DNA from: Ostreococcus lucimarinus
Lineage: Eukaryota
Length of the DNA stretch: 64,000 nt
Direction: 5' to 3' (one strand)
Assembly: GCA_000092065.1 (NCBI GenBank)
Contig: CP000581.1
The notes under the pieces were generated by a model, which saw nothing but the letters and a program-made list of their open reading frames with translations, was not told where the DNA came from and did not search any database. This document shows, piece by piece, positions 1 through 64,000 of this stretch. A program made the translations under genes and the position numbers. Every line of letters begins with the position of its first letter. Within the stretch, counting starts at the first letter, position 1.

Positions 1-1339
1 TACTGAGTGGTTTGGGTTTCGATCGAATCAAGTCAACCGCCTGACCGAGAGTTTTATACGGCAAGACACACAAAATCGGCGCGAAGAGCTCCGCGTTCAT
101 GAACGGTGACTTTTCGCTGGCGCACTTTACCACTGTTGGTTCAACCATGCGCCTTGTGACGTCATATCCTCCGCCGCATATGATCTGATCGCCCTCAACG
201 CCCGATTTCGCGTCGTCGAGCATCTTGCCAATCTTTGCCATCCGAGATGCCGGGTTAGGACCACCGATGCGCGCCATGGCGCCATCGACGGACGCGTCCG
301 GAACGAAGCGATTTGCCCATGTCTTACACAACTCCATGAAGCGGTCGGCGCGTGATTCATGACAAATCACGTACTCTGGTGCGATGCATTGTTGGCCGCA
401 ATTGATTGTGCGACCCCACATGCACTGCTTCGCCGCTATGTTGAGGTCCGCGCAATCTGTGACGACGACAGGATTCTTTCCTCCTAGCTCGAGCACCGTC
501 GGCGTCAAATTTTCGGCAGCGGCGCGCGCGACTATCTTCCCCACGGTCGTGGATCCAGTGAAAAATATCATGTCAAACTTTTCCTTCAGAACGGTCTGCA
601 TGACGTCTATTCCATCCCCTTTCACCTCGCTCCCTACGCACTGCACCACGCGCGGGTCGCAATACTGCCGCAACAACTTCACCAACAATGCCGTCGACAC
701 CGCACTTTCGTTCGATGGCTTCAACACCACAGTGTTCCCAGCCGCAATCGCGCCAGCCAACGGCACCAGACTCAACATGAATGGGAAATTCCAACTCGAG
801 CACACCAACGCGCAACCGCGTGGCTGCTTCTCCGTCCACTGACTCGAAGGCCACGTGATCAATCGCTGCGTCCACACCCTGCGTCTCCCCGTCCACGCGC
901 GCAGGTTATTCACCATCGCTTTAATCTCCGATCGAGGCAGTATCACATCGTAATACAACGCCTCCACGCCGACTCGAGACAAATCTTCTCGCAGCGCCGC
1001 CAACATCTCGGCTTCGTGCTCGCGAATCATCTTCAGCAGCGCCATGAGCTGCTGTCGCCGTTTCTGCAGCGGGAGCGACAACCCTGCCGCGAAACACGCG
1101 CGCATATCTTCACACACGTCTGGGATCTCGCTCAGCGTCGGTCCGCGCGCGACTTTCGCGGCGTCGTCGACGAATTTCAGCGTCAATCCGGGCAGTTGAA
1201 AGTATTGCGATTTCTTCGCGTACACCCCCGGCGTGGCGAAGAACCGAGCGATGAAGACGCATAGCAGCGCGACGATCACGGCCAGCACGTCGATTGCCAC
1301 CTCGCCGTTCTCTTCGACGTCGTAAAAAAAGTCGAGCAT
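1..1339 (-). CDS. Aldehyde dehydrogenase, ALDH3 (fatty aldehyde dehydrogenase-like) family. The C-terminal part runs off the left edge of the window.
   Basis: Manual minus-strand translation from the ATG at 1339 gives one continuous frame: MLDFFYDVEENGEVAIDVLAVIVALL...WNFPFMLSLVPLAGAIAAGNTVVLKPS...FFTGSTTVGKIVARAAAENLTPTVLELGGKNPVVV...NCGQQCIAPEYVICHE...ELFAPILCVLP. These match the ALDH motifs WNYP, GAIAAGN, ELGGK, GQxCxAPDY and EIFGP. The ORF is absent from the track because it is truncated at the edge. Track ORFs 573..896(-) and 384..842(+) are out-of-frame or antisense overlaps. Confidence 0.8.
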   Translation of the reverse strand, partial: MLDFFYDVEENGEVAIDVLAVIVALLCVFIARFFATPGVYAKKSQYFQLPGLTLKFVDDAAKVARGPTLSEIPDVCEDMRACFAAGLSLPLQKRRQQLMALLKMIREHEAEMLAALREDLSRVGVEALYYDVILPRSEIKAMVNNLRAWTGRRRVWTQRLITWPSSQWTEKQPRGCALVCSSWNFPFMLSLVPLAGAIAAGNTVVLKPSNESAVSTALLVKLLRQYCDPRVVQCVGSEVKGDGIDVMQTVLKEKFDMIFFTGSTTVGKIVARAAAENLTPTVLELGGKNPVVVTDCADLNIAAKQCMWGRTINCGQQCIAPEYVICHESRADRFMELCKTWANRFVPDASVDGAMARIGGPNPASRMAKIGKMLDDAKSGVEGDQIICGGGYDVTRRMVEPTVVKCASEKSPFMNAELFAPILCVLPYKTLGQAVDLIRSKPKPLS

Positions 1340-1485
1340 CGCGCGAAGGCTCACGCGAGCGCGCGAGTGCGGCAATCTGTCAAAGCAAAGCGCGACTACG
1401 AGCGAGAGGCGGGGTCATCGGTTACATATGAATAGCTGCGTCTCGATTTACAAAATCATCGCGGTGTGAGCGATGTGACGATGCG

Positions 1486-2352
1486 TTAGTTTTTCGCCGC
1501 CTTTTCCGCTTGCGGTCGGCCCTCGACGCGTCCAAACTCAGCGACGGTGCAACCGAGCGCCTCGAGATTTTGGAGAACGTACTTGTCGTCGACCGACGGG
1601 AACTCGGCGAGACCGGTGGGCAAATGCATGATGCACTCCAAAACGATATCCTTGCCGGATCGGTACTCGTCCATGTGACTCAACGTCACCCCCTTGGAGC
1701 ATAAGAATTCGGTGATTTCGTTCACCACGCCCTTTTTGAACGGCACGCTCATCGTCGCTTTACGCACATACGGCAAGAGCGGGGACGTCTCGCAGTACGG
1801 ACCCTTGATGTCTTGCACCGTGTTTTTCGCCGGAAACACGGAAAAGAAATCAAACACTTGTCCCTCGAATTGCTTTTTAAGCGCCATCGGGTCCACGTTC
1901 GTCACCAAGAACATGTTCGAAGCCCGACCGCCGAGTCGGACGTTGCGCGACTCCTTAATCTCTGCCCCCGACGCTTCGATCATGCGGTGCACCTCACTGA
2001 CGGGTTTTTGAGCTCCAATCATCGTCACCAGAAGCGGCGCGTCCGCGCTGGCCGCGAACGCGCGCGTCCCCGCGACGCGCGTTCCGATGGTTTGTCCAAG
2101 ACTCATCAGCGCGTTATCCACAAAAGACGCGCCCTCGGCGCGTCGCAACGCGCCCGCGGCGCGTCGGCACGCGTGACGCGCGGCGTACATAATTCGATGC
2201 GCGCTTCGATGCGGGCGATCGTCGTCGCGCGCGCGCGTCGCAGAATATCGCGCGTTCGACGAAGAAAATACCCGATTGAGCCCCCTCTCGAACGCGACGA
2301 TCCGCCGGAAAACGCGACGCGCGCGACCGCGCGAGGACGAGCGCGCCGGCAT
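1486..2352 (-). CDS. ACT-domain repeat protein with a probable organelle-targeting presequence. An internal Met at ~2190 is the more likely start.
   Basis: 288-aa ORF. The central and C-terminal part (LLVTMIGAQKPVSEVHRMIEASGAEIKES...; VLECIMHLPTGLAEFPSVDDKYVLQNLEALGCTVAEFG) resembles tandem ACT/regulatory ligand-binding folds. The N-terminus is Arg-rich. The track start codon at 2350-2352 shares the palindrome CATG with the COQ5 ATG at 2351, so the upstream-most start is doubtful. Confidence 0.4.
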   Translation of the reverse strand: MPARSSSRGRARRVFRRIVAFERGLNRVFSSSNARYSATRARDDDRPHRSAHRIMYAARHACRRAAGALRRAEGASFVDNALMSLGQTIGTRVAGTRAFAASADAPLLVTMIGAQKPVSEVHRMIEASGAEIKESRNVRLGGRASNMFLVTNVDPMALKKQFEGQVFDFFSVFPAKNTVQDIKGPYCETSPLLPYVRKATMSVPFKKGVVNEITEFLCSKGVTLSHMDEYRSGKDIVLECIMHLPTGLAEFPSVDDKYVLQNLEALGCTVAEFGRVEGRPQAEKAAKN

Positions 2353-3304
2353 GGCGCTCCGAGTGTTCGCGTCGAGATGTGCGCGCGGCGCGGCGCGCGT
2401 CTCGAGCGCGCGCGCGTTCGCGACGTCGCCGTCAACGACGGCGGACGAACCGCCGACGACAGCGGACGAAGCGTCGACGTCGTCGACGCATCGCGGCGAA
2501 GCGAAGACGGCGAGCTTCGGTTACGTCGAAGTCGACGCTCGGGAGAAGGAATCGCTCGTCAGGGGGGTGTTCGAGCGCGTGGCGCCGTCGTACGACGTGA
2601 TGAATGATTTGATGTCCGCGGGCGTGCACAGGCTGTGGAAGGATTACTTTGTGAGTAAAGTTGGCGTGTTCGCGGGGATGACGCACTTGGACGTCGCGGG
2701 AGGGACTGGGGACATCGCGTTTCGCGTGCTGCGAGCGCTGCAGAGAGTTGAGCGCGAGGCTGAGCTCGATGGCCAGGTTTTGGATGCGAATACGCGAGGT
2801 AAAGTCGTGGTGAGCGACATCAACCCGGCGATGTTGCGCGAGGGGATGAAACGAGCCACGCAGCGTGGGTTGAATCAAGAGCAATTAACCTGGCTGGAGG
2901 GCAACGCGGAAAAATTGCCCGTCGAGGACGAGTCCGTCGATGTGTACACGATCGCGTTCGGGTTGAGAAACGTAACGGATACGAGGGCGGCGATCGCAGA
3001 CGCCTACCGATGTCTGAAACCCGGAGGAAAGTACATGATTTTGGAGTTCAGTCACGTCGAGAACGAAATTCTTAAGCAAGTGTATGACTTTTATAGCTTC
3101 AACGTGATTCCAAAGCTCGGTGAGCTAGTCGCACGCGATAGAGGATCATATCAGTACTTGGTGGAAAGCATCAGGAAGTTTCCACCACAGGAAAAGTTGA
3201 AATCCATGATGCGAGACGTCGGCTTTAAGCACGTGAGTCATGAAAACTTGACCGGAGGTATGGTGGCCGTACACACCGGCTACAAGACCAAGGATCGAAT
3301 TTAG
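2351..3304 (+). CDS. COQ5: 2-methoxy-6-polyprenyl-1,4-benzoquinol methyltransferase (COQ5/UbiE family), with a mitochondrial-type presequence.
   Basis: ATG at 2351 (MALRVFASRC...). Canonical UbiE/COQ5 signature VFERVAPSYDVMNDLMSAGVHRLWKDY, SAM-binding motif LDVAGGTGDIAF, and the C-terminal LKPGGKYMILEFSHVENEILKQVYDFYSFNVIPKLGELVARDRGSYQYLVESIRKFP block. Confidence 0.85.
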   Translation: MALRVFASRCARGAARVSSARAFATSPSTTADEPPTTADEASTSSTHRGEAKTASFGYVEVDAREKESLVRGVFERVAPSYDVMNDLMSAGVHRLWKDYFVSKVGVFAGMTHLDVAGGTGDIAFRVLRALQRVEREAELDGQVLDANTRGKVVVSDINPAMLREGMKRATQRGLNQEQLTWLEGNAEKLPVEDESVDVYTIAFGLRNVTDTRAAIADAYRCLKPGGKYMILEFSHVENEILKQVYDFYSFNVIPKLGELVARDRGSYQYLVESIRKFPPQEKLKSMMRDVGFKHVSHENLTGGMVAVHTGYKTKDRI

Positions 3305-3337
3305 CATTTCTTCAGTTTTAAAACAAGCAAAGCATTT

Positions 3338-5011
3338 TTAAAGCGACGCTTCGGAATCGACGAATGCGAAAGGATCGAAATCTTCGTCGTCAGCCTCCAT
3401 GGCCAACGCGCGAACCTCATTCTTGAGTTCTTTCTTCGACCTTTTAGTCGTTTTCGCCTTCTTACGCGCAAGCGGTATTGCCGTCATCGGTCGCTTTGAA
3501 GCGATGGGCACTCGCTCATCCGGCGGAGACTCTTCGTCTTGACGAGGTTGAGGCCGCGAACGCGCCCGCCGCTTGCTCGAACCGAGATGCGGCGTCGGGA
3601 GTGCTTCTTCTCTTTGAGAACCCAATGATTTAGGACCCGAACGCTGCTTCGATCTCTGCTTGGGTGGTTTGGGCACTTCAAGTTCCTCATCGACAGTCTC
3701 ACGCGAACGTCGTAGCTCTTCGCGAAGTTCGTTGATCGAAGTCTCGAGCAAATCAATCTTTTCGTTTTTCGCCGCAAGCTGACGCGCATGCTCCTCGTCC
3801 TTCTTGTTGATCCATTCTTTGTTTTGCTTCGTCAGCAATTCTATTTGCTTTTCCATTTTTTCGTTCACTTTGGTTTCGTGCAGTTTATTCGTCGCCTCGT
3901 GTTTGCGCTCGAGAGCTTCGTACTCCTCTTTGAGTCGCGTTCGAGTCGACTCGATTTCAGCCGTCAAAGCTTCGATTTTTTCACGCTGTTCGGCACCAGA
4001 CGTTTCAAGCTTTTTATTTTGAGCGTGAAACATCTCACGTTCTTCCTCGGCGTGCTTCAGTTTCATCGCTAGATCGAGCTTTGCCTCATCTGCTTCAGCG
4101 ATTTTCTCCCTCATTGATTCGACTTGTTCGTTCATCTCCATTTCCGCTTGGTCTACTTTTTTCTTGTTTTCAGCATTTTCAGCTTTGATGGTGGCGAGCG
4201 ATCGCTTGATTTTATCGAGCTCTTTTGTTCTAGCAGCTAGTTGCGGCGTCAGCTCGTGTATCTGGCGCTCAAGTTCGACTTGCTTTTCTTCCCAACTGCT
4301 CGTTTGAGCCTGTGCGGCTGCCGACTTTTCACGCTCCCGTTCGAGCTCGTCGTCTTTCGCCGCTAGTTGCTTCTCCACTATTCGCAACTTTTCATCATGA
4401 AGCGATCGCAAACTTTTCTCTATCTTCTCGTGTTCCTGCTCGAGCCGCTTCATCATTTGCTCCTTCGTTTGCACGACTTCTTCGCTAGCTTTGAGTTGGA
4501 TTTCGACTTTGGCGGAGCGATCGCTCAAGGCGTTCAACTGCGTGTTCAGCGTCTCCTTTTCCGTCTCGAGCGCATTCAAGCGGACGTTCGCGTTGTCCAA
4601 TTTCAACTGCATTTCGCCCATATCAGCGCTCAACTTGCGCGTATGTCGCTTCATTCGATCGCACTCTTCCTTCTTCAACGCCAACTCTTCGGAGATCGAC
4701 GACACCCGCTCCATCATTTCCTTGTCATCCTTCAAGCGATCCTCCACCAATTTCGAGGACACGTCGTAATTTCCTTTCGCCTCCTCCAGTAAGACCCCCG
4801 CGCGCGCCTGGTTGGCTTTGATATCGTGTATGATCTCCTCCAACTCCTGCTGCTTCATCAACAATTCTCTTCGCTCTCGCTTTCCGCTCTCCAACGTCGC
4901 CTTCAAAGCCGCGCACTGCGCCAACGCCGCGCCGCGTTCGTGTTCTAATCGCTGGATCTCCTCTCTCTGTTCCTCGTTCATGCGCTTCAGATCATCGCTC
5001 GCAGCCTTCAT
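3338..5011 (-). CDS. Long coiled-coil protein of unknown function.
   Basis: 557-aa ORF from the ATG at 5011 (MKAASDDLKRMNEEQREEIQRLE...). Heptad-rich K/E/L/Q composition throughout, acidic C-terminus (DDEDFDPFAFVDSEASL). The coding strand has visibly lower GC than the antisense junk ORFs around it. Confidence 0.5.
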   Translation of the reverse strand: MKAASDDLKRMNEEQREEIQRLEHERGAALAQCAALKATLESGKRERRELLMKQQELEEIIHDIKANQARAGVLLEEAKGNYDVSSKLVEDRLKDDKEMMERVSSISEELALKKEECDRMKRHTRKLSADMGEMQLKLDNANVRLNALETEKETLNTQLNALSDRSAKVEIQLKASEEVVQTKEQMMKRLEQEHEKIEKSLRSLHDEKLRIVEKQLAAKDDELEREREKSAAAQAQTSSWEEKQVELERQIHELTPQLAARTKELDKIKRSLATIKAENAENKKKVDQAEMEMNEQVESMREKIAEADEAKLDLAMKLKHAEEEREMFHAQNKKLETSGAEQREKIEALTAEIESTRTRLKEEYEALERKHEATNKLHETKVNEKMEKQIELLTKQNKEWINKKDEEHARQLAAKNEKIDLLETSINELREELRRSRETVDEELEVPKPPKQRSKQRSGPKSLGSQREEALPTPHLGSSKRRARSRPQPRQDEESPPDERVPIASKRPMTAIPLARKKAKTTKRSKKELKNEVRALAMEADDEDFDPFAFVDSEASL

Positions 5012-5598
5012 CGCGATGTATTCCGACGCAATCCGTCCTACGCCGAGCGCGAGCGTGGCGATCGTCCGTCAGTCAGATCTGCCCGTCGTCCGTCGTCGAT
5101 CGGCGTGGCGCGCGTTCTCGGACAAAACGAGGCACCCGAGCGCGCACCAGTCTCCGCGCGTAACCCCGTGAGCGTGCCCGTCGCCTGGCTCGTCGGTGCG
5201 CTCAAAACGGTCGTGCGAGAAAACGAACGCATCTCCATCCGATCGCCGCGCGGCTCCGCGCTCGCGAACGCGAGTTCTCGTCCGCGAGCGCTCGCGGATG
5301 GGAGCTGCAATGAGGACGGTCGAGGCGCGACGTGTTTGCGAGCGACGTCGTCGACGACGCGCGGATGCGACATGGCGCGTCGGGCGAGAATCAACGGTAT
5401 CGGTCGAGACCTGTCTTCTATTCGAGCGTTGTCTCGCGCGCGTTGGTGCGCGTTGCGTCGAGTTGTGCGCGCTCGCGCGCGCGCGGTCTCGGAAGTGTCA
5501 GATCGTGAATAATCTTACTGTACGGTGCTAAATTTCGTTTGTTGGCGCCGAATGACGACGTCGTTTTCTATGTATGTGCGCGCTTGGAGCTCGAGCTG

Positions 5599-7386
5599 CT
5601 AGCGCTTCTCATCGCGCTTGCTCTGATCCTGCTTGGAGGATCCGCCGGTCCAGCCCGCCGGCTTTTGTTGCCCGCCGCCGCTCCCGCCGGCGGCCCAACC
5701 AGCCGTCTTACTGCCGCGATAACCGCTGTACGATCCACCGCTCGCGCCAGTTTTGATGTTCAAATTTGAGTAGCTTCCAGTCTTACCGCCTAAACTGTTC
5801 AAGCCACCGCCTATACTTCCGAATCCTCCCAAAGCGTTGCCGCCGCGATTGGCGTAAGACTGGTGCTGCTGCGGCGGACCACTTGACCAACCAGCAGCGG
5901 ACGACCCTGCGCCGTATCGACCACTGGGTGCAGATGGCACGCCCGGACGGCCACTACCACCAGGAGGCGGGCGACCACCTCCGGGCGGTCGTGGACCGCC
6001 AGGGCCGGGGCCTCGTCTCATATCCGTCGGAGGCGGAGGCGCTCTGCCGTCGTCGGTGCGTTGTCTCTTATTCTGCTGCTCCGCCGCGGCGCGCTTTGCC
6101 TCTTGACGGCGCTTTTTCGTTTGGAACTCGTGCGAAGGCTCGTACCGAGGCAGGTCTTCAGGCTCGCACGCGATCGGATCTTCCCAGAACCAATCTGAAT
6201 CTAAAGCTTGAATCGCCGTGATCCGCTTTGCCGGATCTAACGTCAAGAAACGCTCGACCAAATCCTTCGCGCTCGGGGAAAACCGGGCGAAAACTTCGCG
6301 CAGTCTTCGCGGATAATGCTTCTTTTGCTTGAAATGTTTCGCGTACGGCAGCTTGTCGGCGTCCGGCCAGTTCTCCGGCGTCGGAGTACCGCAGAGCCTA
6401 AAGATGAGATCCAGTTGTTCCATCTCGCCTTTCCCAGGAAGAATCGGTTTTCCGTGCACGAGTTCGGCGAAAATGCAACCCGCACTCCACATGTCGACGC
6501 TCGGACCGTACTGTGTCGCACCGAGTAACAGCTCGGGCGGACGATACCAAAGTGTGATGACTCGGTTCGTCAGCGGATTTGCGTTTTCGTTCGTAATCGA
6601 CTTCGCCAAACCAAAATCCGCCAGCTTCAGCACCCCGTTGTTGTTGATGAGCAAGTTACTTCCTTTGATATCGCGATGAAGAATATTGTTGATGTGACAG
6701 TAATGCAAACCCGTGAGCAGCTGCTTCATGTAACACTTTATCTGCGGCAAGCTAAACTTCATACCTGGCCGTTCCGCCAGCCCGGTGAGGTCGTGATCCA
6801 TGTACTCAAACACCAAGTAAATGCTCCCCTTGTGTCCATTCGACGCGTTCGCCTTAGAGGTGACGATCTCTTTCAAATCAACCACGTTTTTGTGCCGAAG
6901 TTTCTTCAAGATTTTAATCTCTCGAATAGCCGTGATTGGGAACCCTTCCTTCTCGTTGTCCATTCGAATCTTCTTTAGCGCCACGATGTCTTGCGTCTCC
7001 TTGCATCGAGCCATGTACACCTGCGTTAACAACGGAAACACGCTCGTCGGTGAGTCTCTTAGCTCGGGTCGGGCGCGACGGTGCGCGTTCGCGGCGGCGT
7101 CTATGTCTCGTCGCGATCTTCCATTCCTTCCCCTCGCGTTCGCTTTGTTCGCTTCGCGCGCGCGGCTCGCTCGTCACCTCGCACGCACCTGTCCGTACGT
7201 CCCCTCGCCCACTTGTTCGAGCTTCTCGTAGCACTCCACGCTGCGCGCGCCCCAGTTTTCGTAGCGACGCGGCGTCACACCGCCTTGCGCCGCGGTGGAT
7301 CTGTTGGCGGCGTCGACTTCGTTTCGTGCGCGCGCCGGCGCGCTCGCGCCCGGGGCGGCGTGCGGACCGCCTTGAGGTCCCGCCAT
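5599..7386 (-). CDS. CDKC: Cyclin-dependent kinase of the CDKC/CDK9-like class (PITAIRE motif). Two exons: complement(7189..7386) and complement(5599..7020).
   Basis: Exon 1 (ATG at 7386) ends ...YEKLEQVGEGTYGQ, followed by a GTGCGT donor. Exon 2 begins VYMARCKETQDIVALKKIRMDNEKEGFPITAIREIKILKKL after the acceptor ...gttaacgcag. Together they restore the glycine loop GEGTYGQVY and the PITAIRE helix. HRDIKGSNLL, DFGLA and WYRPPE are present. Low-complexity Gly/Pro/Ser-rich C-terminal tail. Confidence 0.85.
7021..7188 (-). other. Spliceosomal intron (168 nt) of the CDKC-like gene.
   Basis: Without splicing, the kinase lacks its ATP-binding glycine loop. The donor CAG|GTGCGT and acceptor CGCAG|GTG join the two exon frames exactly. 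Confidence 0.75.
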
Positions 7387-7583
7387 CGCGCTAAGCGGCG
7401 CTGCAACGCGAGTACGGACGCACGGAGGCGCGTCTCGTTCTGAGGATCGCGCGGCCTCGGCGCGTCGAAGCGCGAACGTGGCGCGTCGAGGCGCGCGAAC
7501 GCGACGCGCGGATGCGCGGATGCGCGAATGCGACCGAAGGAGAATACAAAGAAATAATACAGGCAATGCGATGTGCTAGGATG

Positions 7584-8009
7584 CTAATTTGCCAACACGC
7601 TCGCGTACGCGTCCAACGCCTCGTCGAACGCCGCGGACTCGAACGGTTCGAGCGGCGACAGCGCCGGATTCTTCACCACGTACTCGACGTATATGTTGGC
7701 GTATATGTGCCGCATGATGGCTTGGAGATCACCCGCGCGCACGTCCGTTGTGAGCATCATGCGTAACCCGGTGGCGGTTTCGAAGTAGTGCAGCTTGTAG
7801 TTGTTCGTCGTGAATGCATAAAAGTTGCACGCGCCGTGTTCGCCACCCGTCGGGTCCAGCTGGCGCGCGAAATCTTTCAGCGTGAAGAACAGCCCGAACA
7901 GGGTTTTATGTTCGGTGGTTTCATCCCCTCCCGCGCGCTCGCGGGCCCAGTTTCGGTAGTGCATGCACTCGCCTTTGGCGTTGAAGATGTAAAAGGTGAA
8001 GAGCTTCAT
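7584..8009 (-). CDS. TRAPPC1: TRAPP complex subunit 1 (Bet5/TRAPPC1, sybindin-like).
   Basis: Internal ATG at 8009 gives a 141-aa protein MKLFTFYIFNAKGECMHYRNWARE...LFGLFFTLKDFARQLDP...YKLHYFETATGLRMMLTTD...IYVEYVVKNPA, the sybindin/Bet5 fold pattern. The track ORF starts further upstream at 8171 with Arg-rich sequence. Confidence 0.75.
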   Translation of the reverse strand: MKLFTFYIFNAKGECMHYRNWARERAGGDETTEHKTLFGLFFTLKDFARQLDPTGGEHGACNFYAFTTNNYKLHYFETATGLRMMLTTDVRAGDLQAIMRHIYANIYVEYVVKNPALSPLEPFESAAFDEALDAYASVLAN

Positions 8010-8317
8010 CGACGTCGGTCGACGCGCGGCGGCGGCCTCGCTGGCTGTGAGCGATAACAGAAGTCCTCGCGATCGATGTGCGCGTTGCCTGCGCGCGCGA
8101 TCAGCGCCTCGGGTCGAGGCGTGCGGCGCGCACTGCGGGTGCTCGTCGCGCGAGTTTCGGTCGGTTTGCAAAAGCTCTGCGAGATATTACAAGGCGGCGA
8201 GACGCATTTGGCCGTTTAAGACGGCAGAATCGCCCTGGCGCGGCTACAAAATTGCAGAAGATACATGTTGCGGGATGTACAGTCCATTTTGGGACGGATT
8301 TGTGTACAGATAAACTA

Positions 8318-11300
8318 TCATGGGAGCAACGTTTTTACCGTCACCGGTTGCAGACTTGTCAAAGGCGACGGTTTACGCTCCCTACGACCTCGTTGGAACT
8401 GGGGGAATCCAGTCCACTTGTCGTTATTTCTCACCTTGTGAACCTGGAAAGAGTCTGGCGACGCCGGTCGCTCGAACGCATCCGCGTTGTCTGACGCGGC
8501 ATCTTCATAGCTATCTCGTCGGGGACGGTACTTTGGCGATGATGGCCGAGACGAATTCGCCGAGCCATCTGTGTTGACTACGCTCTGTTGCCCTTCGTCC
8601 GAAAGCCTGTACCAGTTCGATCGCATCACCATATCAAGTTCAAGCTTGCCCAGCTTCGCCGCCGCGCTCGCTGCGTCAACTGAGGGTGATACCAATGGCG
8701 CAAGCGCCGGAGCCAAGTTGCCAGGATTCACAGTCGTCGCATTGAACTTCTTCGCGACGGCTGGCACGGCGTCTGTGATGATCCCGAAAACGCCGAGCTC
8801 GACTTGCGTCGACGATGCAGCGACATCATCGTTACCTTCGCCGTATGTAGCGAGAAGTAAACCACTGTCTCGAACATCGGTCGCGTCGGACGGGCGCGAT
8901 ATAATCGCCTTGACGTTCGACACAACGCCACACAAGCCACCTTCGAGCGCGACTTCCATCGCGGCAGCGACTGAACGTCGACGCGGGTCGACGTGATGGG
9001 GCTCGGCATCGGTCAATATCATCACTGGATATGAGCCCTGGATGGCACGCATGAGTAGAGCGGCATCTGGATCGAAAGATGAGAACACGATTCTGCGACT
9101 GGGTTGCGCCATGCAAACCGCTAGAATGGCGCGGAGTTCCGCGACCAAGCGGCGCGTTTCACAGCTGTTCTCTTCGTCGAACTTGAGCTCGATGTTGAAG
9201 CCAAGCTCTTTCGGCGTGTTTCCAAGAATCTGTGCCAAAGTTGGGATCTCATCTTCGACTTCCATGACCCACGGTTGAGGTTCAAGATCGCCGCCGAACA
9301 CGCGATAAAATGTCACCTTGTTGTCGTCTTCGTCGTAATCGTCGTCGTCTTCGTCGTCTTCGTCGTCGGTGGTTAAAGGAACTGTCTTTTCAACACCGAG
9401 GGCGTTGGACGCTCGCGCGGCGGTAGCGCGCGCGGCGCGAGACAGTTCGCGCAGATCCGCCCAGTCAATCTCTCGAACGCTAAACGACTCCAAAGGTCCG
9501 AGTCCGCGACGAATGATGACGACGTCGTCGTGCCAAGCGACGGGAACACCGTCTGCGGTCACTTGAACGTCAAACTCACACCACTCCGCGCCACCAGCAG
9601 AAGCCGCGTTGAACGATGCTAGCGTGTTTTCACGAATACCGGCGCCAGAAGCGCGATTCGCTTGTAAACCTCTGTGCCCGATGACGGCGCAACCGGCGGG
9701 TTCGAACAGTCCCGGAAGATGCGAAGGAAACGGAGTAGAACCAATGATCGGATGACTGACTCGTCGCTGCTCGAACCCTTTCTTCGTGTTCTTCAACCGA
9801 GAGTTCAACGTTGGATCTTTTGCCTGCGCCTCTCGACGTCGAAACGCCAACATGTCTTCGCCGTCCATCGCCCACTCGCGTCGCGTTGCGACGCCGAAAT
9901 GATCGAGAATGGTTGGCGCTATGTCTGTGTCGCACGGTGACGGCAATAACTCACCAGACATTTCAACTCTCGGACCACTTTCAATCAACACCCATCCCGC
10001 GCTGTGTTGCGGTAACTCGAGGAGTCCACTCACACCGTTTGAGCGAAGCTGACGACCGCCGCCGTCGCTCCAATCGTACGCGTCGAATTGGCCTTGCATC
10101 CCGGCGGGCATATCGTGACGACACGTACCGCCTGAAGGCGAGGTGATGACGACGAGCCAATCCTCTTCTCGATGCATCGACTGCCGAGCACGCAAAGCCG
10201 CGATGACTTCGGCAAGCTTACGATCGGCCGATTCGATTGCGTCCATATAAGTGTCGACGTGCGGACCGAAGCCGTGCCTGAAACCGGTGTTTTGAATGTC
10301 GCCCAAATGCAACAGGAGCATGTCAGGCGTCGTCGGTTCCGCAAGACATTTCGCAATCGCTTCACTCGCCTCTGCATCTGTGCTCACGGACGACGCCAAG
10401 AGCGATTTCGTCTCTTTACGAATGATCTTGTCCAGATCTTCAGCCTCGCCTATGGCGCACGCGCCTTTGATCCACGAGCGTGTTTCCTTCAGTCTATCAT
10501 AAATGGACGACAACGTCGCATCTTCGTCTTCATCGATGGCCTTCAACACGCTCACCGATTGCCCCGTGAGTATTGGTAGCATCGGCGAGTTCGCACTCGT
10601 CGAGCACCGCATCGCGCTCGCATTCATGTCGAGCGAGAAGCACGCGTTCTTGTTACCGCGAATAAACGATTTAAGCGTCGGCGTATTCGCGGTGAGCATG
10701 GCGTCCACGCGACATCCCGCAACAGCGACGAGTAAAACCTTTCGGAGCGTCGGCACGGGATGCTCCGGCTGCACGTCCGACGCGCTCTCATCCGACGCAG
10801 ATCCCGCGGCGGCGGGTGTCATCAACATGTCCGCGTCGAGCTCGTCCGCATCCGTGTCCAAGTCTCTGTCGTTGAAGTTGCGGATGAGCTCATCCAAATT
10901 CGAGTCCGGCTTGAACATTCGACCGTCGATCTTGCGATCTTCTTTCGCGCGACACACCGGACAGCGACCAGGGAACAACGCCACTTTGCTCGCCGGCGTC
11001 TTCATGATGGGAGACCCCGTCTCGGCAAGATTTGCGATGTCGTTTAAATTCGTCACCGAAGCCGTCGTGATGAGCGGCGTGCTCGCCGACGGCGCGCTGT
11101 TGATGATGCACTTGAAGCAAAACTTATGTCTGCACGTCGGCAACACCACAGGATTGCTCAGCACCTCCTCGCACACCGGGCATATGGAGTCTTCGAGCAC
11201 CTTTGCCGACTTCGTCGGCGCCGCGTGCACGGCGAGCATTTCGGTCCGAGTCACCAACTTTGCCAACCCGAGCGAATAAAACATCGGCGACTCGCTCAGA

Positions 11301-11713
11301 ATGCTCACCGCATTTTCGCTACGGTTGCAATTCTTGTTAAATTTCTTCACCGCCTTGACGACGGCGGTATAATTCAACACCACAAACTCTCTCAACTCGC
11401 TCAACTCGGGATAAAACTCGCGCACGAGCGTCTTCTTCGCCCTTCGCAACGCCGTCGCGTCCACGCTATCGCTCCGAATGTCCGTCTCCAGCGCATCCAA
11501 CCTCTCCCTCAGCGCGCGCTCTTTCGTCGCGTAGAACCCATTCGCCTTGACGATCTCATCTCGCAGCGCGTTCAAAAACCTCCGCGCGCCCTCCTCGCCG
11601 TCCGCCCCGTCCTTGGCCTCGTACACCACCCTCTTCAGCGCGCGATAATCGATGTAATGCGCCGCCCACGACGGGAACGCCTCGCTCTCGAGCCTTCGCG
11701 CGAACTTCACCAT
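8318..11713 (-). CDS. Multidomain SPX-RING-phosphodiesterase protein. Order: N-terminal SPX domain, C3HC4 RING finger, type-I phosphodiesterase/nucleotide pyrophosphatase (alkaline-phosphatase superfamily) domain, glycerophosphodiester phosphodiesterase (GDPD) domain, low-complexity C-terminus.
   Basis: 1131-aa ORF from the ATG at 11713. SPX: MVKFARRLESEAFPSWAAHYIDYRALKRVV...LNYTAVVKAVKKFNKN. RING: CPVCEEVLSNPVVLPTCRHKFCFKCI...CPVCRAKEDRK. NPP-like: RKVLLVAVAGCRVDAML...TPTLKSF...DMLLLHLGDIQNTGFRHGFGPHVDTYMDAIESADRKLAEVIAAL...DTDIAPTILDHFGV. GDPD: IGHRGLQANRASGAGIRENTLASFNAA...EFDVQVTADGVPVAWHDD...LGFNIELKF...VFSSFDPDAA. Confidence 0.8.
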   Translation of the reverse strand: MVKFARRLESEAFPSWAAHYIDYRALKRVVYEAKDGADGEEGARRFLNALRDEIVKANGFYATKERALRERLDALETDIRSDSVDATALRRAKKTLVREFYPELSELREFVVLNYTAVVKAVKKFNKNCNRSENAVSILSESPMFYSLGLAKLVTRTEMLAVHAAPTKSAKVLEDSICPVCEEVLSNPVVLPTCRHKFCFKCIINSAPSASTPLITTASVTNLNDIANLAETGSPIMKTPASKVALFPGRCPVCRAKEDRKIDGRMFKPDSNLDELIRNFNDRDLDTDADELDADMLMTPAAAGSASDESASDVQPEHPVPTLRKVLLVAVAGCRVDAMLTANTPTLKSFIRGNKNACFSLDMNASAMRCSTSANSPMLPILTGQSVSVLKAIDEDEDATLSSIYDRLKETRSWIKGACAIGEAEDLDKIIRKETKSLLASSVSTDAEASEAIAKCLAEPTTPDMLLLHLGDIQNTGFRHGFGPHVDTYMDAIESADRKLAEVIAALRARQSMHREEDWLVVITSPSGGTCRHDMPAGMQGQFDAYDWSDGGGRQLRSNGVSGLLELPQHSAGWVLIESGPRVEMSGELLPSPCDTDIAPTILDHFGVATRREWAMDGEDMLAFRRREAQAKDPTLNSRLKNTKKGFEQRRVSHPIIGSTPFPSHLPGLFEPAGCAVIGHRGLQANRASGAGIRENTLASFNAASAGGAEWCEFDVQVTADGVPVAWHDDVVIIRRGLGPLESFSVREIDWADLRELSRAARATAARASNALGVEKTVPLTTDDEDDEDDDDYDEDDNKVTFYRVFGGDLEPQPWVMEVEDEIPTLAQILGNTPKELGFNIELKFDEENSCETRRLVAELRAILAVCMAQPSRRIVFSSFDPDAALLMRAIQGSYPVMILTDAEPHHVDPRRRSVAAAMEVALEGGLCGVVSNVKAIISRPSDATDVRDSGLLLATYGEGNDDVAASSTQVELGVFGIITDAVPAVAKKFNATTVNPGNLAPALAPLVSPSVDAASAAAKLGKLELDMVMRSNWYRLSDEGQQSVVNTDGSANSSRPSSPKYRPRRDSYEDAASDNADAFERPASPDSFQVHKVRNNDKWTGFPQFQRGRRERKPSPLTSLQPVTVKTLLP

Positions 11714-11811
11714 CCCTCTCGCCGAGCGCCGTCGTCCCTCGCGTCGTCGTCCTCGCGCGCGCGCTCAAAACGCGTCGCCGCGCGTCCCTCGAACGTTCGT
11801 CCTCGCCGTCG

Positions 11812-11870
11812 TCCCGTCGCCGTCGCGTCGCGTCGCGTCGCGCGTCGCGTCGCGTCGCGCGTCGCCGCGC
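11812..11870. repeat. Simple tandem repeat (CGTCGCG)n in the intergenic region upstream of the SPX gene.
   Basis: gtcgcgtcgcgtcgcgtcgcgcgtcgcgtcgcgtcgcgcgtcgcc. A mirrored (GTCGCGAC)n run lies at ~12055..12095. Confidence 0.6.
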
Positions 11871-12210
11871 CGTCGTCCGAGCCTCCGCGCGCGCGCGCGT
11901 TCGCCCGCGCGACGCGCGCGCGTCGCGTCCGCGTCTGCCGCGCGCGACGCGCGACGGTCGTCGCGCCCACGGCGCATGTGCCGTCCCGCGCGAACTCGTA
12001 CATGTGCGCTGACTGTTTACGCACACGCGACCGACCGCACGACCGCGCGGATTTTCCACGCGGCGTCGCGACGTCGCGACGTCGCGACGCCGGCGCGCAG
12101 ACGAGGGACGGCGCGACGACGCGACGGGACGACGACGACGGCGATGACGACGACGGCGACGACACGGCGCGAGGGACGACGACGGGCGCGGACGCACGAC
12201 GCGGACGCGG

Positions 12211-12513
12211 ATGGATGGCGCGGACGCGGATGACGCGGATGGCTCGAAAGATGCGAAATCGATGGTGATGGACGACGTCGGGGGGTGTCGCGCGGTGAGA
12301 GCGAAGGAGATTCTCGAGGCGAGCGGGTTTAAGCGCGTCGTCATCGTGCGAGGCGGCGCGAACGCGTGGAAGAGCGCGTGGGATTCGAACACGCGTCGCC
12401 GACAGCTTCCGGGCTCGTTCAGTCGCGGGTTCGACAATCCCATGTTTGCCGACAGTAACGTCGTCGCGGAAGAGTTCGGGGCGTCATCGGATGACACCGT
12501 GTGGATCGTGTGA
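12211..12513 (+). CDS. Rhodanese-like domain, C-terminal half only. Possibly a terminal exon of a gene whose 5' exons were not found.
   Basis: MDGADADD...VGGCRAVRAKEILEASGFKRVVIVRGGANAWKSAW matches the active-site-Cys loop and C-terminal helix of single-domain rhodaneses (CRSGxRS...GGxxAW). The first half of the domain is missing and the frame closes upstream at ~12142. Confidence 0.3.
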   Translation: MDGADADDADGSKDAKSMVMDDVGGCRAVRAKEILEASGFKRVVIVRGGANAWKSAWDSNTRRRQLPGSFSRGFDNPMFADSNVVAEEFGASSDDTVWIV

Positions 12514-12577
12514 ACGGTTCGCTAGACGCTACATTTTCTAATGCTAACGTTAGTACAATTTCTAGTCGCGCGAAACG

Positions 12578-14017
12578 CTACGAGACTTGCGAAAACCCGA
12601 GATCGTTGAGCTCTTCCCAAACGCTTTCAAACGGATCGTCGTCCAGAACGCGCGAAGATTCGCCGGCGCGCCGCGCGAAGGCGTCGTTTTTCTTCGATGC
12701 CGCGCCTTTGTTCTGCCCGCCAGACACCGGCGCCGGGGACGCCGCGGCGAGGAACGACGGTCGCGCCGAAACTCTAGGATCAACGAAGACGCGACGCTCG
12801 AGCTCGCGAGCAGTCTCGGCAGCTGATGCGGCGGCGCCACCACCGCCCTGAGCGTACTCTTCGTTTGTCGCCAGCGCGGCGCGGATGGCTTTCGCGGCGG
12901 CGAGCGCGGAGTCTGAAGCGCGATCGTCGCTCGTCGCCGTCGATTCGGCGTCGTCCTCCGCGGCCGGGGCGACGACTTTACGACCGACGAGGTCGAGTGT
13001 CCACGTCGTTCGTGCCTTACGCTTAGCTTCCTCCTCAGCCTCAGCCATTTCCTTCGCCTGCCTCTTTAGCTCTTCGCGTTCGGTCTCATCGAGCCAGGCG
13101 TTACCGTCGATTTCGTACCACTCGGACTGGTCGTCGATCACCGTCGTGCGCTTGGCGCTCGTTTGGTCGAAATGTACCAAACGATCTTTCGCCGCAACCG
13201 CCGCGGCGGTGGCCGCATCACCATCCGCCCGAGCGTCACTCGTGACTGTTCCCAAAGAAATTTTGCTCAGCTCTTCGAACACGTCTCGCGCCGCCGCCTC
13301 AGCTGTCGGCTTCGCGCCGCCGTCTCCCGCGTCCCCGCCGCGAAATCGCGTCACGCCGTCCGCGAGCATCACTTCCACGTACGCCCCACAAAACGTACAC
13401 CGCGCGCTACCCTCTAAAAATGCGAGCGCCGTTTGCGAAAGTACGCCGTCTTTCGCGCGTAAATCAAAAATTTTCCCGCACGCCAGACAGTTTACGCACG
13501 ACTTGGCCAAGTCCCCGGGCGCGAGCTCGTCCCCCGGTCGAATCGCGCGCTCACCTCGCGACGGCCCGCGCCGCGCTTTCAAAGGCTTTTCGACGAATCG
13601 CAGCGCCTTCGATTCCCGAGCGTGCGCGCGCTCGCGCGACGACTTGCCCGCTTTCGCGTTCGCGCCGGCGCCGTCTCGACTCGCCGCCGCCGTCGTCGTC
13701 GTCGTCGTCCCCACCGTCGCCCCATCGCCCGCTCGCGCGTCGTCGTCGCGCGTCGACCCGCTCGCGAACGCCGGCTCGCGCGCGCGCCCCCCCGCCGCGC
13801 CCTCGGGCGCGCGCGGCGCCCACGCGTCCGCGAGCGTCTCCATGGTTTCGCCGTCGAGCTCGCCCAAAAACGACCCGAGCGTCTCGCGCACGCCCGCGCG
13901 ATCGCCCCGCAAGCCGTCGAGCGACGCGCACACGCCCTCGAGCATCCACTCCTCCGCGTCGGCGTACGCTTCGCGCAGCGCGGCGAGCTCGGCGGACGAC
14001 ATGCTCGCGAGCGGCAT
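12578..14017 (-). CDS. Activating signal cointegrator 1 (ASC-1/TRIP4)-like zinc-finger protein, without an evident ASCH domain.
   Basis: SCVNCLACGKIFDLRAKDG...ARCTFCGAYV resembles the zf-C2HC5 finger. The downstream block VIDDQSEWYEIDGNAWLDETEREELKRQAKEMAEAEEEAKRKARTTWTLDLVGRKVV resembles the conserved post-finger region of TRIP4. The start is uncertain (ATG 14017 or 14002). Confidence 0.45.
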   Translation of the reverse strand: MPLASMSSAELAALREAYADAEEWMLEGVCASLDGLRGDRAGVRETLGSFLGELDGETMETLADAWAPRAPEGAAGGRAREPAFASGSTRDDDARAGDGATVGTTTTTTAAASRDGAGANAKAGKSSRERAHARESKALRFVEKPLKARRGPSRGERAIRPGDELAPGDLAKSCVNCLACGKIFDLRAKDGVLSQTALAFLEGSARCTFCGAYVEVMLADGVTRFRGGDAGDGGAKPTAEAAARDVFEELSKISLGTVTSDARADGDAATAAAVAAKDRLVHFDQTSAKRTTVIDDQSEWYEIDGNAWLDETEREELKRQAKEMAEAEEEAKRKARTTWTLDLVGRKVVAPAAEDDAESTATSDDRASDSALAAAKAIRAALATNEEYAQGGGGAAASAAETARELERRVFVDPRVSARPSFLAAASPAPVSGGQNKGAASKKNDAFARRAGESSRVLDDDPFESVWEELNDLGFSQVS

Positions 14018-14028
14018 AGACTGACGCG

Positions 14029-14844
14029 ATGCCGCGCGACGACGCGAAAGAAAACGTCGGCGTCGTCGACGCGGACGTCAGGGCGAACGCCAAGGCGCTG
14101 AACGCCGCGCGCGCGGACGCCGTGGCGCTGGCGACGGAGCTCGGCGCGACGGTCGAACGCAATCAAACGCTCGAGCGTTTGGCGCGCGAATTGCGACGAC
14201 GAAACGAAGAGCTCGAGCGCGCGAACGCGACGCTGGTGAAAACCATCGATGATGATTTAGTCGCCGTGCGCGAACGAGCGGAGGCGCAGGACGCGATGCG
14301 CGAGCGGGCGGTGTCCGAGCTCGCGCTGTACGAAGAGAGACAAAGTCTTTTGGAGACGAGTTGCGCGACGCACGAGCAGCGCGCGGCGCGGACGATGGAA
14401 GCGATGGCGAAGATGGAGGAACTGTGCGACGCGAGGGTGAAGATTATGGAAGAGCGCCAGCGCGCTCTGGAGCTGGAGCTGGAGGAGGCGCGAGTGGAGA
14501 TTGCGAAGCGACTCGAACGCGAAATAGAGCTGACGAAGGAGTTGAAGACGTTCGGTGACAAATTTGACGAGTTCCGAGAGGCGGTGAAGACGAACGAGTC
14601 GACGTATGACACTCTTCACGAGGAACTGGCACGGGCGAGGAACGAAGCGCTCTCGATTGAGAAGGCGAAGTTGGAGGCGCAGTTGATGAAGAAAAAATCA
14701 GACGCGGCGTTGATCGAACTCGTCGAAGAGCGCAACGCGCTGCGAGACAGAGTGGTTCGCTTAGAGAAACAGAATACTAGCTTAGAGGGATTGTCGCGAT
14801 CGTTGACTGAGCGTCTGAAAGTTGACGAAGAAGCGCGCGGGTGA
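14029..14844 (+). CDS. Coiled-coil protein of unknown function.
   Basis: 271-aa ORF with an uninterrupted heptad pattern (ERLARELRRRNEELERANATL...LELELEEARVEIAKRLEREIELTKELK...). Its ATG lies only 11 bp from the divergent ASC-1-like ATG, so one of the two starts is probably internal. Confidence 0.4.
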   Translation: MPRDDAKENVGVVDADVRANAKALNAARADAVALATELGATVERNQTLERLARELRRRNEELERANATLVKTIDDDLVAVRERAEAQDAMRERAVSELALYEERQSLLETSCATHEQRAARTMEAMAKMEELCDARVKIMEERQRALELELEEARVEIAKRLEREIELTKELKTFGDKFDEFREAVKTNESTYDTLHEELARARNEALSIEKAKLEAQLMKKKSDAALIELVEERNALRDRVVRLEKQNTSLEGLSRSLTERLKVDEEARG

Positions 14845-15059
14845 CGAGAAGGGGATTTGTATTTTTATAACAAACGCTGCTGCACTATTTGAACAAGCGA
14901 GCGCGCCCGCGCGACTTATTTTTGTACGATCTACTACCGCTCTTCCCAACGAACCTACGGATCCTTCGATCGTGGAGCATCCTTCTTTAAACACTCGCCG
15001 TTTGATATAGATGAACACGCGACGGGTCTTGGTAACGACGACGAGGGCACAGCCGGCGC

Positions 15060-17821
<2,762 letters not shown>

Positions 17822-17903
17822 TTGACGCGCGCGCATTAGCTATCGATGTGTGTCAATGTATGACAGAAATTCGTATTAACATGCCGTTAAAGACGTTCGC
17901 CGC

Positions 17904-20267
17904 CTACTTAGCCGAGACCCCCCACGACGCCTTCTTGCCGTCCGGAATGCTGAGCAAAACCATGGGCGTGTCCATGTTCACGTACACGCGATCGACGACG
18001 TAATAGCCCTTGCGTTCGATTTGAATGACGGTACCTCTGTTGTAAGCGCGCAAGTTTCCATCACCCTTCGCCATCGTGACGACCTCGGTGGTCGGGTTGA
18101 CGATGTCCTTGAACTCGTCAGACTCTTCTGGTTTTTTCTTCGTAATCATGTAGTCATAGTCCTTCAACTCGACCGGCACGAGCTCGTTCCAGTTCGCCAA
18201 CCAAGTCATCTTTAACTTGGTCGTCTTCACGTCGCCTTCCGGATTGATTTCGCAATCCATGGATTTTACGACGTCGCCCTCCTTGACGATGTTTTTGAAA
18301 AACGCGTTGCCCCAGCCCATCAACGTGCACTCCTCGCCCTCGCTAATGGCGCGCGCATCGGCTTGCTCGATGATGACTTCGTTCATGCGCAACACGACCT
18401 TGATGCCCAAATCTGGGTTCTTTTTGTGTTTCGGAGTCGTGAACCATTCTTCTCCCTCGGGTCCGTTGAGCACCTTGACGACTACGGCGTCGGCGTTGTC
18501 GATGCACACGTGGCGCGGGGCGATCGGATCGATGATCTTCTTATTCATCGCCCAGATTTTTGTCCACTCCATCAGGTTGTTATTCTTACTCGCACCCTGC
18601 GAAAGCATGAACTCCTTGAGCGCTTCGACTTGCATACCTCGACGAACGACGCCTTGCACCGTCGGGAAACGCGGATCGTCCCATCCAGTCGCGTGCTTGT
18701 TATCGACGAACCACTGAAGCTTACGCTTGGACAACGTGGTGTACTCCAAGTTCAATCGACTGTACTCCCAAATGTGCACCTTGCGCATTCCCATCGCTTC
18801 TTGAATCCACTTGTACTGATCTTCGCGATCGGCGTACTCTGAGGTGCGAAGCGCGTGCGTCACGCCTTCGTGCGCATCGACGAAAGGGCACGCGCAGTCA
18901 TAGGTCGGATAGACCTTATATTTCGTTCCCGTACGGTGATGCGGGGTCTCGACGTTGCATCTGAAAGCGACGGGATCGCGCATGCAGCCATTGTTGCTGG
19001 ACATGTCGATTTTGAAGCGCGCGGCGCACTCCGCGCCCTCCTTGGAGCCCGCCTTCATCTCCTTCCAAAGTCGCAAGTTTTCCTCGACGCTCTGGCTTCT
19101 GCACTTGGACTCGATCTTCTGCATACGCTCCGTACGCATGGTGTCGACGTCCGTGGTATCGATGTACATCTTGCCCTCTTTGATGAGTTTTTCGCCCATC
19201 TTGAGAATGGCGTCGAAGGAGTCTGACGTGTACGTGACGACGTCCGGATCCAGACCCAAAGTCGCGATGTCGCGCATGATACCATCGACAAAGTCGACGT
19301 TCTCTTTGTCCGGATTCGTGTCGTCGAAACGAACTATGAGCTTACCTTTGTATCGTCGAGCGAAGTAATGGTTGAGCAGCGCCGCCTTGGCGTGGCCAAT
19401 GTGCAAAATTCCGCTCGGTTCCGGGGGAAATCTCGTGACGACTTTCCCCTCCTCCGCTCCCGGAAGATCGACCTCGAACGAACCTGATGTCTTTGCACCG
19501 ACAACCTTACCGGTATCCGACACCGTCGTCGCCTTCTTGCTGAGAATCGGATTCCCCGCGTTTGCCGCAGCCACGACCGCTTGCGTTTCGGCGTCCGCGT
19601 TCATCGTAGCCAACCATCTCGCGAGGTTCCCGCACTTCCCTTTCTTCTCCACCACCGCCCACTGTCGATTCGTCGTAAACTCCGCCCAAAGCGCCAAATC
19701 CGCGAGCGTCACGTCGTGCCCGACGAGATACGTCCGCGTGGCGAGGTATTCGTTCACGCCCTCGCACTGCTTCTCGAACCCGCCCCCGGGCGCCAAGCTT
19801 CGGCATCTCGTCAGCCACTCAAACACCTCCTCCCGCGCCGCCGATCCCGCGCCGAGCAACCCCGTGCCCTCGCACGCGTCCTCCAACGCCTCCAACGCGT
19901 CGATCGCGCCCGAGACGTCCACTTTCCCATCCTTCGTCGTCGTCCGCGCCTCCGCCGGCGCCGTCTTGACCTGCTCGCCGCACGTCGTCTTCACCCCGAT
20001 CTTCGCGCACGCCGCCAGAAACGCCAGCGGCGCCCCGAACGGTCGGAACGCGACGTCCACGTCCGAGTTCGCCGCGATCTGCGTCGCTCGCTTCGTTCGC
20101 GTCGCGATCGTCAAGGTTTCGACGCGCTCCGCCGCGTCCGCCGCCGCATCCATCGCGCGCGCCGTCGTCGCGTCCGTCGCGTCCGTCGCGTCCGTCGCGC
20201 GCGCCGTCGTCGCGGTCGCGTCCGCGGTCGCGTCCGCGGTCGCGGGCTTGGACTCTTCGCCGCCCAT
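17904..20267 (-). CDS. Cytosolic glutamyl-tRNA synthetase (class I) with an N-terminal GST-C-like domain.
   Basis: ATG at ~20267 (MGGEESKP...). PEPSGILHIGHAKAALLNHYFARRYKGKLIVRFDDTNPDKE (HIGH region; AALLN and KGKLI.RFDDTNP are GluRS-like rather than GlnRS-like). KMSKS-type LSKRKL. C-terminal GTVIQIERKGYYVVD. N-terminal GST-C-like LADLALWAEF... Confidence 0.85.
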   Translation of the reverse strand: MGGEESKPATADATADATATTARATDATDATDATTARAMDAAADAAERVETLTIATRTKRATQIAANSDVDVAFRPFGAPLAFLAACAKIGVKTTCGEQVKTAPAEARTTTKDGKVDVSGAIDALEALEDACEGTGLLGAGSAAREEVFEWLTRCRSLAPGGGFEKQCEGVNEYLATRTYLVGHDVTLADLALWAEFTTNRQWAVVEKKGKCGNLARWLATMNADAETQAVVAAANAGNPILSKKATTVSDTGKVVGAKTSGSFEVDLPGAEEGKVVTRFPPEPSGILHIGHAKAALLNHYFARRYKGKLIVRFDDTNPDKENVDFVDGIMRDIATLGLDPDVVTYTSDSFDAILKMGEKLIKEGKMYIDTTDVDTMRTERMQKIESKCRSQSVEENLRLWKEMKAGSKEGAECAARFKIDMSSNNGCMRDPVAFRCNVETPHHRTGTKYKVYPTYDCACPFVDAHEGVTHALRTSEYADREDQYKWIQEAMGMRKVHIWEYSRLNLEYTTLSKRKLQWFVDNKHATGWDDPRFPTVQGVVRRGMQVEALKEFMLSQGASKNNNLMEWTKIWAMNKKIIDPIAPRHVCIDNADAVVVKVLNGPEGEEWFTTPKHKKNPDLGIKVVLRMNEVIIEQADARAISEGEECTLMGWGNAFFKNIVKEGDVVKSMDCEINPEGDVKTTKLKMTWLANWNELVPVELKDYDYMITKKKPEESDEFKDIVNPTTEVVTMAKGDGNLRAYNRGTVIQIERKGYYVVDRVYVNMDTPMVLLSIPDGKKASWGVSAK
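20160..20245. repeat. Coding tandem repeat (CGTCGCGTC / GTCGCGTCCGCG units) inside the GluRS N-terminal region.
   Basis: ccgtcgtcgcgtccgtcgcgtccgtcgcgtccgtcgcg...gcggtcgcgtccgcggtcgcgtccgcggtcgcg, translating on the minus strand to ADATADATATTARATDATDATDATTARA. Confidence 0.5.
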
Positions 20268-20353
20268 GTCGCGCGCGCGGCGTCGCGTCGCGTCGGCGCG
20301 TCGCGAAGTCGCGATCGACGCGACGCGACGCCGCGTTCGCACACGCGCGCGCG

Positions 20354-21529
20354 ATGGCGCGGGCGACGACGCGCGCGCGGGCGACGACGCGCGCGTCGCC
20401 GCGCGCGCGATCGACGCGCGTCCGCGCGCGACGGCGGCCGGCGCCGGCGCGCGCGCGGGCGACGAAGGATGATTTCGCCGCTCGAGATAGCGCTGGGACG
20501 ACGACGACGACGACGACGGACGACGGCGCGCGGTGCGATTGCTCTTACGCGTGGCGCGGACACGACGTGCGGTACGAACGCGCGGGACGCGCGGACAGCG
20601 CGAAGCACGTCGTGCTGCTGCCGGGGTTCGGCGTCGGGTCGTTTCACTACGACGCGCAGTTGGCGCGAGGCGCGCTCGGCGACGACGCGTGCGTGTGGGC
20701 GCTGGATTTCGTCGGACAAGGACGGTCGTGGCCGAGCGAGGCTGGTGACGTGGAGGGGTTTCAGTACTCCGTGGACGCGTGGCGGGAGCAGGTGGAGTAT
20801 TTCTTGAGCGAGGTGGTGGGCGAGCGAGCGTACTTGACGGGAAACTCGCTCGGCGGATTCGTGGCGACGTACGTCGCGGCCATGGCGCCCGAGCTGACGA
20901 AAGGGTTGATTTTAGTAAACGCGACGCCGTTTTGGGCGTTCGTGCCGAGCGATCCCAACGCGTGGGGAAGTAAGATCGCGCCTTGGCGAGGCGCGCTGCC
21001 GGCGCCGAAATGGATTCGCACGCCGATTAAAGCGTATTGGGAAAGCTTTCGAAGCGCGGCCAACGTGCGAGGATTACTTTCACTCGTCTACGCAAATTCC
21101 GCGCGAATCGACGACACGCTCGTTCGTCAAATCATCGAACCTACGGATAACGTTCACGCGCTGAGCACGTTTTGCTCCGTCGTGTGGTCGCCGAAAGCCG
21201 CGTTGAGCTTCGACGAAATGTTGAATCGAATTCCCGCCGATCTCCCGGTAGCCATGGTGTACGGAAAAGACGACCCGTGGGTCGTGCCGCTCTGGGGACA
21301 ACGATTAAAGCGCGTGATCCCTCGCGCCGATTATTACGAGCTCACGCCCAGCGGACACTGTCCGGCGCACGAAACGCCCGACGCGTTCAACTGCATCGTG
21401 AAATCTTACTTGGCGCATCGCGAAGACGGCGCCGAGCGCCCGACGCAATCGTCGTGTGGCACCGCCAAACTCATCGACGGCGCGCCCAGAAACATATTCG
21501 AACGCCTGGACGCCATGCGCGCCGCGTGA
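20354..21529 (+). CDS. Chloroplast-type alpha/beta hydrolase of the pheophytinase (PPH/CLD1)-like family.
   Basis: Transit-peptide-like N-terminus. VVLLPGFGVGSFHYDAQL...VWALDFVGQGRSWP matches the PPH signature (LPGFGVGSFHYEKQL...VWAIDFLGQG). Nucleophile elbow GNSLGG. Confidence 0.75.
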   Translation: MARATTRARATTRASPRARSTRVRARRRPAPARARATKDDFAARDSAGTTTTTTTDDGARCDCSYAWRGHDVRYERAGRADSAKHVVLLPGFGVGSFHYDAQLARGALGDDACVWALDFVGQGRSWPSEAGDVEGFQYSVDAWREQVEYFLSEVVGERAYLTGNSLGGFVATYVAAMAPELTKGLILVNATPFWAFVPSDPNAWGSKIAPWRGALPAPKWIRTPIKAYWESFRSAANVRGLLSLVYANSARIDDTLVRQIIEPTDNVHALSTFCSVVWSPKAALSFDEMLNRIPADLPVAMVYGKDDPWVVPLWGQRLKRVIPRADYYELTPSGHCPAHETPDAFNCIVKSYLAHREDGAERPTQSSCGTAKLIDGAPRNIFERLDAMRAA

Positions 21530-21604
21530 CGCGACGACTAGTCACATCTGTAACTGTATTCCGAGCCCGCGCCCAGTCGACGCCACTGCGCGCCTCCTCG
21601 CGCG

Positions 21605-22906
21605 ATGCGCGACGCGCGCGCGAGCGCCTCGACGTCCGCCGCCGTTATTCGAATCACCGCGGACGACGTCGCGCACTACGCCTACGCGCGCGAGGGCAAC
21701 GCCCACGTCGTGTTTCGTTACACCGGCCCGCGTCCCGAGCTTCGCGGCGCGCTGCTGCGCCTGTTAAAGACTCCCGCGGGCGCCCGCGGCGATCGCGCGT
21801 GGCGGTGTCACACCGTGGACGCGCTGGTGTGGGGCGCCGACCGCGATGAGGCGTCGTGGACGACGCTCGACGCGGCGGCGCGGGACGCGTTCTTCGCGAA
21901 CGCGCCGACGACGTCGGGACGCGCGGGATGGCGGGACGATCGGGCGGTCGTGCGCGTGGACGGCGACGCTTTGAATGCGTTGGCGCTGAAGACGACGCGC
22001 GATGCGGCGCACGAGACGGCGAGGGCGGAAGGTCGCGATGGACGCGTCGCAAACGCGGCGGAGGCGTTCGGGCAACTGTCGGAGGTCGCGGCGGAGACGA
22101 GCCGCGTCTTTGAGGACGACGTCGAGAACGCATGGGTGATTGAGATCAAGCCGAAATCGTTCGTCGGGGCCATCGTCAACGGGAGACGCGCGTGGAGATT
22201 TCCGGCACATCAGCGGTTGAAAGTCGCGCGCGGCGAGCGCGAGGCGGCGAGCTCGTACGTTCCGGTGGATTTATTGGGTGGAGACGCGGATGTTCGCCGC
22301 GCGTGCGAAGCGTTGATGGCGTGTCCGCAGAACAATCTGCGAGTCACGCGTGGTGCGCGTGTGTTCGTCGACGCGCGAGGTGTAACCGCCGACGCAGATG
22401 TTGTGTCCACGCTTTCTCGCGTACTCCCAAATCTTGTCATGAACGCGAGAGAAGTGTTCGAGTTTATATTTCACCACCAATTACGAGGCGGAGATGACGC
22501 CGTGAAGACATATCGTGACGTCCACGAATTATGCGAGCGACTGAATGCCACGCGCCAACGCGCTGGTGAGGTATCGGAAGATTTACTCGAGCGCTTACGC
22601 TCATTCGTGCTCGGTCAAATGGCGAAAGATTGCAGCGTGCTCTTCACCGTGACGTTTGATGTCAATGTTTCGGATATTGAATCGAGGGACGACGACTTGG
22701 TACGATTCGCGACCTTCGTCGACGCCGATGGAGCGACGCGCGCGTGTGCATATCGTGCACAAATCATCGACGCCTCATTAAAGTCCCTCGCGAAGACGTC
22801 CGCGTGGCTTCGCCTCGCCGAAGACATCGACGCCTCGTGCGTCGCCGACGCCGACGCCGACGACTCACGTCGCGATTTCGTCAACGCGCTGTTCGCTTCG
22901 ACATAG
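21605..22906 (+). CDS. IPK1: Inositol-pentakisphosphate 2-kinase (IPK1; InsP5 2-kinase).
   Basis: AYAREGNAHVVFRYTG (EGxANxV N-lobe motif), WVIEIKPKSFVG (EIKPK), ALMACPQNNLRVTRG (PQNNFRV), AKDCSVLFTVTF (AKDCS). All are hallmark IPK1 blocks. Confidence 0.8.
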   Translation: MRDARASASTSAAVIRITADDVAHYAYAREGNAHVVFRYTGPRPELRGALLRLLKTPAGARGDRAWRCHTVDALVWGADRDEASWTTLDAAARDAFFANAPTTSGRAGWRDDRAVVRVDGDALNALALKTTRDAAHETARAEGRDGRVANAAEAFGQLSEVAAETSRVFEDDVENAWVIEIKPKSFVGAIVNGRRAWRFPAHQRLKVARGEREAASSYVPVDLLGGDADVRRACEALMACPQNNLRVTRGARVFVDARGVTADADVVSTLSRVLPNLVMNAREVFEFIFHHQLRGGDDAVKTYRDVHELCERLNATRQRAGEVSEDLLERLRSFVLGQMAKDCSVLFTVTFDVNVSDIESRDDDLVRFATFVDADGATRACAYRAQIIDASLKSLAKTSAWLRLAEDIDASCVADADADDSRRDFVNALFAST

Positions 22907-23184
22907 AATTAAAGATAGGAGGAATGCATGATAGATTGCGAGCGTAGACGCGCGAACGGCGCTCGCACGAATCACGAACCTCCGCTCGCCGCTCGTCGCG
23001 CCTCCGTCCCTCGCGTTGGCGGCGAGGCGCGCCGCAGTCTTCGTCGCTCGCTGACTCGCTCGCGAGCTCGAACGCCGCGCTCGCGCGAACGAATCGTAAC
23101 CGTTCGCCGCGCTCGCGTCTGAGGCACCGCGCGCGTCGCGCTCGCGAGTCCGTCGTCGTCTTCGTCGCGCCGCCGCCGCCATAT

Positions 23185-23679
23185 ATGGGTAAATCGGCGC
23201 GCGCCGCGTGTAAGCGCGAAGTCCGCGCCTCGCGCCTGCACGCGCTCAACGAAACCGATGATGATCGCGCAAAGTTCGACGCGAAGCAAGCCGCGATGGC
23301 GCGCGCGATGGCGGCGCCGAAGGTACCCGTGGTGAACTCGCGGGCGCATCAGAACATGACCATGGAGACGGACGACGCGAACGACGCGCGGAGAAGTCGA
23401 GACGTCGTCGTCGACGCCGAGACGCTGGCGCGGGCCGAGGACGCGGCGAGACGAAACGACGAGGCGGTGGCTTGGGGGATGAACGCGGTCGGGAAGGCGG
23501 ATATATTTTTGAAAACAAAGAAGGGCAGCGGCGTGACGAAGAAGGGACGAAGGCCGGACGGCGCGCCGACTCCGAGACAGCTGGCGGCGCAGACGTTTCA
23601 AAACGATTCGAAGGCGCGAAAGAAGATGAAGAGACAGCTGAAACAAGTCAAGTCGGCGCGGTTGAAGGTACCGGCGTGA
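23185..23679 (+). CDS. Small basic/charged hypothetical protein.
   Basis: 164-aa ATG-initiated ORF (MGKSARAACKREV...KKMKRQLKQVKSARLKVPA) with protein-like K/E/R composition. The overlapping minus ORF 22972..23646 is Arg-rich junk. No family recognised. Confidence 0.3.
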   Translation: MGKSARAACKREVRASRLHALNETDDDRAKFDAKQAAMARAMAAPKVPVVNSRAHQNMTMETDDANDARRSRDVVVDAETLARAEDAARRNDEAVAWGMNAVGKADIFLKTKKGSGVTKKGRRPDGAPTPRQLAAQTFQNDSKARKKMKRQLKQVKSARLKVPA

Positions 23680-23752
23680 TAGCGTGGAGGAGATGTTTGT
23701 AACGTTGTGTTTTTAGATTTCATACCTCAAAACAATAATTATGTACACAGTG

Positions 23753-24742
23753 CTACGTGCTAGTGGCGGCGTGCGTCTCTTCTTCAGCGTTCGGCGCTTC
23801 GACAATCACCGCGGTCTCCTCCGGCGATGGTTCGAGTTTAATTTCAGGCGTCGGTCGGGGTGGATCTAAATCACTCATCGGTCGCGGCGCGGGCACGTCC
23901 CACGCCTCGGCGTCCGGTGGATGTTGGAAATCTGGTCCGAAATTAAACACCAACTTCGCCGGCTCCACGTCCGGGGCGGTGAAGAGTGAACCCGCGGGAA
24001 AGTACGCGCCGTCGTCGTCGTTCAGACCCACGTACGCCTTGCCTTGAAACGTCCCGTTTCGCGAGAAGGCGACGAAACTCGCGTTAGCGGGTTCGGGGGC
24101 GTCGCCGCTTTCTTCCTTCTTGAGGCTTTTCATCTTCATCTCTTCGACGAATATGTAACACCCAATGACATCGCCCTCTTTAAAAGGCTCGCCGTAAGGC
24201 GCCAGCGTCGATTCGTGCACCTTCTCCCCACCCACGTCCCTGTACCCGTACCCAAACTTGTCGAATCCGACGGGCGCGTTCGCCTCGCCCTTCTTCGACT
24301 TCCACCCCACTCTGGCGTGTCCGCTCTCCCCCAAGTATGCAATCGTAATCTCATAATAAAACGCACCGCATCGAACTCCGTGCGACGCCGCGCACGTGCG
24401 ATACCCTTTCGAGCTCGTGAACGTCTTACGATCCTCGCTCACCTCGCTCCCCTTCGGTTTCAGTTTCGGATTCAAACACACCGGCCAATACATCGCCGCC
24501 TCCCTCCGCTCGCGTTCGATGTTCGCCTTTTCTTCCTCCGTCATGGATATCGCCACCGCCTTCTCCACTCGATCCGCAAGCGTCTCTTTCGTTCGTTTCT
24601 TTCGTTCCTCGCCGTCGCGCTCGCGCTTCGGGTGCACCGCCGCCACCACCGCGTCCATCTGCTGTCGCATCTCTTCGAATATCGGGTTCCGTCGCACCTG
24701 CGCGCGCGTTCGCGTCGGCGTGTCATCGTCAGTGCGCGTCAT
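23753..24742 (-). CDS. ASH2-like SPRY-domain protein (COMPASS/Set1 complex subunit-like).
   Basis: SPRY core KGYRTCAASHGVRCGAFYYEITIAYLGESGHARVGWKSKKGEANAPVGFDKFGYGYRDVGGEKVHES...GDVIGCYIFV parallels the ASH2L SPRY motifs (RASHGVxxGxWYFEI...GYDKFSY...GDVLGFYI). The start is set at internal Met ~24742, because the track ORF N-terminus (to 25267) is Arg-rich and overlaps the divergent coiled-coil gene. Confidence 0.55.
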   Translation of the reverse strand: MTRTDDDTPTRTRAQVRRNPIFEEMRQQMDAVVAAVHPKRERDGEERKKRTKETLADRVEKAVAISMTEEEKANIERERREAAMYWPVCLNPKLKPKGSEVSEDRKTFTSSKGYRTCAASHGVRCGAFYYEITIAYLGESGHARVGWKSKKGEANAPVGFDKFGYGYRDVGGEKVHESTLAPYGEPFKEGDVIGCYIFVEEMKMKSLKKEESGDAPEPANASFVAFSRNGTFQGKAYVGLNDDDGAYFPAGSLFTAPDVEPAKLVFNFGPDFQHPPDAEAWDVPAPRPMSDLDPPRPTPEIKLEPSPEETAVIVEAPNAEEETHAATST

Positions 24743-25168
24743 CGTCGTCGTCGCGTCGCGCCGCGTCGTCGTCGTCGTCGTCGTCGCGCGCGCACCCTGA
24801 GCGCGGCGGGCGGCGGCCCGGGCTTGCGCGGTCGCTGCTTGTTCGGATCGCGCGGCCGCCCGCGCTTGCGTCCGGTGGGAACGTACGGCGCCATCGCGCC
24901 CGATCGACGCGCGCGGTCGACGGCGAGGCGGGTCGACGCGCCGCGCGGTGCCGACGCGACGCGCGAACCAATGCCGACGGCAGACCGGCGCGTCCGCGAG
25001 CGGACCGGCGCGATCGCGCGTCGATCGATCGCGCCGGTCGACATGCGCGAGGTCGACGACGTCGTCGTGCGATCGTCGTGGATATGGGCGCTCGCGGAGG
25101 AGGACGCGCGCGAAGGGGCGGGATTTCGGACGAGAGGGAAACAGACCGTTGAGCGCATTCGCGCGAGA

Positions 25169-26281
25169 ATGACGACGCCGACGTGCGCGGGAGGCGCCGA
25201 TGGCGGCGCGCGCGGCGACGCGAGTAAGCGCGGTGCCGGTGCGACTCGGAGACCGTTCGGCGCGCACGTGGGGGGGTATTCAGACGCGTCGAGCTCGGAC
25301 GGCGAGCCGACGCCGAGCGCGACGCGACCGCCGCGAGCGCACGCGCGCGCGGAAACGTCGAGACGCGACGGTGGGGCGTCGCGCGGCGCGACGACGTCGA
25401 GCGCAAAGCTTCGGGCGTTGTCCAAGGAGGCGGCTTGCTTTCGAGAGGAGTTGACGAAGGAGAAGCGTCGACGCGAGAGGGCGGAGGGAAAACTTGAGGA
25501 GCTCTCGGGAGAGTGCGTCAAGTTAAAGCGCGAGCACGCGGCGTTGAGATATTCGCACGATAAGTTAAAGGAGACGAAAGACGGGGATGATGACGAGCGT
25601 AAGCGACAGATTCGGGCTCTGAAGAAGAAGTTGACGAAGACTTTGGAGCGAGAATCAAAGCAAAGGCGCCGGTCAGTATCGACGCTCAAGATGGCGTTGG
25701 ATGCGCTGCGTTCGTTCGCGCCGACGGCGCCGAGCGGGCGCGCTCTGGGCGGTTCAGCCGTCAGCGCGGTCATCGCCGAGTTGAGCGCACTGACCGAGGC
25801 GATCGCGCTGAGAGATAGCTTGGCGATGGAGGAGGACGACAACGCGCCGGCGACGCGCGAAACCATCGCGTCGTCTTGGAGCGTCGCAGAAATAGAGCGA
25901 GCAAAGGCGCAAGTGGAGATTTTAGAGCGCGAGCTCGGCGACGCGCACGAAATCATCCGCACCTCCGAGAAGGAGAGGGTCATCTTAGAGCGAGAGTTGG
26001 CTTCGGCGCGAAGAGAAATTCACGCGCAGGCCGCGCGTCACGACGACGACATCCGCGTGGCGACGGAAGCCACGTCACGCGCGATAGAGATGGTGCGCGA
26101 ACAGCGCGAAGACGTCGAACAGCGCGACTCGAGGGCCGACGCACCGTCACCGCGCGTGTCTTCTCCTCCCTCGCCGCTCGCGCGCGACCTTCGCGCGGAC
26201 ATGGACGTCCTCGAGCGCGAACTGGCGCAGCTGCACCATCACATGGCCGAAGCCTTGGCGGAGGTGGAGGACATCGCCTGA
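25169..26281 (+). CDS. Coiled-coil protein of unknown function.
   Basis: Protein-like part of track ORF 24044..26281, starting at ATG 25169: ...KLRALSKEAACFREELTKEKRRRERAEGKLEELSGECVKLKREHAALRYSHDKLKE...ILERELASARREIHAQ... The upstream part of that ORF is antisense to the ASH2-like gene. Confidence 0.4.
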   Translation: MTTPTCAGGADGGARGDASKRGAGATRRPFGAHVGGYSDASSSDGEPTPSATRPPRAHARAETSRRDGGASRGATTSSAKLRALSKEAACFREELTKEKRRRERAEGKLEELSGECVKLKREHAALRYSHDKLKETKDGDDDERKRQIRALKKKLTKTLERESKQRRRSVSTLKMALDALRSFAPTAPSGRALGGSAVSAVIAELSALTEAIALRDSLAMEEDDNAPATRETIASSWSVAEIERAKAQVEILERELGDAHEIIRTSEKERVILERELASARREIHAQAARHDDDIRVATEATSRAIEMVREQREDVEQRDSRADAPSPRVSSPPSPLARDLRADMDVLERELAQLHHHMAEALAEVEDIA

Positions 26282-26444
26282 CGCAACTAGTTATTTATGC
26301 ACCCCACACCGCTGTAATCGATATCGTCCCATCGCCCGACCAATCCTTCGACGACTCCCTTCGGCGCCGTCTCGCCTCGACGTCACTACGCGCAGCGCGG
26401 CGTCCTCGACCGATCGTCGTCCCACCGATCGTCGTCCCTCGCCG

Positions 26445-27068
26445 ATGTCTCGCCACGTCGCGCGTCGCGCGTTCTCTCTCGCGACGTCCGTCGCGCCCGC
26501 GCGCGCCGCGCGCGCCGCGACCGCGCCGTCGACGTCGTTCGCGCGCGCCGTCGCCGCCTTCGCCCCGTCGTCGTCGTCGCCGTCGCCCTCGCCGCCGCTC
26601 GCGCGCGCGTTCGCGAGCGGACTCACGATCAACGGCGGCGTCACCCCCGCCGTGGACGCCGTGCCGGAATCCATCGTCCTCGTGCCGCGCGAGGAGGCGC
26701 CGGCGATCGACGCCGAGCGCGGCGTCGAGGTGCGCCCTAAAGACGTCTTCGGCGTCGTCGAGGTGCGGTCGCATCAGTTCAAGGTGTCCCCGGACGACTT
26801 GATATTCGTGGATAAGATAAAGGACGTCGAGGTGAACGATGTGGTGAGGTTGCCGCGGGTGCTGATGCTGGGGAGCAAGACGCGAACGGTGATCGGGCGG
26901 CCGACGGTGCCAGGGGCGGAGGTTCTCGCGTTGGTCGAGGAGCACGTGCGGGACGGGAAGAAGTTTATATTCAAGAAGAAGCGGCGGAAGAATTATCGAC
27001 GGATGAATGGGTACAGAGCGCAGCTCACGGGATTGAGAGTGTTGGAGGTTAGGGGCATTGAGGAGTAG
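26445..27068 (+). CDS. Organellar (bacterial-type) ribosomal protein bL21 precursor.
   Basis: Presequence, then FGVVEVRSHQFKVSPDDLIFVDKI...VLMLGSKTRTVIGRPTVPGAEVLALVEEHVRDGKKFIFKKKRRKNYRRMNGYRAQLTGLRVLEV, the bL21 pattern (YAVvEigGKQykV...kKKRRK.YrRk.GHRQ). Confidence 0.85.
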   Translation: MSRHVARRAFSLATSVAPARAARAATAPSTSFARAVAAFAPSSSSPSPSPPLARAFASGLTINGGVTPAVDAVPESIVLVPREEAPAIDAERGVEVRPKDVFGVVEVRSHQFKVSPDDLIFVDKIKDVEVNDVVRLPRVLMLGSKTRTVIGRPTVPGAEVLALVEEHVRDGKKFIFKKKRRKNYRRMNGYRAQLTGLRVLEVRGIEE

Positions 27069-27142
27069 TGCGTGCGCGCGATAGAAGACGATAGAGACGC
27101 GATTTGATTTTAAGATCTTCAGACGGTAGATTAACAACTTTG

Positions 27143-27940
27143 TCACGCGAACATGCGTCGGATATCGTGCGCGAAATTTGAATCCTTGAATTTTGGCGAG
27201 TCGTCCGCGCTGCTCATCGAGAAACGGGACTTGAGCGGCGCCATCGATTCTCGAATCGAATTCGCGTACGGCGTGAAGACGCGCTTCATCACCGTCGTCA
27301 CGTCGCCGATAGAGTGAATGCCGAGCGTTTTGCACGCCGTCAATGTTAAGCCCAAGGTACCCCAAACGGCCAACGTCCCCCCCCACGCCATGGCGCGTCC
27401 CGGCGTCGGATCCGGCATCAACTTGACTCGCTTGCCCGCGACTTCCACGAATGAGTTATCAACCATGTACCTCGCCGCGCGCGATTCCACCCCGTCCAGC
27501 GCTTGCTTAGGAACCTCCGACATGAGAGTCGTCGCTTTGTGTACGCTGAATATAGTCGCTCCCTCGACGCCACTCCCCGTCGTGCCCGCTACCCACTTAT
27601 TCTTCCCGAGCGTCACGCGTCCGCCGAGCAGAAACCCGTCCGTGTATCGCAAATTCGTCACCAAGTGGTGCTTCGTCATGAACTCACGATCTATCACGCG
27701 TTTCACGTGTTTCGCTTCCTCGACACCGTTCAGCCGTAACGAATGCGCCATGATCTGCGGTAACGCACTCGCGCCGACTGTTCGCTTCGCCGCGCGTTCG
27801 CTCGCCGCCGTCATGGCGGCGTCGTACCGTCCCTCCGCCTTCAGCTTGGCCACGTACCTTCGCACCTCGTGCTCTTGTTCCGTCTTGAAGAACTTTTCCT
27901 CGTGCGCGCGCCGCACGCCGTCGAGCGCGTTTCCACTCAT
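27143..27940 (-). CDS. Hypothetical protein, possibly mitochondrial.
   Basis: 265-aa ATG-initiated ORF with protein-like composition. No confident family assignment. Confidence 0.35.
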   Translation of the reverse strand: MSGNALDGVRRAHEEKFFKTEQEHEVRRYVAKLKAEGRYDAAMTAASERAAKRTVGASALPQIMAHSLRLNGVEEAKHVKRVIDREFMTKHHLVTNLRYTDGFLLGGRVTLGKNKWVAGTTGSGVEGATIFSVHKATTLMSEVPKQALDGVESRAARYMVDNSFVEVAGKRVKLMPDPTPGRAMAWGGTLAVWGTLGLTLTACKTLGIHSIGDVTTVMKRVFTPYANSIRESMAPLKSRFSMSSADDSPKFKDSNFAHDIRRMFA

Positions 27941-28299
27941 GGTTCACGCGCGTCGTCCTCGAGCGTTCGAGAAATTGCGAGAAATTTCCACGTCAGCGTC
28001 CGGCGGCGAAGAAAACGCGTCGACGACGTCGCGCGTCGGTCGCGCGTCGGTCGCGCTGAGTCGCAGATGGGCTCGAAAGGCCTCGATGGATCGCCGAGAG
28101 CGGCGATTGGTGATAGGGTGCGGGAAGTGACGCGCGGCGCGAGAGAAGGCGCTCTATCCTCTGAATCTTGTTAGTCGGCCCAACGCGCGGTTCAGAGCGA
28201 GCCACGAGGATAACGCGAGAAGAGCGGCAACGAGACGCGAAAACTGCGCCGGATTTACATCGAATGGATTAAACAAATTACAAAACGCCTCGAGGCGGT

Positions 28300-29004
28300 C
28301 TAGGAAGTGGGAATGGTGAACGATTGCGTGGACGTGTCTTCGTCGCCGACGGTGTATTGCGCGACGAAGCGCGAAGAATCCAACTCGCGAACGATCCAGA
28401 TGTGCATTTGAAAGGTTTTCACGATGCCTTGGTGTTGTGGATGTACGTCGACGTAGTGGACTTCGTTACCGTCGAAATCAACCCAGTAAAGCGACACCGC
28501 GGTGGGACGGGCGTTGTAGAAGATGGCCACTCGCTTTGCCAAACCCGGGACGGACTTCGACGACCCGTCGAACGGCCCGCCGGTGAAGCCCGAAATCGGC
28601 GATGACGTAGAGTATGCGTCTGATGCGTCGTCGACGCCCGCGCCATCGGTAACGGCATCTTGTGCATCGCTCGCCGCCGTACTCGCTTGCGCTTTCGCGA
28701 ATGACGTCGCCGCCGCCTGCGTCAGTTCGCTCAGCCGTTCCCGAAGCCCCCCGGCGTTTTCCTCCATCGCTATCGACAGCGCCCCTTGCGCGCCGTTCTT
28801 TTTGAAATACTTTACTAAATCGCTCACGTCGTCTAAACGCACGAGCGACACGCGCGATCGCCGAACGGAGGTCGCCTTGAGCGCAGTCGCGGCGTCGTCG
28901 CCGTCGGTCGCGCGTTCGTTTGACCCCCCCAGCGCTGCGCACGTCGGCCCCTCCAGAGACGAGCACGCATCGTCGCCATCGTACGCATCTCCCACGTTTC
29001 TCAC
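28300..29004 (-). CDS. Protein with a C-terminal von Hippel-Lindau (VHL) beta-domain. No alpha/elongin-binding domain follows.
   Basis: KRVAIFYNARPTAVSLYWVDFDGNEVHYVDVHPQHQGIVKTFQMHIWIVRELDSSRFVAQY aligns by eye to the human VHL beta-domain [61 protein letters not shown]. Confidence 0.55.
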   Translation of the reverse strand: MRNVGDAYDGDDACSSLEGPTCAALGGSNERATDGDDAATALKATSVRRSRVSLVRLDDVSDLVKYFKKNGAQGALSIAMEENAGGLRERLSELTQAAATSFAKAQASTAASDAQDAVTDGAGVDDASDAYSTSSPISGFTGGPFDGSSKSVPGLAKRVAIFYNARPTAVSLYWVDFDGNEVHYVDVHPQHQGIVKTFQMHIWIVRELDSSRFVAQYTVGDEDTSTQSFTIPTS

Positions 29005-29453
29005 GAGCGCCTAACCGATCGATAAGTAGAGATCGTCAGTCTGTCGCAGTCGAAGTCGTCCCGCGCGTGCGTCTCACGCGTCCCCGACCGCCCGAGTCCC
29101 TAAGCGCGCGTCGATCGAGCGTCGGCCTCACCTCTCTCGGGAACGCGACGTGTTTGGCGATCATGTCCGCGAGCGTCAGCCCTCGCAAAGGCGCGGACGA
29201 CGCTCTGGACGCGAGCGCGACTTCGTCCGTCGTCACGACGAATTCACCACACGCGCGCGTCGACGTCGCGAGCGCGAGCGCGCACGCGAGCGCGCAGCGC
29301 GCGAGCGAAATGCGCGCGAACGATGTGCCACGCGGCATCGTTGATCGAACTGAGCCGTCCGCGGAAGCCGAGTTGTGACGTTCAGGCGTCCTCGACGGCG
29401 CTTCGCGAGCGGGGACGAGGTTTGGTGTTATTGTGGTTGTTGCTCTGCATAAT

Positions 29454-30185
29454 CTACGCGCTCTTCACGGGTGGCGTGTTTTTTAGCACGCGAATCAGAG
29501 ATCGCATCTTGGACAGGTCGGTGAGGGAGTCGGGGACGAGATTTTCATCCGACACGTAGTTGGAAACCGCCTCCCAACCGCTGGCGTTCGCGAAGAGCTC
29601 TTCCTCCGCCGTTTGGCGCTCGCGGTTCGCCTGCTTGGCGCTCGAGATTTGCTTGGCGCGCTGCGAATCCATGAGTTCCAGCTCGGCCTGGGCTTCCTCT
29701 TTGATGCGTTCGATTTCGCGCTTCTCCGCCTCCTCGCGTTCGGCGAGTTGCTTGGCTTGCTCGGCGCGAAACGCCTGCAAGTGCGGCGAGTTGTACATGT
29801 TCACCGCCGGTTCCTCCGCCATCACCGATTGCTCAGGCGCCGCAAAATCGGATTCACTCAACGCACTCGCGGACCCGGCGTTAGACATGACCGCTACGGG
29901 TTCCATCGGCGCCTCCTCCGGCGCCGGCGCCGCGGGTTCGGCCGGCGCCGCGTGCTCCACCGCCATCTGCCCCACCTCCGCCGTCATCTGTTCCACCGCC
30001 GCCGGCTCCGCCGCAAAATCGCCGAAGTCATCCAATCCACCGTCCGCGTGCCCCGAGTCCTCCGCGCCCGCGTTCGTTCCGAAATCTTTCGACGCGCTCA
30101 GCGAGCTCACGCTCTGAAACGACGAATTCATCTGCATCTGCGCCTCCTGCGCGCCCGCGTCCTCGTGCACCGATCCATCGTCCAT
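29454..30185 (-). CDS. CLC: Clathrin light chain.
   Basis: ATG at ~30185 (MDDGSVHE...; the track start at 30215 is a GTG). Acidic N-terminus, then heavy-chain-binding coiled coil AFRAEQAKQLAEREEAEKREIERIKEEAQAELE, then C-terminal WEAVSNYV...DLSKMRSLIRVLKNTPP, matching the CLC consensus W.RV..L.D...D.SRMR.VL..LK. Confidence 0.7.
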   Translation of the reverse strand: MDDGSVHEDAGAQEAQMQMNSSFQSVSSLSASKDFGTNAGAEDSGHADGGLDDFGDFAAEPAAVEQMTAEVGQMAVEHAAPAEPAAPAPEEAPMEPVAVMSNAGSASALSESDFAAPEQSVMAEEPAVNMYNSPHLQAFRAEQAKQLAEREEAEKREIERIKEEAQAELELMDSQRAKQISSAKQANRERQTAEEELFANASGWEAVSNYVSDENLVPDSLTDLSKMRSLIRVLKNTPPVKSA

Positions 30186-30508
30186 GGTATCGTGCGCTGC
30201 GTCTCGAACACACACCCCTCGTCGTCGTCGTCAGTCTCCGCGCGCCGTCGCCGATTCGCGCGACCGCGCCGTCCGTCCGTTTTCAGATCGGCCGGCGCCT
30301 TCGCGCCGCGCGCGTCGCTTCGTCGTCGCGCGTCGCGTTCGCCGCGTCGCGCGCGCGCACCGCTCGCGCTCCCGCCGTCCGCGCCGGCGCTCACGACGGC
30401 CTGCGCGAAGTCCGCGGTCGAGTCCTCGCTCATGTTCGCGGTCGAATTCTGACGACCGACGCGACGCGACGCGACATCGCGACGCCGCGCGGCGCCGGCG
30501 CGGCCGAC

Positions 30509-31165
30509 ATGCCGCCCGCGCGCGACGTCGCGGACGGTGAATGCGTGCGCCTGTGGCGCACGACGGACGAGCGCAAGCGGTACGACGATTTCGCGACGCT
30601 GTACGCGCTCGCGCGCGCGCTCGAGAAGCTCGAGCGGGCGTACGTGCGGTCGAGCGTCGACGCGAAGGCGTACGAGCGCGCGTGCGTGGACCTGACGAGC
30701 AAGTTTAAGACGCTGCGGAGCGTGCTGCGCGATTCCGTGCCGGACCTCGATCGATTCTTGGAGACGTACGGGGCGAGGGTGCCGGCGGCGAGACGGAGGC
30801 TGGAGGCTGGGGTGCCGGCGACGGCGGAGCACGGAGGCGCGGCGAGAGGCACGGAGGCGGAGGGGAGGGCGGAGGCGCGCGCGGTGGCGGACGCGACGCA
30901 TTGTTTCATAGGGGTGATGGATACGGTGAAGCTGGACATGCGGGCGAAGGATCAGGTGGCGCCGGCGCTCGGGGACTTGTTGCTGGCGCTGTGCAAGGTG
31001 AGTCGGTTGCCGAACGATTTCGAGGGGACGAAGTGCGTGCGGAAGTGGGTTCTGAGACTAGATGAGATGCGCGCGTCGGAGGTTCTCGAGGAGGAGGAAA
31101 CGAGAGAGTTTTTGTATGAGATTGAAAACGCATACTCGACGTTTTTAGCGAGCCTCGGCGGATAG
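30509..31165 (+). CDS. VPS28: ESCRT-I subunit VPS28.
   Basis: N-terminal domain ERKRYDDFATLYALARALEKLERAYVRSSVDAKAYERACVDLTSKFK. C-terminal four-helix domain RLPNDFEGTKCVRKWVLRLDEMRASEVLEEEETREFLYEIENAYSTFLASLGG. Confidence 0.85.
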   Translation: MPPARDVADGECVRLWRTTDERKRYDDFATLYALARALEKLERAYVRSSVDAKAYERACVDLTSKFKTLRSVLRDSVPDLDRFLETYGARVPAARRRLEAGVPATAEHGGAARGTEAEGRAEARAVADATHCFIGVMDTVKLDMRAKDQVAPALGDLLLALCKVSRLPNDFEGTKCVRKWVLRLDEMRASEVLEEEETREFLYEIENAYSTFLASLGG

Positions 31166-31250
31166 CGCTCGAGACAAATTTGTAGTTGTAATGTACTCGG
31201 TGTCACCCTCAAGCGCCGGCGACGAGCAGACTGGCAGACTATCTATCAGA

Positions 31251-32348
31251 CTAAACGAGCGGAGTGGATTCATCTTTGTCACCGCACGATTGCACTTTGC
31301 GCGTTTCGGCCGAACGACGCTTCAAGAGACCGAAGAGGGCGACGATGAGGGTTAATAACACACCGCATCCGACGACTCGAGCGACGCGGTTGCCGTCGAT
31401 GGATACGACGCCCGAAGCGCTCTGCAGAGAGAATCTAGCGTTGGCGTGGGGACAGTGGGCGAGTTCACCCGGAATCTCGTCGAGGTTGGCGCTGGTGAAG
31501 TTCCCGACGAGGTAGGAGGCTGCGTAATGATCCTTGAAACATCCCAGAAAGTGACAGACGCTCGCGCCGCGACTCGTCGCCTCCGCCTTTGACGCGCAAG
31601 GACTTCCAATGTGGCACGCGTCGTGCTCGCGGAGAACGCCCGCGTTTGCGTATTTCGGCATGACGTATCGGATAAACGCCCCTTGTTCATACTTACCCCC
31701 GCTGTACGCGCACGTCCCGTCGCGACTTTCGTCGTTGCACGTCCAACTTGTGTTGTCCGGGTTCATTCGCCAGTTTTGTCTCGGGTACAGTTGAGCCCAC
31801 GTGTCCATGATTTCCCGGCCTTTGGTGGAATTATTCACCCCCCAAACCCCGGCGTTAAATTTTGCCACCCAATTCAGCCCCACCGGACACGTCACCGCGG
31901 TATGCCCAGCGTAAAAAAACTCCGCGCCGTTGAAGAGCTCGTCCGCCACAGCCGACACGCCCGCCCGCGTCGCGCCGTCGCACCTTCGGACCCCGTCGTC
32001 ATCGACGCTCTCGCACACGCTCCGCCCGAGATGCAACGTTGCATCCGAATCCAACCAAATCACTCGATCGCACGACCCAGAGCGGAGAAGATCGCGAACG
32101 AGAAACACTTTCGCCCAATACGGCGACGCCGACTCCGGCGGCCGCTCCAACCGGTACGAACACGACGGCCCGTCGCCCTCGCACGTCGCTCGATTGTGCG
32201 CCATCAGCCGTCCTTCCATCGCATCGAACGCCGGTCGACCGATTCGGGTATCCGACTGCGACACGCACGTCGTCGTCGTCGTCGTCGTCGACGCCGTCTC
32301 GTCAACAGCATCGACTTCGCGTTCACGGTGCATCGCGCGCGCGCGCAT
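31251..32348 (-). CDS. Glycosyltransferase family 34-like (GMA12/MNN10-type nucleotide-sugar transferase).
   Basis: PYWAKVFLVRDLL...CDRVIWLDSDATL (P.WaK and DxD-containing WLDSDA motif typical of GT34). C-terminal hydrophobic segment VVGCGVLLTLIVALFGLL. Confidence 0.45.
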   Translation of the reverse strand: MRARAMHREREVDAVDETASTTTTTTTCVSQSDTRIGRPAFDAMEGRLMAHNRATCEGDGPSCSYRLERPPESASPYWAKVFLVRDLLRSGSCDRVIWLDSDATLHLGRSVCESVDDDGVRRCDGATRAGVSAVADELFNGAEFFYAGHTAVTCPVGLNWVAKFNAGVWGVNNSTKGREIMDTWAQLYPRQNWRMNPDNTSWTCNDESRDGTCAYSGGKYEQGAFIRYVMPKYANAGVLREHDACHIGSPCASKAEATSRGASVCHFLGCFKDHYAASYLVGNFTSANLDEIPGELAHCPHANARFSLQSASGVVSIDGNRVARVVGCGVLLTLIVALFGLLKRRSAETRKVQSCGDKDESTPLV

Positions 32349-32601
32349 CGATCGTACTCCTCGTCACGCGTCGTCGTCGCGCGGTGTCGAAGACGATCGA
32401 CGCCACCCTTGCGCTTTACTCAAACCCGCGTCGTCGTCGTCGGCGGCGGCTCCGGCGTCACGGCCGTCGATCGGCGCAGTTCTGTCGACGCGTTTCGTGT
32501 TGGGAGTGGATCCGAGCTTTTACTTTGACGCGGATTCTAATCGAAGTTTGCTCGTAACACCCACACGCGTTGGTTTTCGCGACGTAACGAGAGTCCGTTC
32601 T

Positions 32602-32674
32602 GAGGAGGAGGAAACGAGAGAGTTTTTGTATGAGATTGCAAACGCATACTCGACGCTTTTAGCGAGCCTCGGCG
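32602..32674. repeat. Second copy of a 73-bp segment whose first copy (31088..31160) encodes the C-terminal tail of VPS28. About 97% identical, same orientation, 1.5 kb apart.
   Basis: Both copies read gaggaggaggaaacgagagagtttttgtatgagattg[a/c]aaacgcatactcgacg[t/c]ttttagcgagcctcggcg. Copy 2 overlaps the last five codons and TAA stop of the opposite-strand GTPBP1 gene. Confidence 0.7.
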
Positions 32675-34443
32675 ACGTGCGCGCTCTCGACGGTAGCTAT
32701 GTGTGTGGTTTTGTAAGTCCTCGGTGGCGTACGCGGTACGTCGGCACAAATCGTTCGAATCACGCCGACGCCTTTCGTTCGTCCTTCGCGGAAAATGATG
32801 CGCGTCCCTTCGCACAAAAATTCAGGCCTGTGGCACCACTCGAATGTCACCATGGCTCGATCGCCCATGCGTAACAAGTCTTTGCCTTCGATTGCGCTGA
32901 TACGCGCCGCTTGTCGCACGGTGAGAGCGTGTAGCACTGGCGAATAGTTCACCCGAAGCGTGGTCGGGTGCGCCAAGATGATGACTTCTGCCTTGAATAC
33001 CCACGTAGCTTTCGGCTGAACGCTCGCGTCGCACAAAACCATGCCTTTACGAATTTCTTCCTTATGGATGTGCCCTTTCTTCGGCTTAATGGCGAAGCTT
33101 GCCGTGTTCCCTTGACCGACTGCTTCGACCGCCACACGCTTATTTTGGATGCTCTTTACCTGCACTGGCGTGAATGCGCCGCGGCCATCAGGCCCGAGTA
33201 ACATCGACGCGTGCGTCGTAATTTTTCCGCTCACGACGAGACCGCTCACCACCGTGCCGATACCTTGCACACTGAAAGATTCATCCAAGTGCACAAGCGC
33301 GCGGTCGCCTTCAAGCGGCTTGAATGTCCGCCTGCTTGGAATGTGATTCAAGAACATCCTTATCAGATCGAGTCCTAGTCCCGTGACGCACGACGCCTGA
33401 AATATCGGCGTGATCACGCCGCCGGCGATGTTCTTTACAGATGTCATGACATCGATGTCATCGCGCACGAGGATGGGCGTTTTATGTACGCCCGGGCGCT
33501 TGAGCATCTTCATAAGAGCGTCTAGCGTCGCCACTCTGTTCTCTTCGCTCGCCATGTCAACCTTGGTGACGATGACGAAAAAAGGTACCTTCAAGCCGAG
33601 CATAATTGATAAATGCTCCCGCGTCATGCCTATGATTCCGCCTCTGTTCGCGTCTACGCACATGAGCGCGAAATCAGGCAGCGACCCAGCGATGCCATGC
33701 ATCGTCGTTCGTAAGTACTTTTCGTGCCCGCACAAGTCGCTAAAATGCACGACTTTCGACGACGCCGCGCAGATTTGCTCCCACCTCAACTGATGTGCCT
33801 CTCGTACGTCTGGGTTGGAGTAGTTGATTATATTTCCTTTCGCATCGAATCCCATAATTTGCGACGAGATCGAACTCGTCCTTCCGCTCTCGAGCTCGTG
33901 TTTATGTCGAAACACGCCCCCGCGCGCCAGTCCTCGACCGTTATCCAAACCACCTTTTGTGAGCACGCCCAAAACCGTTGATTTCCCGGAATCCACATTT
34001 CCCAACGTCGTTATTCTGATCTCTTTGTGTTCGCTCGAGCACGGGCGTCGACGCACCAAAAACGTCGCGATTCGCTTTCCCGTCTTCGTCCGCCGTTCGC
34101 ACACCACCGACACATCGCACTCGATAGCCTCTGCCATTCGTTTCAACGTCGCCACGCTCTCCTCCATCTCGCATTCGCTCAATCCGAACACCGTCCCGTC
34201 GTCGTCCACTCCTAAATCGTACAACGCCTCGCCCGCGCCCTCCGCGAGGCAGCGCCAGTGGAGCTGCGTCACGAGTTCCTCGAATCGCTCGGGGGCGACG
34301 TCCACCAAACGCCGCTTGTACTCGCGATTTCCATCGTCGCGCTCGGGTTCGAGCGCGCGCGCGAGCTGATCGAACCCGAACGCGTCCGTCGGCGAGCTCG
34401 ACGATTTTTTGGCGGCCGCGGTCGCTGACGCGGCATCCGTCAT
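32659..34443 (-). CDS. GTPBP1: GTP-binding protein 1 (GTPBP1/GTPBP2 family translational GTPase).
   Basis: NREYKRRLVD, G1 GNVDSGKST, G3 DLCGHEKY, G4 TKVD, followed by EF-Tu-like beta-barrel domains. Overall collinearity with GTPBP1. Confidence 0.8.
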   Translation of the reverse strand: MTDAASATAAAKKSSSSPTDAFGFDQLARALEPERDDGNREYKRRLVDVAPERFEELVTQLHWRCLAEGAGEALYDLGVDDDGTVFGLSECEMEESVATLKRMAEAIECDVSVVCERRTKTGKRIATFLVRRRPCSSEHKEIRITTLGNVDSGKSTVLGVLTKGGLDNGRGLARGGVFRHKHELESGRTSSISSQIMGFDAKGNIINYSNPDVREAHQLRWEQICAASSKVVHFSDLCGHEKYLRTTMHGIAGSLPDFALMCVDANRGGIIGMTREHLSIMLGLKVPFFVIVTKVDMASEENRVATLDALMKMLKRPGVHKTPILVRDDIDVMTSVKNIAGGVITPIFQASCVTGLGLDLIRMFLNHIPSRRTFKPLEGDRALVHLDESFSVQGIGTVVSGLVVSGKITTHASMLLGPDGRGAFTPVQVKSIQNKRVAVEAVGQGNTASFAIKPKKGHIHKEEIRKGMVLCDASVQPKATWVFKAEVIILAHPTTLRVNYSPVLHALTVRQAARISAIEGKDLLRMGDRAMVTFEWCHRPEFLCEGTRIIFREGRTKGVGVIRTICADVPRTPPRTYKTTHIATVESAHVAEAR

Positions 34444-34620
34444 GAATGTCGCCGGCGCGTCGCGCGCGCGCGGTTCGCGCGGTCCGCGACGCGCGCGCGC
34501 GGTTCGCGCGTGATTTAGTCGCGCGAGCGCGAGAACGACGCGGGCGGGCGTCGAGAAGTGCGGGACGTCGTGGTTGCTGAATCGAAGCGAGTTGGTTACA
34601 ACCGTCTGACCGTGCCGCCG

Positions 34621-37600
34621 TCACGAGACGGAGACCGAGGTCATGTTCCACTCTAAGATGTCGACGGCTTGCCAGAGATCTCCCGTGGCGGCGGTGAAGC
34701 CGACCCACGCGCTGCCGCTCGTGGCGGAGTCGCGCAAGATGCTCTCGATGTTGAAAGGGACGCTCATCAGCGGTGAGGACATGTCGTCGAGGTAGACGGA
34801 GACGACTCCGAGGGAGTCGGCGGTGTGCGCGCTGAGGGCGGTGGACAAACCGGTGATTTCACCGGACTCGATGGCGAAAAACATCTCCTCAGAGGTGATG
34901 TTGGGCTTGTACGTGATGAAGACTTCGTGAATCTGACCGTCGGTGATGCTCGTCGTGGGCACGGAACCGTCAAGAGCGACGGTCGCGAGGCTCGCCGCCG
35001 AATGCGCCGTGTTTGGGGATTTACCGCGAGTGTGAATCGCGACGTGACTCTCACGTGGTTCGTTATATGCTGCGGTGAACACGGTGTCGAACTCGAACGC
35101 AATCGAATTGGTGATGCCACCGTATCCCAATCCGGGACCATCGAACCCGATGTCTGTCGCTCCCGGCGCCGAAGCGCTATCGTCGCGAATGACAAACGCA
35201 AAGCCGTCGCCGCCCGAAGTCGTACACTTTTCATAGAGCTTAGTGTGTAAAGACTGCACGAACGCACCGCTGACGCTCTCGGCGTAGTCACATGTGACTG
35301 TCGGTTGCGTGATCATGAACTTGAAGGTCACGTTGAATCCTTGCGCGACTTGCTGTTGCTGTGGATACCACACCGCGCCGCTCGCGTTTCGCACGGGATC
35401 GATGACCCGTAGTGCTTTGTAGTCGCACGCCCCGAGCTCGTCGGTTTCTTGGCTCGCCGTACGCGAGAGTCGTGTGCGCAGCGTCCCAAATGAGTCTATA
35501 CGTCTTGGTCCGCGAGCAGCATTTTGCGTGGTCGTCGTTTTCTGCCCAAAGTCTTGCGTCCACCAACCACCCGTAACGCGCCACGAGCCGCTCGCCCAGC
35601 TCCGCTCCATCTTTGAACTTTTCTTTTCCTCGCTCGCTTGCAGCCAAACCCGCTCACATGTTGGAGGTACGGGCTCGGGTTCAGTTCTCCAGTCGGCGAC
35701 GCACGTACACCGCTGATCGGCCCATTCTGCGACGTAGTCCAACACTCTCTCCGAATACGGGTTCCAGTCACGATCGAGACGTGACTGTGCCTCGGTCCAG
35801 TCTTCCGGCATACTCGCGCTCGTGGTGATGATTCCTAAATAGTTCGACCCCGTTTTCTTGCCGTGCAGTCTATGACCAGCCCGATACGTCGCCCCCGTGC
35901 AAAACGGATAAATAACACCGACGAATTCCGGTTTCACTTGCAACGCTTGATATTCGCTCGTATTCGTCACTCGACTACCAGTGACGACGACTGTGTTCAC
36001 CGTGTTCGGCACGCTCGTGGAGCTGATCACATCCGCTCGTCCGCTCACAAAAATCGACTGCCAAGAATCTAAATATTCTTGCTCGACGGAAGTGTAGCCG
36101 TATTCGACGCTTTCAGTGACATCAATAACTGCAGCGTTAGCAATCTGCGAATCCGGCTCGATGGTGTAGATCGTCTCCGTGTTCGTCGACGATTCGGTGT
36201 ACGTCAAAGATCCTCCTCGGATCTGTTCTTTCGTGAATGGACCGATCACTACACCGCTTGGAAGTTTAACGAGGAAGATTTCTTCGCACGCATTCGCGTT
36301 GGTCTTCCTATCCGTGGCATCCGCCGCTAAACACGAGCCACATGCGTCGAGCGTTTTACCGCTATTCGGCACGCCGTCACAACCGCAACATCCGCCGCCC
36401 CCCGCTGCACACGCGGTGATGAAAGCATCGGGGTCGCTACACCCGCTACCAACCTCGCCAACTTGTACGAGCAGCGTCTTCGCTCCCGAAACGGCGTCGA
36501 TACTATACATTCTTGTGTCGTCAGAGTCGTAGCACGCGTCTTGCACTTTACCGCTCGCGACGATGCCGTCGCAACCGACGCAATCCAAGCCGTTGCTACT
36601 CCCTCCACAAATCCCACACACATCCACCTCAGTCGATCCACCACACACATCGCAATCATCTGGATACAAGCCCTCTAACGGCCCTACCGGAAGCGGCGTC
36701 GCGCTCGTCGCACAACCTAAACAAGACGAAAGCTGCCCCTTGCAAACGCCGCACGCGTCGCGATTGTTTGTCACTTGCGGTAAAGCCGTGAGCTCTGGAT
36801 AGCACATCGTCGTACCTGGAACAGCGGCCTGCGTGGCGACGAGCGCCCATGCATCTTTGAACGCCTGTTCTGCCTGTTCATAGAGCGTCTGCGCCGCAGC
36901 CTTGTGTCTTGGTTCTACCAGCGCGCGAAACGTCGTCATCGTCGCCGCCGCCGCCGCGAACGCCTCTTGCCCTTGCGTCCATAAATTTTCTATCTGCGTG
37001 TGCTCGGCTGGTTTCACACCGTTGGGGTAGTACGATGCGCCGTCGATGCATTCACAACACAAATCTTGCGCGCTCGTCCCGAAAGCCACGCCGGCGCAAT
37101 CGCAGCACCAGCTCCACAGCGACGGATCCGTTCCCGAGCACCCGTTCCCGCCGCACACCCCGCACACGTCCATCACCGCTCCGCTATTCGCGACTCCATC
37201 GCACCCGACGCAGCCACCGAGATGATGATCCGGGACCCCCTCTCGCGAAAACGTCGCGTCCGTCGGCGCTTTACAATTCCCGCACGCGTCCGTCGTCGCG
37301 GCGCCGCCCGTGACGCTCGCGCAGTCCTCGCACGTGGCGTTAAACGTACACGTTATGGACGTATCGCTCTTATCGCACGCCGTCCCGCACGCCCCGCACG
37401 CATCGAACACCTTCCCACTGTTCGTCACGCCATCGCATCCCTGACACGCCGCGCCGTCCCCGCCGCACGTCCCGCACGCGTCCACGACGCGTTCGCGAAA
37501 CGCCGCCGTCCCCGCGTACGTCACCGTCGTCCCCGTCCCCGTCGACGGCATCACGCTGAACGCCCCTCGCGCCGGCACCGCGACGCTCGCGAGCGCGAGC

Positions 37601-37650
37601 ACCCCCCCCACGATCGCCCGCGCCGCCGTCGCCGGTCGTCGCCGTCCCAT
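34621..37650 (-). CDS. Secreted multidomain protein: signal peptide, a run of cysteine-rich CGxCGG-type modules, a central domain of unknown function, and a C-terminal legume-type (L-type) lectin domain.
   Basis: ATG at 37650 (MGRRRPATAARAIVGGVLALASVAVPARG). Repeated DACGTCGGDGAACQGCDGVTNSGKVFDACGACG / GCVGCDGVANSGAVMDVCGVCGGNGC motifs. C-terminus GDGFAFVIRDDSASAPGATDIGFDGPGLGYGGITNSIAFEFDTV...HVAIHT...VFITY...AWVGFTAATGDLWQAVDILEW matches the legume-lectin beta-sandwich motifs. Confidence 0.65.
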   Translation of the reverse strand: MGRRRPATAARAIVGGVLALASVAVPARGAFSVMPSTGTGTTVTYAGTAAFRERVVDACGTCGGDGAACQGCDGVTNSGKVFDACGACGTACDKSDTSITCTFNATCEDCASVTGGAATTDACGNCKAPTDATFSREGVPDHHLGGCVGCDGVANSGAVMDVCGVCGGNGCSGTDPSLWSWCCDCAGVAFGTSAQDLCCECIDGASYYPNGVKPAEHTQIENLWTQGQEAFAAAAATMTTFRALVEPRHKAAAQTLYEQAEQAFKDAWALVATQAAVPGTTMCYPELTALPQVTNNRDACGVCKGQLSSCLGCATSATPLPVGPLEGLYPDDCDVCGGSTEVDVCGICGGSSNGLDCVGCDGIVASGKVQDACYDSDDTRMYSIDAVSGAKTLLVQVGEVGSGCSDPDAFITACAAGGGGCCGCDGVPNSGKTLDACGSCLAADATDRKTNANACEEIFLVKLPSGVVIGPFTKEQIRGGSLTYTESSTNTETIYTIEPDSQIANAAVIDVTESVEYGYTSVEQEYLDSWQSIFVSGRADVISSTSVPNTVNTVVVTGSRVTNTSEYQALQVKPEFVGVIYPFCTGATYRAGHRLHGKKTGSNYLGIITTSASMPEDWTEAQSRLDRDWNPYSERVLDYVAEWADQRCTCVADWRTEPEPVPPTCERVWLQASEEKKSSKMERSWASGSWRVTGGWWTQDFGQKTTTTQNAARGPRRIDSFGTLRTRLSRTASQETDELGACDYKALRVIDPVRNASGAVWYPQQQQVAQGFNVTFKFMITQPTVTCDYAESVSGAFVQSLHTKLYEKCTTSGGDGFAFVIRDDSASAPGATDIGFDGPGLGYGGITNSIAFEFDTVFTAAYNEPRESHVAIHTRGKSPNTAHSAASLATVALDGSVPTTSITDGQIHEVFITYKPNITSEEMFFAIESGEITGLSTALSAHTADSLGVVSVYLDDMSSPLMSVPFNIESILRDSATSGSAWVGFTAATGDLWQAVDILEWNMTSVSVS

Positions 37651-38104
37651 CGCGCGTCGTCGTCGCGTCGCGTCCCAACGACTCGCGCGTTGCGCGCGCG
37701 CCCGCCGCACCGCGACGCGCCCGCGCGCCCGCGGCGCGGTCGTCCGAGCGCGACCGCGCGTCGCGGGCCTCGCGTCGCGATCCGCGGCGTCGCGGCGCCG
37801 GCGCGCGCGCGTCCGCGCGCGCGGGCCGCCCGCGGCGGTCGCGCGGGCGCGACGGCCGCGGGTGTTCGGACATTTCGTAGCTGCACAAACAGTGTGACGA
37901 AAACTACCGATTGCACGCGCCACGCATAGAACGCAAAAAAACCCGATCGAGGTCCGCGCGCGGTGCGTTTTATATCGAGCAAATCTCGCGCGGCGAAGAT
38001 ACGATAACGGCGAAGATACGAGGCGCGACGACGCCCGTCGGCGCGCGGCACACTCGCGCGGGCCCGGCGCGACGCGCGCGCCGCACGCGACGACGACGCG
38101 AACG

Positions 38105-40030
38105 ATGGCGATGGCGCCCGCGCGCGCGGCGACGCGCGGCGCGACGACGATGCGGCGAAACGCGACGCTCGGCGGAGGACGAACGATGGGACGCGCGATG
38201 GTCGTCGCGGGACGCGACGCGGGACGACGACGCGCGGTGGGGACGCGCGCGGTGCAGACGCCGATGAAACCGGCGGAGGAACGCGAGTCCACGGAAGAAG
38301 CGGCGCCGTTCGAGAGGGAGTATAAGGATTACGCGACGGGATACGCGTCGGTGCCGGGGCTGGCGTACGAAAACATGGGTTGGGTGACCGAGGTGGAGGG
38401 CGAGATCCCGAAGGAGATGGTCGGGACGCTGCTGCGCAACGGGCCGGCGATGTACGAGAGAGATGGGTTCGTGAAGAGTTATCTCGATGGGGACGGTATG
38501 GTGACGTCGATCGCGATCAAGGATGGGAAGGCGTACTTTCGGAACAAGTTCGTGCGCACGGAGCACTTCGATAAGGAGGAGGAACTCGGGAAGTATACCG
38601 AACCGAGCATCTTCACCGCGAGCGATCCGAGAAAGCCTGCGTTCTTTTATAGATTGTTTAACGATATTTTGGGGGGGGATCTCTCGCGTAAGCAAAACGG
38701 GGCGTACAACGTGTTGAACTGGGGCGATTCGCTCGTCGCCGTGGATTACAAAAAACCGTACGCGTTGAACCCGGATACTTTGGAAACTATCGGTCACGGT
38801 GCGTGCGATTTGTCTTCCGTCATGCACACGTCTCACTACCGCACTGTCACCGAGCCCGATGGTAGCCGTCGTTGCGTGGCGTTCTTGAATGAAGTCGACT
38901 GGCGCGCCAACGCTGGCGTCGGGACTACGAAAGCCGTCTTCTATGAGTTTGACGAACAAGGCAAGGAAGTGTCTCGTCGTGCGTACGACTACCCGGCTTC
39001 ATACGTGCACGATTTGGTCGTCACCGAAAACTACTACATCTTGTTCGATTGCCCGATCAAGATAGATTTCCCGGCCGTCTTCACAAAGTACATCTTTGAA
39101 AGATCGTGCTTGTCCGAGCTCATCTGCGAAGACACCGAACGACGCCCATTATTCCGTATTTTCCCGCGCCGTGGTGATTCGAGAGAAGTTCAAACCGCTC
39201 CGGCCGATTATTGGTGCTACGCCTACCACCATGTGAACGGTTTTGAAGATAAGGATGGCAACGTCGTCTTCGACACGTGTACTTGGGATAAGTTCACGTT
39301 GTACTTTACCGATATTTGCAACCCGAACGGTAAGGACAACTACCCGCGTATGAAGTTGAGCCGATTCTTGATTGATATGAAGAAGCTCGAAGCCAAGCAC
39401 ACTGAGTTAAGCGACGTTCCGTGCGAGCTCCCGATTACTAGCTGGGACTACACTGGGGCGCCGTATGAGCACATGTACCTCAGCACCTCCGTCGGTCGAA
39501 CCGCAGAAGGTGTCAACGGCCCGATGCAGGCGCTCACCAAGGCGTCGCTCAAATCTGATGGTGATAAGCTCTACTACGAGGAACAGTGGGTGCCGGGTGA
39601 CAGAAAGTTCGCCATGGAGCCCTTCTTCGTGCCACGGCCTGGAGGCACGGCGGAGGACGATGGTTGGGTCGTCGCGCTCGTCCACGATGCTGCGTACGAT
39701 AAGAGTACGTTCGGTGGTCGTGGTACCGAGATGGTGATCATTGATGCTCAAAAGTTCTCCGAAGGTCCGGTCGCGCGACTTCGCTTGCCCACGTACGTGC
39801 CGTTCGGCGTGCACGGTTCGTGGAGCCCGAAGTACGTCGCGGGTCCGCCCAAGGAAGACGAGCTTGCGAGATTAGCTGAGATGCGCGCGAGAAACGACGG
39901 CAAGGCCATCAGTCTCGGCGCGAGTGCGGCAGAACCGGTGATTCACAACACGCCGACGCCGCAGGCGATCGGTCTGACCGTCGCCGGTATCGCCCTCGGC
40001 ATCACCGCGTTCAGCACGATTCTTCAATAA
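38105..40030 (+). CDS. CCD: Carotenoid cleavage dioxygenase (RPE65/CCD family) with a transit-peptide-like N-terminus and a C-terminal extension ending in a hydrophobic segment.
   Basis: HDLVVTENYYILFDCP, WCYAYHHVNGFED, EPFFVPRPGG. The conserved His positions are spaced as in CCDs. The C-terminal tail AIGLTVAGIALGITAFSTIL looks like a membrane anchor. Confidence 0.85.
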   Translation: MAMAPARAATRGATTMRRNATLGGGRTMGRAMVVAGRDAGRRRAVGTRAVQTPMKPAEERESTEEAAPFEREYKDYATGYASVPGLAYENMGWVTEVEGEIPKEMVGTLLRNGPAMYERDGFVKSYLDGDGMVTSIAIKDGKAYFRNKFVRTEHFDKEEELGKYTEPSIFTASDPRKPAFFYRLFNDILGGDLSRKQNGAYNVLNWGDSLVAVDYKKPYALNPDTLETIGHGACDLSSVMHTSHYRTVTEPDGSRRCVAFLNEVDWRANAGVGTTKAVFYEFDEQGKEVSRRAYDYPASYVHDLVVTENYYILFDCPIKIDFPAVFTKYIFERSCLSELICEDTERRPLFRIFPRRGDSREVQTAPADYWCYAYHHVNGFEDKDGNVVFDTCTWDKFTLYFTDICNPNGKDNYPRMKLSRFLIDMKKLEAKHTELSDVPCELPITSWDYTGAPYEHMYLSTSVGRTAEGVNGPMQALTKASLKSDGDKLYYEEQWVPGDRKFAMEPFFVPRPGGTAEDDGWVVALVHDAAYDKSTFGGRGTEMVIIDAQKFSEGPVARLRLPTYVPFGVHGSWSPKYVAGPPKEDELARLAEMRARNDGKAISLGASAAEPVIHNTPTPQAIGLTVAGIALGITAFSTILQ

Positions 40031-40155
40031 GTCGATTCGTGTCGACAAGCAAAAACTTATTACTCGTCGTACCTTAGTAGCAAGCAAGATGCAAACGTAT
40101 ATGTAGAACTATTCAAGAACAAACCATCTAAATCTTTTGTTACAAGAGCGCCACC

Positions 40156-41820
40156 TCATCTACTCCTCGCCTTGAGCAGGTCCTCGTCTGAATCGACAAA
40201 TTTGATATTTGTCTTCAACTCGCTAATGTGTAAATTGGACAACGCGTCCAGTTCGTTCGGTGAATCCGTGAGCGCGCGTTCGACACTGTAACGTTCACAA
40301 AACGTCTCAATGCGATCCCACGCGTTCTGCAATTCGTCATCTGGAACTGTAATCACTAGACGTAAGTATCCGGGCGCGTGAAAGCACGTGCCCGGCAACA
40401 CGAGTACTGATTCCTCCGCAAGCAGGCGCTTGGCGAAGGTGACATCAGTGAAAAACCCATTTGCGTCCTTGAACGCATCACCATTCATTTTCAACAGCAC
40501 ATACATCGCTCCTTGAGGTTCACAAGGAACAGTCAAACCACGAACTCGCGCACAGCGTTCGACGCAGCGCTGGCTTGCGCGACGCAAGACGCCGAGCGTA
40601 GCCTTTAGCCACTCCGTCTCGTTGGCTTTGAAAATTCCCGGAATCGCGGCTTGGATCGGCGTCGGCGGACCTAACGACACCTGACACAAGTTGTTAATCG
40701 CAAGCTGCACGCCTGCAGTCTGTAGAATATGATCGTAGTCGTGAAGGACAAGCCAACCAATGCGCCATCCGGGCGCGAGCCAGCGCTTGCTCAACGCACT
40801 CACCACCATGACGGGAACTCTACCACTAAAAGCTGCGATCGACAGAAACGGCCTGTCTTCATCGAAAGCGACGTCTTCGTACACTTCATCGGCGATGATT
40901 GGCAAGCGCAACTCGTGGCAAGTCTCGCAAATTTCTCGCAGGTGACCTTCACTAAACACCGCGCCGCAAGGATTGCTCGGGTTATTCACGACGATCGCCA
41001 CCGTGTTTTCGTCCCGAAGCCTGCGAACATCGTCAATCTTGACTTCCCATCCATTTTCGTCGTCTAAATCATAAAACTTGTATCCCAAACCGTGCCTATG
41101 ACACAAAGTTTCATACAACGGAAAACCGGGCCTCGGCAGTAAAATGTTTGCTCCCTCCACCGCCATCGCCGCGAACGAGTGTGAGAGCGCCTCGGAGCAA
41201 CCAACTGTCATGAAAACGTCCTCTGTTCTCAACGGTGGACGATCGGGTAACGAATACCGCATCGCCACCGCCGCCCGCGCGGTCGCCGAACCCGCGCTCG
41301 CCGTGTACCCGTTGTGCGCGCTCGTCGAGAACGCCCCAGCCACCTCATCCATCGCCGTCTTCGGCGGCAAAAGGTGTCCAAACACCGTCGGATCTCCTTG
41401 CGCGAGCGATATCAGCCTCTTCTCGGGATTCGCCAACCCGACCATCTCGTCCACGATTCGCCGAATGGGATTACACAGCTCCTTCAGCGCGCTCGCTCGA
41501 ACGTTCCACCCGTCTCTGTGATAGCCATCGACGCTTCGTCGTCGCTCGACCGTCATCGACCGACGTCCCGTGGACGCCTTCCCCTCGAGCTCGTGCGCGC
41601 TGGCGGTCATGACGCTTCGCGCGTTCGCAGCGCTATTTCGGGCGAGCCGCCGGTCGTCGTCGAACGCGACGCCGCGCCGCGCGTTCGGCGCGCGCGTTCG
41701 ATGCGAGCGCGCGGGAAAGCGGTCTACTGCTTTCGCCTCGCGCGTCGTTCGCGTCGCGCGCGGTGGTGCGCGCGCAAGAGGCGCGTTTTGACGGCTGATG
41801 GGCGTAAGGGACGACGTCAC
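40156..41820 (-). CDS. TAT: Tyrosine (nicotianamine-type) aminotransferase, PLP-dependent class I.
   Basis: WNVRASALKELCNPIRRIVDEM, LAQGDPTVFGHL, NPSNPCGAVFSEGHLREI, and SALSKRWLAPGWRIGWLV (PLP-lysine SKR motif). The exact start is uncertain. Confidence 0.75.
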   Translation of the reverse strand: MTSSLTPISRQNAPLARAPPRATRTTREAKAVDRFPARSHRTRAPNARRGVAFDDDRRLARNSAANARSVMTASAHELEGKASTGRRSMTVERRRSVDGYHRDGWNVRASALKELCNPIRRIVDEMVGLANPEKRLISLAQGDPTVFGHLLPPKTAMDEVAGAFSTSAHNGYTASAGSATARAAVAMRYSLPDRPPLRTEDVFMTVGCSEALSHSFAAMAVEGANILLPRPGFPLYETLCHRHGLGYKFYDLDDENGWEVKIDDVRRLRDENTVAIVVNNPSNPCGAVFSEGHLREICETCHELRLPIIADEVYEDVAFDEDRPFLSIAAFSGRVPVMVVSALSKRWLAPGWRIGWLVLHDYDHILQTAGVQLAINNLCQVSLGPPTPIQAAIPGIFKANETEWLKATLGVLRRASQRCVERCARVRGLTVPCEPQGAMYVLLKMNGDAFKDANGFFTDVTFAKRLLAEESVLVLPGTCFHAPGYLRLVITVPDDELQNAWDRIETFCERYSVERALTDSPNELDALSNLHISELKTNIKFVDSDEDLLKARSR

Positions 41821-41933
41821 CTCGATAAGGCGTTCAGGCGTTTGCCTCGAAAACGCCGACCGCGCCTCGAACGTGTACCTAAATGCATCTTCTATGACAC
41901 GCGAGAACTAAATCTAAGAACTAAGATGGAATG

Positions 41934-42896
41934 CTAAAGTTTCGAGCGCGCGCGGATGACGTCGTCACCGCGCGCGGCGTCGAAGAAATCGAGCGCCGAG
42001 CGCGCCACGTCTCGAGGAATTTCCATCGGCGCCAAGTGGCCGTTATCCGGAAATTCAATCAGACGACCGTCGCGCACGGCGGCCGCGATCGCGGGAGCGA
42101 TGACCGCGGAATATATGGGCGACGCCCCGTCGGGCGTCGTCGACCTTCCTCGCGCGATGGCGACCGGGCACGCTATACTTTTCAACTCTCCGAACGCCGT
42201 CGTCTCCTTATCGCCCGCTCGATAGATACCAATCTCTGTCTCCGTCGAGCACGCCAACCGCACGCCGCCATCATCGTCCGGAACAAAACCGCCTTTATTC
42301 ACGTACGCGTCCAGCGCGTCTTCGCTCCAGGCGCTCATCGGCGGCTTGCTCTTATACGCGTTCAACGCCTCGGCCGCGTTCGCGAATCTCGCCCTTCGCC
42401 TCGACGCGCTCTTCACCATGTACGCCGTGCTCGCCATCAGCGGTGATCCCGGCGAGACGTCCAGCGTCGGCACATCGCTCGAAGAAACCACAAAAATCGG
42501 TTCGAACGCGTAAATCGCGCGAAACGTCCCGGGTCTGCGCGCCTCGCACATCAACAACGCGTGTCCGCCGCACGAGTGCCCGAACGCCGCGCATCGGTGC
42601 AACCCGAGCGCGGTGACCACCGCCGCGCAATCGTCCGCGAGCGCACCCCACGTCAGCGCATCGACGCTCACGGCGTCGCTCGCGCCGTGCCCGCGGAAAT
42701 CGAGCGCGTAGCACGCGTAGCCGCGGTCGCAGAGCGCGCGCGCGAGCGGCTCGAAGACACCGCCGTGAAAGCCGTTCGCGTGCGCGAGCACCACCTTGGG
42801 GGCGCGCTCGCGCGCGACGTCGCGCGAGAGCGCGCGCGGGAGGTACTCGCGCACGTGCACGCCCGCGCCGTCGGCGGACGTCACGCGCGACGACAT
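41934..42896 (-). CDS. Alpha/beta hydrolase-fold protein.
   Basis: Oxyanion region VVLAHANGFHGGVFEP. Nucleophile elbow GHSCGG. C-terminal FPDNGHLAPME (catalytic His). Confidence 0.55.
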   Translation of the reverse strand: MSSRVTSADGAGVHVREYLPRALSRDVARERAPKVVLAHANGFHGGVFEPLARALCDRGYACYALDFRGHGASDAVSVDALTWGALADDCAAVVTALGLHRCAAFGHSCGGHALLMCEARRPGTFRAIYAFEPIFVVSSSDVPTLDVSPGSPLMASTAYMVKSASRRRARFANAAEALNAYKSKPPMSAWSEDALDAYVNKGGFVPDDDGGVRLACSTETEIGIYRAGDKETTAFGELKSIACPVAIARGRSTTPDGASPIYSAVIAPAIAAAVRDGRLIEFPDNGHLAPMEIPRDVARSALDFFDAARGDDVIRARSKL

Positions 42897-43181
42897 CTGC
42901 GGCGCCGTGCGGTTGGCGTCACGTATAAAGGCACATAAAACCCCATCATTTCAAGGGGACCGAAGTGGTCGTTTGAAATCGAAGCGCTTCGCGCGCGCGC
43001 CGCACTCACCGACGCGACGCGGTCGTGCTTCGCGCGCGCGCACGCGCTCCCAAACTTCTTTCGCGCGCGTGCGTTCGTCGCGCTCGGCGCGCGAGGCGCG
43101 GGACGCGACGAGACGCGACGAGACGCGTCGTGAAAATTTGAATTCGAGACGCCGCGCGGGACGCCGCGGCTCACGCGCGCG

Positions 43182-44081
43182 ATGACGCTGTCGCGCATCG
43201 ATGAGACGGCGACCCAGCGCGTGGGGTCGCTGGAAGTCATTTTCGGCCCGATGTTCAGCGGGAAGTCCACGGAACTGCAGCGACGATTGCGCAGGCACAC
43301 GATGGCGAGTCGACGCGTGCTCGTGGTGAAGTACGCGGGAGATAACAGATACGACGACGCGGTCGGGACGACGACGGCGGCGGTGACGCACGATTTGGCG
43401 ACGATGCCGGCGCTGCCGACGAAAGATTTGAGGAATATCGATAACGTGGCGCACAATTACGACGTGATCGGAATCGACGAGGGACAGTTTTTCGACGACG
43501 TCGCCGCGTTTTGCGAAAAGTGGGCGCACGCGGGTAAGACTGTCATTGTCGCGGCGCTCGACGCGACGTTTCAGCGCAAGCCGTTCAATTCGGTGCTTCA
43601 ACTGGTGCCGTTGGCAGAAAATGTGACCAAGTTGACGGCGGTGTGCACGGATTGCGCGGCGGATGCCGCTTTCACGGCGCGCACGACAAAGGAGACGAGC
43701 GTCGAACTCATCGGCGGGGCGTCGCAGTACAAGGCGGTGTGCCGGGCGTGTTACGGTAAGTACGCGGCCGAGGCGCACGAAAACGGTGCAACGGAGGCTG
43801 CTGCGACGACGACAGTGACGCCGCTTGCGAAACGCGTGGCGGATCGCATGAGCGAACTTAGCTTGAAAACGCCCGCACCGACGGATGGCTCGTTCACTTT
43901 CGCCACGCCAGCGACGCCCAATCTGGGACGCGCGACGAGTCAAAAAGTCGAAAATGTGGACGGGTCGGTGTTAAAGAGCGCCAAGAAGTCGCGAGGCTTC
44001 GGCGGGCCGGGACGCTCGCCGTTAAACGACTTCATCACCGGCGCTGGTTTCCATCGTTCGCCGCTCAGCACTCTGAGGTAG
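43182..44081 (+). CDS. TK1: Thymidine kinase (TK1 type) with a ~100-aa C-terminal extension.
   Basis: P-loop GPMFSGKSTEL, VIGIDEGQFFDD, zinc-ribbon CTDCAADAAFTARTTKE...CRACY. Confidence 0.9.
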   Translation: MTLSRIDETATQRVGSLEVIFGPMFSGKSTELQRRLRRHTMASRRVLVVKYAGDNRYDDAVGTTTAAVTHDLATMPALPTKDLRNIDNVAHNYDVIGIDEGQFFDDVAAFCEKWAHAGKTVIVAALDATFQRKPFNSVLQLVPLAENVTKLTAVCTDCAADAAFTARTTKETSVELIGGASQYKAVCRACYGKYAAEAHENGATEAAATTTVTPLAKRVADRMSELSLKTPAPTDGSFTFATPATPNLGRATSQKVENVDGSVLKSAKKSRGFGGPGRSPLNDFITGAGFHRSPLSTLR

Positions 44082-44193
44082 TCTGCGCGCGACGACGATG
44101 GTTTATTAGACTTAAATCCCGCCTCGCGCTGTAAAGTACGCGAGTAGCAAGTTTGTAGAACGCTATTAGTCTCTCATCACACTCTCGTCACAA

Positions 44194-46119
44194 CTAGTTT
44201 CTAAAACGATCCCCGAGCCCACCCCCGGCGCGCTTCAACATTTCTTCGGGTTTCAACTGCCCAGGCTTCTTCAGCTTGAGATCGGTGTCACGGTCGAACG
44301 GTCGATACTCCCAGTTCGTACCATCGTTCGGATCGTCCCTCTTCTTATCCCTGTCCTTTTCCTTTTTATCCTTCTTGTCCTTTTTTTCTCGCTTCGTAGA
44401 TTCACGTTGCCTCTCTTGGTGAATTTCCACTAACGATTTAGACCGTCGAGTCGCGTTGAACTCTTCGACTAAACGCTTCGTCTCTTCCTCCTTTGCCTTC
44501 GCCGCGGGCAATGCGTATTGCTGTTCTTGAGCTTGTAAAAATAGCTGTTTCTCGCGTTCAGCCGCTTGTTGTGGCGTGTCTGTCCACGCTGCTTCCATTT
44601 CAGCCGTGCGCGCAACCTTTTCTGTTTTGGAAAACGCCGTGACATTCGCCGTCGGGGGTCCTTGGTTCGGACGCTTCTCCGGGGGTAGGTGCGTCATCCA
44701 CTCTTCTCTGGTGTTGCCGTCGTCTTTCGCCCCATCTAGCAACTCGTCGTCCCCGGGTAAGGGCGTACCCTTCATGCGGCGCCATGCCGCCTTTTCGCGC
44801 TCGCCGGCTAGCCACTGCTCAAACTCTTCGCGCTCGTTCGCCTCATTTCGCTTCGCATCCACAACTGCGCGTTGCGTTGGATCTGACAACGCGCTGTGCG
44901 CCTTTTTGATGGCGTCGAACGCATCCTTAGCGTCTTCGTGCGCGCACTTGTCCGGGTGCACCATGAGCGAAAGCTTCCAGTATTTCTTCTTGATAAAGCC
45001 TGCGGTATCTTCCGGAGAAACACCAAGTATGTCGTACGCATCGCCCCCGCGCCTCAGCGTACGCACAAGTCGCATGGCACACGCTTCCCGACTCTCATCA
45101 CTCGTACTCTCCATTTCGGCGACAAGTTCTGGAGGTGGCGGCCCGAATGTGACATCAAACGCTAAATCCGCCGCAGCGGCCTCAAGCATACTTTTCGGCG
45201 GCGCCATTGGTCCGAGAACACGCTTCGCCGACAAGTCCGTGTCAGCACCGCTCGTGACCGGCGGTGGGCGCGAGCTGGGACCGATGTCTGCGCTCGCTGA
45301 GGCCGGCGGCCTCTGCGTGGGACCCGGCGCAGAAGGTTTGGGCTCATCTCGCTCACTATCACTTTCGCGCTCGGCCATGAATGCGTGCGCTTCTTCGCCA
45401 GTCAAAACCTGTATTTCCGTCGACGGTTTCGCATTCGCGCGCTTCGCCGCTCTGGCCTCGTCCTTTTTCGCCTTCGCCGCGGCGACGACTTCGGGATCGA
45501 GTCCGAGCCAAGGCTCGCGAGCGCGCGACAGACTCGCCAACGCGTCCGGTGTCTCGTCGAAGACCGCACCGAATCTACTAGACAAACTCAAATCACCATC
45601 ACCGAGCGCCCACGCCCCGGTCTTGGACGATCTCACCAAGCACGCGTTATCAAAGAAATACTCCAAGTATTTCCGCACGCGCTCGTCGGCGACGCCCGCC
45701 GTGGCCACCCCTCGTCCACCATCCACCGCGCGCAGCAGCTCCCTAAAGCTCTCGCGTTCGCTCGGAAATTTCGCGAGCATGTGCCTCAACGCCTCCGCCG
45801 CGTCCCTTCCCCTCGATACTTGTTCCCGAACGCTTCGCCGCTCGTCCCGCTCGTCGCTCGACGACGCGCTCGACGACGTCCCGCTCGACGACGTCCCATC
45901 CCGTCGCCGCCGTTTCGTCCCTCGCTCCCGCTCGCGTTTCCTCTTTTTCTCCTTGCTCGTCTTCTTTCTCTTCTTCTTCTCCTTCTTCCGCCGTCGCCGT
46001 TCGTCGTCGTCGTCGTCGTCGCCGCCGCGAAGTTTCTCTCTTTGATGCGCCGCGTACGCCGCGTTCAGCGCTTGCACGCTCGTCAGCGCCGCGGACAGCT
46101 GCGGATGATTCCCCACCAT
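44194..46119 (-). CDS. J-domain (DnaJ) protein with a long charged N-terminal region and a K/E/R-rich C-terminus.
   Basis: ATG at ~46119 (MVGNHPQL...). J-domain YDILGVSPEDTAGFIKKKYWKLSLMVHPDKCAHEDAKDAFDAIKKAHSALSD with the HPD motif. The upstream part of track ORF 44194..46677 is antisense to PLPBP. Confidence 0.7.
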   Translation of the reverse strand: MVGNHPQLSAALTSVQALNAAYAAHQREKLRGGDDDDDDERRRRKKEKKKRKKTSKEKKRKRERERGTKRRRRDGTSSSGTSSSASSSDERDERRSVREQVSRGRDAAEALRHMLAKFPSERESFRELLRAVDGGRGVATAGVADERVRKYLEYFFDNACLVRSSKTGAWALGDGDLSLSSRFGAVFDETPDALASLSRAREPWLGLDPEVVAAAKAKKDEARAAKRANAKPSTEIQVLTGEEAHAFMAERESDSERDEPKPSAPGPTQRPPASASADIGPSSRPPPVTSGADTDLSAKRVLGPMAPPKSMLEAAAADLAFDVTFGPPPPELVAEMESTSDESREACAMRLVRTLRRGGDAYDILGVSPEDTAGFIKKKYWKLSLMVHPDKCAHEDAKDAFDAIKKAHSALSDPTQRAVVDAKRNEANEREEFEQWLAGEREKAAWRRMKGTPLPGDDELLDGAKDDGNTREEWMTHLPPEKRPNQGPPTANVTAFSKTEKVARTAEMEAAWTDTPQQAAEREKQLFLQAQEQQYALPAAKAKEEETKRLVEEFNATRRSKSLVEIHQERQRESTKREKKDKKDKKEKDRDKKRDDPNDGTNWEYRPFDRDTDLKLKKPGQLKPEEMLKRAGGGLGDRFRN

Positions 46120-46215
46120 CGCGCGCGTGCGTTCGCGCGCGCGCGCGTCGCGCAGTACCGCCGGCGTCGGCGAATCGCGCGCGTCGCGCGGCATTCGTCG
46201 TCGCGCCCGAGCGCC

Positions 46216-46935
46216 ATGGTCATGGCGTCGCAAACCGCGCGTCAACTCAGCGACGTCGTCGCGCGCGTCGCCAGCGCCGCGGCGAAGGCGAACCGCGCGC
46301 AGGGCGCCGTGCGCTTGGTCGCGGTGAGCAAAACGAAACCCGTGGAACAGCTCAAGGAGTGCTACGACGCGGGACATCGCGACTTCGGTGAAAACTACGT
46401 GCAAGAGATGATCGAAAAAGTGCCGCGCATGCCCGAAGACACGCGCTGGCACTTCATCGGACACCTGCAGAGCAATAAATGTAAGGCCCTGCTCGAGGCG
46501 TGCCCGCGGCTGGCGATGCTGGAGACGGTGGACAGCGCGAAGCTGGCGAATAAGCTGAACGCGGCGGTGCCGGAGGGGCGCGTCGACGCGCTGCGAGTGC
46601 TGGTGCAGGTGAATACGAGCGGGGAAGCGTCGAAACACGGCGTCGAACCGGGTGATTGCGTGACGCTGGCGAAACACATCGTGAGCGAGTGCCCGCGGTT
46701 GAAGTTTGCGGGATTGATGACGATCGGGATGCCGGATTACACGAGCAAGCCGGAAAATTTCGAGACGCTGCGCAAGTGCCGGGAAGAGGTGTGCGCGGCG
46801 CTCGGGATGAGCGAGAGCGAGTGTGAGTTGAGCATGGGGATGAGCGGGGATTTCGAAGCGGCGATAGCGATGGGGAGCACGAACGTGCGCGTGGGGAGCA
46901 CGATCTTCGGTGCGCGGGATTACTCTAAGAAATAG
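46216..46935 (+). CDS. PLPBP: Pyridoxal-phosphate homeostasis protein (YggS/PROSC/PLPBP family).
   Basis: ATG at 46216 (MVMASQTARQL...). VRLVAVSKTKP (PLP-lysine), GENYVQE, WHFIGHLQSNK, SMGMSGDFEAAI. Confidence 0.85.
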   Translation: MVMASQTARQLSDVVARVASAAAKANRAQGAVRLVAVSKTKPVEQLKECYDAGHRDFGENYVQEMIEKVPRMPEDTRWHFIGHLQSNKCKALLEACPRLAMLETVDSAKLANKLNAAVPEGRVDALRVLVQVNTSGEASKHGVEPGDCVTLAKHIVSECPRLKFAGLMTIGMPDYTSKPENFETLRKCREEVCAALGMSESECELSMGMSGDFEAAIAMGSTNVRVGSTIFGARDYSKK

Positions 46936-47407
46936 TCGCGACGCTCTCGCGCGCGCTTTTTAATTCTTCGCTTGCATTCTTTTTACGTTGTTCGCCGCAC
47001 TTCCAGCCTCGGCGACGCGCGCGCGGAGGTCGGCGCGCGCGCGCGCGATGGCTGGTAAGTCCAACGCTCCCATCGCGCTCGCGCTCGCCGCGTTCGCGAG
47101 CGCGACGTTCGCGTTCCCGCTGTGGTACTGCTACGCCCCGAGCAAACCGATGTGGACGCAGGACGAGAGTCTGAGCGTGGCGGCGGTGCGACGAGGGGCG
47201 TTCATGAACAGCGGATCGCGAGACGTCGGACTCGATCGAGGGAAACCGGCGTGAGCGTCGATGGACGGCGACAGGGTAAGGTACGGCGAGGTACGGCGAC
47301 AGGTGTAAAGTAGGCGAGAGGTGTAAAAACAAAAAAAATTGAAATCAACGACAACGGGTCTGTCTACTGTCCTAACGAAGAGATTCCGCGCGCATTCGAT
47401 CGCTCGG

Positions 47408-48457
47408 TCATTCGCCCGCGGCGGCGATGACACCCGCCACGATGGCGGCGACGGCGCCCGCCGACGCGACGCGAAGCTCGGGATCGAAGACGCTCTTGCC
47501 GTGCTCCGCCGCCTTGGAGATGGCTGGGTCGAGTGGAACTTTACCCAGAAACGGCACGTTGAACTGCGCGCACATGGCTTCGGCGCCGCCTTTCGAGGGC
47601 GCAAATACGTCCGTGCGCGCGCTGAGCGAATCCGCGAGCTCGGGCGCGTGCGTCGCCAAAAGCTCGCGCACGCGACTCGTCTCATCCGCGCCCGTGTCCT
47701 CGTTCACGAACGACATCTCGCGCATGGGCACGCGAAGTCCGGACATGTTTTCCACCACCCCCAAAACCTTGATGCCGGTCTTTTTGCAAAAGTTGAGCTC
47801 CTTGCGCACGTCCGCCACCGCCACCTCTTGCGGCGTCGTCACCACCAGCGCGCCGTCCACGCCCGCCTCCTTCAAATACTGCACCACGCTCAAGTGCTCG
47901 TCCGACGTCCCGGGCGGCGCGTCGACGATCAAGTAATCCAGCTCCCCCCACTCCGTGTCCGCCAAGAACTGCTTGATCAAACCATTCTTCCTCGGCCCTC
48001 GCCAAATCACCGCGTCGTCTCGATTCGGCAGCATGAACCCGATCGACATCACCGCCAGATTCTCCTCCACGTACACCGGCGACCACCCAGAGTTACTCTT
48101 GTGCACCTCCGCCTCCGCGTCGCCGCACATCGTCGGCACCGACGGTCCGCAGATGTCCACGTCCAGCAGTCCAACCTCTTTCCCTCGTCCCGCGAGCCCG
48201 AACGCCAACTGCGCCGCGAACGTGCTCTTCCCGACCCCGCCCTTGCCGCTCAGCACCAATATCTTTCGCCGCACCCCGCGCAGGCGCTCGGCGACGCGCG
48301 TCGCGTCCGCGTCGGTGCCCTCGCGCGCTTTCGCCGCCTCGCCCGACGCGCACGCCGCGCGATTGGGACACCCCGCGCACGACGCCTCGCGCCCGGCGCG
48401 CGCGCTCGCGGTTCCCGGGCACGCCTCCGGCGCGTTCTCGGGCCTGTCGTCCGCCAT
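47408..48457 (-). CDS. NBP35: Cytosolic Fe-S cluster assembly factor NBP35 (Mrp/NBP35 P-loop ATPase).
   Basis: ATG at 48457. N-terminal four-Cys motif [25 protein letters not shown]-loop [22 protein letters not shown]. Mrp signature through VENMSG. The upstream track ORF (to 49045) is antisense to the next gene. Confidence 0.85.
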
Positions 48458-48599
48458 CGTCGCGCGCGGCGACGCGACGCGCGCGCGAGTGCGGCGGACG
48501 GCGCCGACCTCCAGCGCAACACCATCCGGAAGAAAACGCGGCAGAAGCGCGCGCGCAGCGTCGGCCGCTCGAGCGCGCGGCGCTCGAGCCGCGCGCGCG

Positions 48600-51500
48600 A
48601 TGACGGACAACGCGCACGCGCACGCGCGGCGCGGCCGCGCGAGCGAAGACGCGAACGAGCGCGCGAGGACGGCGCGACGAAGCGTCGATGCGTGGGCGAT
48701 GCACGACGCGGCGAGACCGCTCGACGGCGCCGTGGGCGACGCGAATCGCGAGCGTCGGGCGTCGGGAAGCGAGACGACGTCGGTGACGCTATCCGTCGGC
48801 GATGGACGCGCGCGAACGGGCGAGGGAGGGGCGCCGCGAGCGCCGCCGGGGGCGTTCGCGATGCAATCGCGCGCGCTCGCGGAGGAGGAAAAACGCGTGT
48901 ACGAGACGAGACGGACGTCGTGGGAGGCGCTGGCGCGCGAAGCGCGCGAAAAATGCGCGCAAGGGACGCTGCGGGACGTGTGGTTGCGCGAAAGGCTGTC
49001 GAACATCACGAGAAAGACGCACGAGGGGGAGCGGACGGCGCTCATGACTGATTACTTCGCCGACGCGGACGATCGCGTGGCGGTGGAGGGAGTTGATGGC
49101 GTGCGAAGAGGGATGACGCATCGTGAATTGCGAGTTTTGATCGATCGAGTGTGTGAAAAAGATATGCCCGAGTGGGGCGTGCGCGCGCACGGTGGGAGAA
49201 TCGCGGTGGTGGTGCCAAACGGGCCCGAACTCATGACTTCTTTGATGTGCGTGTTGCAGCGACACTGCGCGGTGCCCATCAATCCGGTGACGACGCAAGA
49301 GGAGATTGAAGAAGAGCTGTTGAATACGAACGCGAAAGTGTTGTTGTATCAACGTGACGGGGGTAAGGGCGATGTTAAGATGCGTCGGTTGTGCAAGAAG
49401 CTCAAGTTGACGCCTTTGATCATCACGCCGAGCCCGACAGTGGCGGGCGATTTCACTCTCATCGGCGATCCGTACGGCTTAGCCACAGAAGAGGACTCGG
49501 CTGGGAACGACATCGAGCTCATGCAAGCCGACCGCTTGGCTTTGATTCTACACACGTCTGGGAGCACGGGGAAAAAGAAGGTTGTTCCCATTGCGATGTC
49601 GCAAATCCTTATCGGCGCCGCCGCCATCGCGGCGTCTTGCGGCTTGAATGAAGACGATATTTGCTGCAACTTCATGCCGTTGTTCCACGTCGGAGGTATC
49701 TTAAGAAATGTACTGGCGCCAATCATGTCCGGTGGATCCACGGTTGCTATGCCTTTCTTCGATGTCGACAACTTTTGGGAAGTCCTCGAGAGCAAAAAGT
49801 GCACGTGGTACTACGGCGCGCCGACTATGCACATGCTCATCGTAAAGTCCGCGGAAACCATGGCGAAGAACGACAAGGGATCAGTAAAGACATGTGTGAG
49901 GTTTGTCGCCAACGCTGCGGGCCCGTTACAACCGGCGACCGCGACGGAACTTCGACGCTTGTTCAACAACGCCTCGGTTTTGCCTTCGTACGGTATGACG
50001 GAGTGCATGCCTATCTCGTGCCCGCCCATGGGATACGCGTTAGAGCGCCCGGGGACTTCTGGTCGATCAATCGGGCCGGAAATCGGCATCATAGACGATA
50101 GCGGTAATCTTTGCCCTTCTGGTGCGGTTGGGAACATCATGGTGCGTGGCCCTCTCGTGTTGACCGGGTACGAGGGCGAAGCGCCCGGTTCGAGCGGATT
50201 TGAGCCGGGAGGCTGGTTTAACACTGGCGACATGGGTAGGATGGATGATGATGGTTATTTGTACGTCACTGGTCGGACGAAAGAAGTCATTAATAGAGGA
50301 GGGGAAATCATCTCGCCGGTTGAGATTGAGGAAGCGCTCGCGTCGCTACCGGCAGTGTCTGAGTGCGTCGCCATCTCTGTCCCACACGGTACGCTTCAAG
50401 AAGTTGTTGGGGTCTTGGTTGTTCCAGTGAAAGGTGGACAAGTTCCCGGTATGCGGCAAATCGTACAGCACGTCGCCAAACGTTTGCCACCGTCCAAGTG
50501 GCCGCAGTGCCTTATTTTAGCGAGTGGCATTCCGAAGTCCATCACGGGAAAAGTGAGTCGCAGCGTGATCACTAGGCAGCTGCGACTACCTTCGCTCGAA
50601 GATGGTATGCGGGAGTTAGAAACAACGTTTGAAGCAGACTTTGCGGACAACGCCCTCTCTGGGGCACAGGCATTGAATGTAGACAACGCCTCGTCAGAAG
50701 TCGTGCAAGCGCTTCTTCTAGTGCCTGGCGTCAACGACGCCGGAGCTTGGATGGATAGCACCGGCTCAATCATCGCTGTCGTTACCCCGAAAACGCTCGA
50801 TGCGTCATCGGTGAGCTCGGCATCCACGCGTTACCTTCCTGGTTATCTTGAACCAAAGGAAATCTTGCCCGTGGCGTCAGTCCCACGAGATGCGCAAGGC
50901 GCCATCGAAGTTTCCAAAGTTTACGAAATGATGCGCCAAGATTTGACAGACGCTCCAGCGAACCCCAATCAAGAGCTTCTCGCGCATTTGTGGGGCGAAG
51001 TGCTCGGTACGGATTCGAGCATGATATCCATCAAGGATGATTTCTTCCTGAGCGGCGGCTCGTCCATTGCGGCGGGTCAACTCGCGGGTTTGATTCGCAA
51101 GAAGTTTGAAGTCAACATCACCGGAGCGGATATGTTCGAGCTTCGCACGATTCAAAGAATTGCGCAGATGATCGACAAGCGTACGAAGGAGGCGGAGAGC
51201 TCGGATAGTAAGCCGACGCACGCTCCACGACCCGTCGGCCCGGTTGACTGGGTCACGCCGAAGTCAAGCTTGGGCATCATCCCGAGCATCGTGCAGCTAA
51301 TGCCCTTGTACCTGATCAAGCCATTCTACAACATGGCACGTTGGGTTTTGTTCTTGATGTGCTGGTCGCACGTGTTCCACTACCTCGGTCCGAGCTTGCA
51401 TTGGATGAGGCGCGAGCACTTCATGGCTAAGGCTCAAAAGTTTGGCATGAATGAGGCGCATTCGCACTTTTACAGTACCGTGCAGCTTCTGTCGTTCTTC

Positions 51501-53759
51501 GTGGCGATATTCTTTGTAGCTTTGATCGTGTCGATACTGTTCCCACTTAGCGCGATCGTGTTCAAGTGGGTAGTGTTGGGGCGATTACAAGCGGGATCGT
51601 ATCCACTTTGGGGGCAGTACTACTTGCGATGGTTCTTAGTCGAGCAAGTGACCAAGATTGCGGGTCTCGGCATTTTTGATCTTTCTCCATGGTTGTTCAC
51701 TTGGTACATGCGCATGATGGGGGCTTCGATTGGAAAAAGTTCATATGTTAGCCCGAAAGCCATCATCGGCGACTTTGATCTTATCACGATTGAAAAGAAC
51801 ACCACTGTAGATGAAGGGTGCAACATTCGCGCCTTTGAAGCGCGTCGCGGCGGTATGCGTCTGTCGCCAATTTTCATCGGTGAAGGTTGCACGCTGTGCG
51901 TCCACGCGGTGTGCGGGCCGGGCGCATACGTTCCAGCTGGTTCGACACTTGCCGCTTTCACATCCTGGAGAGAGATGGATCCGCAACAAGTCCGGCCCGT
52001 GAGCACGAAAACGGCACAAATGCACTCGGAAACGCCGCGGTTGGCGTCGCGTTTGTTCGTCGCGTTTCCCATCGTTTTCACGTGCTTCTTCGTTCGTTGG
52101 CTGCCGTGGGTTTTAGTGCTGCGCGTCGTCCAGCAACACTCCATCGGAGATAACTTACTCACGCACGCGGGTATGGCAAACTGGAGACAAGAGCTCGACA
52201 CACTTGACAACGACTACGACGCGCTCGAAGTGTTCGTCACGCTGCTCGGGCGTTTGAGCTGGACGGATTGCATCGAATGGTTTATGGACCCGTTTCGGCT
52301 GGGTTGCATAGCGCTTGCGCGTCTGATGCACGCGACTGCCGGCCCGTTTGTACAGCTTTTCGCGACGATTCTAGTCAAGCGCGTCATCATTGGTAAGTTT
52401 AAATCTGGCGGCTTACCGCAAGCGCCGGCGGCGCGCGAGTGGGAATTGACACGTCGCTACATCATGCGTAAACTTTGCCCTAATGGCAAGTTTTACGGTG
52501 CGACGGATCTACTAGGTAAGCATTACCAGTACACAACGTATATTTACCGTGCGCTTGGCGCGACGGTTGGTGAGCGCATATTCTGGCCAGGCTCTGGCGT
52601 CATCGTCGGGGACGGAATGTACGATCTTTTGCACATAGAAGACGATGTCGTGTGGGGATCACGTTCTGCGGTGTATCCAGCAGATACCATCGGAGCTCTT
52701 CCCATACGTATTCGGCGTGGCGCGAACATCAGCGACCGTTGCGTCATCTTTGGAGGCGTTACTGTGATGCCGAACGCGTGCCTCGGCTCTGGGAGCGTCG
52801 CCGCTCGCAAGATGACGATTGCGAGCGGGTCGATTTGGGTCGGCAGTCGCAATGGCGTAGCCGTACAACTCGACCCTGGCGGTGCGTCGAGTATGATGGA
52901 TGAGCGCCAGACCGCGAAGCCATTCGGACGTGCAACGTACTTGGGACAAGCGACGTACCCCGTCGTCCCGTGGTACTTCATGCCCGTGATTTGTATCAGC
53001 GTGCAAATTTTCAAAGCCGCCGCGAACATGTTGCCGATTTACGTCGCGTGGTACGCCACCGCGTACATCTCCAGAGTATACCTTGACGAAGATTGGCAAA
53101 CTCTCGACGCGACACGGTACTTGAGCATCTTGTTCGTCGTATTCTTGATTTTGCGCGGTGTTCAAACGACGTTCAATCTCGTGAATTCCATCTTTCTGAA
53201 GTGGATCATCGTCGGTCGACGCACGCCCGGAAACTATCCGTGGGACACTAGTTCGTATTGTTTCCGCTGGAAACTGTGCGATATCATGAGCGACACGACA
53301 GATTTAATGCTTCTCTCCGGAAGCGAACATTTGTGCCGATACTTCCGCGCGAAAGGAGCCAACATTGGGCAGAACGTTTGTTTGTACCCCACGGGAGCGG
53401 ATCCGCCCATGCCCGAACCAGACTTGGTCACTATTGGCGACGGCGCGTGCATCAATTTCGCCCACGTCATCGCGCACACGAATACGTTGGGCGCTTTTGC
53501 GCTGAACAACATTCTCATTCGCGAACGCTCGACCCTCTGCATGGAGAGTCGTGTCATGGGTGGCACGAAAGTCGGAGCAGATTCCATTCTCCTCGAACAC
53601 ACGCTCGCAATGGTGGGTGACGATGTTGAACGCGGGGGGATCTGGCAAGGATGGCCCGTACAAATGGTTTTGAATTCGTGCGAACGCCCGCGCGGAAAGT
53701 CGTCGCCGTCAGGCCCCGAGAAGGCAAGTCCGATGGCCAAATCATATGGGGCCATGTAA
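48600..53759 (+). CDS. Pls-type (epsilon-poly-L-lysine synthetase-like) single-module nonribosomal synthetase. Domains: adenylation (~49100..50570), thiolation/PCP (~50960..51190), then a membrane region with six predicted transmembrane helices interleaved with three tandem hexapeptide-repeat (LbH) modules C1 (~51700..51960), C2 (~52550..52830) and C3 (~53350..53640).
   Basis: Single 1719-codon exon from ATG 48600 (alternative start 48861). A-domain cores: [15 protein letters not shown] (A3), SYGMTEC (A5), [39 protein letters not shown] (A7/A8), [11 protein letters not shown] (A10). Carrier motif [15 protein letters not shown]-terminal 850 aa are an internal triplication, each unit holding a pair of hydrophobic helices followed by the motif (K/R)W(V/I)(V/I)(L/V)GR..(A/P)G.YP and then [LIV]GxxxxI-type hexapeptide repeats. 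Confidence 0.8.
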
Positions 53760-53857
53760 ATACTGTATCTACTATAGACACATCACATATTCTATTCGTT
53801 TCAATTTGGTTTTTGTTTTTGCCGTTGTGAATGTAAAAATGTTTTGTCACACTTCAC

Positions 53858-54832
53858 CTACTCTGGAAACCAGTCGACGCCCGCGTCGAAGGCGCCGTCG
53901 CCTCGCTCCATTTCTTTCGCTATCAACTCTAAGCCTAAAGGATAATTATTCGATAACACTCGCGATATCAACGCCACCTCGTCCCAGTGCGTTTTCAGCG
54001 CCGCCTCCACGCCCTCGGACTCACCGTGCGCCTCGCGAATGCTCTTCGCCCACTCGTCGGCGAGCACGATTTTTCCAAGGTGTTTGCGCAACGCGGGATC
54101 GAGCAACGCCGTCATCTGTGCCTCCGCGGTGACCCCCGGCGGTTTCGCCTTCATCGGCGCACGCATTTCCTTCGCGAAATACCACACCGTAAACATGAAA
54201 CGTTCGCGCATCGCCGGCATCACGCGATGCAATCCAAACTCGGACGAAAAAATCACCACTCGTCCCGCCTTCGGCGCGATCGTCACCCGTCCTCGCGGAA
54301 AAGGGTACAACGCCAGCGCGCCGCCGTCCCTCGCCTCGCACCAGTCTTCGTCCAAGTACGCGCACATCGTCACCCGCCTCGAATCTAAACTCGCGTCGCT
54401 GTCGAAGTGCAGCGGAAAACATCCGCCCGCGCCTTCGTTCACTTGCAGTTTCGTCGACGTTCTATCGAGCGCGCCGCCGCCGAGCGCGCCGAACGCCTCG
54501 TTCAGCGCCTCCATCACCGACGTCTCTTTCGCCAGCTCGTTCACCAACGGCGCGCTCGCCGCGTCTTCCTTCGACAACCGATGCACCTCGCACTCGTACA
54601 CGTGCGGTTTCGCGAGCGCGACGACGCCCTCGCGCGCGAACAGCGACGCGTTCGCGACGAACGCACCGCGTCGCCGCAGCGCGTTGAATTCATCTTTCAG
54701 CGCGCGCGCGCGCGCGACGTCGAAGGCGTCGTCCAAAACGACGTAACCGTGTCGCGCGAGTCGCGCCTTGGCGTCGCCGGCGACGAGCGCGCGCGCGATC
54801 GCGGCGTAGGCGCCGGTGAAGCGCCGCGACAT
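53858..54832 (-). CDS. 2-oxoglutarate/Fe(II)-dependent dioxygenase, prolyl 4-hydroxylase-like.
   Basis: HxD...H iron triad (FPLHFDSD...GLHRV) and the RxS 2OG-binding region (RERFMFTVWY) within a double-stranded beta-helix pattern. Confidence 0.55.
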   Translation of the reverse strand: MSRRFTGAYAAIARALVAGDAKARLARHGYVVLDDAFDVARARALKDEFNALRRRGAFVANASLFAREGVVALAKPHVYECEVHRLSKEDAASAPLVNELAKETSVMEALNEAFGALGGGALDRTSTKLQVNEGAGGCFPLHFDSDASLDSRRVTMCAYLDEDWCEARDGGALALYPFPRGRVTIAPKAGRVVIFSSEFGLHRVMPAMRERFMFTVWYFAKEMRAPMKAKPPGVTAEAQMTALLDPALRKHLGKIVLADEWAKSIREAHGESEGVEAALKTHWDEVALISRVLSNNYPLGLELIAKEMERGDGAFDAGVDWFPE

Positions 54833-54878
54833 GTCGTTCGGGACGAACCGTTAAAAAACGTCGAGACAGCGCGACGCG

Positions 54879-56282
54879 ATGGCGCCCGACGACGTCGAGC
54901 GCGCGGTGCCTCTCGAGGACGACGTCGAGCGGCCGCTTCGCGACGTCGCGAGCGACGGCGACGACGACGACGACGACGCGAGCGAGGACGCGCGCGCGTC
55001 GGCCGGAGACTTGGCGACGATTTTCGCGCTGTGGAACACGATGGTCGGCAGCGCGGTGCTCGCGGTGCCGTGGGCGTTCACGGAGAGCGGATTAGCGCTG
55101 GGCGCGGCGAGCGCGGTCGTTATGACGTGCGCGATGGCGTACACGGCGACGCTGGTGCTGCGGTACGGCGCGCGGGGAGGGCACGACGACTTGGCGGGGA
55201 TGTGCGGCGCGGCGCTGGGACCGCGAGCGAGAGCGGGGTGCAACGCGGCGATGGCGCTGATGATGGCGCAGTGCGTGGTGGTGTTCGACATGATGCTGTC
55301 GACGAGCGTGTACGGCATCGTCAAGGGGTTCGCAGATTTGGCGAAAATGCCGGCGACCGGTGGCGGCGGGACGACGGCGCTGGCGGCGACGCTCGCGTCT
55401 TCGAATTCCACGGGCTGGGCGACGTGCACGAACGCCGCGAAAGACGCCGCGAAGTGTTGGAATCCGTTCACGGCGGTGGGTGTCACCGCCGTTGCGCTGA
55501 TGTGTCTCGGAAGTCTGAAGAATCTCGACGGTTTCGTCGCCGTGAGCGTGCTCGGGCCCTTCTTCATGACGTACTTGATTTTGTTCATCGTATTCAAATC
55601 AGTCGTGGCGTCGGCGCCCGTGGCGCCGATCGCGCCGTACGCGAACTTTTCGACGTTTAAAAAGACGGCGGGGGTGTTGTCGAGCTGTTTATTTTCCCAT
55701 CACGCCGTGATTCCGGTGTGCCGGGCGAACAGTAAGTCGAAAAATAACGGGCGGAATCTTCTCGTCGCGTACGTGTTGGCGCTGATGTCGTACCTGGCGC
55801 CGGCGTTGGCTGGGAATTTCAGCGCTGCGTACGTCGCCGTGCGACGGGGGCCGAACGGTTCGTCTCGGGCGGCAAATTTCTTGCGCGTGTTTCCACCGAG
55901 CGATTACTATACTCTATCCGCGCACGTGGCGGTGACGGTACAGTTCTTGACCATGGTCCCGCTGCTCTTGTACATTCTGCGAACGCAAGTCTTTGGCCTG
56001 CTTCCGCAATTTCCAGCCAAGTACCACGGCGCGGCGTCGTTCGCGGTCAACTTTGCCGCGATCGCTCTCGGCTCCTTCTGCGCGGCGCATCCCGACATCG
56101 ACATCGGTATGATTCTTTCCAAGTGCGGCGCCGTGTTCGGCTTGATTTTCGCCTACGCGGCCCCCGTGCTCGTACACGTATTCGGACGCCGAGGAAATCG
56201 TCACCCTCTGTGGAACCACATCGCGCACGGCACCATTCTCGCCGTCGGCGTCGCCATCGCCCTCGCGCAATTCGTCGATTGA
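54879..56282 (+). CDS. Amino acid transporter of the Aa_trans (AAAP/vacuolar amino-acid transporter-like) family, about 11 predicted TM helices.
   Basis: N-terminal ATIFALWNTMVGSAVLAVPWAF signature, then repeated hydrophobic segments to the C-terminus. The ATG is only 47 bp from the divergent oxygenase ATG. Confidence 0.75.
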   Translation: MAPDDVERAVPLEDDVERPLRDVASDGDDDDDDASEDARASAGDLATIFALWNTMVGSAVLAVPWAFTESGLALGAASAVVMTCAMAYTATLVLRYGARGGHDDLAGMCGAALGPRARAGCNAAMALMMAQCVVVFDMMLSTSVYGIVKGFADLAKMPATGGGGTTALAATLASSNSTGWATCTNAAKDAAKCWNPFTAVGVTAVALMCLGSLKNLDGFVAVSVLGPFFMTYLILFIVFKSVVASAPVAPIAPYANFSTFKKTAGVLSSCLFSHHAVIPVCRANSKSKNNGRNLLVAYVLALMSYLAPALAGNFSAAYVAVRRGPNGSSRAANFLRVFPPSDYYTLSAHVAVTVQFLTMVPLLLYILRTQVFGLLPQFPAKYHGAASFAVNFAAIALGSFCAAHPDIDIGMILSKCGAVFGLIFAYAAPVLVHVFGRRGNRHPLWNHIAHGTILAVGVAIALAQFVD

Positions 56283-56366
56283 ACGACCGTCGCTCGCGCA
56301 GTATGTATTTATTTCTTCTCGCGAGACGACGCGCTGTTGTACCATGTCACCATTCTCGAGCCACCT

Positions 56367-56392
56367 CACAACCTTCACAACCTTCACAACCT
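56367..56392. repeat. (CACAACCTT)x3 tandem 9-mer immediately upstream of the tail-anchored protein gene.
   Basis: ccacctcacaaccttcacaaccttcacaacctcgcg. Confidence 0.5.
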
Positions 56393-56408
56393 CGCGCGTC
56401 TGAACGCG

Positions 56409-56937
56409 ATGTCGTCGTTCACCCTCGCGTCGAGCGCGCCCTCAAAGACGATCGCGCGCGCCCACGCGCGGCGCGGCGCCGCGCGCGGCGCCCGCGTCGT
56501 CGTGCACGCGGCGAAAAAGAAGCAAGATGCCACCGAAGAGGACGAGGCGAAGATCGACTTCAAAGGCTTGAAGCAGCTCATAAGCATGGGCCTCGGCACG
56601 ATCAGCGGGGACATCACGGAAATTAACTTGGACGATCCCACGAGAACGGTCGTGATGGAGCTCGGTGCGTCGCGTCGATCGCCTTCGCCGCGCGCGGCGC
56701 GACGGCTGGATATGTTTTTGGGAGCGCGGCGTTATCCCGGACGACTGACGATGCGTTTGCGCGCGCGACGACGCAGAGGCGAATAATTTTGAAGACAAAG
56801 ATGGCAAACCGTTGAATTTTATCAATAACGATGGGTTCGTCGGCGAGAAAGGGGAGAGTGTTAGCGTTTTGAATTACGCGGTGCCTGTGCTCTTGGGGGC
56901 GGCGTCCATAGCGGGCGTCGTGGCCACGCTTAAAGCG
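56409..56937 (+). CDS. Small tail-anchored protein with a transit-peptide-like N-terminus. Two exons: 56409..56655 and 56768..56937.
   Basis: Exon 1 MSSFTLASSAPSKTIARAHARRGAARGARVVVHAAKKKQD...KIDFKGLKQLISMGLGTISGDITEINLDDPTRTVVMEL, then donor G|GTGCGT. Acceptor ...gacgcag|AG restores the frame into EANNFEDKDGKPLNFINNDGFVGEKGESVSVLNYAVPVLLGAASIAGVVATLKALA*. Unspliced read-through gives only Arg-rich junk. No family recognised. Confidence 0.45.
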
Positions 56938-56987
56938 CTCGCGTAAGTGTTGTATTACCTACTGATGATGTTCGTGTGTGATTGCGA

Positions 56988-57788
56988 TTACAAATCGTCG
57001 TCGCGCACGTCGACGTCGGCATCGTCGCACGCGCCGGCGAAGATGGGGTTACGCACGACGATTTTAGCTCCGTCGCGCGTCGTCCAGTCCGTTTCAAGGC
57101 GTTCTGAATACTCATTCGCGTCGTCGAGTTCGGCGCGATCACGAAGGTAACGACGTCGTAGACGTACGTTTTCGTCGGTGACTACCTTCAGTCGTCGCGC
57201 GAGCGCCTGCGCGTCTTCCATCATTCGGCGTAATCGAGCCGCCGCATGCGTCGCCGCCGCGTCTCTTCGCTTGGCCCATTCTTCGATGAGCCTCGCGCGC
57301 TCGTTCGAAGCCTTCAACTCGCCTCGCGCGTCCTTCACATCCTTTTTCGCGTCTTGCACCATCTCCATCAGCGCCTTTCGCGCTTTCGCTCCGCGTTCGA
57401 GCTCGTACCGCGCCTTACGCTCTGAGTCTAAATTAAGCCTCTGCGCTCGTCCAAGCTCCCTTCGCAACGATTGGCACGCCGCCGTCGCCGCGTTCGCCCG
57501 CTCGCGCTCGCATTTCGCCTCCTTCCCCGCGCACTCTAGCGCGTCTCTCGCCTCCGCGAGCGCCCGCGCCGTCTCCGTCGCGCGTCGCGCGTGATACTCC
57601 ATCCTCGCCACGAGCGCATTCTGTTGTCGGTTCGTCTTCTCCATCTCCATCGCCGCGTCCGCGCCGGCGACGCGCGTCATCGTCACCACCGCCGGCATCG
57701 CCGTCGTCGTTCGCGCGCGTCCGCGCCCTCGCGACGCCGCCGTCGCGCGCGCGCGCGTCGTTATCTCGCGCCAATCGCGCGACTCCAA
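56988..57788 (-). CDS. Coiled-coil protein of unknown function.
   Basis: 266-aa ORF with a heptad pattern (ARALAEARDALECAGKEAKCERERANAATAACQSLRRELGRAQRLNLDSERKARYELERGAKARKALMEMVQDAKKDVKDARGELKASNERARLIEEW...). Confidence 0.35.
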   Translation of the reverse strand: MESRDWREITTRARATAASRGRGRARTTTAMPAVVTMTRVAGADAAMEMEKTNRQQNALVARMEYHARRATETARALAEARDALECAGKEAKCERERANAATAACQSLRRELGRAQRLNLDSERKARYELERGAKARKALMEMVQDAKKDVKDARGELKASNERARLIEEWAKRRDAAATHAAARLRRMMEDAQALARRLKVVTDENVRLRRRYLRDRAELDDANEYSERLETDWTTRDGAKIVVRNPIFAGACDDADVDVRDDDL

Positions 57789-58024
57789 AAGTCACCCGAG
57801 AGAAACCGCGCGGCCGAAAGTCGACACCCGGCACGGCCTGGAGACGCGCGCCGCACGACGCGACGCGGCGCCGCGACGACGGCCGCGACCTCGCGCGACC
57901 GCTCGAGAGGAATCGCGCGCGCGCTCAAATCGCCGTCGACGTCGAATCGCCGTCGACGTCGACGCGCGCGACGGAGGCGCCGCGAAGAGAAACGACGCGA
58001 ACGACGCGTGACGTCGACCGGGAC

Positions 58025-61000
58025 GTGATGGGAAAACACGACACGAAGTCGGACGACGCGACGCCGGATGACGCGGAAGCGCGCGACGTGAAGACGGAGA
58101 TGGTGCCGCTGTCGACGATGTTTCGATTTTACGAGCCGGTGGACATGGCGCTGCTCGCGGCCGGGGCGTTGTTCTCGGCGCTGGGCGGAGCGCTTTTCCC
58201 GGCCGTCAACGTGGCGTTCGGGAACATGCTCGATTCGACGGCGGTGGGGGACGTGGGATCGAAGATTAACAACGCGGTGATCGCGATGGAAATCGTGGCG
58301 GTGTCTCTTGGAGTGAGCTTGACGCTCGGGTACTGGTTCACGTCGTGGGGGGCGGCGCGCGCGGCGAGAAATATGCGAAGCGCGTTCGTGCGAGCGATGT
58401 TGGCGCAGGATATCAACTTTTTTGAAAGCAAAAAGGCCGGGGAAATCGCGACTCTCACGGGGGCAACCGTGAACGACTTTCAAACGGGAATGTCGAAGAA
58501 ATTTGCGGAGCTCATTCAGAGTGGCTTCAGTATGGCTGGTGGCTTTGGCGTCGGATTTTACTTCAATGCCGAATTATCCGGCGTGATTCTCGCCACCGTT
58601 CCTCTTCTCGGTTTCGCGACGTTTTTTCTGATTAAATCGATCCAGGATATGCAGAAAGGGAACGTGGAGTACGAAAGTGCTGCAGCCGTGGCGACGGAGA
58701 CCATCGGAGCCATTCGCGTGACGAACGCGTTGAATTATCAAAACGTCGCGACGAATCGCTTCAAGGCAAATTTAGGCAAGGCGCAGCGACACGGCGCAAA
58801 GCAAATTTGGAAAGCGTCTTTCGCGGGTGGGGGGCTCTTTGCTTCGATGTTCATCATGTATGCCTTAGGTTTGTGGTACGGTGCCAAGCTCATCGCCGAT
58901 AGTAAGGTGGACGCCATCGCGAGCTACCCACCGCCTGCCGGTTTGACCGATGTCACCGACGCGACGTGGGGCGCGCACGCGACGTTCGCGCGTCAAATGT
59001 GTGTTTACACGAATGAACCAACGAAAAACTACACCGGCGAAGCACTATTACAATGTGCGTGCGGATTGGATTACAGTATGGCGCTCCTGACAACATCACC
59101 AAACTGCGGTTGCGGTTATCGACTGTCGACGACGTTCGGAGGCGTTCTTGACTCGGCCGCATCGCCATGCCTGACGGGCGGTACCATTGTGATGGTCTTC
59201 TTTTCAATCTTGTTCGGTGGCTTCGCCCTGGGACAGGCTGGTCCTGCGATCGAGGCTCTAGCGAAAGCAAGGATGGCCGCGTTTAAAATCTACGGCGTCA
59301 TCGATCGCAAACCTGAAAACGGAATAGACACGCGTAAACCTACAGGCGTCGATCCAATCACGCCCATGCGTGGTGAAATAGTCTTCAAAGACGTTGACTT
59401 TGAGTACTCGCCACAGCGACCAGTGTTCAGCGGTCTCAATCTCACCATCGAGGGAGGTGCAGTGGTTGCGCTCGTCGGCGCTTCAGGATGCGGTAAGAGT
59501 ACGATTACGAAGCTCGTCGAACGCTTTTACGACCCGATGAGCGGTACCATCTTTCTTGATGGTGTCGACTTGCGAAATATTCGCATCGATAAATTACGCG
59601 CGAATATTGGCATCGTCTCTCAGGAACCACTTCTCTTTGAGGCATCTATCGCCGACAACATCGCCGCCGGACGCCCTCAAGCGATAGGTGGTTCGAAAGC
59701 TTCTATGGACGAAATCGTCGCTGCCGCCGAAGCAGCGTGCGCGCATGAATTCATCATGTCGTTTCCGAATGGATACAATACCATGGTCGGTGGGAAGAAC
59801 TCCAAACTATCTGGAGGACAAAAGCAACGCATCGCCATCGCCCGCGCCGCGCTGCGCAACCCGGCAATATTGATTCTCGACGAGGCGACTTCAGCGCTCG
59901 ACACCGAAAATGAGATGCTTGTGCAAGACGCTCTCGATGGATTAGTGCACTCTGTCGCTGGTGGGCAACGCACTACCATCGTCATCGCACACAGATTGAC
60001 AACAGTTCGTGACGCCAACAAGATCGTCGTGCTTGGCAGCAAGGATGCCGCCGCTGGGTTGGCGGGTGGTGGTGGTGGTGCACATGGCTCAATTGTTCTC
60101 GAACAGGGCACGCACGACGAGCTCATGGCGCTCGGCTCAAAGGGCATGTACAGAAACCTGGTTGGGTTGACCAAGGATGATGGCTCTAAGCGCGTCAAGC
60201 GATCTGCGTCACTCTCCTCCTTTCAGTCAGTGCGTCGCGAAACGAGCGAATTCGGCGAAGAATTCACAAAGAAAGACGTTCAAGTTACGGCAAATAAGCC
60301 GACCGAGGTGTACAAAGTGAGCGCGGCGCGCGTGTGGAAGTACAGCAAGGAGGACGTTCCTTTGCTCATCACTGGCATGTTCTTCGCCATCGCGAATGGC
60401 TGCGTCATGCCATCCGTCGCCTTCGTCTTCGCCGAGCTGTTGACTGTCTTTTACATGGATGACATTACTTACATGCGAGAAAGATCCGCTGTTCTTTCGG
60501 GTGCGATGGGTGCCGTCGCCGTCGGAGCGTTTTTGGTAATGGGAACGCAAGGGGGTATTTTTGGTAACATCGGCGAGCGTCTCACGACGCGTTTACGCAT
60601 TCACTTATTCAGATCAATCATGCGCCAAGATGTTGCCTTCTTTGACGAGAAGGAGAACACCGTTGGCGCGTTGACGACACTTCTCCAAGCCGACACGACA
60701 AAAGTTCGCACTATGACGGGTCAAAGTTTTGGAAGCGTGATTCAAGCCGCCGCCGCGCTTACGTTTGGTCTCACTGTGAGCCTCACAGCGTCGTGGAAGT
60801 ACGGTCTCGTGCTGCTTGCATGCGTTCCCGTTTTGAGTATCGGTGAAATGCTGAATATGAAAAATCTTGCTGATAGCACGTCGCTGGACGAAACCGTCGC
60901 CGAAGGTTCCGCTCGGGTGTCCGAGACGGTGACGATGATTAAAGACGTACACGCCTTCGGTCTTGAGGATAAAATGGCGGAGAATTACGATGCAGCTATA

Positions 61001-62224
61001 TCGACGACGACGGCGGAAGAGCGACGCAAGGCTTTGCGCACTGGTGGTTCGTTTGGCCTCGCGCAAGCTTTGACGATGGGCTTCTACGGGTTCGCCTTTT
61101 GGTGGGGTGGGCAGTTGATCGGCAAAGGAGAGCTCACTTTCATGGATTTCATGAAGTCGCTTTGGGCGCTGGGCTTCTGCGCTGCAGGCGCGGGGCAAGC
61201 GGCTACTTTTGCCGGCGATAATCGCGATGGCACGGCATCGGCCGGGCGTATTTTCAAGATGATCGATCGCGTGCCGCCGGTGAACGCGCAACCGTTCATT
61301 CAAGTCTCCGGCATTGAGGAGACCGCTCGCCAAGTCCCGACTTCGTCGAGCGACACTGACGAGAAGAAGTTTGGCAAAGTCATCGACAACTTGAAGGGAA
61401 AGATCGAGTTCAAGGGCGTGTTCTTTAGCTACCCAACTCGTGATGCGCCAGTTCTTGGGGGATTGGACCTCCAAGTGAATCCGGGGCAGACTGTGGCGCT
61501 GATCGGGCAATCAGGAAGCGGTAAGTCGACGGCGATTCAACTCCTCGAACGGTTTTATGAAATCGTTCGCGTCAGTCAACGAATCACAGACGACGATAAC
61601 GGTAACGATTTCAAGATTGCGATCGAAGGCGCGGGGTCAGCGGGTAAGATTTACATCGATGGCGTCGATCTCTCTGAGTTAGACTTGATGTGGTTCAGAA
61701 GCAATGTGGGTTTAGTCGAGCAAGAACCGACGCTCTTTTCAGGAAGCGTGCACGATAACATCGCGGCGGGCATGCCCGGCGGCATCGCAACTCGCGACCA
61801 AGTCATCGCTGCGGCGAAAACAGCCAATGCACACGAATTCATCGTTCGCATGCCCGACGGTTACGATTCCGACGTCGGCATCGGTGGTGGCCGTGTCTCT
61901 GGGGGCCAAAAGCAGCGCATCTCCATCGCGCGTGCCATCGTCAACGATCCCCGCATCTTACTCCTCGACGAAGCTACCTCGGCGCTCGATAACGAGTCAG
62001 AACGTCTCGTTCAAGCCGCTCTTGACGGTTTACTCGCCGACGGCAGCAAGCGCTCGACAATCGTCATCGCCCATCGCCTGTCGACGATTCGAAACGCCGA
62101 CAAGATTTTCCTGCTCGAAAATGTCGACAACGCCGGCGGCGTCGTCGCCGAGAGCGGCACTCACGCCGAGCTCATCCGCGCCGGCGGCAAATATAAAGCA
62201 TTGACGTCTGCATACGACCAGTGA
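58025..62224 (+). CDS. ABCB: Full-length ABC transporter, subfamily B (MDR/P-glycoprotein type; TMD-NBD-TMD-NBD).
   Basis: Two NBDs with Walker A GASGCGKST / GQSGSGKST, signatures LSGGQKQRIAIARA / VSGGQKQRISIARA, and Walker B ILILDEATSALD / ILLLDEATSALD, plus two 6-TM domains. A Cys-rich ~90-aa insertion sits in the first extracellular loop, and a ~27-aa insertion in NBD2 between RFYE and IYIDG. Confidence 0.9.
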   Translation: MMGKHDTKSDDATPDDAEARDVKTEMVPLSTMFRFYEPVDMALLAAGALFSALGGALFPAVNVAFGNMLDSTAVGDVGSKINNAVIAMEIVAVSLGVSLTLGYWFTSWGAARAARNMRSAFVRAMLAQDINFFESKKAGEIATLTGATVNDFQTGMSKKFAELIQSGFSMAGGFGVGFYFNAELSGVILATVPLLGFATFFLIKSIQDMQKGNVEYESAAAVATETIGAIRVTNALNYQNVATNRFKANLGKAQRHGAKQIWKASFAGGGLFASMFIMYALGLWYGAKLIADSKVDAIASYPPPAGLTDVTDATWGAHATFARQMCVYTNEPTKNYTGEALLQCACGLDYSMALLTTSPNCGCGYRLSTTFGGVLDSAASPCLTGGTIVMVFFSILFGGFALGQAGPAIEALAKARMAAFKIYGVIDRKPENGIDTRKPTGVDPITPMRGEIVFKDVDFEYSPQRPVFSGLNLTIEGGAVVALVGASGCGKSTITKLVERFYDPMSGTIFLDGVDLRNIRIDKLRANIGIVSQEPLLFEASIADNIAAGRPQAIGGSKASMDEIVAAAEAACAHEFIMSFPNGYNTMVGGKNSKLSGGQKQRIAIARAALRNPAILILDEATSALDTENEMLVQDALDGLVHSVAGGQRTTIVIAHRLTTVRDANKIVVLGSKDAAAGLAGGGGGAHGSIVLEQGTHDELMALGSKGMYRNLVGLTKDDGSKRVKRSASLSSFQSVRRETSEFGEEFTKKDVQVTANKPTEVYKVSAARVWKYSKEDVPLLITGMFFAIANGCVMPSVAFVFAELLTVFYMDDITYMRERSAVLSGAMGAVAVGAFLVMGTQGGIFGNIGERLTTRLRIHLFRSIMRQDVAFFDEKENTVGALTTLLQADTTKVRTMTGQSFGSVIQAAAALTFGLTVSLTASWKYGLVLLACVPVLSIGEMLNMKNLADSTSLDETVAEGSARVSETVTMIKDVHAFGLEDKMAENYDAAISTTTAEERRKALRTGGSFGLAQALTMGFYGFAFWWGGQLIGKGELTFMDFMKSLWALGFCAAGAGQAATFAGDNRDGTASAGRIFKMIDRVPPVNAQPFIQVSGIEETARQVPTSSSDTDEKKFGKVIDNLKGKIEFKGVFFSYPTRDAPVLGGLDLQVNPGQTVALIGQSGSGKSTAIQLLERFYEIVRVSQRITDDDNGNDFKIAIEGAGSAGKIYIDGVDLSELDLMWFRSNVGLVEQEPTLFSGSVHDNIAAGMPGGIATRDQVIAAAKTANAHEFIVRMPDGYDSDVGIGGGRVSGGQKQRISIARAIVNDPRILLLDEATSALDNESERLVQAALDGLLADGSKRSTIVIAHRLSTIRNADKIFLLENVDNAGGVVAESGTHAELIRAGGKYKALTSAYDQ

Positions 62225-62356
62225 TCGTGTCTTGTAAATCACGCACCATTTTTTACTCCAGCTGTGCTTTGATTCGCGCCGCGACTCGGCCCGCGCGTTC
62301 TCAGCTGTCGCTCGAAGTGTCCAAGAATTCAAACTCACGCTTCACATCGCACCGCG

Positions 62357-64000
62357 ATGTCTTCGCCGTCGCGCGATCGTTCGGGAGTTGTGGACACGAC
62401 CAACGCGCACGCGATGCCGTCGCCGACGCGCGCGTCTAAGTCGCCGACGCGCGCGGTAGCGACAATCGACTTGACGAATTCAAATTTCGGTCCGAACGCG
62501 ACGACGACGACGACGAGTAAGAAGCGCAAGGTGGACGCGGCGAAGGAGGCGGAGAAGCTCGCCAAGGCGCAGGCGGCGCAGGCGGCGAAGGAGGCGAAGG
62601 AGGCGGCCAAGGCGGAGAAGGCGCGACGCCGCGAGGAGGAGAAGGCGGCCAAGGAAGCGGCCAAGGCGGAGAAGGAACTAGAAATGGCGAGGGCGAAGGC
62701 GGCGAAGGAAGCGGCCAAGGTGGAGAAGGAACTAGAAATGGCGAGGGCGAAGGCGGAGAAGGAAGCGGCCAATGCGGAGAAGGAACGCGAAGCGGCGGCG
62801 CTGAAGGCAGAGAAGGCGAAATCGAAGGCGGAGAAGGAGGCGGCGGAGAAGGCGAAATTAGAGGAGAAGCGGCGACTCGAGGCGAAAAAGGCCAAGGAAG
62901 CGAACGTTTTCGCGCAATTTTTTGTGAAGTCGCCAGCGGTGAAATCGAAACCCGTGGTGACGCCGGAAGTGCGAACGCCGGAGGTTTCGCGAGAGGTGCG
63001 GGAAAAGTTGGATGATATCGTGCGCGCGGAGGATGCCGTCGAGGATATGGACGCGATTCGTGAAACGTCTTTGAAACGTTGGAAGACCAAGCGTAAAGAA
63101 TGTAGAATTGAGAAACGATGGGGTGCGCGACGCATCCAACGGGACGTCGAGGTGACATCTGTGCTTTGCTTTTCTTTGCTGAGTAAGCGCAAGCGCGACG
63201 ATGACGGGATGGTTCACAAGAGTGCGCGTCAACGCCGCTTGTTTGATATCGATGTCGCCTTATACGAGCGCCCCGCATTTTGGGGAACTGGACCGTTTCC
63301 AAACCGTCCGGCGAACGCATCCGTTGTGACTGGAAGAAGGCCGTTCGGACAAGAAAAAGATGTTGATTACGAATATGATTCCGCGGAGGAATGGGAAGGC
63401 GCTGACCAAGGCGAAAGCCTTTCGGATGAAGACATCGACGAAGAAGACGACATGCCGCAGGCTTCAGATGATGAGGACGATGGTTTTATCGCAGGCGACG
63501 ACGAGATGGCCGATGAACCCAGGCATTTCGACGCTGCAGCTATTGGCGATGATGCGGAAATGACGCAAAAGCGAAGCACGATGGCGATGCTTGCCAACCG
63601 TTCACGCCGCTCGGCGGCTCCGCTCGTGATTTCTAAATTAGCCACGACAGTTGCTGAAAATGGCGGAGAATCAAGTTTGTTACGCCTGTTCGCGTTGGAG
63701 GCGCCGTTTTCGAACGCGCCGCGCATTAGCCTCAAAGTGTCAACTTCACAGCCGGCGTCGGCGGTGAAAGCGTCGAAGACGGTTTCGAAAGCGGCCAAGA
63801 CTGCCACAAAAAAGAGTGCGGACGACATACTTCAGGAAAATCTCCGAATGCTGGTCATCTTCCTTTTGAGAAACCCGTCGTTGAAAGTGAACCAGGTGAA
63901 AGCCAAGTTCCTCGAAGAAGCTTGTCACTCAATCGCCGGTTTGAATCACTCGGCGGTGAAACGAAAGATCATGGAAATTGCGACGCATGTGTCGAATCGC
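62357..64000 (+). CDS. CAF1A: Chromatin assembly factor 1 large subunit (CAF1A/p150/FAS1-like). The C-terminal part runs off the right edge of the window.
   Basis: Continuous frame from ATG 62357 to the window end (absent from the track because truncated). K/E/A-rich KER-type coiled coil. Then the conserved CAF1A block RPAFWGTGPFPNRP...KDVDYEYDSAEEWEGADQGESLSDEDIDEEDDMPQASDDEDDGFIAGDDEM. Confidence 0.7.
   Translation, partial: MSSPSRDRSGVVDTTNAHAMPSPTRASKSPTRAVATIDLTNSNFGPNATTTTTSKKRKVDAAKEAEKLAKAQAAQAAKEAKEAAKAEKARRREEEKAAKEAAKAEKELEMARAKAAKEAAKVEKELEMARAKAEKEAANAEKEREAAALKAEKAKSKAEKEAAEKAKLEEKRRLEAKKAKEANVFAQFFVKSPAVKSKPVVTPEVRTPEVSREVREKLDDIVRAEDAVEDMDAIRETSLKRWKTKRKECRIEKRWGARRIQRDVEVTSVLCFSLLSKRKRDDDGMVHKSARQRRLFDIDVALYERPAFWGTGPFPNRPANASVVTGRRPFGQEKDVDYEYDSAEEWEGADQGESLSDEDIDEEDDMPQASDDEDDGFIAGDDEMADEPRHFDAAAIGDDAEMTQKRSTMAMLANRSRRSAAPLVISKLATTVAENGGESSLLRLFALEAPFSNAPRISLKVSTSQPASAVKASKTVSKAAKTATKKSADDILQENLRMLVIFLLRNPSLKVNQVKAKFLEEACHSIAGLNHSAVKRKIMEIATHVSNR
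62651..62790. repeat. 54-bp tandem repeat (~2.6 copies) inside the CAF1A KER region.
   Basis: Unit aaggaagcggccaagg[c/t]ggagaaggaactagaaatggcgagggcgaaggcgg repeated head-to-tail at 62651, 62705 and 62759. It encodes KEAAKAEKELEMARAKAA. Confidence 0.6.

What the first reader, a model, noticed from the sequence alone, without database searches (positions are those of the whole stretch)
8318..11713. Fusion of an SPX phosphate-sensor domain, a RING E3 finger, a nucleotide pyrophosphatase/phosphodiesterase domain and a GDPD domain in one 1131-aa protein
Known SPX architectures are SPX alone, SPX-EXS, SPX-MFS, SPX-RING (the plant NLA type) and SPX-GDPD (the yeast Gde1 type). This ORF appears to combine SPX, RING, an alkaline-phosphatase-superfamily NPP domain and a GDPD domain. 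An InsP/PP-InsP sensor would then be joined to a ubiquitin-ligase finger and two phosphodiester-cleaving domains in one protein, which would be a phosphate-scavenging regulator of a new type.

Some NPP catalytic positions look non-canonical (ITSPSGG where SDHGM is expected), so that domain may be a binding module rather than an enzyme.
Basis: partly seen in the sequence, partly recalled or inferred. Interest (0 to 1): 0.65.

Follow-up and report, generated by a model that had tools for sequence, protein, structure and literature searches.

The report
SPX–RING–dead NPP–GDPD fusion protein
A picoalgal (Ostreococcus-like) gene encodes one 1131-residue protein that joins a phosphate-status sensor domain, a ubiquitin-ligase finger, a catalytically dead phosphodiesterase-like domain and an intact glycerophosphodiesterase, a combination conserved across its algal class but not described in the literature I could search.

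Summary
Window 8318..11713 (minus strand) is one uninterrupted 1131-aa ORF.

- **SPX (1-165):** Pfam E 3e-17. The inositol-pyrophosphate-binding Tyr/Lys positions are present.
- **RING (178-254):** C3HC4 type, with all eight zinc ligands invariant. It is split by a variable loop of 31-66 residues.
- **GDPD (661-990):** Pfam E 8e-33. Every catalytic residue is invariant.

All six metal ligands of the NPP domain are replaced (A332, Q474, F478, P526, S527, S562). It is nevertheless about as conserved as the active domains, so it is a pseudoenzyme kept for a non-catalytic role.

The collinear architecture is present in all 23 aligned homologues, drawn from 30 hit clusters, which I infer to be Ostreococcus-, Bathycoccus- and Micromonas-like. 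They include a complete Mantoniella transcript.

In fission yeast, SPX-RING (Spx1) and SPX-ankyrin-GDPD (Gde1) are separate inositol-pyrophosphate effectors. Here the two are fused.

Function is inferred, not tested. I class this as a new variant of a known kind, of moderate interest.

The parts
8318..11713 (-). Complete single-exon ORF of 1131 codons plus a stop at 8318-8320.
   Evidence: ORF listing. The identical 1131-aa product is called in independent assemblies.
11219..11713 (-). SPX domain, residues 1-165. It carries Y23 and K27 on the N-terminal helix and the lysine cluster K120, K123, K124, K127.
   Evidence: Pfam PF03105 E 2.9e-17. phmmer hits the XPR1, Vtc3 and plant SPX1/2 SPX structures, with Y23/K27 and the K120-K127 helix aligned to the XPR1 'YiqYeafK' and 'KilKKhdK' segments. 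The four Lys are invariant in 24/24 sequences. The AF2 helical bundle has pLDDT 72-89.
10940..11191 (-). C3HC4 RING finger, residues 175-258. Ligands are C178, C181, C194, H196, C199, C202 and C251, C254. It is split by a variable, low-confidence loop (residues 203-250, window 10964-11107).
   Evidence: Three RING Pfam models score above cutoff but align only to residues 178-206. All eight ligands are invariant in 24/24 sequences, and the loop is 31-66 aa across the family. AF2 confidence is low here, pLDDT about 30-58, so the fold itself is not confirmed.
10868..10918 (-). Conserved short helix after the RING, residues 266-282 (D270, L273, D274, F276, I277, F280).
   Evidence: Invariant or nearly invariant columns in alignment A1. 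Predicted helix at 272-278.
10751..10867 (-). Acidic, poorly conserved linker, residues 283-321.
   Evidence: Mean identity to the window protein is 0.16 across homologues. pLDDT is below 50.
9836..10750 (-). Pseudo-NPP domain, residues 322-626. It has the alkaline-phosphatase-superfamily fold of the Phosphodiest type, with all six metal-ligand positions substituted (A332, Q474, F478, P526, S527, S562).
   Evidence: Homology and fold. Residue states across the family. Mean identity 0.57, against 0.65 for GDPD and 0.16-0.24 for the linkers.
9734..9835 (-). Basic, poorly conserved linker, residues 627-660.
   Evidence: Mean identity 0.24. pLDDT is below 50.
8744..9733 (-). GDPD catalytic domain, residues 661-990. 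The intact active-site set is H680, R681, E695, E713, D715, H728, D729, E842, K844. A long insertion includes an acidic run (about residues 767-797, window 9323-9415).
   Evidence: Pfam PF03009 E 7.8e-33. PDB GDPD sequence hits. Foldseek to GDPD structures gives E 9e-12 and target-normalised TM 0.7-0.82. All nine residues are invariant in 24/24 sequences. The spacing matches the S. pombe Gde1 active-site residues H810/R811, E845/D847 and H860 listed in PMC8749416.
8321..8743 (-). C-terminal tail, residues 991-1131, predicted to be mostly disordered. It has two conserved islands: E1025, W1034, Y1035, L1037, S1038, and W1100, P1104.
   Evidence: No Pfam hit. pLDDT is below 50 apart from the 1012-1046 helices. 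Conserved columns are in A1.

Best explanation
This is a cytosolic, multi-domain phosphate-homeostasis protein of the green picoalgal class Mamiellophyceae.

**Shown**
- It carries a ligand-competent-looking SPX domain and a complete C3HC4 RING.
- It carries an NPP-derived domain that has lost its entire bimetallic catalytic site yet remains under strong purifying selection.
- It carries a GDPD domain with every catalytic residue intact.

**Inferred**
- The SPX domain reads cellular inositol pyrophosphate (PP-InsP), and therefore phosphate status.
- The GDPD domain hydrolyses glycerophosphodiesters from phospholipid deacylation (GroPCho, GroPIns and others) to glycerol-3-phosphate plus the alcohol. 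This recycles phosphorus, and possibly inositol.
- The RING recruits an E2 so that PP-InsP occupancy of SPX is converted into ubiquitination. The target could be the enzyme itself (turnover when phosphate is replete) or partners such as phosphate transporters, as with plant NLA.
- The dead NPP domain occupies the position that ankyrin repeats hold in fungal Gde1/Pho81. It most likely acts as a rigid scaffold or as a non-hydrolysing binding module for a phosphodiester or nucleotide-like ligand or a protein partner.

In effect, one polypeptide combines the two SPX effectors that are separate proteins in fission yeast: Spx1 (SPX-RING) and Gde1 (SPX-ANK-GDPD).
For: - **Domain identities and boundaries:**
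- **SPX ligand-binding positions:** Y23/K27 and K120/K123/K124/K127 align to the XPR1 and Vtc SPX structures. The four Lys are invariant.
- **RING:** the eight ligands are invariant.
- **GDPD:** H-R / E / E-x-D / H-D / E-x-K are invariant. Their spacing is identical to the mutationally validated S. pombe Gde1 residues (PMC8749416). The nearest outside relatives are plant GDPD1/GDPD2 at 35-37% identity over 95-98% of the domain.
- **NPP catalytic loss:** the eleven standalone relatives aligned in A4 keep the catalytic set (D16, S54-P56-W58, D161, D213/H214 and H243 invariant; H165 nearly invariant). The fusion family has A, Q, F/H/A, P, S/A and S/T at the six metal-ligand positions.
- **Constraint on the dead domain:** mean identity 0.57, against 0.16-0.24 for the linkers.
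- **Precedent that SPX-RING and SPX-GDPD proteins both transduce PP-InsP signals and need both modules:** PMC8749416.
- **No signal peptide is possible:** SPX begins at residue 1.
Against: - Nothing functional was measured: no PP-InsP binding, E3 activity, GDPD activity or expression response to phosphate.
- The RING fold is poorly predicted (pLDDT 30-58). Pfam aligns only its first three quarters.
- No P1BS (GNATATNC) element lies upstream of the gene. There are two matches in the whole window, neither near the gene, against an expectation of 5.7. There is therefore no sequence hint of PSR1-type phosphate-starvation induction.
- The word-indexed search with SPX-RING alone found no NLA-like relatives, so kinship with NLA or Spx1 rests on architecture only.
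- The role of the pseudo-NPP domain is a guess.
Confidence: 0.6

Rival explanations
1. Self-destruct enzyme. The protein is primarily a glycerophosphodiesterase, and the SPX-RING module acts only in cis. When phosphate (PP-InsP) is high, it auto-ubiquitinates and the enzyme is degraded. There are no trans substrates.
For: E3, sensor and enzyme are covalently linked in every family member. Long disordered linkers and a disordered tail could serve as ubiquitination or degron sites.
Against: Plant NLA and S. pombe Spx1 are thought to act on other proteins. Nothing in the sequence discriminates cis from trans action.
Confidence: 0.2
2. Signalling rather than scavenging. The GDPD activity mainly liberates inositol or inositol phosphates to feed PP-InsP synthesis, as proposed for S. 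pombe Gde1. The protein would then be a feedback node of the PP-InsP pathway rather than a phosphorus-recycling enzyme.
For: PMC8749416 proposes this explanation for Gde1's role in IP8 toxicosis. The SPX sensor and the enzyme sit in one chain.
Against: The nearest outside GDPD relatives are the plant GDPD1/2 type. From my own knowledge, not tested here, these are linked to phosphate-starvation lipid recycling. Substrate preference cannot be read from the sequence.
Confidence: 0.1
3. The NPP-like domain is still an enzyme and uses a rebuilt active site, for example the invariant C334, H485, D534, H570, E588 and H605.
For: The domain is highly conserved, with many invariant polar residues.
Against: All six canonical metal ligands are replaced, several by residues that cannot coordinate metal (A, F, P), and the nucleophile loop is not conserved. 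H485 ('GPH') and H570 ('PQH') are nearly invariant in the canonical standalone relatives too, so they are family features and not new catalytic residues. The other listed residues were not checked in this way.
Confidence: 0.05
4. Gene-model artefact. The ORF is really two or more adjacent genes, or contains an unrecognised intron or readthrough.
For: The O. lucimarinus CCE9901 reference annotation lists only a 314-aa 'partial' GDPD protein at the orthologous place (P0229). Many metagenome gene calls lack the SPX N-terminus.
Against: There is one uninterrupted frame of 3393 nt. Interdomain order and conserved linker-flanking motifs are kept in all 23 aligned homologues from several inferred genera. 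A complete Mantoniella transcript ORF spans SPX to GDPD. Identical full-length calls come from independent assemblies, and one Tara record is marked 'complete' with start 263 and stop 3658.
Confidence: 0.03

Closest known systems
Fungal Gde1 (S. cerevisiae YPL110c; S. pombe Gde1): SPX-ankyrin-GDPD
   Same: Both have an N-terminal SPX and a C-terminal catalytically intact GDPD in a cytosolic protein of about 1100-1200 aa. The active-site residues have the same spacing as S. pombe H810/R811, E845/D847 and H860.
   Different: The middle of the protein is a RING finger plus a dead NPP domain instead of ankyrin repeats. There is no Ank Pfam hit even at E<=1. The nearest GDPD sequences are plant GDPD1/2, not fungal Gde1.
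Plant NLA/BAH1 and S. pombe Spx1: SPX-RING E3 ligases
   Same: SPX is followed directly by a C3HC4 RING with all eight ligands.
   Different: NLA and Spx1 end after the RING, whereas this protein continues for about 870 residues with two further domains. The RING is split by a 31-66-aa loop. No sequence-level link to NLA was recovered.
Saprolegnia diclina SDRG_10388 (XP_008614598.1): SPX-RING-GDPD-like, 629 aa
   Same: It has the same order of SPX, C3HC4 RING and a GDPD-family domain.
   Different: It has no NPP-like domain. Its GDPD looks degenerate: 'AHPR' replaces HRG, and the positions where the metal-binding Glu residues are expected read otherwise, by eye from the sequence. It matches the window protein only at E 4e-15 over 18% of the query.
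NPP/Phosphodiest family (PF01663), e.g. Xanthomonas NPP and ENPP1-7, plus a standalone ~300-aa subfamily (one member traced to the protist Apiculatamorpha)
   Different: All six metal ligands are lost and there is no conserved nucleophile. The context is intracellular and fused.
YejM/PbgA periplasmic domain: a non-catalytic alkaline-phosphatase-fold lipid-binding module
   Different: It is bacterial, periplasmic and membrane-anchored. There is no specific sequence relationship, and the analogy is functional only.

Membership tests
SPX domain (PF03105) | Profile match above the curated cutoff, at the N-terminus. | tested here: met
   64.2 bits against 27.8, E 2.9e-17, starting at residue 1. PDB SPX hits to XPR1, Vtc3 and OsSPX1/2.
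SPX domain (PF03105) | Basic ligand-binding surface: Tyr/Lys on helix 1-2 and the Lys cluster on helix 4. | tested here: met
   Y23/K27 and K120/K123/K124/K127 align with the XPR1 'YiqYeafK' and 'KilKKhdK' segments. The Lys cluster is invariant in 24/24 sequences. The residue roles come from Wild et al. 2016, from my own knowledge.
SPX domain (PF03105) | Binds InsP6 or PP-InsP. | not testable with these tools
   Requires ITC or binding assays.
RING finger, C3HC4 (PF00097/PF13923) | Eight Zn ligands with spacing C-x2-C-x(9-39)-C-x(1-3)-H-x(2-3)-C-x2-C-x(4-48)-C-x2-C. | tested here: met
   The window protein reads C178-x2-C181-x12-C194-x1-H196-x2-C199-x2-C202-x48-C251-x2-C254. All ligands are invariant. 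The second loop is at the upper limit here and exceeds it (up to 66 aa) in some Micromonas-type homologues.
RING finger, C3HC4 (PF00097/PF13923) | Cross-brace fold. | tested here: inconclusive
   AF2 pLDDT is 30-58 over residues 170-260. Pfam aligns only profile positions 1-30 of 40.
RING finger, C3HC4 (PF00097/PF13923) | E2-dependent ubiquitin ligase activity. | not testable with these tools
   Requires an in vitro ubiquitination assay.
NPP / Phosphodiest (PF01663), alkaline-phosphatase superfamily | Profile match above the Pfam cutoff. | tested here: not met
   15.8 bits for the whole protein and 18.7 bits for the isolated domain, against a cutoff of 23.
NPP / Phosphodiest (PF01663), alkaline-phosphatase superfamily | Homology to bona fide members. 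| tested here: met
   The profile search finds relatives at E 1e-45 to 1e-33 that pass the PF01663 cutoff with 45-131 bits. hhalign gives probability 100%, E 2.4e-55.
NPP / Phosphodiest (PF01663), alkaline-phosphatase superfamily | AP-superfamily alpha/beta fold. | tested here: met
NPP / Phosphodiest (PF01663), alkaline-phosphatase superfamily | Bimetallic site (Asp, Asp, His, Asp, His, His) plus a Thr/Ser nucleophile. | tested here: not met
   The window protein has A332, Q474, F478, P526, S527 and S562. The nucleophile loop carries a 3-aa insertion and no invariant Ser/Thr. The eleven standalone relatives aligned in A4 keep these positions, invariant or nearly invariant.
GDPD (PF03009) | Profile match above the cutoff and a TIM-barrel fold. 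| tested here: met
   115 bits against 23.6. Foldseek to GDPD structures gives E 9e-12 and TMt 0.7-0.82.
GDPD (PF03009) | Catalytic His-Arg, metal-binding Glu/Asp/Glu, and the second catalytic His. | tested here: met
   H680, R681, E695, E713, D715, H728, E842 and K844 are invariant in 24/24 sequences. They correspond to the S. pombe Gde1 residues shown by mutagenesis to be required.
GDPD (PF03009) | Hydrolysis of glycerophosphodiesters. | not testable with these tools
   Requires an enzyme assay.
Gde1-type SPX-ankyrin-GDPD proteins | Ankyrin repeats between SPX and GDPD. | tested here: not met
   No Ank family appears among the Pfam hits at E<=1. The interval holds the RING and the pseudo-NPP domain.
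NLA-type SPX-RING proteins | Two-domain protein that ends after the RING, and orthology to NLA. | tested here: not met
   About 870 further residues with two folded domains follow the RING. The SPX-RING-only search returned only fragments of this same family.

The most novel reading that the evidence does not exclude
The fusion is a 'Rosetta stone'. It would show that the SPX-RING (NLA/Spx1) arm and the SPX-GDPD (Gde1) arm of inositol-pyrophosphate signalling act on one pathway. The dead NPP domain would be a sensor that binds a phosphodiester metabolite (a glycerophosphodiester or a nucleotide). Ubiquitin-ligase output would then be gated jointly by PP-InsP level and by phospholipid-turnover products, making this a two-input phosphate-status integrator not known in any organism.
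Probability: 0.12. Interest if true: 0.75.

Novelty: new variant of a known kind. Interest (0 to 1): 0.5.

Why it matters
SPX proteins are the eukaryotic receptors for inositol pyrophosphates. They are classified by what is fused to SPX. [quoted passage not shown]

This family adds an undescribed class. It physically joins two effector types that fission-yeast genetics found to be separate but parallel transducers of IP8.

It also provides a clear example of an NPP-derived pseudoenzyme retained under selection. In addition, it exposes a truncated reference annotation in O. lucimarinus, which may explain why a published SPX survey of that species reported only two SPX proteins and no such fusion.

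Mamiellophyceae are abundant marine picophytoplankton in which phosphorus supply matters, so a tractable one-protein link between phosphate sensing and phospholipid-phosphorus recycling would be useful. All of the function remains to be shown.

Tried and rejected
1. **Pfam on the single sequence for the NPP domain:** sub-threshold. Resolved by profile and fold methods.
2. **NCBIfam:** only weak GDPD hits, nothing new.
3. **AFDB50 fold search, to get UniProt orthologues:** the library was not available.
4. **First attempt to translate the GDPD region:** used a wrong frame. Corrected.
5. **Homology search with SPX-RING alone, to link it to NLA or Spx1:** returned only fragments of the same family. 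The relationship to NLA stays architectural.
6. **P1BS (GNATATNC) promoter element as a hint of PSR1/PHR1 control:** two matches in 64 kb, none near the gene, fewer than expected by chance. No evidence either way.
7. **Literature searches:** queries for 'SPX-GDPD', for SPX + GDPD + RING + algae, and for SPX with Ostreococcus or Micromonas found no paper describing this architecture or its expression under phosphate limitation.
8. **C-terminal tail against Pfam:** no hit.
9. **Idea that the conserved His/Cys residues form a new active site in the NPP-like domain:** rejected as the main reading, because H485 and H570 are nearly invariant in the canonical standalone relatives too.
10. **Gene-fusion artefact:** rejected on the conservation and transcript evidence.


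Full report
**1. The observation**

The window is GC-rich (about 0.54-0.69) and eukaryotic. Its neighbouring ORFs encode a CDK-like kinase, a Sybindin/TRAPP subunit, a rhodanese fragment and a TRIP4-like protein. At 8318..11713 on the minus strand there is one uninterrupted ORF of 1131 codons, starting at the first start codon after a stop.

The identical protein is called in independent assemblies. A variant differing by one residue carries an NCBI source. The O. lucimarinus CCE9901 orthologue is 90% identical over the GDPD part. From this I infer that the window comes from a closely related Ostreococcus, but not from that strain.

**2. The four domains**

Whole-protein Pfam results were:

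| Domain | Pfam result | Position |
|---|---|---|
| SPX | E 2.9e-17, 64.2 bits against cutoff 27.8 | N-terminus |
| RING (C3HC4) | three models just above cutoff | 178-206 only |
| GDPD | E 7.8e-33, 115 bits against cutoff 23.6 | 680-983 |
| Phosphodiest (NPP) | 15.8 bits against cutoff 23, E 0.011 | 442-512 |

PDB sequence search agrees for SPX (XPR1, Vtc3, OsSPX1/2), RING and GDPD. It gives nothing for NPP.

- **SPX.** In the XPR1 alignment, Y23 and K27 and the helix-4 lysines K120/K123/K124/K127 fall on the XPR1 'YiqYeafK' and 'KilKKhdK' segments. These are the positions that form the InsP/PP-InsP binding surface according to Wild et al. 2016 (from my own knowledge).
- **RING.** The ligands read C178-x2-C181-x12-C194-x-H196-x2-C199-x2-C202-x48-C251-x2-C254. 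All eight are invariant in 24 of 24 aligned family members. The loop between C202 and C251 varies from 31 to 66 residues.
- **GDPD.** The set H680 R681 / E695 / E713 D715 / H728 D729 / E842 K844 is invariant. It has the same internal spacing as S. pombe Gde1 H810-R811, E845-D847 and H860, which mutagenesis showed to be required (PMC8749416). Foldseek on the full-length model hits GDPD structures at E 9e-12, with target-normalised TM 0.7-0.82.

**3. The middle domain**

Alignment of 24 family members shows that residues 322-626 are a conserved block flanked by poorly conserved linkers. Mean identity to the window protein is 0.57 for this block. It is 0.65 for GDPD, 0.64 for SPX and 0.16-0.24 for the linkers.

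Several lines of evidence place it in the NPP family:

- Each of 14 aligned members hits PF01663 (best E 9e-6). Some also hit the sister families Metalloenzyme and Sulfatase.
- A profile of the block finds Xanthomonas NPP as the best PDB sequence, with two collinear segments.
- An exhaustive HMM search of 1.8 billion representatives finds 1835 proteins at E<=1e-3 and 875 at E<=1e-10.
- All eight sampled hits outside the fusion family are PF01663 members well above cutoff, at 45-131 bits. Four are standalone proteins of about 300 aa.
- hhalign between the two profiles gives probability 100%, E 2.4e-55, over 280 columns.

The domain is therefore NPP-derived.

**4. It is a pseudoenzyme**

The eleven standalone relatives aligned in A4 keep the canonical catalytic set, invariant or nearly invariant. 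The table compares each position with the window protein.

| Canonical motif in standalone relatives | Catalytic residue(s) | Window protein |
|---|---|---|
| DGxRPD | Asp | A332 |
| vDxxGH | Asp, His | Q474, F478 |
| TTDHGG | Asp, His | P526, S527 |
| GVHG | His | S562 |
| S-x-P-S/N-W | Ser nucleophile | loop with a 3-residue insertion, no invariant Ser/Thr |

Across the whole fusion family the same six positions are A(P/D), Q, F/H/A/V/M/S, P(S), S/A(G) and S/T(Y). The two deepest-branching fusion members (P0029, P0047) retain only the first Asp. Loss of catalysis therefore predates the radiation of the family.

**5. One gene?**

- The collinear order SPX-RING-NPP-like-GDPD is kept in all 23 aligned homologues, chosen from 30 hit clusters. 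From sequence groupings I infer these are Ostreococcus-like (67-80% identity), Bathycoccus-like and Micromonas/Mantoniella-like sets, plus two deeper lineages.
- P0012 is a complete MMETSP transcript ORF from Mantoniella beaufortii. It has a full SPX N-terminus and, in the family alignment, the pseudo-NPP block, besides its RING and GDPD Pfam hits.
- A Tara record of the identical protein is flagged complete, with start 263 and stop 3658.
- Many metagenome gene calls lack the first 60 or so residues. These look like gene-calling artefacts, because the helix-4 part of SPX is always present.
- RNA-seq of this strain was not available.

**6. Full-length model**

AF2 on the whole protein (pTM 0.40) gives a confident SPX helical bundle, a confident NPP-like core and a confident GDPD barrel. 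Confidence is low for the RING, the two linkers, the acidic insertion in GDPD (767-794) and the tail beyond residue 992. The protein therefore looks like beads on flexible strings. Inter-domain contacts could not be assessed.

**7. Comparison with known systems**

- **Fungal Gde1** shares SPX...GDPD but has ankyrin repeats in the middle.
- **Plant NLA and S. pombe Spx1** share SPX-RING but stop after the RING.
- **S. pombe genetics.** Gde1 and Spx1 were both isolated as agents of IP8 toxicosis. Both need their SPX ligand site and their enzymatic module.
- **Saprolegnia XP_008614598.1** has SPX-RING-GDPD-like without the NPP domain and with a degenerate GDPD.
- **Nearest GDPDs outside the family** are plant GDPD1/GDPD2, at about 35% identity and E about 1e-43.
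- **Literature.** Reviews and an algal SPX survey that included O. lucimarinus do not list this architecture. No paper in the library contains 'SPX-GDPD'.
- **Annotation.** The O. lucimarinus reference annotation carries only a 314-aa partial GDPD fragment for the orthologue, which may explain the omission.

**8. Mechanism**

Shown:
- The domain identities.
- An intact GDPD active site.
- Intact SPX basic-surface residues and a complete RING ligand set.
- A dead but constrained NPP domain.

Inferred:
- SPX reports PP-InsP, and therefore phosphate status.
- GDPD recycles glycerophosphodiesters to glycerol-3-phosphate.
- The RING converts sensor state into ubiquitination, either of itself or of partners.
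- The pseudo-NPP domain is a scaffold or a non-hydrolysing binding module, in the place of Gde1's ankyrin repeats.

There is no upstream P1BS motif, so there is no sequence hint about transcriptional control.

**9. Verdict**

It is a new variant (a new SPX fusion class) built from known parts. Interest is moderate (0.5): it is an attractive hypothesis generator for PP-InsP signalling and a clean pseudoenzyme case, but nothing functional has been demonstrated and the protein already exists, under-annotated, in public databases.

Noticed in passing
Orthologue of window 8744-9727 in O. lucimarinus CCE9901 (protein P0229): The reference annotation lists only a 314-aa 'predicted protein, partial' that covers the GDPD domain (90% identical). 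This hides the SPX, RING and NPP-like parts. It may be why a published SPX survey of that species reported only two SPX proteins and no such fusion.
   Followed up: partly
Proteins P0052-P0190; window 9836-10750 is the query: There is a large, apparently unnamed subfamily of PF01663 proteins of about 300 aa. They have a Ser nucleophile motif S-G-P-S/N-W and a full metal site. One member traces to the protist Apiculatamorpha spiralis. Other members are fused to D123, Peptidase_M1 or MAM domains.
   Followed up: partly
Protein P0030 (Saprolegnia diclina XP_008614598.1): This oomycete protein has SPX-RING-GDPD-like architecture but lacks the NPP-like domain. Its GDPD appears degenerate ('AHPR' for HRG; the expected metal-binding Glu positions read otherwise, by eye). 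It is a second and possibly independent SPX-RING-GDPD combination.
   Followed up: partly
window 8321-8743 (-), residues 991-1131: The disordered C-terminal tail has no Pfam match but holds two conserved islands (E1025...W1034 Y1035 x L1037 S1038, and W1100...P1104). These look like short linear motifs.
   Followed up: no
window 9323-9415 (-), residues about 767-797: An acidic run (DDEDDEDDDDYDEDD) sits inside a long insertion of the GDPD barrel. The acidic character is kept across the family although the length varies.
   Followed up: no
window 12211-12513 (+): A 100-aa ORF matches only the C-terminal half of the Rhodanese profile (positions 59-101). It is probably one exon of a divergently transcribed gene with an intron.
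   Followed up: no
window 11714-12210: The intergenic region upstream of the gene is extremely GC-rich and built from CGCGACG/GTCGTC-type short repeats. Long spurious ORFs run through it on both strands.
   Followed up: no
Alignment A1, N-termini of P0006-P0029: Most metagenome-derived homologues lack the first 60 or so SPX residues or begin with unrelated sequence. This suggests 5' introns or miscalled starts in Bathycoccus- and Micromonas-type genes rather than real loss of SPX.
   Followed up: partly

What the first reader, a model, noticed from the sequence alone, without database searches (positions are those of the whole stretch)
31088..32674. A 73-bp coding segment of the VPS28 C-terminus is duplicated 1.5 kb downstream, where its reverse strand supplies the last codons and stop of GTPBP1
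Copy 1 (31088..31160) encodes EEEETREFLYEIENAYSTFLASLG plus the stop of VPS28. Copy 2 (32602..32674) has 2 mismatches, lies in the same orientation and leaves the reading frame open (LYEIANAYSTLLASLGD...). On the opposite strand copy 2 provides the codons for ...VAEAR and the TAA of GTPBP1.

This may be a relic of a local duplication, an alternative 3' exon, or a shared 3'-end element such as a natural antisense overlap. Near-identity over such a short stretch suggests a recent event or gene conversion.
Basis: seen in the sequence. Interest (0 to 1): 0.5.

Follow-up and report, generated by a model that had tools for sequence, protein, structure and literature searches.

The report
Duplication scar of a gene insertion
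The repeated 73 bases are real: they are the scar left when a gene from another locus was inserted between two tail-to-tail genes of an Ostreococcus alga, and the extra copy of the VPS28 tail, read backwards, now supplies the last four codons, the stop and the start of the 3' UTR of the neighbouring GTPBP1 gene. This is an ordinary kind of repair event, reconstructed here in detail.

Summary
Window 31088-31160 and 32602-32674 are a direct repeat, 71/73 identical, with no other copy in the window. 17 independent metagenome contigs of the same lineage carry both copies, so it is not an assembly artefact.

In five other Ostreococcus lineages, and in seven contigs of a sister lineage (95-97% identical), VPS28 and GTPBP1 lie directly tail to tail, 40-78 bp apart, with a single copy of the segment. 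The window lineage has a roughly 1.4-kb insert between them. The insert carries a 365-aa gene whose homologues elsewhere sit between a WD40 gene and an AIM24 gene.

Left of the insert the ancestral 43-bp spacer and the old GTPBP1 end (VAGA*, 31209-31223) survive. Right of the insert an 84-nt re-copy of the VPS28 tail joins GTPBP1, at junctions where the joined sequences share 2-5 nt. This changed the GTPBP1 end from VAGA* to VAEAR*.

All three differences between the copies are derived in copy 2, and one is still polymorphic. Gene conversion is therefore not needed, and copy 2 is not an alternative exon.

The best reading is end-joining or template-switch repair with a copied flanking duplication, as seen experimentally in O. 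tauri transformants. A later Tectonin-gene insertion and its deletion shaped the left edge of copy 2 in the window. Interest is modest.

The parts
30509..31165 (+). VPS28 coding sequence (218 aa, no intron)
   Evidence: Pfam PF03997, E=4.9e-58. 79% identical to O. tauri VPS28. Same position in the conserved gene order of all relatives.
31076..31160 (+). Copy 1 (segment A). This is the original VPS28 tail that served as template: 85 nt in full, with the 73-nt core at 31088-31160. It encodes ...SEVLEEEETREFLYEIENAYSTFLASLG.
   Evidence: It carries the ancestral state at all three sites where the copies differ (sister lineage and outgroups).
31166..31208 (.). Ancestral VPS28-GTPBP1 intergenic spacer (part of segment B), 43 bp. 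It is still attached to VPS28 and contains TGTAA.
   Evidence: Same length, and 40/43 identical, to the 43-bp spacer of the sister lineage L033-L039. Aligns with the spacers of L024/L026.
31209..31223 (-). Relic of the ancestral end of GTPBP1 (GTC GCC GGC GCT TGA = V A G A stop), now cut off from its gene. It lies in the 3' flank of the inserted gene.
   Evidence: Joined to 32677 onward it restores an in-frame ...ESAHVAGA*. The sister lineage has ...ESTHVVAGA* at the same place; O. tauri has VTAGAA* and L020 has VTAGGA*. Similarity alone has empirical p of about 0.01.
31224..32545 (-). Inserted cassette X. It holds a 365-aa gene (CDS 31251-32348), about 20-27 nt after its stop, and its upstream region. 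In the commonest haplotype X continues for a further 83 bp and totals about 1.4 kb.
   Evidence: Absent between VPS28 and GTPBP1 in 6 other lineages. Window 31232-32489 is 82-84% identical at nucleotide level to L030/L031/L032, where the homologue lies between a WD40 gene and an AIM24 gene. Pfam gives only a sub-threshold Glyco_transf_34 hit, E=0.11.
32546..32596 (.). 51-bp footprint of a later insertion and deletion of a Tectonin-domain gene. It replaces the last 83 bp of X and the first 6 nt of copy 2.
   Evidence: Window 32520-32562 equals L003 8012-8054, which runs 17 nt into the L003-specific insert. Window 32566-32584 is the reverse complement of L003 8099-8117. Window 32583-32598 equals L003 8071-8086. 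L003 carries a 491-aa Tectonin gene here, a net 1752 bp.
32597..32674 (+). Copy 2 (segment A'), the re-copied VPS28 tail. It is 78 nt in the window and 84 nt in most haplotypes; the core is 32602-32674. It does not code for VPS28. Its reverse strand gives the GTPBP1 codons AEAR, the stop and the first 57+ nt of the 3' UTR.
   Evidence: It is absent from the sister lineage. A>C at 32639, T>C at 32656 and the 1-nt deletion are all derived here. It is polymorphic in L042 and L043.
32659..34443 (-). GTPBP1-type GTPase coding sequence (594 aa). Its last four codons and stop (32659-32673) are new and come from copy 2.
   Evidence: Pfam GTP_EFTU, D2 and D3. PDB 'GTP-binding protein 1', E=3.6e-150. 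C-terminus VAEAR* here against VVAGA* in the sister lineage.

Best explanation
In the ancestor, as in all relatives today, VPS28 (+) and GTPBP1 (-) lay tail to tail, 43 bp apart. Call the VPS28 tail A, the stop, spacer and last GTPBP1 codons B, and the rest of GTPBP1 C, so the order was A-B-C.

In the window lineage the DNA broke four to five codons before the GTPBP1 stop. The break was repaired by joining in about 1.4 kb from another locus (X: a 365-aa gene with its upstream region). Before rejoining GTPBP1, the repair also re-copied about 84 nt of the nearby VPS28 tail (A'). The result is A-B-X-A'-C.

The joined sequences share only a few bases at each junction (microhomology). (T)CGG is shared where X meets A'. 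CG to CGGCG is shared where A' meets C: VPS28 reads ...CTCGGCG|GATAG and the old GTPBP1 end reads ...GCCGGCG|AC(GAC)GTG. This is the signature of non-homologous or polymerase-theta-type end joining, or of replicative template switching. It is not the signature of transposition.

The consequences can be read directly from the sequence:
- GTPBP1 lost its own last codons and stop (VAGA*, left behind at 31209-31223). It now reads into the antisense of the copied VPS28 tail, ending VAEAR*.
- Copy 2 therefore gives GTPBP1 its stop and its proximal 3' UTR. That UTR is a piece of what had been its 3' flank before the event.
- The inserted gene, which has the same orientation, inherited the old GTPBP1 3' flank.
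- Copy 1 stays under VPS28 coding constraint, while copy 2 is drifting.

Shown: the empty site in relatives, the origin of X at another locus in other lineages, the relic, the junction sequences and the direction of the changes. Inferred: the repair pathway, and that it was a single event.
For: - The repeat is real and unique in the window.
- Both copies are present in 17 distinct contigs of the same lineage.
- Seven contigs of a 95-97% identical sister lineage show the empty site: one copy, a 43-bp spacer, and GTPBP1 ending VVAGA*.
- Five more distant lineages, including O. tauri, also show the empty site with the same conserved gene order.
- The reconstructed A+B+C (window 31000-31223 joined to 32677-32900) aligns end to end with the sister locus, 96.5% over 451 nt with one gap, and restores an in-frame ...ESAHVAGA*.
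- X is 82-84% identical, including upstream non-coding DNA with the same 56-bp spacing, to a locus between WD40 and AIM24 genes in other lineages.
- The junction sequences are shown.
- No inverted repeats or other transposon features flank X.
- All three differences between the copies are derived in copy 2. Copy 2 is polymorphic, with L042 keeping the ancestral A.
- In experiments, DNA inserted into O. tauri is often flanked by a direct duplication of the target (518 bp in one line) plus copied or filler segments. O. tauri also encodes Pol theta, Ku70/80 and ligase IV (PMC8002553).
Against: - The donor copy of X has not been seen in the window lineage or its sister. The nearest homologues are only 76-80% identical in protein. 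So it is unresolved whether X was moved, or copied with later loss of the donor, and the exact ends of X are uncertain by about 8 nt.
- The microhomology at the X/A' junction is inferred from donors of other species.
- The length of the A'/C microhomology (2 or 5 nt) depends on whether the ancestor had one GAC unit or two.
- An 84-nt templated copy is long for classical polymerase-theta filler.
- No transcript data show where the GTPBP1 mRNA ends.
Confidence: 0.7

Rival explanations
1. Two steps rather than one. The insertion happened at a widely staggered break, which duplicated the whole A+B segment (about 150 bp) as a long target-site duplication, giving A-B-X-A'-B'-C. A later 61-66-bp deletion between the two CGGCG motifs then removed B', fusing GTPBP1 to the antisense of the VPS28 tail.
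For: Direct target duplications of hundreds of bp flank inserts in O. tauri transformants (518 bp in line T3; PMC8002553). CGGCG occurs at the end of A and at the end of B, the right places for a slippage deletion. This locus has clearly undergone later deletions.
Against: It needs an extra event. The intermediate would leave GTPBP1 fully intact, so nothing favours the deletion. No haplotype with B' was found among 17 contigs. Flank tests show no decayed remains of a longer duplication: left flanks p=0.87, right flanks p=0.02 for a single 17-nt match.
Confidence: 0.2
2. The two copies are kept nearly identical by ongoing gene conversion, or by selection on a shared 3'-end or antisense element. 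On this view the duplication could be old.
For: Identity is 97% over 73 nt while the flanks are unrelated. Copy 2 sits in a functional position, supplying the stop and 3' UTR of GTPBP1.
Against: The duplication is absent from a sister lineage only 3-5% diverged, so it is young enough for 2 substitutions and 1 indel to be plain drift. All three changes are on copy 2 and none on copy 1. Copy 2 shows two segregating variants in about 18 haplotypes and copy 1 shows none. The sharp edges of the repeat coincide with the junctions to X and to GTPBP1.
Confidence: 0.05
3. X is a mobile element and the repeat is its target-site duplication.
For: A direct repeat brackets an inserted segment. A second gene (Tectonin) later landed at the same spot.
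Against: The repeat does not abut the insert on the left: 63 bp of ancestral DNA (segment B) lies between them. There are no terminal inverted or direct repeats and no transposase or integrase in X. X is an ordinary host gene with its promoter region, found at a single locus with conserved neighbours in other lineages. At 84 nt it is far longer than the target duplications of known DNA transposons.
Confidence: 0.03
4. Assembly artefact, or an alternative VPS28 3' exon.
For: One low-coverage contig (L023, protein P0002) joins the VPS28 body directly to copy 2.
Against: L023 has coverage 1.27 and is chimeric at both ends, with an unrelated low-GC tail and a foreign 5' end. 17 contigs from short-read and long-read assemblies agree on the two-copy structure. 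In the VPS28 frame copy 2 has no stop, and it has a frameshift in its longer form.
Confidence: 0.01

Closest known systems
Insertion scars of end-joining repair in Ostreococcus tauri transformants (PMC8002553), and polymerase-theta-mediated T-DNA integration in plants
   Same: Foreign or ectopic DNA is captured at a break. The insert is flanked by a direct duplication of target sequence (518 bp in O. tauri line T3). Extra short segments are copied from nearby sequence, and there is little or no homology at the junctions. The enzymes (Pol theta, Ku, Lig4) are encoded in Ostreococcus.
   Different: This is a natural event, present in every sampled haplotype of one wild lineage. The inserted DNA is a host gene from another locus rather than a vector. 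The duplicated piece is not contiguous with the break: it was copied from about 60-145 bp away and skips the spacer. It also became functional sequence, the new C-terminus and stop of a gene.
Microhomology-mediated template switching (FoSTeS/MMBIR) rearrangements
   Same: Several joins share 2-5 nt of microhomology. A nearby segment is re-copied in direct orientation next to DNA from a distant locus.
   Different: The scale is small (84 nt plus 1.4 kb). Replication-based and end-joining-based origins cannot be told apart from sequence alone.
Transposon or retroelement target-site duplication
   Same: A direct repeat lies on both sides of an inserted segment.
   Different: The repeat is not adjacent to the insert on one side. 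There are no element termini and no transposition genes. The insert is a single-copy host gene.
Convergent gene pairs with overlapping 3' ends (cis-natural antisense pairs) in compact genomes
   Same: In the ancestor the GTPBP1 stop lay only 43 bp from the VPS28 stop, so its 3' UTR may have run antisense into the VPS28 tail (no transcript ends are known). Copy 2 preserves that antisense piece next to GTPBP1.
   Different: After the insertion the two genes no longer overlap in cis. No transcript evidence is available.

Membership tests
End-joining / template-switch insertion with templated flanking duplication | An empty (pre-insertion) site exists in close relatives | tested here: met
   Seven sister-lineage contigs (L033-L039) and five other lineages have VPS28 and GTPBP1 adjacent, with one copy of the segment.
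End-joining / template-switch insertion with templated flanking duplication | The inserted DNA derives from another genomic locus | tested here: inconclusive
   Homologues with homologous upstream non-coding DNA lie between WD40 and AIM24 genes in other lineages. The donor in the window lineage itself was not found.
End-joining / template-switch insertion with templated flanking duplication | Junctions show only short microhomology, not long homology | tested here: met
   The A'/C junction shares CG to CGGCG. The X/A' junction shares up to TCGG. The B/X junction shares none or 1 nt. Exact lengths depend on inferred ancestral states.
End-joining / template-switch insertion with templated flanking duplication | The extra segment is an exact copy of nearby sequence in the same orientation | tested here: met
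   84 of 85 nt were copied from 1.5 kb upstream today, which was 60-145 bp from the break before the insertion.
End-joining / template-switch insertion with templated flanking duplication | Dependence on Pol theta / Ku / Lig4 or on replication restart | not testable with these tools
   The only evidence is the literature statement that O. tauri encodes these enzymes (PMC8002553).
Transposable-element target-site duplication | The repeat immediately abuts both ends of the element | tested here: not met
   63 bp of ancestral spacer plus GTPBP1 relic (31161-31223) separate copy 1 from the insert.
Transposable-element target-site duplication | Element termini (inverted or long terminal repeats), a transposase, or multiple copies | tested here: not met
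   No flanking inverted repeats. The only gene in X is a 365-aa protein with a sub-threshold glycosyltransferase-34 hit. X occupies a single locus in every lineage examined.
Gene conversion between dispersed repeats | Derived variants are shared between the copies, or the copies are more alike than their age allows | tested here: not met
   All three differences are private to copy 2. Copy 2 is polymorphic and copy 1 is not. The sister lineage lacks copy 2, so the duplication is young.
Alternative 3' exon of VPS28 | In-frame coding capacity with a stop, conservation in relatives, and splice signals or transcripts | tested here: not met
   No stop for 65+ codons, non-synonymous changes, a 1-nt deletion in the long form, and absence from all relatives. 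Transcripts are not testable here.
cis-natural antisense 3' overlap | Overlapping transcripts from opposite strands | not testable with these tools
   Only the geometry is known: a 43-bp ancestral spacer. No RNA data are available.

The most novel reading that the evidence does not exclude
The insertion may have survived only because the repair re-copied the VPS28 tail. On this reading the antisense of the VPS28 tail is a required 3'-end element of GTPBP1, needed either for 3'-end processing or for RNA pairing between GTPBP1 and VPS28. Copy 2 would then keep that link working in trans after the two genes were separated. If so, convergent gene junctions in compact algal genomes could only be split by duplicative events, and the same junction, which later accepted and lost a Tectonin gene, would be a recurrent landing site for relocated genes.
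Probability: 0.1. Interest if true: 0.55.

Novelty: new member of a known kind. Interest (0 to 1): 0.3.

Why it matters
This is a clean natural example, resolved to the base, of how a gene moves into a very tight tail-to-tail gene junction in a compact picoeukaryote genome without killing either neighbour. It has the empty site, the relic of the old gene end, and later variants all preserved in wild populations. It shows a protein C-terminus and stop codon being replaced by the antisense of a neighbour's coding sequence. It also shows that the repair scars seen in laboratory O. tauri transformants occur and persist in nature. The presence or absence of the insertion separates two closely related co-occurring Ostreococcus lineages and could serve as a marker in metagenomes. 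It does not reveal a new mechanism.

Tried and rejected
1. Longer decayed duplication. I first suspected homology beyond the 73 nt, because 31186-31202 TTGTAATGTACTCGGTG resembles 32718-32733 TTGTAAGTCCTCGGTG and there is an apparent 'EYITTT' versus 'TYKTTH' relic. A shuffle test gave p=0.02 for the right flanks and p=0.87 for the left flanks. The sister lineage then showed that 31166-31208 is simply the ancestral spacer. I treat the 17-nt match as chance.

2. Overlapping ancestral coding sequences. Collapsing the repeat would place the GTPBP1 stop inside VPS28. I rejected this because relatives have 40-78-bp spacers and the old stop survives at 31209-31211.

3. Contig L023 / protein P0002 (VPS28 fused to copy 2) as a deletion or empty-site haplotype. 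I rejected it because the contig has coverage 1.27 and is chimeric at both ends.

4. L003 as the original form of the insert. I rejected this because the common haplotype is collinear with the donor-type locus, including the 83-bp segment and the 56-bp spacing. The Tectonin gene therefore came later.

5. Structured RNA. Rfam found nothing in 29000-35000.

6. Search for the donor copy or a sister-lineage orthologue of the 365-aa gene. Nothing between 80% and 99% identity turned up. Species names could not be obtained from cluster metadata.
Full report
**Observation.** Window 31088-31160 and 32602-32674 form a direct repeat of 73 nt with 71 identities. A BLAST of the 73-mer against the whole 64-kb window finds only these two places (E=5e-35 and 1e-31). 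Everything else is a 10-23-nt chance match. The mismatches are A>C at 32639 and T>C at 32656. With one 1-nt gap the similarity continues 5 nt further left in the window (GTTCT[C]GAGG, from 32597).

- 30509-31165(+) is VPS28 (PF03997, E=4.9e-58).
- 32659-34443(-) is a GTPBP1-type translational GTPase (GTP_EFTU domains). Its best solved relative is 'GTP-binding protein 1' 9ypg, E=3.6e-150.
- Between them lies 31251-32348(-), a 365-aa ORF with no Pfam family above threshold. Glyco_transf_34 scores only E=0.11.

On the minus strand, copy 2 supplies the third base of the Val codon, the codons A-E-A-R and the TAA of GTPBP1 (32659-32674). The other 57 nt of the core lie just past that stop. One detail of the finding is slightly off: the repeat ends at 31160, so the last Gly codon and the TAG of VPS28 are outside it.

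**Not an artefact.** The exact VPS28 and 365-aa proteins occur on many marine metagenome contigs that are 99.5-99.9% identical to the window. 17 distinct contigs, from different samples and from both short-read and long-read assemblers, carry both copies. The organism is an Ostreococcus: its VPS28 is 79% identical to that of O. tauri.

**The repeat flanks a lineage-specific insertion.** In O. tauri (L017-L019) and in four other Ostreococcus-type lineages (L020-22, L024-25, L026-27, L028-29) the gene order is conserved: SPRY, L21, VHL, clathrin light chain, VPS28, GTPBP1, lectin, RPE65. In all of them VPS28 and GTPBP1 are direct tail-to-tail neighbours, 40-78 bp apart.

The decisive case is a sister lineage whose flanking genes are 95-97% identical to the window at nucleotide level. 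In seven contigs (L033-L039, including NCBI GCA_014466335.1) it has one copy of the segment, a 43-bp spacer, and then the GTPBP1 stop. Its GTPBP1 ends ...ESTHVVAGA*.

**Anatomy.** Reading rightward from VPS28, the window contains:
- Copy 1, then the VPS28 stop.
- 31166-31208, which is 43 bp and 40/43 identical to the sister's spacer.
- 31209-31223, TCAAGCGCCGGCGAC. Its reverse complement is GTC GCC GGC GCT TGA = V-A-G-A-stop, which is the old end of GTPBP1.

Joining 31223 to 32677 restores an in-frame ...ESAHVAGA*. The reconstructed sequence aligns with the sister locus at 96.5% over 451 nt with a single gap. So the ancestral order was A (VPS28 tail), B (stop, spacer and last GTPBP1 codons), C (the rest of GTPBP1). 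The derived order is A-B-X-A'-C.

**The insert X.** X starts at about 31224-31232. Window 31232-32489 is 82-84% identical at nucleotide level to loci L030/L031/L032 of other lineages. There the homologous gene (76-80% protein identity) lies between a 1216-aa WD40 gene and an AIM24 gene.

In the commonest natural haplotype (16 of 17 contigs), X continues through an 83-bp segment. That segment is also homologous to the donor-type locus, with the same 56-bp spacing. It then meets an 84-nt copy of the VPS28 tail. In this haplotype X is about 1.4 kb.

**Junctions.** At the X/A' junction, X reads ...AAATCTTCGG and VPS28 reads ...GCGTCGG|AGGTTCT. At most TCGG is shared. At the A'/C junction, VPS28 reads ...CTCGGCG|GATAG and the old GTPBP1 end reads ...GCCGGCG|AC(GAC)GTG. 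This gives 5 nt of shared sequence if the ancestor had one GAC unit, or 2 nt if it had two as the sister does.

No inverted repeats or transposition genes flank or lie in X. Copy 1 is separated from X by the 63 bp of segment B, so this is not a transposon target-site duplication.

**Direction and age of the differences.** At both mismatched sites, and at the 1-nt indel, the sister lineage and all outgroups have the copy-1 state: E in EIE.AY, F in .FL, and an intact frame. All three changes therefore happened in copy 2, which is free of VPS28 coding constraint.

One of them is still polymorphic: L042 keeps the ancestral A. L043 has a further C>T in copy 2. Copy 1 is invariant across all the contigs.

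Both window copies share three states that the sister lacks, which is consistent with duplication after the split. Gene conversion is not needed to explain the 97% identity. The event is simply younger than the 3-5% divergence from the sister lineage and older than the roughly 0.3% diversity within the lineage.

**Mechanism (inferred).** The most economical reading is a break 4-5 codons before the GTPBP1 stop, repaired by end joining or template switching. The repair captured X and also copied about 84 nt of the nearby VPS28 tail before rejoining GTPBP1.

The same class of scar is documented experimentally in O. tauri. Vector inserts there are flanked by direct duplications of the target (518 bp in one line) and by filler or copied segments. 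Pol theta, Ku70/80 and ligase IV are encoded in its genome (PMC8002553).

A two-step version cannot be excluded: a long A+B target duplication followed by deletion of B' between the two CGGCG motifs. No intermediate haplotype was seen, and the flank tests show no decayed longer duplication.

**Consequences (read from the sequence).**
- GTPBP1 changed its end from VAGA* to VAEAR*. Its stop and proximal 3' UTR are now the antisense of a copied VPS28 coding segment.
- The inserted gene has the same orientation and brought only about 20-27 nt beyond its own stop. It now abuts the old GTPBP1 end and 3' flank.
- The long + strand ORF through copy 2 (31930-32874) is an antisense ORF of a GC-rich region, not a gene.

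**Later history of the same spot.** One contig (L003) carries an additional 491-aa Tectonin-domain gene on the + strand, a net 1752 bp, inserted between X's upstream region and its 83-bp end segment. The O. tauri orthologue of that gene (66% identical) lies on a different contig.

The window's own haplotype has a 51-bp footprint (32546-32596). It is made of three pieces of the 5' end of that insertion, one of them inverted, and it lacks the Tectonin gene, the 83-bp segment and the first 6 nt of copy 2. So the left edge of copy 2 in the window is a secondary deletion breakpoint. This haplotype was not seen in any metagenome contig.

**Open points.** No homologue of the 365-aa gene between 80% and 99% identity was found. 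The donor copy in the window and sister lineages is therefore unseen, and whether X was moved or copied is unresolved. No RNA data bear on 3'-end use. Rfam finds no known RNA family here.

**Verdict.** The 'local duplication' idea is right, while 'alternative exon' and 'gene conversion' are not supported. The feature is a natural insertion scar of a known kind that happens to have rewritten the end of a conserved gene. Interest is modest.

Noticed in passing
L003 8038-9791 (between window 32545 and 32597); footprint at window 32546-32596: There is a presence/absence polymorphism of a 491-aa Tectonin-domain (TECPR beta-propeller) gene at the same junction. It is present in 1 of 17 contigs and absent from 16. 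The window has a rearranged 51-bp remnant that includes a 19-nt inverted piece. The O. tauri orthologue (66%) is on another contig, and an 88%-identical protein (P0073) exists elsewhere.
   Followed up: partly
L042 and L043, copy 2 (equivalent to window 32639 and about 32599): Copy 2 is polymorphic in the wild population. L042 keeps the ancestral A at the first mismatch, so it shows only one difference from copy 1. L043 has a C>T in the left extension. Copy 1 is invariant.
   Followed up: yes
L023 (protein P0002): A 1.5-kb SPAdes contig with coverage 1.27 joins the VPS28 body to copy 2 and the GTPBP1 tail. It has an unrelated low-GC 3' part and a foreign 5' end. This chimeric assembly produced a spurious 301-aa 'VPS28' in the protein database.
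   Followed up: yes
window 31186-31202 versus 32718-32733: There is a 17-nt near-match (TTGTAATGTACTCGGTG versus TTGTAAGTCCTCGGTG) between the VPS28 3' spacer and the GTPBP1 coding sequence. Shuffle p is about 0.02. The sister-lineage structure makes homology unlikely, so it is probably chance.
   Followed up: yes
window 31166-31250: The inserted 365-aa gene brought only about 20-27 nt beyond its stop. It lost the TTACA/TGTAA-containing flank seen downstream of its homologue in L030. It now runs into the old GTPBP1 end and spacer, so its 3'-end signals must come from host sequence.
   Followed up: partly
L014 and L033 (both from sample ERZ10646527): The insertion-bearing lineage and the empty-site sister lineage co-occur in the same sample. 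The insertion could therefore serve as a diagnostic marker between two Ostreococcus populations that are 95-97% identical.
   Followed up: no
window 34456-34510: Two adjacent 26-nt GC-rich copies (CGCG[T/A]CGCGCGCGCGCGGTTCGCGCG, 29-nt spacing, 96% identical) lie just upstream of the GTPBP1 start.
   Followed up: no
window 32263-32301 and 32424-32450: There are GTC/GGC triplet runs. The first encodes the poly-Thr stretch near the N-terminus of the 365-aa protein. The second is length-polymorphic between the window and L001 (one extra GGC unit visible).
   Followed up: no

Follow-up and report, generated by a model that had tools for sequence, protein, structure and literature searches.

Legume-type (L-type) lectin domains occur in proteins of very different build. 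The bacterial adhesins SraP, Aap and YwfG carry an L-lectin module on a repetitive, cell-wall-anchored stalk, and ERGIC-53, VIP36 and Emp47 (PF03388) are type-I membrane proteins in which a lumenal L-lectin domain is joined to a transmembrane segment and a sorting tail. Short L-type lectins of Tetraparma, Guillardia and Baffinella (250–430 aa) are single-domain or CHRD-linked. Independently of lectins, a ~27-residue four-cysteine module is repeated in large secreted or extracellular-type proteins of protists, bacteria and giant viruses. Here we describe a protein of Ostreococcus lucimarinus that joins cysteine modules of this kind to a C-terminal L-type lectin domain through a central unit found only in its own family. 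It is encoded within a 64,000-nucleotide stretch of contig CP000581.1 (hereafter the window). The original prediction, made from the sequence of the window, called this arrangement unusual. That is fair for the domain combination, but legume-lectin domains as such are not new in this alga, as a lectin survey, in its supplement (PMC6362431), already lists three O. lucimarinus genes with such domains, including two on chromosome 1.

Positions 34621..37650 of the window form one uninterrupted open reading frame (ORF) on the minus strand, as indicated by ORF listing and translation:

34621..37650, minus strand: complete coding sequence in a single exon, 1009 codons plus stop, collinear with orthologues P0002–P0007

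The open frame itself is longer, and the first Met in it is encoded by the ATG at 37650. An upstream start was ruled out, because translation of the frame before 37650 gave an Arg/Ala-rich stretch with no ATG, which is GC-rich and reads as non-coding. Orthologues of the 1009-aa protein share 58–67% identity, are collinear and lie in conserved synteny. The gene order RPE65, lectin gene, GTPase and VPS28 is kept in both L001 and L002, and the adjoining GTPase is identical to O. lucimarinus XP_001415927.1. The dN/dS ratio against the L002 orthologue was 0.14 overall and 0.10 in the lectin domain, with dS saturated; these ratios indicate that the gene is under purifying selection across Ostreococcus clades. 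A pseudogene or a split gene, the latter named in the original prediction as the case that would undo it, was ruled out by the uninterrupted frame, the collinear orthologues and the dN/dS of 0.14. A look-up of the exact 1009-aa product found no record; near-identical 1009-aa versions and an N-truncated 822-aa version exist on record. A family member of 1240 aa is a complete ORF in an MMETSP transcriptome, and the same architecture recurs in longer picoalgal members (1240–1340 aa). The gene is real and intact, the family is conserved in related picoalgae, and the lectin protein is seemingly single-copy in Ostreococcus. Literature searches on Ostreococcus lectins, secretome and virus links and on the sequence motif returned no study of the 1009-aa protein, and no experiments, localisation or expression data on it were found.

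The protein begins with a leader typical of secreted proteins:

37564..37650, minus strand: signal-peptide-like leader, residues 1–29, comprising a basic n-region and a hydrophobic core of 14 residues, with A-R-G ahead of the probable cleavage site

Simple rules served to recognise the signal peptide, and its cleavage site is putative. This N-terminus (MGRRRPATAARAIVGGVLALASVAVPARG, followed by AF) is the sole hydrophobic segment of the protein (19-residue Kyte-Doolittle mean 1.83; next best 1.23). An equivalent, strongly hydrophobic N-terminal stretch is present in 23 of 25 full-length family members, and an internal hydrophobic segment appears in just one, with a borderline value. By hydropathy, a C-terminal hydrophobic tail is absent in all 27 family members. 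A membrane or glycosylphosphatidylinositol (GPI) anchor was ruled out, there being no hydrophobic tail. The suggestion that the protein might be wall-anchored is unlikely because it lacks both a C-terminal hydrophobic tail and an anchor signal; to our knowledge, Ostreococcus is wall-less. Conserved N-glycosylation sequons lie at N104 (19/27 members) and N1002 (17/27), and the cysteine module also occurs in other proteins that carry extracellular domains (integrin beta, REJ, F5/8 type C, laminin G). The description as a large secreted protein thus agrees with the length of 1009 aa, the secretory-type leader and the lack of any other hydrophobic segment, from which secretion appears probable.

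Cysteine modules occupy most of the N-terminal part in two clusters:

37042..37491, minus strand: first cysteine cluster, residues 54–203, with complete modules at 69–94 and 147–172 and half or degenerate ones at 54–67, 117–132 and 182–203

36319..36765, minus strand: second cysteine cluster, residues 296–444, with half modules at 296–309, 327–340 and 340–353, a truncated one at 357–373 and a complete one at 421–444

Of the 50 Cys residues in the protein, 48 recur in 23 or more of the 27 family members. Residues 31–215, which include the first cluster, hold 23 of the 50, and each Cys of the second cluster is present in 26–27 of the 27 members. At least eight repeats of the long form D.CG.CGG(D/N)G..C.GCDGV.NSG...D.CG.C had been proposed. 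Regular-expression searches found this full consensus only once, CG.CGG three times, C.GCDG[VILA]..SG four times and the short knot D.C[GDC].C nine times. The nine short knots, counted over residues 31–460, compare with a mean of 0.10 and a maximum of 2 in 20,000 shuffles and are not due to chance. A hidden Markov model (HMM) built solely from modules of other family members recognized 10 segments: the three complete, one truncated and one degenerate (182–203) modules, together with five half modules. The modules are therefore real, but the long form is seen in full only once.

The profile of module A2, searched against the PDB, matched ADAMTS5 (E 5.2e-5) and ADAMTS13 (E 0.17) and no other entry, and both matches fall at the very end of the cysteine-rich domain. 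Pfam ADAMTS_CR_3 (PF19236) gave no match with the full protein, and the whole ~115-position domain is not present; when an N-terminal fragment was scanned, residues 148–170 scored 12.3 bits against a cutoff of 21, at HMM positions 90–112 of 115. The C-terminal sub-motif of the ADAMTS cysteine-rich domain, GCDG…D-x-C-G-x-C-G-G-D-x-S-x-C, is present. On sequence grounds, the modules copy only the final ~25 residues of this domain and do not amount to whole domains. From the ADAMTS13 structure, the four cysteines of a module would be expected to pair 1–3 and 2–4. No Pfam match to a reprolysin protease, disintegrin-like domain, thrombospondin type-1 repeat or spacer was obtained in the protein or in any of the 27 family members, and the thrombospondin type-1 repeat was ruled out on this basis. 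The resemblance to ADAMTS/thrombospondin-type proteins noted originally is thus real for the ADAMTS C-terminal sub-motif (ADAMTS5, E 5e-5) but narrower than stated, with no thrombospondin repeat.

Three further regions separate or follow the clusters:

36826..37008, minus strand: helical hairpin of two long antiparallel helices between the cysteine clusters, residues 215–275, predicted by AlphaFold2

35926..36288, minus strand: compact α/β domain, residues 455–575, pLDDT about 85–93 in the second AlphaFold2 run

35491..35925, minus strand: most invariant stretch of the family, residues 576–720, with YPFCTG..HRLHGKK, WADQRCTC, PPTCERVW, GGWWTQDYG and RGPRRID

AlphaFold2 was run on the full length and then on residues 455–1009 with 40 sequences. 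The hairpin helices (215–242 and 251–275) were modelled with pLDDT of about 75–85; conservation of residues 215–275 is low (45% identity to the L002 orthologue), and W268 is invariant. In residues 576–720, the invariant columns include C584, H593, H596, G597, N630, D645, C648, C650, W654, C665, W669, G694, G695, D700, R713, G714 and R717. Over most of this segment pLDDT was <50 in both runs, with residues ~580–715 mostly not folded in the models. The central region had no Pfam or NCBIfam match; scanned separately, neither it nor the second cysteine cluster had a Pfam match even at E<=10, and a Pfam scan of the 27 family members found nothing beyond lectin models. An exhaustive phmmer search with residues 455–750 against 1.84 billion representatives returned 26 hits, among which there was no other family and no homologue outside the algal family. 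The full-length hits that were checked share the central-region-plus-lectin architecture, the lectin being present when the sequence is long enough. As first described, then, some 300 residues of the protein carry no assignment, and their relatives are confined to the algal family. Fold searches used lectin-containing models; lectins filled their match lists, and no fold was assigned to residues 455–575. If the main activity resides in segment 576–720, as it might, the name "lectin" would describe the protein only in part.

The C-terminal ~290 residues are a true L-type (legume) lectin domain:

34624..35490, minus strand: L-type (legume) lectin β-sandwich domain, residues 721–1009; the protein ends directly after it

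35032..35100, minus strand: predicted metal- and sugar-binding loop, residues 851–873, AFEFDTVFTAAYNEPRESHVAIH, which matches the spacing in concanavalin A (ConA)

Pfam Lectin_legB (PF00139), whose absence would have contradicted the proposed lectin, matched residues 790–1006 with 41.0 bits against a gathering cutoff of 26.3, and matches 23 of the 27 family members at E<=1. The lectin motifs are located where expected, AFEFDT at 851–856, HVAIH at 869–873 and VGFTAATG at 983–990. The bacterial/archaeal-type L-type lectin model PF18483 reached 51.2 bits over profile positions 30–167 of 215, below its cutoff of 78.3; it matches all 27 family members, and the three scores inspected (46.7–51.2 bits) all lay below the cutoff. 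Fold matching of the AlphaFold2 model showed that the β-sandwich can be superposed on solved L-type lectins, with a sugar-bound lectin far ahead of the other structural matches; a viral structure library yielded generic ConA-like matches only.

The spacing of E853-D855-V857-T859-E864-H869 equals that of ConA E8-D10-Y12-N14-D19-H24 (offsets 0, 2, 4, 6, 11 and 16), which we take to be the metal-site positions of that lectin. E853, D855, P865 and H869 are invariant in the family and E864 is present at the exact spacing; D815-G and G842-Y-x-G845 are likewise invariant. The predicted Mn/Ca-binding residues are thus in place for E853, D855, E864 and H869, but offset +6 is Thr859 instead of Asn, and Val occupies offset +4, followed by Phe at +5. 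Most Ostreococcus-type members share the Thr at position 859, and most of the longer members have Asn there; the longer members retain Trp and Asn at the loop positions. The sugar-binding triad Asp/Gly/Asn is incomplete: Asp815 (GGDGFAF) and Gly842/845 (GLGYGG) are present, and Asn is replaced by Thr. Given this replacement and the Val at the ConA Tyr12 position, canonical monosaccharide binding may be altered or lost in O. lucimarinus.

One could go further and assume that the lectin fold no longer binds sugar in Ostreococcus and serves as a protein-binding or purely structural β-sandwich, for which arcelins and the thrombospondin C-terminal L-lectin-like domain offer precedents; the protein would then be a matrix or scaffold protein with its specificity in the invariant central segment. 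Consistent with this idea, Ostreococcus-type members have lost both the Asn and the aromatic residue at canonical loop positions, and residues 576–720 are the most invariant part and always accompany the lectin domain. However, strong purifying selection maintains D815, G842/G845, E853, D855, E864 and H869, any of Thr, Asn and Asp is able to supply an oxygen to Ca2+ from position 859, and a sugar-bound lectin is by far the best structural match. We regard a domain that no longer binds sugar as unlikely, and consider sugar binding the more probable function.

Our preferred reading, in which we have moderate confidence, is a soluble, multi-domain secreted protein of ~980 residues after cleavage that binds glycans, either extracellularly or within the glycocalyx of the cell surface. 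Support is direct for gene integrity, conservation, the leader, Cys conservation, the lectin fold and the metal-site residues. The N-terminal half would form a rigid, disulfide-knotted scaffold of short ADAMTS-end modules, broken by the helical hairpin. This scaffold would bear the family-specific central unit, composed of the α/β domain and then the invariant Cys/Trp/basic-rich segment. At the C-terminus, the metal site (Glu, Asp, Thr/Asn, Glu, His) would organise the carbohydrate-binding loop. The lectin end could hold glycans and the cysteine modules and central unit a second partner, and the protein would be retained at the naked algal surface, or link surfaces, via domain binding alone; as it has no anchor, surface retention is speculative. 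Its role may lie in surface or matrix organisation or in adhesion, and adhesion or glycan recognition is plausible.

Among eukaryotic phytoplankton, Ostreococcus and its relatives rank with the most abundant, and they lack a cell wall. How they meet viruses, bacteria and other cells is decided by the glycoconjugates exposed at their surface and by the proteins that recognise these glycoconjugates, and almost none of these proteins has been characterised. A conserved, probably secreted and seemingly single-copy family is therefore a concrete candidate for a role in surface contacts. Whether this role is a dedicated biotic interaction, with the protein acting as a gamete agglutinin, a prasinovirus receptor or decoy, or a catcher of bacteria, seems doubtful to us. 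A review (PMC5371798) discusses lectin–glycan contacts as a central element of prasinovirus adsorption, giant-virus metagenome contigs encode the same 27-residue cysteine module in tandem arrays, and bacterial adhesins also use L-lectin modules on stalks. Nevertheless, the surrounding genes are of housekeeping type and their synteny is conserved, the dN/dS of 0.14 reflects strong conservation whereas arms-race and mating proteins usually evolve fast, and the viral proteins share the generic cysteine module alone, without the central unit or lectin domain. A broader speculation, to which we assign a slim chance, is that the central unit (residues 455–720), confined to the picoalgal family and always fused to the lectin, is a new binding or catalytic domain. 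The protein could then rank among the key determinants of the surface of naked Mamiellophyceae cells, either by organising the glycocalyx through which prasinoviruses have to pass or by acting as an agglutinin in a never-observed sexual cycle, and the giant-virus module proteins could dock to or mimic the same partner. A lumenal secretory-pathway lectin that is not exported and serves in cargo reception or quality control, like ERGIC-53, VIP36 or Emp47, is very improbable, as the protein has no transmembrane segment or cytosolic tail, its C-terminus (…WNMTSVSVS) lacks a KDEL/HDEL-type signal, Pfam Lectin_leg-like (PF03388) matches one of 27 family members at E 0.11, and its 450-residue scaffold of cysteine modules is of a type usual for extracellular proteins.

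With the secreted glycan-binding protein as our preferred reading, the result is a useful annotation and a reasonable experimental target. It is not a surprise, since the protein is built mostly from known kinds of parts, and each part can be set against its closest counterpart. The lectin domain shares with plant seed lectins (peanut, pea, PAL, ConA) the metal-loop spacing and the Asp-Gly, Gly-x-Gly, Glu, Asp and His residues, and with the legume-lectin domain of Methanocaldococcus jannaschii (PDB 7elv/7exo) a nearly identical "LGYGGI" loop. Sequence identity to these plant and archaeal lectins is about 17–24%. Unlike them, the algal domain forms the C-terminal end of a multi-domain protein of 1009 residues, has Gly, not Ala, before the sugar-binding Asp, and in O. 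lucimarinus carries Thr for the Ca/sugar Asn and Val for the aromatic residue. The Tetraparma, Guillardia and Baffinella lectins are the nearest relatives outside the family (32–38% identity over nearly the whole domain), but lack cysteine modules and the central unit. Compared with SraP, Aap and YwfG, whose stalk repeats are unrelated to the algal modules, the algal protein is unanchored and bears its lectin at the C-terminus; compared with ERGIC-53, VIP36 and Emp47, it has no hydrophobic segment after the leader and ends after the lectin.

The algal C-x-G-C-D-G-V-x-N-S-G-x3-D-x-C-G-x-C-G-G corresponds to the end of the ADAMTS5/ADAMTS13 cysteine-rich domain (PF19236 HMM ~87–115). In contrast to ADAMTS, the algal protein has only the last quarter of the 115-position domain, multiplied and partly degenerate, and has no metalloprotease, disintegrin, thrombospondin type-1 repeat or spacer. 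The tandem-module proteins of protists, bacteria and giant viruses, such as P0042 (14 matched stretches) and the GVMAG proteins in L003, L005 and L007, pair the module with integrin beta, F5/8 type C, REJ or laminin G, and none carries the central unit or an L-type lectin. The modules of these proteins form regular arrays, in contrast to the interspersed, degenerate copies in Ostreococcus. The terminal knot of the ADAMTS cysteine-rich domain thus occurs as a free-standing, repeatable extracellular module in green algae, other protists and giant viruses.

Window 34621-37650 encodes a conserved picoalgal protein in which known parts, an L-type lectin domain and ADAMTS-tail cysteine modules, are joined to a central unit specific to its family (27 members). 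Three O. lucimarinus genes with a legume-lectin domain, two located on chromosome 1, are listed in a survey of plant lectin families (PMC6362431 supplement), and an "O. tauri lectin" has been modelled from the genome sequence in reviews (PMC6723950). Our literature search found no experimental work on the protein and no account of its full architecture.

The ORF listing and translation confirmed one gene, a single ORF on the minus strand (37650..34621; 1009 codons plus stop). The open frame extends upstream to 38292; this stretch lacks an ATG and translates into Arg/Ala-rich, low-complexity sequence, and we therefore assigned the start to the ATG at 37650. Orthologues (P0002-P0007; ~1000 aa, 58-67% identity) align collinearly with the protein from leader to final residue, as do longer relatives (1220-1340 aa, 29-38% identity), and a complete 1240-aa ORF of the family is present in an MMETSP transcriptome. 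The gene of a near-identical strain shows 5 synonymous and 3 non-synonymous codon differences. Compared with a 62%-identical orthologue, dN/dS was 0.14 for the whole gene and 0.10 for the lectin domain, values that are rough because dS is saturated. The surrounding genes are housekeeping (RPE65-type carotenoid oxygenase, GTPase, tRNA synthetase, DnaJ protein, ABC transporter), and the order RPE65, lectin gene, GTPase, VPS28 is preserved on two orthologue-bearing metagenomic contigs.

Neighbouring GTPase gene
32662-34443, minus strand: GTPase, identical to O. lucimarinus CCE9901 XP_001415927.1, which assigns the window to this picoalga, probably to chromosome 1

The uninterrupted ORF, collinear orthologues, synteny, dN/dS and MMETSP ORF gave no sign of a split gene or pseudogene. 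The exact 1009-aa product is absent from the protein collection, which holds an N-truncated 822-aa version; public models of the gene may therefore lack the true N-terminus or, in other strains, run too long (1082-1099 aa). The public IMG call P0121 (window 34624-37089, minus strand) is identical to residues 188-1009 and lacks the leader and first cysteine cluster.

Elsewhere in the window, a 1131-aa ORF (8321-11713, minus strand) combines SPX, RING (C3HC4) and glycerophosphodiester phosphodiesterase (GDPD) domains and is a phosphate-sensing-type fusion. A 1934-aa ORF (47955-53756, plus strand) with AMP-binding, AMP-binding_C and phosphopantetheine-attachment domains represents an NRPS-like or carboxylate-reductase-like enzyme; ~370 residues ahead of these domains and ~860 past them have no domain assignment.

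The sole hydrophobic segment of the protein is its N-terminal leader, MGRRRPATAARAIVGGVLALASVAVPARG followed by AF, and nearly all full-length family members carry an equivalent. Hydrophobic C-terminal tails are absent from all members, and a borderline internal value was seen in just one. Forty-eight of the 50 cysteines are kept in at least 23 of the 27 members, and N-glycosylation sequons are widely conserved at N104 (19/27) and N1002 (17/27). Together, the leader, tail, cysteine and sequon features suggest that the protein is secreted.

The original prediction of at least eight repeats of a long consensus did not hold, as the full pattern occurs exactly once; in all else the observation was borne out, and it is partly confirmed. 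Nine copies of the short knot D-x-C-[G/D/C]-x-C are present, versus 0.1 on average and two at most when the cysteine-rich region was shuffled. CGxCGG and C-x-G-C-D-G-[VI]-x-x-S-G occur three and four times, respectively. The module unit spans ~27 residues (C-x-G-C-D-G-V-x-N-S-G-x3-D-x-C-G-x-C-G-G-x-x-x). An HMM trained solely on modules from other family members delineated 10 segments: 3 complete, 1 truncated, 1 degenerate and 5 half modules.

Modules delineated by the module HMM (protein residues)
69-94: complete module
147-172: complete module
182-203: degenerate module
357-373: truncated module
421-444: complete module

Searched against all PDB sequences, the module profile matched only ADAMTS5 (E 5.2e-5) and ADAMTS13 (E 0.17), the latter at what we take to be the extreme end of its cysteine-rich domain. 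Pfam ADAMTS_CR_3 was matched below threshold, at positions 90-112 of 115 alone. These matches show real, homology-grade similarity confined to the terminal mini-knot of the domain, a piece that in the ADAMTS13 structure is small, lacks secondary structure and contains two disulfides. The proposed ADAMTS resemblance therefore stands for the mini-knot; similarity stops there, which rules out a whole ADAMTS cysteine-rich domain, and a thrombospondin repeat was rejected. Many protist proteins carry tandem copies of the same mini-module beside integrin-beta, REJ, F5/8-type-C and laminin-G domains.

The module also forms clean 27-residue arrays in large proteins encoded on giant-virus metagenome contigs (IMG/VR GVMAG and UViG records), which, unlike the algal family, have neither the lectin domain nor the central unit. 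These arrays comprise 3 to 8 tandem copies of CxGCDGVxNSGxVxDxCGVCGGDGSS (~27 residues, four cysteines), and two of the proteins have a hydrophobic N-terminal leader.

Giant-virus module ORFs
L003/L004, 888..5849, plus strand
L005, 4587..6179, plus strand
L007, 2424..5201, plus strand

In the AlphaFold2 model, two long antiparallel helices (residues 215-242 and 251-275) lie between the cysteine clusters, and a confident α/β domain (residues 455-575, pLDDT ~85-93) follows the second cluster. The next 145 residues (576-720; window 35491-35925, minus strand) vary least across the family, contain the motifs YPFCTG..HRLHGKK, WADQRCTC, PPTCERVW, GGWWTQDYG and RGPRRID, and were mostly modelled at pLDDT <50 in both AlphaFold2 runs. 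This segment is rich in Trp, Cys, Gly and basic residues. The central region was confirmed as unassigned: neither 455-575 nor 576-720 had a Pfam match, and an exhaustive HMMER scan of residues 455-750 against 1.84 billion representative proteins returned 26 matches only. Full-length proteins in the checked subset of these matches contain the lectin domain. Searches found no relatives of residues 576-720 outside the family. Fold searches gave no assignment for residues 455-575, their lists being dominated by lectin matches. The central region is thus a lineage-restricted unit that always accompanies the lectin domain.

The predicted C-terminal legume-type lectin domain was verified. Lectin_legB scored 41.0 bits (cutoff 26.3), the bacterial-type L-lectin model scored 51.2 bits, under its cutoff of 78.3, and lectin models matched all 27 members. 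Residues 721-1009 were modelled at pLDDT ~90, and the family profile matched 58 L-type (legume) lectin sequences in the PDB (E<1e-3). The closest lectin-domain relatives outside the family are short L-type lectin proteins of other marine algae, a bolidophyte and cryptophytes (32-38% identity).

In the loop AFEFDTVFTAAYNEPRESHVAIH, residues are spaced exactly as the metal ligands of concanavalin A (ConA) are; we take ConA E8, D10, Y12, N14, D19 and H24 to correspond to E853, D855, V857, T859, E864 and H869. E853, D855, P865 and H869 are invariant in the family, as are the GGDGFAF Asp and the GLGYGG glycines. E853, D855, E864 and H869 are thus present at the metal-ligand spacing, with Thr859 at the Asn position. 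The only clear departure falls at residues 857-859 (window 35074-35082, minus strand), which are Val-Phe/Tyr-Thr in most Ostreococcus-type members and Trp-His-Asn in the longer (1240-1340 aa) ones; judged from the alignment, this indicates a lineage-specific change in the sugar/Ca loop. One Ostreococcus-like clade (P0006, P0010) retains the Asn. In legume lectins this Asn, which the O. lucimarinus protein lacks, binds both calcium and sugar. Calcium can still be coordinated through an oxygen of the Thr, but the protein may differ in which sugars it binds, or in whether it binds them at all. The original interpretation is partly supported: its domain calls were right and its function is plausible on sequence grounds, with a non-canonical sugar site in O. 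lucimarinus.

We favor, with some confidence, secretion of the protein and a glycan-binding role at the cell surface or in the matrix. It would be an exported, modular protein that is stabilized by disulfides and binds glycans through its C-terminal domain; it carries no anchor. It is doubtful that the lectin fold was turned into a protein-binding or structural module, with specificity residing in the invariant central segment. A role dedicated to mating or to recognizing viruses or bacteria is improbable: conserved synteny and strong purifying selection are less expected of an arms-race molecule than of one with a conserved role in cell biology. That the protein instead acts as a lectin in the lumen of the secretory pathway is very improbable; it has no KDEL-type ending and terminates a few residues past the lectin domain.

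The protein would gain in significance if its central unit, or a role at the naked algal surface, proves special. By sequence and fold it belongs best with the L-type lectins, and the best working analogy is with bacterial surface adhesins, in which an L-lectin module sits on a repetitive stalk.

Follow-up and report, generated by a model that had tools for sequence, protein, structure and literature searches.

Does the nuclear genome of a picoalga code for a membrane synthetase of the kind that makes poly-amino acids, and, if it does not, what might a protein of that build produce instead? The question is raised by a complete single-exon gene (48600..53759, + strand; 1719 aa and a stop) in the 64,000-nucleotide stretch of Ostreococcus lucimarinus DNA that we analysed (contig CP000581.1 of assembly GCA_000092065.1; hereinafter, the window). 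Its product has an adenylation (A) and a thiolation (T) domain followed by three units, each made of two transmembrane (TM) helices and a left-handed beta-helix. We propose, at a probability of roughly 0.55, that it is an NRPS-like synthetase of homopolymers, anchored in the membrane and belonging to the polymalate (PMA) synthetase family, and that its likely product is a malate-derived polyester, i.e., a polyanion.

Domain architecture

Pfam recovers AMP-binding (aa 158-524), AMP-binding_C (575-651) and PP-binding (793-858) domains and finds no condensation, thioesterase (TE) or reductase domain in the 1719-aa protein, in agreement with the first-pass annotation, which had described an A-T didomain unaccompanied by any of the three. 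The thiolation (carrier) domain (aa 793-858; 50976..51173, +; PP-binding E=1.3e-12) has its phosphopantetheine attachment site at Ser822 in a GGSS motif, with the serine being invariant in our alignment of the PMA-synthetase-like family and Pls. The C-terminal ~850 aa match TIGR02353, the Pls/PosA terminal domain, in five stretches (E=3.6e-55). Internal repeats are apparent in this region: BLASTP aligns unit 1 with unit 3 at E=2e-13 and unit 2 with unit 3 at E=5e-7. Units 1-3 align one-to-one with the three units of a true Pls, and a 160-aa alignment of C3 with Pls C3 has 31% identity (E=3e-14). Hydropathy places the hydrophobic segments in three pairs, and an AlphaFold2 model of the 859-aa C-terminal part (pLDDT 88.9, pTM 0.88) has six long helices, likewise in three pairs, with beta-helix strands after each. 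Together with Pfam and the repeat alignments, these bear out the order A, T, TM1-TM2-C1-TM3-TM4-C2-TM5-TM6-C3 that had been read from the letters alone.

Unit 1 (51270..52019, +), delineated by hydropathy, the AlphaFold2 model and repeat alignment, comprises TM1-TM2 (aa ~893-992), a 14-residue motif, core helices and the C1 left-handed beta-helix (aa ~1055-1120); in the numbering of the 859-aa model, its helices span 33-80 and 90-132 and its strands 195-260. Unit 2 (52020..52934, +), defined by the AlphaFold2 model and by BLASTP against unit 3, has TM3 (aa ~1148-1183) and TM4 (aa ~1231-1264) separated by a Mamiellales-specific insert of lower model confidence (aa ~1184-1230), and then its own 14-residue motif and the C2 beta-helix (aa ~1344-1425); residues 509-540 of the C-terminal fragment match Pfam Hexapep (E=2.5e-4). 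Unit 3 (52935..53756, +), supported by the model, invariant columns and the match to Pls C3, consists of TM5-TM6 (aa ~1458-1538), a 14-residue motif, the C3 beta-helix (aa ~1610-1691) and a short disordered tail. The earlier reading of three repeats, each with a helix pair, a shared motif and a beta-helix, thus holds for the repeats, and for the motif in units 1 and 3; unit 2 deviates from it. Within C3, His1626 and Asn1628 are invariant in the PMA-synthetase-like family and His1626 is conserved also in Pls; we regard this histidine as a candidate general base. Among solved structures, the beta-helix parts come nearest in fold, at a query-normalised TM-score of at most 0.14, to VCA0836, serine O-acetyltransferase and galactoside/maltose O-acetyltransferase, all of them O-acetyltransferases with CoA thioesters as donors.

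The adenylation domain and a degenerate second subdomain

The A domain (aa ~158-665; 49071..50594, +) is assigned to the acyl-CoA-synthetase type by its Pfam, NCBIfam and PDB matches. It has a P-loop TSGSTGKKK (aa 319-327), a gate His363, the invariant R369 and the catalytic Lys651, and its pocket residues are V364/G365, A439/A440, G465/M466 and P471. FadD7 is the top NCBIfam match (261 bits) and the other leading matches are acyl-CoA ligases; 113 NCBIfam families match at E<=0.01, and TIGR01733, the amino-acid adenylation model, is absent from the best 25 of them. In the PDB, the top match is oxalate--CoA ligase (5ie0; E=2.5e-69 to 1.8e-68), with the NRPS-type A domains among the matches listed reaching only about 1e-24 to 1e-34. 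Further, six Pls-family proteins have AFD(A/L/M)S at the A4 motif, which reads LFHVGG here. Judged by sequence, the domain is of the acyl-CoA-ligase type and the amine-binding Asp is missing.

In Arabidopsis AAE3 (AtAAE3), the oxalate-specific residues are Ser289 and His319 (PMC8905533). Our residue-level alignment pairs Ser289 with Ala440, His319 with Pro471 and His216 with Gly365; the pocket changes relative to oxalyl-CoA synthetase are H216G, C288A, S289A, A313G and H319P, and the pocket is predicted to be widened. We aligned 30 members of the family, which come from algae, fungi, Physarum, diatoms, a cryptophyte and a myxobacterium. All of them keep Pro471, and none has Ser at the position of Ser289, where Gly occurs in 5/30 and Ala in the others. 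As the two oxalate-binding residues are replaced by Ala440 and Pro471, we reject oxalate as the substrate. Across the same 30 members the pocket motifs, namely a 12-residue stretch, NAAGxL and a 10-residue stretch, are nearly invariant, and the signature H-V-G-G..R-N / N-A-A-G / Y-G-M-T-E-C-M-P is present in both the window protein and an Aureobasidium homologue (P0518). This near-invariance suggests one common substrate across the family.

The linker ahead of the T domain (aa ~693-792; 50676..50975, +) was recognized by hhalign as a vestigial, Pls-like second A-subdomain. In the family, this linker matches the Pls A-T region (Pls residues 412-525) with a probability of 98% and E=3.1e-13, and the family's own A-subdomain with E=3.5e-9, with Pfam AMP-binding_C reaching only E=0.14. 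Its A10 catalytic Lys is replaced (..AQGAIEVSK..) and is gone in 7/7 family members displayed. We infer that, in a Pls-like ancestor, a complete oxalyl-CoA-synthetase-like enzyme either took the place of the A-core or was fused ahead of it, with the old A-subdomain left behind as a dead linker.

Relationship to the polymalate synthetase and phyletic distribution

What appears to be the sole studied member of this family is the PMA synthetase of Aureobasidium melanogenum (QHD40385.1; Wang et al. 2020), which PMC11286673, PMC11905612 and PMC9210645 describe. According to these texts, its A-like domain is accompanied by a T domain and by a C-like domain that has six transmembrane regions; the gene measures 5049 bp, and deleting it alters PMA production (PMC11286673, PMC9210645). 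AntiSMASH classes it as NRPS-like, apart from the NAPAA (Pls-type) cluster of the same genome (PMC11905612). In these texts, which describe no purified-enzyme assay, the evidence for its function is genetic.

Aureobasidium members of the PMA-synthetase-like family are 1685-1690 aa long. The window protein aligns end to end with one of them, A. melanogenum P0518 (1688 aa), at 31% identity over 1644 aa (BLASTP; 730 bits, E=0), and our tree places the two in one clade. No cluster representative among the family matches is named QHD40385.1 or PMA synthetase; QHD40385.1 would be an Aureobasidium member of the family, going by its described A-like/T/C-like build with six transmembrane regions, by the fit of its 5049-bp gene to proteins of 1685-1690 aa and by its antiSMASH class, NRPS-like and not NAPAA. 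A full-length family member (P0025) is also present in Physarum, the second organism classically known to produce polymalate. The literature searched contains no report of polymalate from Ostreococcus.

Full-length homologues are found in algae and protists (Bathycoccus, Mesostigma, Coccomyxa, Guillardia, diatoms, a pelagophyte and Physarum) and in fungi (chytrids, Mucoromycota, Basidiomycota and very many Ascomycota). The family is widespread in eukaryotes (green algae, cryptophytes, diatoms, Physarum and every major phylum of fungi), with few occurrences in bacteria; for this protein, the earlier view that eukaryotic occurrence is confined to a few ergot-family fungi does not hold. In databases, fungal members are labelled 'Oxalate--CoA ligase' and 'peroxisomal-coenzyme A synthetase'; these names are probably misleading, since the oxalate-binding residues are replaced and the acyl group is predicted to be handed to the protein's own carrier domain.

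Proposed function and its alternatives

Briefly, we envisage the following mechanism. The N-terminal acyl-CoA-synthetase-type domain would adenylate a small carboxylic acid, with L-malate as the likeliest substrate, and the acyl group would then be loaded onto the carrier domain through the phosphopantetheine arm of Ser822. The C-terminal domain might form a pseudo-trimer of three fused hexapeptide beta-helices, which three helical hairpins would hold at the cytosolic face of a membrane. It would move the acyl group from the carrier thioester to the hydroxyl of a free monomer or an untethered chain, with the invariant His1626 as the likely base. Repeated cycles of this reaction would yield the polyanionic polyester. 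Our analysis demonstrates the domains, motifs, topology pattern, family placement and nuclear location; substrate, product, processivity and export we infer.

To our knowledge, a malate-specific residue has been established for no ANL enzyme; hence, the pocket argument points to a substrate shared with the fungal proteins and does not identify it as malate. Moreover, since very many fungi and protists with the family are not known polymalate makers, the conserved product could be other than polymalate. Unlikely, while still carrying real weight, is the alternative that the same machinery polymerises or oligomerises another monomer. This could be a non-alpha amino acid or another small hydroxy- or dicarboxylic acid, e.g., glycolate, lactate, tartronate, 3-hydroxypropionate or citramalate, with polymalate being peculiar to Aureobasidium or the link to the PMA synthetase being wrong. 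The nearest relatives of the A domain activate oxalate, malonate and short/medium fatty acids, the pocket appears wider than that of oxalyl-CoA synthetase, and the texts consulted give no biochemically determined substrate for any family member. However, the pocket residues are essentially the same in the alga and in Aureobasidium; hence, a different algal monomer would need specificity determinants beyond the canonical pocket.

We consider it improbable that the protein is instead a non-polymerising membrane acyltransferase, in which the A-T module loads one acyl group that the beta-helix passes once to a membrane lipid, glycan or protein, in the manner of left-handed beta-helix O-acyltransferases. 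The structural neighbours are indeed single-transfer O-acetyltransferases, a release (TE) domain is absent, and near-universal presence in fungi along with retention in minimal picoalgal genomes would fit a housekeeping modification. Yet the sole characterised relatives of the terminal domain, namely Pls, PosA and, by description, the PMA synthetase, are all iterative polymerases that likewise do without a TE domain (PMC10522769, PMC11286673).

The first-pass annotation had taken the protein for a Pls-type synthetase with a cationic poly-amino-acid or related polymer as its predicted product. The homology of the T and terminal domains stands, but by the curated tests membership of the Pls/PosA family has to be given up. 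It is highly improbable that this is a true Pls-type synthetase, forming a cationic isopeptide polymer from a diamino acid, be it lysine, ornithine, Dap or Dab. The domain order is identical and the terminal domains align unit for unit, but the window protein scores 188-194 bits with TIGR02353 and thus falls below the curated cut-off of 423.1 bits, whereas true Pls of Streptomyces and Sphingomonas reach 675 and 773 bits in the same search, and 334-419 bits with TIGR01733, passing both. Its clade is separate from Pls with bootstrap support of 100/100. Since the A domain is outside the amino-acid-activating class and lacks the Asp of the AFDxS motif, a cationic product is unlikely. True fungal Pls (Epls) are rare (PMC7179176), and Epichloe carries a true Pls (PMC7179176) alongside a protein of the PMA-synthetase-like family; hence, the two families are paralogous, presumably with different roles.

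The gene and its neighbourhood

The reading frame is open on the + strand from 47955 to the stop at 53757-53759. Initiation at the ATG at 48600 gives 1719 aa, a length equalled by a metagenomic protein of 99% identity (P0001), and the annotated O. tauri orthologue (XP_003074512.2; 80% identity) has 1718 aa. In the N-termini alignment, aa 1 to ~97 (48600..48890, +) form a variable Arg/Ala-rich extension, and the stretch conserved among Ostreococcus clades starts at a 13-residue segment. As O. tauri has no Met at the site matching M88 of the window protein (ATG 48861), translation probably begins at the upstream ATG, 48600. The divergent neighbour on the - strand is NBP35 (47408..48457; Pfam ParA/NUBPL E=1.9e-88; N-terminal CX13CX2CX5C motif). 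From the computed coordinates, a GC-rich spacer of 142 bp (48458..48599, no strand assigned), presumably a bidirectional promoter region, separates the two; the divergent arrangement is as first described, with the length corrected from 143 bp.

The window from 38.6 to 63.7 kb is colinear with three independent metagenome contigs (57-216 kb; 95-98% identity). The order NBP35 - gene - 2OG oxygenase - amino-acid transporter is conserved at the locus of a 77% orthologue and retained on the 1.35-Mb chromosome of Bathycoccus prasinos, and the O. tauri orthologue is located on a 1.1-Mb chromosome. A bacterial contaminant or chimeric assembly set among algal genes, to which the lower GC3 of the gene (0.66 versus 0.79-0.86 in its neighbours) and the existence of a few bacterial homologues might point, is rejected, being refuted by this synteny across a 25-kb region and at odds with the tree, which groups the gene with green-lineage sequences, not bacteria. 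The gene is a genuine nuclear gene of an Ostreococcus species; three independent assemblies and the Bathycoccus gene order confirm the initial description of an intron-less eukaryotic gene.

Comparison with known systems

The published architecture of the PMA synthetase is that of the window protein: A-like and T domains and a six-TM C-like domain in ~1680 aa, without TE. The A-domain pocket motifs of P0518 are identical to those of the window protein; the two differ in that their overall identity is just 31% and in the ~100-aa Arg/Ala-rich N-terminal extension and lineage-specific TM3-TM4 insert of the latter.

Pls and PosA also have a T domain followed by three units of TM pair and left-handed beta-helix, a homologous terminal domain and the conserved His in C3, and the vestigial A-subdomain of the window protein resembles Pls. 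The AlphaFold model of PosA, with six bent helices beneath three packed beta-helices (PMC10522769), agrees in its secondary-structure pattern with our model. In contrast, the A domain of the window protein belongs to another ANL class, without the amine-binding Asp, and is an extra, complete acyl-CoA-synthetase head; the protein lies under the family cut-offs in a clade of its own (100/100); its family is mostly eukaryotic, whereas Pls/PosA are mostly bacterial; and an ester bond is predicted in place of an isopeptide.

Among solved structures, those most closely related to the A domain are the oxalyl-CoA synthetases (Arabidopsis AAE3, Lathyrus OCS and yeast Pcs60; E about 1e-55 to 1e-69), which have in common with it its core motifs, its gate His and its catalytic Lys. 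However, they are soluble, stand-alone CoA ligases that bind oxalate via Ser289/His319, whereas the window protein has Ala/Pro at these positions and is predicted to load its own carrier domain. Finally, the trimeric hexapeptide O-acyltransferases, which have the left-handed beta-helix and are the best structural matches to C1-C3, draw on a pantetheine-linked thioester as donor, as we propose for the window protein; they are soluble homotrimers of ~190-270 aa, whereas here three diverged copies lie in one chain with membrane hairpins between them.

Genomic Context and Gene Model

The synthetase (48600..53759, plus strand) is a genuine nuclear gene from an Ostreococcus species. Three metagenome contigs (57, 85 and 216 kb), each assembled independently, are colinear with the surrounding 25 kb of the window (38.6-63.7 kb) at 95-98% identity. 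Its neighbors are eukaryotic; among them are a full-length ABCB transporter, CAF-1 subunit A and NBP35, the last carrying the CX13CX2CX5C motif. Further, the block TK - DnaJ - YggS - NBP35 - synthetase - 2OG-Fe(II) oxygenase - amino-acid transporter (~43200..56200) is kept at a locus with a 77%-identical ortholog and in identical order on a 1.35-Mb Bathycoccus prasinos chromosome; it is syntenic from Ostreococcus to Bathycoccus (loci L006 and L007). The colinear contigs, eukaryotic neighbors and conserved gene order exclude a bacterial contaminant or a chimeric assembly, a possibility raised by the first-pass annotation, and the synteny supports contiguity with the flanking eukaryotic genes. 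Within the block, the 2OG oxygenase gene is convergent with the synthetase gene.

An ORF scan shows the plus-strand synthetase frame uninterrupted between 47955 and the stop codon (53757-53759). The ATG at 48600 yields a 1719-aa product, a length shared with the metagenomic protein P0001 (99% identical to the window protein); the Ostreococcus tauri protein XP_003074512.2 ('AMP-dependent synthetase/ligase') has 1718 aa, and the representative of its cluster is 80% identical. Near-identical sequences also occur in the 'Tara'-source entries P0131, P0163 and P0164 (in the clusters of P0001 and of the homolog P0004), which are flagged for start/stop codons. The 645 nt of open frame 5' of the ATG (47955..48599, plus strand) run across the spacer and antisense to NBP35, and several other long overlapping ORFs are present, also within this region; all of these are GC-rich read-through artefacts, typical of such DNA, and not genes. 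The divergent arrangement with NBP35 (47408..48457, minus strand) described earlier holds, with the spacer computed as 142 bp rather than 143 bp. The GC3 of the synthetase is 0.66 versus 0.86 and 0.79 in the flanking genes (47408..48457 and 53858..54832, respectively), a difference that might reflect lower expression or a foreign origin of older date; its overall GC is 64% in the first ~900 nt and 54-55% in the remainder.

Domain and Membrane Architecture

Pfam searches recover an AMP-binding domain (aa 158-524), AMP-binding_C (575-651) and PP-binding (793-858), and detect no condensation, thioesterase or reductase domain in the window protein. The C-terminal ~850 aa match TIGR02353, the Pls/PosA terminal-domain model, with E=3.6e-55 in five stretches; hence, both the domain content and the terminal-domain homology originally proposed are borne out. 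The same is true of the six TM helices and three repeats, on which three lines of evidence agree: hydropathy places the hydrophobic segments in three pairs; the three units are mutually similar by BLASTP (E=2e-13 and 5e-7); and the AlphaFold2 prediction for the C-terminal 859 aa, made with 80 homologs as input, is confident (pLDDT 88.9, pTM 0.88) and shows three pairs of long helices, each followed by short core helices and beta-helix strands. Each unit also aligns one-to-one with a unit of a genuine Pls. The repeat motif given in the first-pass annotation describes the sequence well except for unit 2, which departs from it. An insert between TM3 and TM4 (window ~52149..52289; aa ~1184-1230) stands opposite gaps in Aureobasidium, is modeled less confidently (pLDDT 64-71) and appears specific to Mamiellales-type proteins.

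No solved structure was found for the terminal domain; the searches returned only weak LbH acetyltransferase and gamma-carbonic-anhydrase matches along with local Foldseek matches. In the latter, the folds nearest to the beta-helix parts are those of O-acetyltransferases with pantetheine thioesters as acyl donors. The pairing of the membrane helices predicts a single, cytosolic side for the A domain, the T domain and the three beta-helix parts, as the T domain would need in order to reach these parts.

Relationship to the Pls Family

As a comparison set we used a bona fide pls gene (from a Streptomyces plasmid, 1319 aa, with the usual M1 peptidase beside it) and five further proteins bearing a Pls/PosA-family annotation. 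Two of this set, the Streptomyces Pls and a Sphingomonas protein, went through the same NCBIfam scan as the window protein. Both score above the curated cut-offs of TIGR02353 (675 and 773 bits, respectively) and of the amino-acid adenylation model TIGR01733 (334 and 419 bits). The window protein and its Bathycoccus, Guillardia and myxobacterium homologs score only 166-194 bits with TIGR02353, and the best NCBIfam match of their A domains is to FadD7-type acyl-CoA ligases. Likewise, the best solved-structure matches of the A domain are oxalate--CoA ligases, namely AtAAE3 (E=1.8e-68), Lathyrus OCS and yeast Pcs60; NRPS-type A domains among the structures listed match the window protein only at E of about 1e-24 to 1e-34. 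BLASTP against Pls gives short local matches only. In the A domain, the family has the motif LFHVGG as against AFD(A/L/M)S in six Pls-family proteins, in which the Asp anchors the substrate amine. Finally, a neighbor-joining tree of the T domain and terminal region splits the two families with a bootstrap of 100/100. Judged by these comparisons, the window protein is not a Pls: the 'Pls-type' label first attached to it is apt for the ancestry of its C-terminal two-thirds and fails for its chemistry and its supposed rarity.

The ~100 residues between the functional A domain and the T domain (aa ~693-792) form an extra, vestigial A-subdomain, a clear trace of how one domain replaced another in an NRPS-like enzyme. 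By profile-profile comparison their better match is to the C-terminal subdomain in the A domain of Pls (probability 98%, E=3.1e-13), ahead of the protein's own A-subdomain (E=3.5e-9). The window protein has AQGAIEVSK at the site of the catalytic A10 Lys, which in Pls is part of SGK(V/I)DRK; none of the seven family members displayed retains this Lys. The simplest reading is that a complete oxalyl-CoA-synthetase-like enzyme was fused before a Pls-type protein, taking over from its A-core, and that the old subdomain would survive as a leftover linker.

Distribution and Evolutionary History of the Family

The first-pass annotation named a few ergot-family fungi as the only eukaryotes known to have such enzymes. 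For this protein that does not stand, as full-length homologs (32-49% identity) are present in the algae Bathycoccus, Mesostigma, Coccomyxa, Guillardia, diatoms and a pelagophyte, in Physarum, and in many fungi: chytrids, Mucoromycota, many Basidiomycota and very numerous Ascomycota, including Erysiphe, Hortaea, Epichloe, Aspergillus, Fusarium, Trichoderma and Aureobasidium. When 1.84 billion 50%-identity representatives were searched with the terminal domain, 246 clusters passed E<=1e-30 and 965 passed E<=1e-10. Among prokaryotes, scanned with one genome for each species, at least two full-length members occur, in a Kitasatospora and a Planctomycetota MAG; Myxococcales-type sequences (P0047, P0258) exist as well. 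The two full-length prokaryotic members listed (loci L012 and L013) neighbor secretin, ECF sigma, fasciclin and TerD genes, which are uninformative as to substrate. Further loci from Gemmatimonadota, Halomicronema, Calothrix, Anaerolineales and Solibacteraceae (L017, L036, L066, L068, L082) have matches spanning query residues ~143-946 at most, running from an acyl-CoA-synthetase-type A domain into the T region without matching the full Pls-type terminal domain.

Some members bear additional domains: RING/zf-C3HC4 fingers in many Mycena species, a PF00060 ligand-gated ion channel in P0066 and an oxysterol-binding domain (PF01237) in P0455 from Peltaster, with P0036 also among these extra-domain homologs. 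Epichloe, the fungus from which a true eukaryotic polylysine synthetase (Epls) is known, also encodes a ~1700-aa member of the window-protein family (P0308/P0389), and so houses both families together.

In a simple distance tree, with a weak eukaryote-bacteria rooting (48/100), three bacterial sequences cluster together at the base, the Mamiellales form a 100/100 clade that joins Mesostigma (72-91), and the fungi cluster with one another (90 for the terminal region). The pattern suggests that inheritance within eukaryotes was old and mostly vertical, with no recent transfer into Ostreococcus. The family, known but barely studied, is already in the databases under uninformative or misleading names. 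For algae and Ostreococcus, the literature searched held nothing relevant on this architecture, and two fungal secondary-metabolite surveys made no mention of it. The names 'oxalate--CoA ligase' and 'peroxisomal-coenzyme A synthetase' on hundreds of fungal proteins are likely misannotations.

Substrate Prediction and a Proposed Link to Polymalate

The oxalate-specific residues of AtAAE3 are Ser289 and His319 (PMC8905533). These two and His216 correspond to Ala440, Pro471 and Gly365 in the window protein; both specificity residues are therefore lost and oxalate is ruled out as the substrate. The many stand-alone bacterial ligases from the genome scan were rejected as a substrate clue: they matched via the generic KEVINRGGE, without the family's YGMTECM signature. 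Across 30 members from all lineages the A-domain pocket motifs are almost invariant, which implies that the family would share one common substrate, an unusual situation among secondary-metabolite enzymes.

One enzyme of this make-up is described in the literature, the poly(beta-L-malic acid) (PMA) synthetase of Aureobasidium melanogenum. Its gene is reported to be 5049 bp long and to encode an A-like domain, a T domain and a C-like domain that contains six transmembrane regions, without a thioesterase; antiSMASH classes it as NRPS-like, apart from the NAPAA (Pls-type) cluster of the same genus, and the support cited for its function is genetic and second-hand (PMC11286673, PMC11905612, PMC9210645). 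Aureobasidium members of our family have 1685-1690 aa, and the A. melanogenum member (P0518) shares 31% identity with the window protein across 1644 aligned residues and has the same pocket motifs. That the published PMA synthetase belongs to this family seems very probable, the match being to its published description and not its sequence; supplementary files, cluster listings, an Aureobasidium-seeded search and further papers yielded neither its name nor its sequence among the family.

The other classical polymalate producer is Physarum polycephalum. One of its transcripts encodes P0025, a full-length family member of 1728 aa with the same A-domain pocket and hence an obvious candidate polymalate synthetase for an organism in which, according to a review, the enzyme had never been identified (PMC9210645). 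As a hydroxy-dicarboxylic acid, malate also resembles in its chemistry the substrates on which the nearest relatives of the A domain act.

Taking together the common pocket, the PMA synthetase description, the Aureobasidium and Physarum members, the chemistry of malate and the acetyltransferase-like fold, we propose the following mechanism. Malate would be adenylated and loaded on Ser822, and the membrane-anchored, pseudo-trimeric beta-helix domain would then form ester bonds iteratively, with the invariant His1626 as the probable base. Ostreococcus, Bathycoccus and many other eukaryotes with this conserved gene may produce polymalate, oligomalate or a polyanionic polyester of a related kind. 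The responsible enzyme would be an ancient, vertically inherited polymer synthase that arose by joining an oxalyl-CoA-synthetase-like enzyme to a Pls-type membrane polymerase, with P0025 as the Physarum synthetase; we tentatively assign this reading a probability of about 0.4.

The family is much wider than known polymalate production; hence, either the polymer has been overlooked in most organisms or the conserved product differs, and for this reason rival readings are kept. That another small acid is the monomer seems unlikely, and a single-transfer acyltransferase less likely again. A true polylysine-type synthetase is highly improbable given the TIGR02353 scores of 166-194 bits, the acyl-CoA-ligase-type A domain, the absent amine-anchoring Asp and the separate 100/100 clade.

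Implications

The main outcomes of this analysis are the prediction of a polymalate-like polyester for picophytoplankton, a candidate for the Physarum enzyme and a history of domain replacement. To our knowledge, polymalate-type biopolymers have so far been known only from Physarum and a few fungi; Physarum polymalate binds Ca2+, histones and DNA polymerase alpha. The conservation of such a synthase in algae whose genomes are among the smallest of eukaryotes would suggest a basic role in the cell or an overlooked input into marine dissolved organic matter. XP_003074512.2 from O. tauri, where gene targeting is possible, and P0025 from Physarum are the candidates for experiment. If the assignment is true, a polymer pathway studied only in Aureobasidium reaches marine picophytoplankton and most eukaryotic supergroups, and its predicted product is an anionic polyester, not a cationic antimicrobial polyamide.
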